Part shown: one piece after another, positions 1-32,197 of the stretch | Layout: each line of letters begins with the position of its first letter | Numbering within the stretch: the first letter of the stretch is position 1 | Source: a virus | Taxonomy: Duplodnaviria > Heunggongvirae > Uroviricota > Caudoviricetes | Length of the DNA: 32,197 bases | Reading direction: 5' to 3' (one strand) | IMG/VR virus record: IMGVR_UViG_2660237933_000002 | Coordinates: 1 to 32,197 of that record | Position numbers and translations under genes: made by a program | The notes under the pieces: model-generated | Told to the model about the DNA's origin: nothing | Seen by the model: the letters and a program-made list of their open reading frames with translations, nothing else | The model's database searches: none

Positions 1-201
1 TTACCCATTGGCGCGGCTTAAGAGCTTATTTTTGAATTCACAGTGGTCACGATATAACCATCTTGCTCGCCCGTGGATAACTTTGGCTTTTGGCAGGTCG
101 CCGGACTTAATCCGGTCGTAGATGAAGGTTTTACCGAAGCCAGTATCGGCCATGATGAATTTCAAATCAACCAGTGAATCAGGTTGTAGTTCGTGTTGCA
201 T
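1..201 (-). CDS. AlpA-family excisionase / phage DNA-binding regulator (Xis-like), 66 aa
   Basis: Complete minus-strand ORF with TAA at 1-3; the sequence ...LKFIMADTGFGKTFIYDRIKSGDLPKAKVIHGRARW... has the AlpA/excisionase HTH pattern; it sits at the int-proximal end of the early-left operon. The integrase would lie left of the window. Confidence 0.6.
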   Translation of the reverse strand: MQHELQPDSLVDLKFIMADTGFGKTFIYDRIKSGDLPKAKVIHGRARWLYRDHCEFKNKLLSRANG

Positions 202-245
202 GAGTGCTATCTCCGAATAGGGAATCGAACCTGCAAATCAGGCAA

Positions 246-268
246 TAAAAAACCGCCATCAGGCGGCT
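246..268 (-). terminator. Rho-independent terminator (minus strand) between a small ORF and the excisionase gene
   Basis: On the minus strand CCGCC-TGAT-GGCGG is followed by TTTTTTAT; the stop codon of the upstream ORF lies in the loop. Confidence 0.55.
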
Positions 269-426
269 TGGTGTTCTTTCAGTTCTTCAATACAAATATT
301 GGTTACGTCTGCATGTGCTATCTGCACCCATAGCATCCAGTGGTCATAGCAGTCGTTGATGTTCTCTGCTTCGATAACTCTGTTGAATGGTTCTCCATTC
401 CATTCACCTGTGACTCGGAAGTGCAT
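259..426 (-). CDS. Hypothetical small protein, 55 aa (MHFRVTGEWNGEPFNRVIEAENINDCYDHWMLWVQIAHADVTNICIEELKEHQAA)
   Basis: Minus-strand ORF below the 60-aa cutoff of the supplied track; ATG at 426-424 preceded by GGAG at 8 nt; ends in the terminator hairpin. Confidence 0.4.
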   Translation of the reverse strand: MHFRVTGEWNGEPFNRVIEAENINDCYDHWMLWVQIAHADVTNICIEELKEHQAA

Positions 427-463
427 TTATCATCTCCATAAAACAAAACTCGCCGTAGCGAGT

Positions 464-664
464 TCAGATAAAAGAAATCCCCGTCAGTGCGAGGATTGTT
501 AGTTGCGCTCTGCTGCTTCCTTGGTCATTACCATATCCAACAACTTCACGATGAATTAGCGCATCACCAGCATCAAATCTCTCCTCTCCATATTCGAGCG
601 ACCACACGCCACACGTTGCTTTCTCTGCCTTTTCACGCAGTGCCTGATAGTTAATTTTGGTCAT
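464..664 (-). CDS. Hypothetical early-left protein, 66 aa
   Basis: ORF in track; its ATG lies 2 nt after the stop of the upstream gene (translational coupling). Confidence 0.4.
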   Translation of the reverse strand: MTKINYQALREKAEKATCGVWSLEYGEERFDAGDALIHREVVGYGNDQGSSRAQLTILALTGISFI

Positions 665-665
665 A

Positions 666-965
666 TCACATCACCCTGAAGCCGTTGCATTTACGTAAGA
701 AATCGCAGATATAGCCCTTCATTTTTTCATGCCAATCTCGATCATTCCCATTGCACCAACCATCAGGTGGAGTCCAGTTTTCTATCAGAGCAGCCATTTT
801 CTTTGCTTTCGCCGGAGTAGCTGTTGCGGTATCGCAGTAATGACGAGTGTCAACCAACGCATCCATACCATCGATATCAAGTACGCAAAACCATGTGTGA
901 TTCGGAATTCCTACAGGTGGTATTTGTTGCCCACGTCGACGTTTATCAATAAGATATACACTCAC
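666..965 (-). CDS. Hypothetical early-left protein, about 99 aa (Cys/His/Trp-rich C-terminus)
   Basis: Track ORF 666-986; I place the start at the in-frame GTG at 965-963, which has a perfect AGGAGG 6 nt upstream and overlaps the upstream stop as GTGA. Confidence 0.4.
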
Positions 966-1147
966 TGGTTGCCTCCTTTGCGCCACATCGCATTCAGATA
1001 TTTGTTGTCATTAACAGAACCGAAACTCTTTCTTTTAAGCAATTCCTCTCTCGATGGCATTGGCTTTACGCGTTGGCGAATAATCATTTCTGCCGGAAGA
1101 ATGCCGGGATTGTATGCAAGTCCTCTCATGGAAAATTCCTCAGTCAT
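962..1147 (-). CDS. Hypothetical early-left protein, 61 aa
   Basis: Track ORF 962-1279 trimmed to the ATG at 1147-1145, which overlaps the stop of the upstream ORF (ATGACTGA, 8-nt overlap). Confidence 0.3.
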
Positions 1148-1433
1148 TACTGATAGCGCCATAGCGTGAGCGGTAATTACGCAGGCGCGGGTCAATTTCA
1201 GGGAAGTGGGTATATGTGGCTTTGCGGAATGGTCGGATTGATGTCTGGTAAATTCGCTCGCGTTCTTCTTTCTCTGCAAGCCATATACAATGGCGAAATT
1301 CCTTTTCCTCTTTCGTTTCCTGCGGTAGCGACATTATCCTGTCGTAGTTTTTCCTGAATTTATCCAGCACCTCCGATACGGAATTGCCGGAACAGCGGCG
1401 CGCGTCGTCCGCACCATACAGAGGCGCTGGCAT
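1140..1433 (-). CDS. Hypothetical early-left protein, 97 aa
   Basis: Track ORF; first gene of a chain of overlapping small ORFs; weak RBS. Confidence 0.4.
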
Positions 1434-1456
1434 AATGGGAGCCTTATTTTCAGTAA

Positions 1457-2044
1457 TCAGAAAGGAGGGTAATCGTTCTGGCTGTAACCATAATCATCTG
1501 CATGATTCTGGCTTACGTTTTTAGAGCGATTGTCTTTATCTTTGAGGCTGGCAACCATGTTGGCGATAGTTTCTGGTTGCTTGCCTTCCGCCTTTTCTTT
1601 AAGGGTTTGACCTGTTTTTGCAATAAACGGGATGCGTATTTCCATCTGGTAGCTGTCTGCGCCAGTCTTTTTGTTTGTGGTTAATACTTTCTGGAGCACT
1701 AACCCGATTTTCTTTCCATGAAATTCAGGAGCAACAAATTTACTGGCGGAAACCATATGTTGCGTTAATTGTCCAATCCCGGCACACCCCATCATGGCGT
1801 GGACGACATTTGCGCCAAATTTATTTTCCGTTCCGTCATTTTTCTGAACACAGACGCTAAGATATTGGATTTTACGTCCGTCGTCGGATTCGCCAGAAAA
1901 CTCAATAAATTTGGCTCCTTTTTCTGATTGCTTTAGTTCTGCTTCAGTAATGGTAATGATATGAGCGCCAGTTTCGTTAATAAAACCACCTTGCCCTGCG
2001 GTCAGTGCTGCTTCTTCGTTATAAGTAAAAATCACGTTGCTCAT
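1457..2044 (-). CDS. SSB-like / recombination-associated protein, 195 aa (partner of the Sak4-like ATPase)
   Basis: Start overlaps the ATPase stop as ATGA; the C-terminus ...DDYGYSQNDYPPF resembles the acidic protein-interaction tail of bacterial SSB (DDDIPF). The family assignment is inference. Confidence 0.4.
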   Translation of the reverse strand: MSNVIFTYNEEAALTAGQGGFINETGAHIITITEAELKQSEKGAKFIEFSGESDDGRKIQYLSVCVQKNDGTENKFGANVVHAMMGCAGIGQLTQHMVSASKFVAPEFHGKKIGLVLQKVLTTNKKTGADSYQMEIRIPFIAKTGQTLKEKAEGKQPETIANMVASLKDKDNRSKNVSQNHADDYGYSQNDYPPF

Positions 2045-2721
2045 GCGGCGTTTTCCTTAATTTGATGAACATTATTGATGCCGTAGTAATCACAAACAGT
2101 GGCATCGACGAAAGAGAGATCGTTATCAATCTCATTGGAGTCAAACATTCCCATTGGGGATTTAACAGTGTCTGCACCGTTGTTTTTTGTGGTGAAAAAG
2201 AACTGGTCATCACGGGTAAGGGTGCGAAGAACTATAGTAAACATGCCTTCGACAGTGATTTTCTCGTCCAGCATTTTGCCGATAGTTTTCATTTTCACGC
2301 GCCCTATAGGGGTTTCTTCGGTGTGTGCAAGAAAATAGACTCTCAGGTCATCAGGTGCATCCTGTGCAGCCTTAATCACCTCCCATGCGTGGCGGCCTAT
2401 CTCAGTAAATTTATCAAACGATTTTTCTTCTGAGCGGCGCATAAACTCATTGCTCATCACATACTGGAAGTCATCAACAATAACGATTCTTTTCCCGTAT
2501 TCGTGAGCACGCTTAATTACGGCAACTATTACGTCCCATTTGTCAGTGGTAACTACGGTTCCTTTTTTTGCTCTGGCATCCCATGCAAGCCAGTCTTTTG
2601 ATTTAAATGGTAGCGGCTTGCCTATTGGTTTTATAAGTATTGCTTCCTCTGGATTGATATTTCTCATGCTGGTTGATTTTCCGGTGCCAGACTCACCGAG
2701 TATTAATGTCGCAGTTCCCAT
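2041..2721 (-). CDS. Sak4-like RecA-fold ATPase (AAA_24-type), 226 aa
   Basis: N-terminal Walker A LILGESGTGKST and Walker B RIVIVDDF; size and architecture match phage Sak4 single-strand annealing ATPases; GAGGTG RBS upstream; occupies the position of lambda Red genes. Confidence 0.65.
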   Translation of the reverse strand: MGTATLILGESGTGKSTSMRNINPEEAILIKPIGKPLPFKSKDWLAWDARAKKGTVVTTDKWDVIVAVIKRAHEYGKRIVIVDDFQYVMSNEFMRRSEEKSFDKFTEIGRHAWEVIKAAQDAPDDLRVYFLAHTEETPIGRVKMKTIGKMLDEKITVEGMFTIVLRTLTRDDQFFFTTKNNGADTVKSPMGMFDSNEIDNDLSFVDATVCDYYGINNVHQIKENAA

Positions 2722-2729
2722 AATTCACC

Positions 2730-2918
2730 TCAGAATGGTAATTCGGATGGGGCGGAAAGAAATTCGCGCTCATTCATGCGCTCTCTTTGTGCCTGCCATA
2801 AGCAAAGTTGTTTCTTTGATTTATCTCCCGCTTTACGCCAGTAACGAGCCTCAGCAATGTGATACTCTCTTTTTAATCGGCTTAACTCTGGGGTTTTCGC
2901 CAGTTCTACCGGAATCAT
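2730..2918 (-). CDS. Hypothetical small protein, 62 aa
   Basis: Track ORF 2730-2930 trimmed to the ATG at 2918-2916, which has GGAGG 5 nt upstream and overlaps the kil stop as ATGA. Confidence 0.45.
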   Translation of the reverse strand: MIPVELAKTPELSRLKREYHIAEARYWRKAGDKSKKQLCLWQAQRERMNEREFLSAPSELPF

Positions 2919-3028
2919 TTTGACCTCCATTTTCTGTAGGCTTCGATGGCCTCACGAAACATCTTTTCATCGCCAATAAAAGTGGCGATAGTGAATTTAG
3001 TCTGGATAGCCATAAGTGTTTTATCCAT
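2915..3028 (-). CDS. kil: Kil-like host-killing/FtsZ-inhibitor protein, 37 aa
   Basis: MDKTLMAIQTKFTIATFIGDEKMFREAIEAYRKW closely matches lambda Kil as I remember it; AGGAG RBS; overlaps the cIII stop by 8 nt. Confidence 0.55.
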   Translation of the reverse strand: MDKTLMAIQTKFTIATFIGDEKMFREAIEAYRKWRSK

Positions 3029-3161
3029 TTTTGGGAACTCCTGGCTGATTAAGTACGTCGATGAGTCGTTTCCATCCGTCACGTAATTTACGGGTGATTC
3101 GTTCAAGTAAAGATTCGGAAGGGCAGCCAGCAACAGGCCACCCTGCAATGGCATATTGCAT
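3021..3161 (-). CDS. cIII: CIII-like protein (FtsH inhibitor stabilising CII), 46 aa
   Basis: MQYAIAGWPVAGCPSESLLERITRKLRDGWKRLIDVLNQPGVPKNG is near-identical to lambda CIII (from memory); AAGGAG RBS 6 nt upstream of the ATG at 3161. Confidence 0.75.
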   Translation of the reverse strand: MQYAIAGWPVAGCPSESLLERITRKLRDGWKRLIDVLNQPGVPKNG

Positions 3162-3185
3162 GGTGTGCTCCTTATTTATACATAA

Positions 3186-3248
3186 CGAAAAACGCCTCGA
3201 GTGAAGCGTTATTGGTATGCATATAAAAAGGCCCTCACACTGGAGGGC
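3186..3248 (-). terminator. Two tandem minus-strand hairpin terminators (tL-like) between ral and cIII
   Basis: Minus strand: GCCCTC-CAGTGT-GAGGGC followed by CTTTTTATAT (plus 3221-3248), and AACGC-N10-GCGTT followed by TTTCG (plus 3186-3210). Confidence 0.5.
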
Positions 3249-3310
3249 AAAGAAGATTTCCAATAATCAGAACAAGTCGGCTCCTGTTTAGTTACGAGCG
3301 ACATTGCTCC

Positions 3311-3338
3311 GTGTATTCACTCGTTGGAATGAATACAC
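3311..3338. repeat. Perfect 9-bp inverted repeat GTGTATTCA-N10-TGAATACAC
   Basis: Read directly; lies in non-coding DNA downstream of ral on the minus strand. Confidence 0.5.
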
Positions 3339-3384
3339 AGTGCAGTGTTTATTCTGTTGTTTATGCCAAAAATAAAGGCCACCA

Positions 3385-3585
3385 TTAGGCAGCCTTGTTG
3401 TTCAGTTCACCAAGTTCTCTGGCAATCATTGCCGTCGTTCGTATTGCCCATTTATCGACATATTTCCCATCTTCCATTACAGGAAACATTTCTTCAGGCT
3501 TAACCATGCATTCCGATTGCAGCTTGCATCCATTGCATCGTTTGAATTGTCCACACCATTGATTTTTATCAATAGTCGTAGTCAT
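3385..3585 (-). CDS. ral: Ral-like restriction-alleviation protein, 66 aa
   Basis: MTTTIDKNQWCGQFKRCNGCKLQSECMVKPEEMFPVMEDGKYVDKWAIRTTAMIARELG... matches lambda Ral from memory. Confidence 0.7.
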   Translation of the reverse strand: MTTTIDKNQWCGQFKRCNGCKLQSECMVKPEEMFPVMEDGKYVDKWAIRTTAMIARELGELNNKAA

Positions 3586-3655
3586 AAGGATAGTCCTGGT
3601 ATTGTTCCATCACATCCTGAGGATGCTCTTCGAACTCTTCAAATTCTTCTTCCAT
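3569..3655 (-). CDS. Small acidic peptide, 28 aa (MEEEFEEFEEHPQDVMEQYQDYPYDYDY), lambda orf28-like position
   Basis: Minus-strand mini-ORF between N and ral, overlapping the ral start by 17 nt; not in the supplied track (below 60 aa). Confidence 0.3.
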   Translation of the reverse strand: MEEEFEEFEEHPQDVMEQYQDYPYDYDY

Positions 3656-3663
3656 ATCTCACC

Positions 3664-3963
3664 TCAAATAAGTGGTTTGCTGCCTAATTTCATTTTCTGG
3701 CGACCAACACAAGTCACACCCATTTCACTGCGTGGCTTGCGGTAGTAAATACGGTTCTGTTTACGCTCGACTTCTTCTGCCTTCTTGCAGCAAAGGCTTC
3801 CTAGTGATGCTGCTTTGTCTGCTCTGACGCAACCAGAGAGCTTTAGCGCAATTTTTCGCGCCAGTCGCTGCTCTTGCATTGCCTGTTCACGTTGAGCCTG
3901 TCTGCGTGCTCTGCGGCGATTTCTGGCGTTATCGTCAGCCAGATATGTAATGACTACTGTCAT
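3664..3963 (-). CDS. N: N-like transcription antitermination protein, 99 aa
   Basis: Arginine-rich motif NARNRRRARRQAQRE near the N-terminus; C-terminus YYRKPRSEMGVTCVGRQKMKLGSKPLI parallels lambda N (...YSKPGERGITCSGRQKIKGKSIPLI); GGAGG RBS 5 nt before the ATG at 3963. Confidence 0.8.
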   Translation of the reverse strand: MTVVITYLADDNARNRRRARRQAQREQAMQEQRLARKIALKLSGCVRADKAASLGSLCCKKAEEVERKQNRIYYRKPRSEMGVTCVGRQKMKLGSKPLI

Positions 3964-4068
3964 GTTGACCTCCGATGATTGACTTTGGCGGTGACGCGCC
4001 GGGTGCTTATCTTCCGGTTGCCGTCGTGCAGCTGCACTTCACATCACCCCAAAGCCAACTACTCTTTG

Positions 4069-4111
4069 GTTCCCGCATTTCGGCGGGACAATCCCATCAA
4101 TGTTAAAGAGC
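4069..4111 (-). promoter_or_regulatory. nutL: nutL: boxA-like GCTCTTTAACA plus boxB hairpin (TCCCGC-CGAAAT-GCGGGA)
   Basis: Minus-strand reading of 4069-4111; the same boxA/boxB pair recurs on the plus strand downstream of cro (nutR). Confidence 0.6.
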
Positions 4112-4149
4112 CTGCCAATCTGTTCCGTTTGGCTACCAGCGTCCTGCTG

Positions 4150-4245
4150 ATGGCTTAAAGATAACTTAGGTTATAGGCACGGTCAATAACCTAATTTATA
4201 TTTTGTGGTAAATAAGTTATAAGTGATGGATAACAAAGGTATTTT
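4150..4245 (-). promoter_or_regulatory. OL operators and pL promoter
   Basis: 14-bp palindromes of the ATAACnnnnGTTAT class at 4161-4174, 4186-4199 and 4230-4243; minus-strand TTGACC, then 17 nt, then TATCTT overlapping the first operator, mirroring the pR arrangement. Confidence 0.55.
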
Positions 4246-4360
4246 ATTTTTGTAAATGTTGCTGATTGATTGGTGTTTGAGGGCTTGCGTGCGGGTGAAG
4301 TTGTTACCTTTGGCTTGATGCTTGTCTATGATGAGGATGGGTGATTGGGTGGCGATCGTG

Positions 4361-4390
4361 AGGCAAAGAAAACCCGGCGCTGAGGCCGGG
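4361..4390 (-). terminator. Rho-independent terminator ending the two-gene cassette
   Basis: Minus strand CCCGGC-CTCAGC-GCCGGG followed by TTTTCTTTG, starting 8 nt after the stop of the 310-aa gene. Confidence 0.6.
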
Positions 4391-4397
4391 TGAGATA

Positions 4398-5330
4398 TTA
4401 AAGAACCGATTTAACAAGATGGTTTTTACGGTACAGACCTATGCGATCATTGTGAATCTCAGTAGTCTCCACTAAAAGAGAAACAATCTGTCCGACCTTG
4501 TGTTTTTTTTGTATTAAATCTAGCATTTCAATCGGATAGGAAGCCTTTAAATGTTCACCACCAACATCAAGCTCCAGCTTCCCATATTTGGATAGAACGA
4601 CCAGTTCGCCTGTAACCGTTTCAGTAATGGGAGGGGATGAAATGGTTGATGTAAGTCTACTCACCAAGTACTTAATTTTATTGGAGTCAATAGTTGCCAC
4701 CTTGGTGCCATTACTAAATGGACCGGTCCAACTTGCATCAAATGTTAAGTTGTGTTTATCGCATTCCTCTACGATTCTCTTAAGGCTTACAGTGGAATTG
4801 TATCCAATTTCAGCGACGTGATTCATGAAGTTGTTGTCGTCATCGCTTAACAACAAATCGAATATGCCTTTTACAGCCTTGCTGGGTACTGTTTCTACTA
4901 ATTCTGCTATTCCTGTAGAGAAGGTGACGCCCAATTTTGTAGACCCAGGGGATAAATCAGCCAGCCTGAGGTTTAAGGAGCTTTTCACGTCGTAGGGAAC
5001 TTTTTTTGAGTCCTTGCCTGAGGCAATTTTGTGTGTTGCTCTTTGTATTAGCGCTGCAAGATTTGTTGAAATAGCCCCAAGCAGCTCTAAAGGAATAGAG
5101 CCAAAGTCAACCTCAGAGCCTTTCAGCCGCAGCTCAAAAAAATCGATAAGTGGGTGCCGACTATCTTGCTTTAATTTTTCGGCCTTCAAATCGCTCAGAT
5201 GAGAATCCATGGAGCGATAAAGAAGCATGTCAGCAAAGGACCTGGTTTTGTTTTGCTTCATTGCATCGACTTCTTTTTGAATGAAATCAATGCGTTTATC
5301 GCAATTTTTAAACATTGATTTATCATTCAT
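4398..5330 (-). CDS. Hypothetical protein, 310 aa, second gene of the cI-adjacent cassette (no recognisable motif)
   Basis: Long AT-rich ORF; its ATG overlaps the stop of the upstream nucleotidyltransferase-fold gene (ATGA at 5327-5330). Confidence 0.7.
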   Translation of the reverse strand: MNDKSMFKNCDKRIDFIQKEVDAMKQNKTRSFADMLLYRSMDSHLSDLKAEKLKQDSRHPLIDFFELRLKGSEVDFGSIPLELLGAISTNLAALIQRATHKIASGKDSKKVPYDVKSSLNLRLADLSPGSTKLGVTFSTGIAELVETVPSKAVKGIFDLLLSDDDNNFMNHVAEIGYNSTVSLKRIVEECDKHNLTFDASWTGPFSNGTKVATIDSNKIKYLVSRLTSTISSPPITETVTGELVVLSKYGKLELDVGGEHLKASYPIEMLDLIQKKHKVGQIVSLLVETTEIHNDRIGLYRKNHLVKSVL

Positions 5331-5806
5331 AAAAAAATCCTCACTAACCCTTTCGGGTTTTCACTGCGATCAAAACCAAACCAACCGCGCCAGTAGCTAC
5401 GCCAGTACTCATAATCATAGTTAGGGTCATCTAAATTCTTCATGAGTAGTAGGACATCAATTTTGTAGTTTTGTTTGATGTAGTTTCGGTCAAGCAAATT
5501 ATCGACGCGGCCCCGAAGCATGACAGGTATTGAGTTTATATTGTTATAGTCACATACCAACAAAATATCAATATCATCAGGCTCTGGTTTAGACGTGGTG
5601 TATGAACCATCAACCCATATTTCTGTAAAACAGCCATATTGAGCAGATAATTCTCGAATAGATTCGAGTAGCTGTATAAAATTACAGTATAGCATGCCTC
5701 GCCTGGATGATGAAGGAAAGCAATCGACACAATACGATTTTAATCCAGCTTCATCCATGTCATGGAACCCTGGCTCAAACAGGGGTGGGTAATTAATTTT
5801 ATCCAT
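5327..5806 (-). CDS. Minimal nucleotidyltransferase-fold protein (Pol-beta superfamily), 159 aa
   Basis: GS-x10-DIDILLV motif (WVDGSYTTSKPEPDDIDILLV) plus a downstream KIDVLLL strand; Cys-rich N-terminal segment (CVDC...C); AT-rich. Confidence 0.65.
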   Translation of the reverse strand: MDKINYPPLFEPGFHDMDEAGLKSYCVDCFPSSSRRGMLYCNFIQLLESIRELSAQYGCFTEIWVDGSYTTSKPEPDDIDILLVCDYNNINSIPVMLRGRVDNLLDRNYIKQNYKIDVLLLMKNLDDPNYDYEYWRSYWRGWFGFDRSENPKGLVRIFL

Positions 5807-5920
5807 AAAAAACCTTGCTATACATTTGTTTTTTTTATTAAAAATCTAACCACCGAAATGGTGACGGCAAGATGTTACATGGGGTTACAATCAGCCAATA
5901 CACCGCATTAAATAATTTTT

Positions 5921-5962
5921 TCACCAGCTATGCGCCGACCAGAACACCTTGCCGATCAGCCA
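5921..5962 (-). pseudogene. Fossil 3' end of a second cI-like repressor gene (encodes ...WLIGKVFWSAHSW-stop)
   Basis: About 40 nt, roughly 31/40 identical to the 3' end of the intact cI (...IIGRVFWSSHSW-stop at 5984-6024), same strand and frame logic; an upstream in-frame stop shows it is a fragment. Confidence 0.55.
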
Positions 5963-5983
5963 AACGTCTCTTCAGGCCACTGG

Positions 5984-6691
5984 TTACCAACTATGAGACG
6001 ACCAGAATACTCTGCCAATAATCCTTACGGTTTCATGAAATTCATCTCTATCCATTACTTCATCCGGGTACTCTTCGCGATTTATTGATCTGATTATCAC
6101 CGACGTGGGGGTGGCGATTAATGTTTTTACTCGTAACAAATCAGACTGGCAAATAGCGTAGGTTTTACCATCTCTGATTGTGGTATCTTGCGTGTTAACA
6201 CCAACAACATCGCCATCGTGAAGCGTTGGTTCCATGCTTTGCCCTACAACCCTAACTAGCTTGGCTGATCTTTCAGATACCCCCATCTTTTTTAGATAGT
6301 GCTTTCTGAAAACCAAAGAGAACTCCGATGATTCCTCTAGCTCGCAGCTACCGCTTCCAGCTGAAAGCGAAACGTTAAGAAGAGGCAACGCAACAAACTC
6401 GTCATCGTTTCTTTTAATGTCTTCCCATACCACAGCTTTTAAAGATGACTCACGGATATTGGATGGTTCTTCATGTGCACCATCCCTCATTTCACCAATA
6501 CCAGAACTAAGCCATTCAGGGCGCACTTTTAAAGCATTGGCTAATTCAACCATCTTGCGAGATCCGTTTGTTTTACCGGACGACATCTTCTGTATGGCTG
6601 GCTGAGATATTCCAACCATGTCAGCAAGCTGTGATTGTGATACCCCAGCTGAGCTCATGGCTGCATTTAGTCTTTCTGCGAATGTTTTCAT
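5984..6691 (-). CDS. cI: CI-type prophage repressor (HTH_XRE plus S24 LexA-like peptidase domain), about 235 aa
   Basis: N-terminal HTH (SQSQLADMVGISQPAIQKM), Ala-Gly linker site, C-terminal GQSMEPT serine motif; I place the start at the ATG at 6691 (the track used an upstream TTG at 6721). Confidence 0.85.
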   Translation of the reverse strand: MKTFAERLNAAMSSAGVSQSQLADMVGISQPAIQKMSSGKTNGSRKMVELANALKVRPEWLSSGIGEMRDGAHEEPSNIRESSLKAVVWEDIKRNDDEFVALPLLNVSLSAGSGSCELEESSEFSLVFRKHYLKKMGVSERSAKLVRVVGQSMEPTLHDGDVVGVNTQDTTIRDGKTYAICQSDLLRVKTLIATPTSVIIRSINREEYPDEVMDRDEFHETVRIIGRVFWSSHSW

Positions 6692-6703
6692 ACCCACAAA
6701 TCT

Positions 6704-6779
6704 ATAACTACGGTTATCCAAAGTAAAATAACAAAGGTTATTGCTATTTTTTATAACTTGAGTTATCTTTGGTTATAAT
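6704..6779. promoter_or_regulatory. OR operators with divergent pRM and pR promoters
   Basis: Three 14-bp palindromes ATAACTACGGTTAT (6704-6717), ATAACAAAGGTTAT (6728-6741), ATAACTTGAGTTAT (6753-6766); pR candidate TTGCTA (6741-6746), 17 nt, TATCTT (6764-6769); TATAAT also at 6774-6779. Confidence 0.6.
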
Positions 6780-6802
6780 TAATGACCACAAGAGGTATGC
6801 TC

Positions 6803-15675: not shown

Positions 15676-16184
15676 GAGAACTAAACCTCACCAAAGAGCA
15701 GCACGAGTGGCTGAATGGCTGGCTTGAACTGTGGGGCGCATGGGTTTATTCAGGTCGTCTGGAAAAGCGCATGAGCAGCGTAATAGCTAAGTTCATGGAG
15801 AGCGTAGAGCCGGGAAGAGTTATGACAAGGCCAATGTGTAATGATGATGATGGAATGTTGATTTCTCAGGTCGTCGATTCCGTCATGTACATTGACAAGA
15901 AAGCCTTTGGCATCCTCCTCAGCTACTACGCTCATGGTTCATCTAAGCGAGCAATTGCATCCTACTATCACGCGACTGCAAAGCCACGCAAGATGTGTGG
16001 ACGTGGTGGCGAGGGATGGAGAAAACCTTCACTGGCAACCTGTAGAAACGAAATTGACGACATCCTGAAAGCGTCATTATTTGTTTTGTATCAACCAATG
16101 CAAAATGCTTTCAAAATGCGTAAACGTGTTGAGAAAGTTAAGCATGTTGCTGTTAAAAGCCTTGACATGCAATTAGCCATTTAG
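15666..16184 (+). CDS. Q: Q antiterminator of the phage 21/82/933W type (not lambda Q), 172 aa
   Basis: [10 protein letters not shown] and [12 protein letters not shown] resemble Q proteins of that family; GTG start overlaps the ninI stop; located immediately upstream of pR'. Confidence 0.65.
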
Positions 16185-16191
16185 CCATAAT
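16162..16191 (+). promoter_or_regulatory. Late promoter pR' (TTGACA, 18 nt, CATAAT) overlapping the Q 3' end
   Basis: Consensus -35 at 16162-16167 and near-consensus -10 at 16186-16191. Confidence 0.5.
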
Positions 16192-16375
16192 TATAGGGTA
16201 AGCTGCCGTTAGTGACTCTTAAGTTGCAACGGTGGCTTTTTTGTTTGCACAACAGGTAAGAGCATTGAACCCGCAGACCTCGCGGAATTGGTGAAAGGTG
16301 CCGCGCAGTGCTCTTATCGTTGTGGTGAAGCTCAATGGCGAGCTAGCAGATAGGCGACAGTGCAAATACTAGTCA

Positions 16376-16450
16376 TGTAGCTGACCGCCGCGCGTACTGC
16401 AATCGGCAGCGCACCGATGGAAGCCGGTTCGATTCCGGCCGCCACAACCC
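16376..16450 (+). other. tRNA-like relic: anticodon-type stem-loop, T-arm and acceptor 3' strand without a canonical 5' half
   Basis: T-arm GCCGG-TTCGATT-CCGGC (16423-16439), acceptor 3' strand CGCCACA plus A (16440-16447), upstream stem-loop ATCGG-CAGCGCA-CCGAT (16402-16418); no matching D-arm or 5' acceptor strand in the expected place. Confidence 0.35.
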
Positions 16451-16537
16451 AAACTGAGCCGTAGCCACTGGCTGTCCTGAATTCATTAGTAATAGTTACG
16501 CTGCGGCCTTTTACACATGACCTTCGTGAAAGCGGGT

Positions 16538-16573
16538 GGCAGGAGGTCGCGCTAACAACCTCCTGCCGTTTTG
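16538..16573 (+). terminator. Rho-independent terminator (tR'-like) between pR' and the lysis genes
   Basis: Perfect 10-bp stem GGCAGGAGGT / ACCTCCTGCC with a 10-nt loop, followed by GTTTTG. Confidence 0.6.
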
Positions 16574-16692
16574 CCCGTGCATATCGGTCACGAACAAATC
16601 TGATTACTAAACACAGTAGCCTGGATTTGTTCTATCAGTAATCGACCTTATTCCTAATTAAATAGAGCAAATCCCCTTATTGGGGGTAAGAC

Positions 16693-17016
16693 ATGAAGAT
16701 GCCAGAAAAAAATGACCTGTTAGCCGCCATTCTCGCGGCAAAGGAACAAGGCATCGGGGCAATCCTTGCGTTTGCAATGGCGTACCTTCGCGGCAGATAT
16801 AATGGCGGTGCGTTTACAAAAACAGTAATCGACGCAACGATGTGCGCCATTATCGCCTGGTTCATTCGTGATCTTCTCGACCTCGCCGGACTAAGTAGCA
16901 ATCTCGCTTATATAACGAGCGTGTTCATCGGCTACATCGGTACTGACTCGATTGGTTCGCTTATCAAACGCTTCGCTGCTAAAAAAGCCGGAGTAGAAGA
17001 TGGTGGAAATCAATAA
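16693..17016 (+). CDS. S: Holin S (dual-start MKM motif), 107 aa
   Basis: Near-identical to lambda S from memory. Confidence 0.95.
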
Positions 17017-17476
17017 TCAACGTAAGGCGTTCCTCGATATGCTGGCGTGGTCGGAGGGAACTGATAACGGACGGCAGAAAACCAGAAATCATGGTTATGA
17101 CGTCATTGTAGGTGGAGAGCTATTCACTGATTACTCTGATCACCCTCGCAAACTTGTCACGCTAAACCCAAAACTCAAATCAACAGCAGCCGGACGTTAC
17201 CAGCTTCTTTCCCGTTGGTGGGATGCCTATCGTAAGCAACTTGGCCTGAAAGATTTCTCTCCGAAAAGTCAGGACGCTGTGGCATTGCAGCAGATTAAAG
17301 AGCGTGGCGCTTTACCGATGATTGATCGCGGTGATATCCGTCAGGCAATCGACCGTTGCAGCAATATCTGGGCTTCGTTGCCGGGGGCTGGTTATGGTCA
17401 GTTCGAGCATAAGGCTGACAGCCTGATTGCAAAATTCAAAGAAGCTGGCGGAACGGTAAGAGAGATTGAGGCATGA
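17000..17476 (+). CDS. R: Endolysin R (lytic transglycosylase), 158 aa
   Basis: Near-identical to lambda R from memory. Confidence 0.95.
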
Positions 17477-17919
17477 GCAGAGTAACCGCGATTATCTCCG
17501 CTCTGATTATCTGCATCATCGTCTGCCTGTCGTGGGCTGTTAATCATTACCGTGATAACGCCATGACCTACAAAGAGCAGCGCGATAAAGCCACATCCAT
17601 CATCGCTGATATGCAGAAGCGTCAACGTGATGTTGCTGCGCTCGATGCAAAGTACTCGAGAGAATTAGCCAATGCGCAAGCTGAAAATGAAACTCTGCGC
17701 GCTGATGTTGCCGCTGGCCGTAAGCGCCTGCGGGTCAATGCCAGTTGCTCCGCAGCCGTGCGTGAAGCCACCGGACCCACCAGCGTGGATAATGCAACCA
17801 TCCCCCGACTGGCAGACACCGCTGAACGGGATTATTTCACCCTCAGAGACCGATTGATGACGATGCAGATGCAACTGGAAGGGGCGCAGGAATATATCCG
17901 CACTCAGTGCATTAAGTAG
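17473..17919 (+). CDS. Rz: Spanin inner-membrane subunit Rz, 148 aa
   Basis: N-terminal TM helix plus coiled coil; lambda-Rz-like. Confidence 0.9.
17672..17857 (+). CDS. Rz1: Spanin outer-membrane lipoprotein Rz1, embedded in Rz in the +1 frame
   Basis: Lipobox LAVSAC and proline-rich [30 protein letters not shown], as in lambda Rz1. Confidence 0.8.
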
Positions 17920-17961
17920 CCTTTTTATCGTGGTAAACATTTCGCAGGGTATGAGGTATTT

Positions 17962-18312
17962 ATGCCATCACGAATCCCACGCGCCTGCCGTAAGCGTGGA
18001 TGTGCAGGTACAACCACAGACAGTTCTGGTTACTGCGATAAACATCGTGGCGAAGGATGGGTACAGCATCAACGCGGACTGAGCCGCCACCAGCGTGGCT
18101 ATGGCTCGAAATGGGATGCCATACGTGCGCGCATACTGAAGCGTGATAATCATCTGTGTCAGAACTGCCTGCGCAATGGGAGAGCCGTTGAAGCCAGAAC
18201 TGTGGACCACATCATTCCGAAAGCTCATGGTGGCACGGATGCAGACAGTAACCTGCAGAGTCTGTGCTGGCCCTGTCATAAAGCAAAAACAGCGCGCGAA
18301 CGCATCAATTGA
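17962..18312 (+). CDS. HNH endonuclease associated with terminase (HK97 gp74-like), 116 aa
   Basis: Cys-rich N-terminus and HNH motif DHIIPKAHGGTDADSNLQSLCWPCH; immediately upstream of the terminase small subunit gene. Confidence 0.8.
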   Translation: MPSRIPRACRKRGCAGTTTDSSGYCDKHRGEGWVQHQRGLSRHQRGYGSKWDAIRARILKRDNHLCQNCLRNGRAVEARTVDHIIPKAHGGTDADSNLQSLCWPCHKAKTARERIN

Positions 18313-18459
18313 TAACAGTTCCCATCTGTAGGGGAGGGGCGGGTCAAATCTCTGCAACCCTGGCTGCTCAGTACCGCCGCCTGACCCTTCCTCACATCGC
18401 CGCAGGTTCGAAAACTTTTTTTGGAAATGTGAACAAACGATTGATAGGTAAGACCGATT

Positions 18460-18942
18460 ATGTCAGGACCTCCGAAAACCCCGCCACGCCTGCATTTGAT
18501 ACGAGGCAACCCCTCAAAGCGCCCCGTTAAAGACTCAAAAAAAACCGCTAAAAAGGATGAAAAAGGTCTCCCTAAAATTCCGCAGCATTTAGGGGCACAG
18601 GGGAAGTACTGGTTCAGGCGAATGGCGGAAGAGCTGAATGCGGAAGGGATCATTTCTCAGCTTGATGCGCGTGCACTCGAGTTGCTGGTGGAAGCCTATA
18701 CCGAATATCGGCATCACTGCGAAACACTCGATGTTGAGGGGTATACCTACCGCACGGAAACGCAGAGCGGTGATGTACTGATTAAGGCGCACCCCGCGGC
18801 GGCAATGAAAGCGGATGCCTGGAAGCGGATCCGGGCAATGCTTGCAGAGTTTGGTATGTCACCGGCAAGCCGGGCTAAAGTAAATATTGCCGGACCGGAT
18901 GATGTTGATCCGCTGGCGGAGCTTTTAAAAGCGAGAGACTGA
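18460..18942 (+). CDS. Terminase small subunit (P27/HK97 family), 160 aa
   Basis: Position directly upstream of and overlapping the large terminase gene (TGATG); basic N-terminus; family resemblance. Confidence 0.75.
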   Translation: MSGPPKTPPRLHLIRGNPSKRPVKDSKKTAKKDEKGLPKIPQHLGAQGKYWFRRMAEELNAEGIISQLDARALELLVEAYTEYRHHCETLDVEGYTYRTETQSGDVLIKAHPAAAMKADAWKRIRAMLAEFGMSPASRAKVNIAGPDDVDPLAELLKARD

Positions 18943-20699
18943 TGGCAAAAGTGGCTGACGGGATCCGCTACGCCGAACGTGTTGTTGCAGGAGAAATTGT
19001 TGCTGGCGAATTTGTCCGCCTGGCCTGCCAGCGTTTTCTTGATGATCTAAAGTACGGCGAAGAGCGGGGGATTTATTTCAGTGAACCACGTGCGCAGCAC
19101 ATCCTGAATTTCTACAAATTTGTGCCTCATGTAAAAGGGGCGCTGGCAGGCCAGCCTATTGAGTTGATGGACTGGCATGTATTTATCCTCATTAATATTT
19201 TTGGTTTTGTCATTCCGCTGGTCAATGAAGAGACCGGGGAAGTTGTCATGCGCAGCGATGGCAGCGGACGTCCGGTGATGGTGCGCCGGTTCCGGACGGC
19301 GTACAACGAAGTCGCCCGTAAAAACGCAAAATCAACTCTGTCATCGGGTATCGGCCTGTATATGACGGGGGCAGATGGTGAAGGCGGAGCTGAGGTGTAT
19401 TCAGCCGCAACCACGCGTGACCAGGCCAGAATCGTGTTTGAAGACGCCAAAAATATGGTCAGAAAAGCCCGGTCGACACTCGGGCGGTTGTTTGATTTCA
19501 ACAAGCTGGCGATTTACCAGGAGCAGAGCGCATCAAAATTTGAACCGCTTTCTTCGGATGCAAACAACCTGGATGGTCTGAACATCCACTGCGCCATTAT
19601 TGATGAGCTGCATGCACATAAAACCCGTGACGTGTGGGACGTTCTGGAAACGGCAACCGGTGCCCGTCTGCAGTCCCTTTTATTTGGTATCACCACGGCA
19701 GGGTTTAACAAGGAAGGGATTTGTTACGAGCAGCGTGATTACGCCATCAAGGTATTGCGTGGCTATAACAGCGACGTGGAGGGCGCGGTAAAAGACGACT
19801 CCTACTTTGCGATTATTTACACCCTCGATGAGGGAGATGATCCGTTTGATGAAACGGTCTGGCAGAAAGCGAATCCCGGCCTGGGCATCTGTAAACGCTG
19901 GGATGATCTGCGTCGCCTGGCGAAAAAGGCGAAGGAGCAGGTCTCGGCGCGGGTGAATTTTTTCACAAAACACATGAATGTGTGGGTCACTGCCGAGTCT
20001 GCCTGGATGGACATGATTAAGTGGGAGAAATGCGAATATATTGCCCCACGACATGAGCTGAAAACGTATCCCATGTGGGTCGGCGTTGACCTTGCTCATA
20101 AGATTGATATCTGTGCGGCGGCAAAACTCTGGCGAACGGATAACGGGCATGTTCATGCCGATTTTAAATTCTGGCTCCCGGAAGGACGGCTGGAACGATG
20201 CTCGCGGCAGCAGGCAGAACTTTACCGGAAGTGGGCGGAGATGGATAAGCTGATTCTGACGGATGGTGATGTTATCGATCATGCTCAGATAAAAAGTGAC
20301 TTACTGGAATGGATTGGTGGTGAAAACCTCAGGGAACTGGGATTTGACCCGTGGAGCGCGATGCAGTTCAGCCTGGCACTGGCTGAAGAAGGGATACCGC
20401 TGGTGGAGGTTCCGCAGACGGTTCGCAATCTGTCAGAGGCCATGAAGGAAACGGAATCACTGGTCTATGCCGGGCGTTTCCATCACAGCAACCATCCGGT
20501 CATGAACTGGATGATGTCTAACGTTACGGTAAAACCGGACAAAAACGACAACATCTTCCCGAATAAATCCACGCCGGAAGCCAAAATCGACGGCCCTGTT
20601 GCGATGTTTACAGCGATGAGCCGGATGCTGGTCAATGGTGGTGAACCGGAGCCGGATCTGTCTGAACATCTGGTCAGCGTGGGCATCCGCTCGCTTTAA
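18942..20699 (+). CDS. Terminase large subunit, 585 aa
   Basis: Size, position and resemblance to HK97-type large terminases. Confidence 0.9.
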
Positions 20700-20710
20700 C
20701 CGAGGTCATT

Positions 20711-20893
20711 ATGTTTCTGATAATTCTCGCGCCTCTGGTGGGCGTGCTGGGGGCGCTTTTGCTGGCGTATGGTGCCTGGCTGATTTATCCCCCGGCGGGG
20801 TTTGTTGTTGCCGGGGCGTTGTGCCTGTTCTGGTCGTGGCTGGTGGCGCGATATCTCGACCGTACACAGCCGTCTGTCGGCGGAGGTAAATAG
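20711..20893 (+). CDS. Small two-TM membrane protein, 60 aa
   Basis: Track ORF with ATG start; two hydrophobic segments; stop overlaps the portal GTG start (TAGTG). Confidence 0.4.
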
Positions 20894-22134
20894 TGTTCTT
20901 TTCGGGATTATTTCAACGAAAAAGTGACGCACCGGTGACCACGCCAGCAGAGCTGGCGGATGCCATCGGGCTGTCATATGACACCTATACCGGAAAGCAG
21001 ATCAGCAGCCAGCGGGCCATGCGACTGACGGCGGTTTTTTCCTGCGTCAGGGTGCTGGCGGAGTCGGTCGGGATGTTGCCCTGCAACCTGTATCACCTGA
21101 ACGGCAGCCTGAAACAGAGAGCCACCGGCGAACGTCTGCATAAGCTGATCTCCACGCATCCCAATGGCTATATGACGCCGCAGGAGTTCTGGGAGCTGGT
21201 GGTCACCTGTCTGTGCCTGAGGGGAAACTTTTACGCCTACAAAGTGAAAGCATTTGGCGAAGTGGCTGAACTGCTGCCCGTCGACCCAGGTTGTGTGGTA
21301 CCGAAGCTTAACAGTAGCTGGGAACCGGTTTACCAGGTCACATTCCCGGACGGCTCCACGGATGTACTGAGCCAGGAGGATATCTGGCATGTGCGCACGC
21401 TGACGCTGGACGGACTGGTGGGGCTGAATCCCATCGCCTATGCCCGCGAGGCAATATCGCTGGCAGCTGCGACCGAAGAGCACGGGGCCAGACTGTTCAG
21501 CAATGGTGCGGTGACGTCCGGTGTGTTGCGTACAGAGCAGACGCTGTCGGATCAGGCTTATGAGCGTCTGAAGAAAGATTTTGAGGAGCGTCACACCGGG
21601 CTTGGTAATGCTCACCGCCCGATGATCCTTGAGATGGGGCTGGACTGGAAGTCGATGGCGCTGAACGCCGAGGACAGCCAGTTCCTGGAAACCCGCAAGT
21701 TTCAGCTTGAAGAAATCTGTCGTCTGTTCCGTGTGCCATTGCACATGGTGCAGAACACCGATCGCGCCACCTTCAACAATATCGAAGAACTGGGGCTGGG
21801 ATTTATCAACTATTCACTGGTGCCGTATCTGACCCGCATTGAGCAGCGGATCAACACCGGACTGGTACGAAAAAGTAAGCAGGGCGTTTATTACGCCAAA
21901 TTTAACGCCGGGGCGTTACTGCGCGGGGATATGAAGTCCCGTTTTGAAGCCTACGCCACCGGGATTAACTGGGGAATTTACTCTCCCAATGACTGCCGCG
22001 ACCTGGAAGATATGAATCCGCGTCCCGGTGGGGATGTCTATCTCACACCGATGAACATGACCACGAAACCCTCCGATGGCAGTAAAGCCGGTAAGCAGAA
22101 GGATAACGCCAATGCAGACGAAACAACGTCTTGA
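20893..22134 (+). CDS. Portal protein (HK97 family), 413 aa
   Basis: Family resemblance and gene order; GTG start with GGAGGT upstream. Confidence 0.9.
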   Translation: MFFSGLFQRKSDAPVTTPAELADAIGLSYDTYTGKQISSQRAMRLTAVFSCVRVLAESVGMLPCNLYHLNGSLKQRATGERLHKLISTHPNGYMTPQEFWELVVTCLCLRGNFYAYKVKAFGEVAELLPVDPGCVVPKLNSSWEPVYQVTFPDGSTDVLSQEDIWHVRTLTLDGLVGLNPIAYAREAISLAAATEEHGARLFSNGAVTSGVLRTEQTLSDQAYERLKKDFEERHTGLGNAHRPMILEMGLDWKSMALNAEDSQFLETRKFQLEEICRLFRVPLHMVQNTDRATFNNIEELGLGFINYSLVPYLTRIEQRINTGLVRKSKQGVYYAKFNAGALLRGDMKSRFEAYATGINWGIYSPNDCRDLEDMNPRPGGDVYLTPMNMTTKPSDGSKAGKQKDNANADETTS

Positions 22135-22762
22135 TGTACCGCTGAGTCTGAAATCTGTCAGTGACTCCGGTGAGTTTGAAGGGTATGGCTCCGTCTTTGG
22201 TGTAAAGGACAGCCACGATGATGTGGTGATGTCCGGGGCATTTGCTGCTTCCCTGCGGGCGTGGAGTGACAGAAAAGCGTTACCTGCGCTGCTCTGGCAG
22301 CACCGCATGGATGAACCCATCGGTGTTTACACCGAAATGAAGGAAGACGATGTCGGGCTTTACGTCAGGGGGCGGTTGCTCATTGATGATGATCCCCTCG
22401 CAAAACGCGCACATGCACACATGAAGGCCGGTTCGTTAACCGGCCTTTCTATTGGGTACGTCCTGAAAGACTGGGAATACGACCGGAGCAAAGAAGCCTT
22501 TCTGTTGAAAGAAATCGACCTCTGGGAAGTCAGTCTGGTGACGTTTCCGTCTAACGACGAGGCGCGGATCAGCGACGTCAAGAACGCGCTGGCCCGCGGG
22601 GAAATCCCCGAACAGAAAAAAATCGAAAGAGTCCTGCGTGATGTCGGACTCTCCCGTACCCAGGCCAAAGCATTCATGGCCGGGGGCTATGGCGCACTGT
22701 CCCTGCGCGACGCTGAGGATGTGGGCTCTGCACTGAATGCACTGAAAAATCTGAACTTCTAA
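22112..22762 (+). CDS. Prohead maturation protease (HK97 family), about 216 aa
   Basis: Family resemblance; start placed at the ATG at 22112; 23-nt overlap with the portal gene. Confidence 0.85.
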   Translation: MQTKQRLDVPLSLKSVSDSGEFEGYGSVFGVKDSHDDVVMSGAFAASLRAWSDRKALPALLWQHRMDEPIGVYTEMKEDDVGLYVRGRLLIDDDPLAKRAHAHMKAGSLTGLSIGYVLKDWEYDRSKEAFLLKEIDLWEVSLVTFPSNDEARISDVKNALARGEIPEQKKIERVLRDVGLSRTQAKAFMAGGYGALSLRDAEDVGSALNALKNLNF

Positions 22763-22776
22763 TCAGGAGAAATACG

Positions 22777-23982
22777 ATGGCGGTTGATATTAAAGATGTC
22801 GAACAGGTCGCGCAGGAGCTGCAGCAGAAGTTTGACGACTTCAAAGCAAAGAACGACAAGCGCGTTGAGGCGATTGAGCAGGAAAAAGGCAAACTTGCCG
22901 GGCAGGTGGAAACCCTGAACGGAAAACTCAGCGAGCTGGAAAATCTCAAAAGCGATCTTGAAAAAGAGCTGCTTGAGCTGAAACGTCCGGCAGGTGGTGC
23001 GCAAAATAAACTGGCCACCGAGCATAAAGAAGCGTTTGTGGGCTTCCTGCGTAAAGGCCGTGAAGATGGTCTGCGCGATCTGGAGCGTAAGGCATTACAG
23101 GTGGGCACCGATGAAGACGGCGGCTATGCCGTGCCGGAAGAACTGGATCGCAACATTCTCAATCTGCTGAAAGATGAAGTGGTGATGCGCCAGGAAGCCA
23201 CGGTGATCACCGTTGGCGGTTCCGACTACAAAAAACTGGTGAATCTGGGCGGCACGGCTTCCGGATGGGTTGGCGAGACTGACGCGCGCTCCCAGACTGC
23301 CACCTCAAAACTGGGACTGATTGAACCTTTCATGGGGGAAATCTACGGTAACCCGCAGGCCACCCAGAAAATGCTGGATGATGCTTTCTTCAACGTGGAG
23401 GCCTGGATCAACAGCGAGCTGGCAACCGAATTTGCCGAACAGGAAGAAATTGCCTTTACCACCGGCGATGGTACCAAGAAGCCGAAAGGGTTCCTGGCGT
23501 ATGAGTCCACTGATGAAACCGACAAGGTCCGGGCGTTCGGCAAACTTCAGCATATTGTATCCGGCGAAGCGACGGCAGTGACCGCAGATGCCATTATCAA
23601 ACTGATTTACACGCTGCGTAAGGCACACCGCACTGGCGCGAAGTTCATGATGAACAACAACAGCCTGTTTGCCATCCGTCTGCTTAAAGACAGCGAGGGT
23701 AACTATCTGTGGCGTCCGGGGCTGGAACTGGGGCAGCCGTCCTCTCTGGCGGGTTACGGTATCGCTGAAAACGAACAGATGCCGGATATCGCCGCTGATG
23801 CGAAAGCCATTGCATTTGGTAACTTCAAACGGGGTTACACCATCGTTGACCGTATCGGCACCCGCATTCTGCGTGACCCGTACACCAATAAACCGTTTGT
23901 CGGTTTTTATACCACCAAGCGCACCGGCGGGATGCTGGTCGATTCGCAGGCCATCAAACTGCTGAAGATTGCAGCAGCGTAA
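22777..23982 (+). CDS. Major capsid protein (HK97 fold) with N-terminal coiled-coil delta domain, 401 aa
   Basis: Family resemblance; AGGAG RBS; coiled-coil N-terminal roughly 100 aa. Confidence 0.9.
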   Translation: MAVDIKDVEQVAQELQQKFDDFKAKNDKRVEAIEQEKGKLAGQVETLNGKLSELENLKSDLEKELLELKRPAGGAQNKLATEHKEAFVGFLRKGREDGLRDLERKALQVGTDEDGGYAVPEELDRNILNLLKDEVVMRQEATVITVGGSDYKKLVNLGGTASGWVGETDARSQTATSKLGLIEPFMGEIYGNPQATQKMLDDAFFNVEAWINSELATEFAEQEEIAFTTGDGTKKPKGFLAYESTDETDKVRAFGKLQHIVSGEATAVTADAIIKLIYTLRKAHRTGAKFMMNNNSLFAIRLLKDSEGNYLWRPGLELGQPSSLAGYGIAENEQMPDIAADAKAIAFGNFKRGYTIVDRIGTRILRDPYTNKPFVGFYTTKRTGGMLVDSQAIKLLKIAAA

Positions 23983-23990
23983 TCATTCAG

Positions 23991-24016
23991 GGGGCGCAGA
24001 AGTGCGCCCCTGTTCT
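23991..24016 (+). terminator. GC-rich hairpin after the capsid gene (possible attenuator; weak T-tract)
   Basis: GGGGCGCA-GAAG-TGCGCCCC perfect 8-bp stem followed by TGTTCTG. Confidence 0.4.
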
Positions 24017-24032
24017 GACAGGTGAAAGAATC

Positions 24033-24221
24033 ATGATCCTGAAACAAGATCTGAAATGGTCACCGGACGGTATGCGTGTTGAGATTATTCGGGCCGGTGA
24101 GTATGAAGATAAAGAATTACCCGAACGGGTACGCGAAATTGCCACTGCAGCTGGGATTGTCTCTGATAAGAGAACACCTGTTGCGCGGGGGGCTGATAAG
24201 TCTAAAAAACAGCATTCATAG
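24033..24221 (+). CDS. Hypothetical small protein, 62 aa
   Basis: Track ORF between capsid and connector genes; modest RBS. Confidence 0.3.
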   Translation: MILKQDLKWSPDGMRVEIIRAGEYEDKELPERVREIATAAGIVSDKRTPVARGADKSKKQHS

Positions 24222-24232
24222 AGGTTGCCCAA

Positions 24233-24538
24233 ATGATGCCCACTCTGGAAGAGCTTCGTGTTCAGTGCCGGATTGATGATGACAATGAACAGGAGAATTC
24301 TCTTCTTATGATGTATCTGGCTGCTGCCAGGGAAGAGGCTGAAAAGTTTTTAAACCGGACGCTTTACGATGAAACTGTTTCTGAGCAGGATACGACCGGG
24401 CTTGTAATAACACCTCTGATAAAACTGCGTCTTATGCAACTGGTTGGCTACTGGTACGAGAACAGGGAAATGCAGGATGCAGTGCCTGATTTTTTCTATA
24501 CCGGACTGCGGATGTATCGATTTCATCCCGGAACATAG
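24233..24538 (+). CDS. Head-tail connector (gp6-like), 101 aa
   Basis: Position and size in an HK97-type head module; family resemblance. Confidence 0.7.
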   Translation: MMPTLEELRVQCRIDDDNEQENSLLMMYLAAAREEAEKFLNRTLYDETVSEQDTTGLVITPLIKLRLMQLVGYWYENREMQDAVPDFFYTGLRMYRFHPGT

Positions 24539-24546
24539 GAGGATTC

Positions 24547-24885
24547 ATGCAGGCAGGAAGATTACGTGATCGTGTGGTTATTCTGAATGCCACCACCGTT
24601 CGGTCTCCGTCAGGGCACCCTGTGGAAACAATGACGGAGGGGGCAACCATATGGGCAGAAGTTAAGGGGATCAGTGGCAGGGAGAGAATATCCGGAGGCG
24701 CAGAAACTGCTCAGGCTACAGTGAGGGTCTGGATGAGATTCCGGCGAGATGTAACAGCAACTTCATGTCTGAAAGTGCTGACTGGTGCATTCAAAGGCGC
24801 GATTCTGAGTATAGACGGTCCGCCGATACCGGATGCTCGTGCCACACGGCTTGAGATACTCTGTTCTCAGAAGGGGAATGTGTGA
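24547..24885 (+). CDS. Head closure / head-tail adaptor protein, 112 aa
   Basis: Position and size; family resemblance. Confidence 0.7.
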   Translation: MQAGRLRDRVVILNATTVRSPSGHPVETMTEGATIWAEVKGISGRERISGGAETAQATVRVWMRFRRDVTATSCLKVLTGAFKGAILSIDGPPIPDARATRLEILCSQKGNV

Positions 24886-25331
24886 TGGATTTCAGTCTTG
24901 ATTTTTCAGGTCTGGCGGATATTGCACGGGATCTGGAGACGCTCAGCAGGGCAGAAAACAATAAGGTACTGCGCGATGCCACCCGTGCCGGTGCTGAAGT
25001 TATGCGGGATGCAGTTGTTGAACGTGCGCCGGAGCGAACCGGGAAACTGAAGAAAAATGTGGTTGTTCTCACTCAGCGTTCAAAGCGTCGGGGGGAAATT
25101 ATCTCGGGTGTCCACATTCGTGGACGGAACCTGCGGACCGGAAACAGTGATAACAGCATGAAAGCCAGTGATCCCCGAAATGCGTTTTACTGGCGCTTTG
25201 TGGAGCTGGGAACGATAAACATGCCCGCGCATCCGTTCATTCGCCCGGCTTTCGATACGACAGAGGAACTGGCAGCACAGATTGCCATACAGCGAATGAA
25301 TCAGGCTATTGATGAGGTCTTAAGTAAATGA
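24882..25331 (+). CDS. HK97 gp10-family tail component, 149 aa
   Basis: Position and family resemblance; start overlaps the upstream stop. Confidence 0.7.
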   Translation: MMDFSLDFSGLADIARDLETLSRAENNKVLRDATRAGAEVMRDAVVERAPERTGKLKKNVVVLTQRSKRRGEIISGVHIRGRNLRTGNSDNSMKASDPRNAFYWRFVELGTINMPAHPFIRPAFDTTEELAAQIAIQRMNQAIDEVLSK

Positions 25332-25672
25332 GAGAGACCACACTGTATTCACTGCTGTCTCAGTTGGCCGGAGGACAGGTTTATCCTTATGTGGTCCCGC
25401 TGACGGAGGGAAAGCCTGCGGTATCTCCGCCATGGCTGGTGTTTTCTGTGGTGTCTGACACGGCATCTGATGTGCTTGATGGTCAGGCTGAATCCAGAAT
25501 TACCGTGCAGATCGATGTCTGGGCAACAGTACCTGATGACGCAGATGATATCCGTGAGCAGGCGCTTGATGCGGTAAGGCAACTTGCACCCTCCGTTATT
25601 TCTAAAACTCAGGGTTATGATCCTGATTCCCGTCTGAGCAGAGCCACGCTTGAATTTCAGGTAATAGCCTGA
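25328..25672 (+). CDS. Tail terminator / tail completion protein (DUF3168-like), 114 aa
   Basis: Position and size. Confidence 0.6.
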   Translation: MRETTLYSLLSQLAGGQVYPYVVPLTEGKPAVSPPWLVFSVVSDTASDVLDGQAESRITVQIDVWATVPDDADDIREQALDAVRQLAPSVISKTQGYDPDSRLSRATLEFQVIA

Positions 25673-25692
25673 GATCGTTAATGATTTTACCC

Positions 25693-25716
25693 ACCCGCCG
25701 CTGGCGGGTTTTTTTA
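25693..25716 (+). terminator. Rho-independent terminator upstream of the major tail gene
   Basis: ACCCGCC-GCTG-GGCGGGT stem followed by TTTTTTTATTTT. Confidence 0.6.
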
Positions 25717-25732
25717 TTTTCAGGAGACGAGT

Positions 25733-32197: not shown

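Follow-up and report, generated by a model that had tools for sequence, protein, structure and literature searches.

Dead repressor tail ends stacked behind a live lambdoid cI gene and their probable part in the exchange of an accessory cassette

Why should the end of a repressor gene recur, imperfectly, a few dozen nucleotides beyond its own stop codon? The question is raised by a 32,197-nucleotide stretch of DNA from a virus of the Caudoviricetes (IMG/VR record IMGVR_UViG_2660237933_000002, positions 1 to 32,197; hereafter the window). A first-pass annotation had noticed, on the same strand and 63 bp past the cI stop, an imperfect copy of the cI 3' end at 5921-5962 with roughly 31 of 40 nucleotides identical. 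It had read the copy as a fossil duplicate left by a different cI allele that once ended here, and had proposed that the present cI, the adjacent cassette or both arrived by recombination within or next to the conserved cI C-terminus.

The live repressor gene occupies 5984-6691 on the minus strand and encodes a 235-aa protein with HTH and S24 peptidase domains (Pfam HTH_3 and Peptidase_S24), an identical protein being found in 305 blocks of a public assembly collection. A TTG at 6721 offers an alternative start, and a cro-like gene at 6782-7027 is divergent from cI. The protein ends in RIIGRVFWSSHSW at a TAA (5984-5986, minus strand), the last codons being AGG ATT ATT GGC AGA GTA TTC TGG TCG TCT CAT AGT TGG TAA. 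Nearly all relatives recovered in a search with the window cI end in ...IG[KR]VFWSSHSW, and we refer to this live end (5984-6025, minus strand), which is the upstream copy of the repeat, as the A-prime (A') type. The same codons hold a sigma-70-like hexamer pair that faces the cassette (TTGGCA, 17 nt, CATAGT; 9/12; 5990-6018, minus strand), with weaker counterparts in the downstream copy (TCGGCA / CATAGC); it is probably a chance match.

The downstream copy, termed relic A, spans 5921-5959 on the minus strand and reads LIGKVFWSAHSW up to a TGA at 5921-5923 (CTG ATC GGC AAG GTG TTC TGG TCG GCG CAT AGC TGG TGA). Aligned without gaps at an offset of 63 nt, it matches the live cI end at 33 of 44 nucleotides (5923-5966 versus 5986-6029), with the two ends in frame and their stop codons in register; over the span first reported the count is 31/42, so that the original estimate was about right. 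The similarity lies far beyond chance. When both strands of the whole window are scanned with the 44-mer, the second-best hit reaches 25/44. A score of at least 33/44 has a binomial expectation of ~3e-7 over the window, and in 20,000 shuffles of the downstream 300 nt no score rose above 27/44. Chance similarity is ruled out by this whole-window scan and the shuffles. Differences between LIGKVFWSAHSW and the live IIGRVFWSSHSW, each directly followed by its stop, fall mostly at third codon positions, and 10 of the last 12 residues are identical.

The ending preserved in relic A is also found alive. IGKVFWSAHSW followed by a stop is the exact end of repressors 56-65% identical to the window cI, for example in Cronobacter, and is shared by eight protein clusters (P0057, P0058, P0063, P0065, P0066, P0068, P0069 and P0075); at the DNA level, three of these live alleles give the best matches to relic A, at 31/36 nt. 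Among deposited phages no live 'SAHSW' cI closer than 60% was found, and none of these best matches belongs to a deposited phage genome. The proposal that a different cI allele once ended here is thus upheld, and comparison with other cI 3' ends, suggested as the way to the donor, has yielded live counterparts, with the exact donor not among them. We read relic A as the last 12 codons of a '...FWSAHSW'-type cI, and on all four counts considered it classifies as a pseudogene fragment of the 3' end of an S24-family cI. Its frame, like that of the second relic described below, closes a few codons upstream and has no plausible start codon, and the rest of the gene is absent.

The second relic lies between the two copies of the repeat. 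The offset of 63 nt is no mere spacer, nearly all of it being filled by a relic that had gone unnoticed, relic B (5956-5983, minus strand; CCAGTGGCCTGAAGAGACGTTTGGCTGA), the last 8 codons and stop of a lambda-type or VT1-Sakai-type cI. Relic B begins one base past the live cI stop, out of frame (+1) with the live gene, and reads C CAG TGG CCT GAA GAG ACG TTT GGC TGA, giving QWPEETFG and a stop, which is the lambda cI C-terminus; it is identical to lambda cI at 37227-37253. Relics B and A overlap by 4 nt, the stop of B lying inside the Leu-Ile codons of A. The +1 frame of the live gene is open for its last 17 codons, and a frameshift extension of cI into relic B was considered; with no slippery site or other support, it is unlikely.

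A scan of IMG/VR with the B motif, TGGCCTGAAGAGACGTTTGG, gave at least 120 occurrences. The motif is a live cI end in 85 of the 120 matches listed, of either lambda type (VVGKVIASQWPEETFG) or VT1-Sakai type (IIGKVVKAQWPEETFG), and a relic in the other 35, where it stands behind at least seven other ORF ends. Past the B stop codon, conservation in these listed matches is at once at background, with 40 distinct downstream 12-mers among 69 unique contexts, and many of the contexts diverge exactly at the stop codon. By this evidence relic B is recognizable as the dead last 8 codons of a lambda-type cI.

The two elements are present, joined in the same way, in lambda itself. Positions 5925-5982 (minus strand) form a 58-bp island with 100% identity to lambda 37196-37253 (NC_001416), that is, to the last 27 nt of cI and the first 31 nt of the cI-rexA spacer, and the flanks on both sides are unrelated to lambda. 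In lambda, relic A sits directly behind the phage's own cI stop, the cI TGA falling inside the relic's Leu-Ile codons as it does in the window. The B part, however, is the live cI end in lambda, whereas in the window it is dead and stands behind a third, live cI end, and the slot that holds rexAB in lambda here holds a cassette named PDC-M63. The lambda copy of relic A (37192-37227) carries a TGG to TGA change one codon before the original TAA stop (...SAHS followed by two stops), and HK544, which has lambda immunity, retains ...SAHSW and its stop. Relic A of the window can therefore be identified as widely shared lambda cI-rexA spacer sequence, and the B-on-A pair is old, being present in lambda itself; the unannotated 31 nt after lambda cI are a relic of another repressor.

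These comparisons bear directly on the simplest account of the repeat, a local tandem duplication of the present cI 3' end whose downstream copy then diverged. Two copies on the same strand, 63 nt apart, are what such an event would leave, but the downstream copy has 100% identity to the spacer between cI and rexA in lambda, recurs behind six unrelated cI types and bears the 'SAHSW' signature of a different live subfamily, and what separates the two copies is a cI end of lambda type. A tandem duplication is already refuted by three of these points, namely the match to lambda, the occurrence behind six cI types and the lambda-type end in the gap, and we give it practically no weight. The word duplicate was accordingly a misnomer: with 58/58 nucleotides shared with lambda, relic A neither derives from the present cI nor was made in this phage.

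Relic A follows cI in lambda, HK544, mEpX1, R18, HCP8S3 and L6-21, and it adjoins unrelated cassettes (rexA, ECs2991-like and PDC-M63). The stacks in which the relics occur vary in order and depth. In the window, the live A' cI end is followed by relic B, of lambda type, and then by relic A. H-19B has its own cI (...EWLKSS and stop), a 21-nt 'SSSHSW' fragment of A' type that includes the stop, and then B; E. coli PM7 adds relic A to an H-19B-like stack, for four layers in all, and then has the same cassette as the window. In NCTC13148 and G3/10, a cI ending ...FWYSVLRYRR is followed by B, ~70 nt, a second B, A and the cassette, and in L6-21 a cI ending ...VAVETKLRLV abuts relic A directly. An A- or A'-type cI followed by B is found in SH2026Stx1, Salmonella phage S.Kent, Cronobacter and Izhakiella, with the same junction as in the window (stop, one base, CAGTGG). 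B-like relics in Salmonella, Cronobacter and Izhakiella stand behind cI genes whose products are 57-83% identical to the window protein, and frame and stop are kept in two of the three; close cI relatives in a scan of genome contigs numbered only seven, and of these Izhakiella has relic B. Such stacks of two to four relics may be readable like strata, recording the order of past immunity-module replacements, and the three-layer stack of the window appears to be new in its combination.

The interval between the two B motifs of E. coli NCTC13148 holds, on the minus strand, a 24-codon ORF, (GTG)IREYLIVGVVTLLSVVAIVLMVA and stop, that also occurs in G3/10 and at several IMG/VR loci. It starts in the GGGTGA of the first B and stops in the GCCTGA of the second, and its product would be a small, strongly hydrophobic peptide, whose core sequence was seen 6 times among the fetched loci.

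Perfect conservation of the 58-bp island between unrelated flanks, and the persistence of B-like relics behind such distant cI genes, are also what a conserved cis-acting element would produce. Candidates would be a PRM RNA structure or processing site, a promoter or terminator of the cassette, a small ORF, the cI frameshift extension already mentioned or an aba-like self-immunity element as for BstA, for which a functional DNA element directly downstream of cI is known (PMC8585504). Against this, the predicted RNA fold of 5807-6030 is no better than that of shuffled sequence (z = -0.20), the relics have no match in Rfam, and their frames lack a start codon. The one Rfam match, far below the gathering threshold (17.8 versus 72 bits, E = 0.31), lies outside the relics and is not relevant. 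A search for promoters and terminators found none in the relics at 5921-5983; the two weak signals noted, the promoter-like hexamer pair in the live cI end (5990-6018) and a weak terminator-like hairpin at 5849-5868 in the cassette leader, lie outside them. Relic A is not specific to one cassette, because it also occurs next to rexA and other cassettes (ECs2991-like as well as PDC-M63), and an aba-like self-immunity element for the cassette was rejected on the same ground. Finally, copying from diverged live B-type alleles accounts equally well for the codon-like substitutions, and such copying, if repeated, would do the same for the survival of B-like relics behind distant cI genes. We regard a cis-acting element as very unlikely, and the earlier concern that the repeat might be a known functional site finds no echo in RNA folding, Rfam, promoter or terminator signals over 5921-5983. 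Relic A (5943-5954) and the leader (5865-5876) also hold the two arms of an inverted repeat of 12 nt, which was likewise set aside, a rough estimate giving about 0.4 chance pairs of this kind in 600 bp.

Beyond relic A, a cassette-specific leader of 114 nt (5807-5920, minus strand) extends to the first cassette gene and accompanies the cassette in every carrier examined. Both cassette genes lie on the minus strand: the first (5327-5806) encodes a DUF6932 protein, PDC-M63A (Pfam PF22014, E = 1.8e-24; PADLOC, E = 1.1e-41), and the second (4398-5330) a 310-aa protein, PDC-M63B (PADLOC, E = 7.5e-45), with no Pfam family match. With both PADLOC profiles matched by adjacent genes, PDC-M63AB is a candidate defence system only; in its sole published test, deletion in the native host had no defence phenotype (PMC12409345). 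The pair occupies the position of rexAB and presumably shares a transcript with the repressor. Of 5426 complete E. coli genomes, 18 carry the cassette, each at no less than 99% identity, and it lies under six cI types when the complete-genome carriers, phage mEpX1 and the window are taken together.

The far side of the cassette is bounded by a conserved segment (4341-4396, minus strand) with a tImm-like intrinsic terminator hairpin at 4372-4391, which is common to lambda, HK544, H-19B, SH2026Stx1, Stx1a_10051, 98192, mEpX1 and PM7. Its lambda counterpart lies just downstream of rexB, and the terminator at that place we take to be tImm. This left anchor and a right anchor at 5925-5983 thus bracket a variable cassette while being common to otherwise different phages. 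A cI protein identical to that of the window is seen with at least six cassettes including the present one, the at least five others being a 126-aa ORF, a 120-aa ORF, an SDH protease, a HigB-toxin pair and a 98-aa membrane protein. Relic B (with GGG TGA) forms the link to cI in four of them, and the fifth has no relic.

Comparison by blastn indicates different parentage for the cassette and its surroundings. The prophage of E. coli 98192 is 98.4-99.1% identical to the window over 3695-4392 and 99.83% identical over 5955-7139, and differs in the content of the slot, where it has an SDH-protease cassette. mEpX1 and PM7 are 99.4-99.5% identical to the window from 4354/4349 to 5982/6001, under other cI types. 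The matches to these proxy parents overlap at precisely two places, the B motif and the terminator segment, and on both sides the switch in parentage falls inside sequence common to both parents, with 98192 and mEpX1/PM7 as proxies. On the right, the alignment and the blastn breakpoints place the putative crossover within 23 nt common to both putative parents (5960-5982, minus strand; CAGTGGCCTGAAGAGACGTTTGG); the first donor-type base is position 5959, a C in the window and a G in 98192. On the left, the same proxies place it within 4349-4392, in the terminator segment. The homology shared amounts to 39-44 bp on the left and, with the proxies used, to 23-28 nt on the right, where the true parents may have had more in common, PM7-type stacks for instance sharing ~47 nt. 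The terminator loop of the window, TCAGC, is that of lambda and Stx1a_10051 and unlike that of 98192 and mEpX1, and at least one parent therefore differed from the proxies.

These matches, 98192 on the outside and mEpX1/PM7 on the inside of the slot, bear out the earlier proposal that the cassette arrived by recombination next to the cI C-terminus, as does the comparison of related prophages, 98192 carrying another cassette and mEpX1 and PM7 the same one. The proposed position of the junction is right in placing it beside cI; the putative crossover falls in relic B (5960-5982) and not in relic A.

Further to the right, beyond ~7369, the window resembles PM7 (97.5%) rather than 98192, and there is therefore another mosaic joint between cro and cII. 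After cro come cII at 7137-7430 (plus strand; Pfam Phage_CII, E = 2e-48) and an O-like replication gene at 7611-8432 (plus strand). A replicative helicase gene at 8429-10822 (plus strand) encodes 797 aa with DnaB N- and C-terminal domains and an insert that contains a LAGLIDADG homing-endonuclease domain (residues ~393-454); because the insert ends in ...VTHN, followed by T, it looks like an intein.

Neither 5426 complete E. coli genomes nor the 24 longest contigs with an identical cI contained the exact arrangement of the window, which therefore rests on one assembly. An assembly chimera, in which two co-resident lambdoid prophages were mis-joined at short shared repeats, would account for this absence and for the position of both junctions in repeats that are common among prophages. 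It would, however, need two independent mis-joins, at repeats of 23-28 nt and of ~40 nt, that happened to restore a colinear and functional-looking immunity region, and complete genomes (PM7, NCTC13148) contain natural stacks of a similar kind. We consider a chimera extremely unlikely.

From the relics and their live equivalents, the match with lambda, the repeated occurrence of the joint and the location of the switch points, we infer a history to which we assign a probability of roughly 0.75 as a whole: 5921-5983 is a two-layer stack of dead repressor tail ends behind a live cI, and the cassette was exchanged by a double crossover in short anchors. Each relic layer would go back to the arrival of a new immunity module whose junction fell slightly within the 3' end of the cI then present, and the relics on the right and the tImm-like terminator on the left (4341-4396) bracket a cI-N slot for lysogen-expressed accessory genes. 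One parent may have been a 98192-like phage with the window cI, relic B and another cassette, and the other an mEpX1-, R18- or PM7-like phage in which a cI end of B type, whether still live or already a relic, preceded relic A and the PDC-M63 cassette. One crossover within the 23 nt of shared B sequence (5960-5982) and another within the shared terminator segment (4349-4392) would have replaced the 98192-like cassette by relic A and PDC-M63. Judged from the sequence comparisons, such a double crossover in short shared anchors is the most likely route by which the PDC-M63 cassette arrived. The exchange would then be homology-driven, through Red or RecA acting on short homology, and not illegitimate, and the relics would thus work as adaptors that open the cassette pool of lambda-type phages to the window's immunity type.

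The lengths of the anchors set a limit to this reading. The minimal homology for RecA- or Red-dependent recombination is ~30 bp (PMC2327257); the left anchor is adequate by this measure and the 23-28 nt on the right are marginal. A homology-driven crossover on the right would be inefficient, because the shared stretch is at or below that minimum. The main rival is that the joining was illegitimate and was then filtered by selection on cI: products with an intact cI survive, other joints are purged and the relics are passive scars without a role in later exchanges. Like a crossover in relic B, such filtering puts joints at gene ends, and it is the classical model for lambdoid mosaic joints (PMC2327257, introduction). 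A shared B interval below the quoted ~30 bp fits it, the many contexts that diverge exactly at the stop codon are as intact-gene selection predicts, and one arrangement with the identical cI (L190, Stx1a_10051) has no relic and breaks at TAACC. It fits less well with the finding that identity between the window and each proxy parent stays at ~99.5-99.8% as far as the shared segment on both sides of the slot, since random end-joining would rarely hit shared sequence twice. Nor does it readily explain why the same B relic and the same junction (stop, one base, CAGTGG) lie between the identical cI and four cassettes, or why an island of 58 bp is 100% identical between lambda and the window amid unrelated flanks. 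We therefore judge purely passive scars to be unlikely. The recurrence of the relics at many independent joints suggests re-use and not one-off scars, and the relics, marking the spot at which cassettes and repressors are swapped between related phages, probably served as that spot.

A bolder version of the adaptor reading, about which we are doubtful, holds that the dead cI tails and the tImm hairpin together make up a 'docking' system for cassettes expressed in the lysogen, one that is maintained and recombinase-free. Repeated gene conversion from live lambda-type cI would keep relic B recognizable, and as an adaptor it would connect unrelated immunity types to the lambda-type cassette pool via Red/RecA short-homology recombination. 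The basis cited for it is that relic B follows at least seven unrelated ORF ends among the IMG/VR matches listed. Were it true, lineages that keep the adaptor would gain defence cargo faster, which would amount to second-order selection. In practical terms, the B motif (TGGCCTGAAGAGACGTTTGG) and the tImm hairpin could serve as paired markers for retrieving the cI-N cargo slot in prophage data during a search for new lysogen-expressed defence genes.

Set against what is known of phage mosaicism, the window resolves to the base level the passage of a single defence or accessory cassette among lambdoid prophages, with both switch points in short shared anchors, one of them a dead piece of a repressor gene. 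The comparisons of HK97 and HK022 by Juhala, Hendrix and colleagues reportedly attributed lambdoid mosaic joints to illegitimate recombination and selection. Joints with gene remnants, formed in that way, have been summarised (PMC2327257), and the window is like them in that its modules meet where genes end and the joint retains short dead pieces of the gene that was displaced; it differs in that a single site here has accumulated three to four layers. The kind of feature is thus known, as gene remnants at lambdoid module boundaries in the cI-N hotspot, and no new mechanism is involved. Within the searchable literature, whose scope does not extend to Degnan et al. 2007 (Mol Microbiol 64:232), we found no explicit description of the relic.

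The proposed model of module exchange via short conserved flanks, or linkers (PMC2327257), is a second point of comparison. The window likewise has islands of identity (58 bp on the right, ~40-50 bp on the left) that bracket a variable cassette; unlike the linkers of that model, its right-hand linker is the dead 3' end of a repressor gene and not a dedicated sequence, and its 23-28 nt are at the low limit. As for the slot itself, the cI-N interval is described as a hotspot of mosaic diversity in the part of PMC8585504 that cites Degnan 2007, and it holds rexAB in lambda and bstA in BTP1 (PMC8585504). The window shares with this accessory and defence slot a variable cassette directly downstream of the repressor, and with the defence hotspots of P2 and P4 (PMC9122126) a slot for variable cassettes. 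In contrast to both, the present finding concerns the joint and not the cargo, which is a candidate system only.
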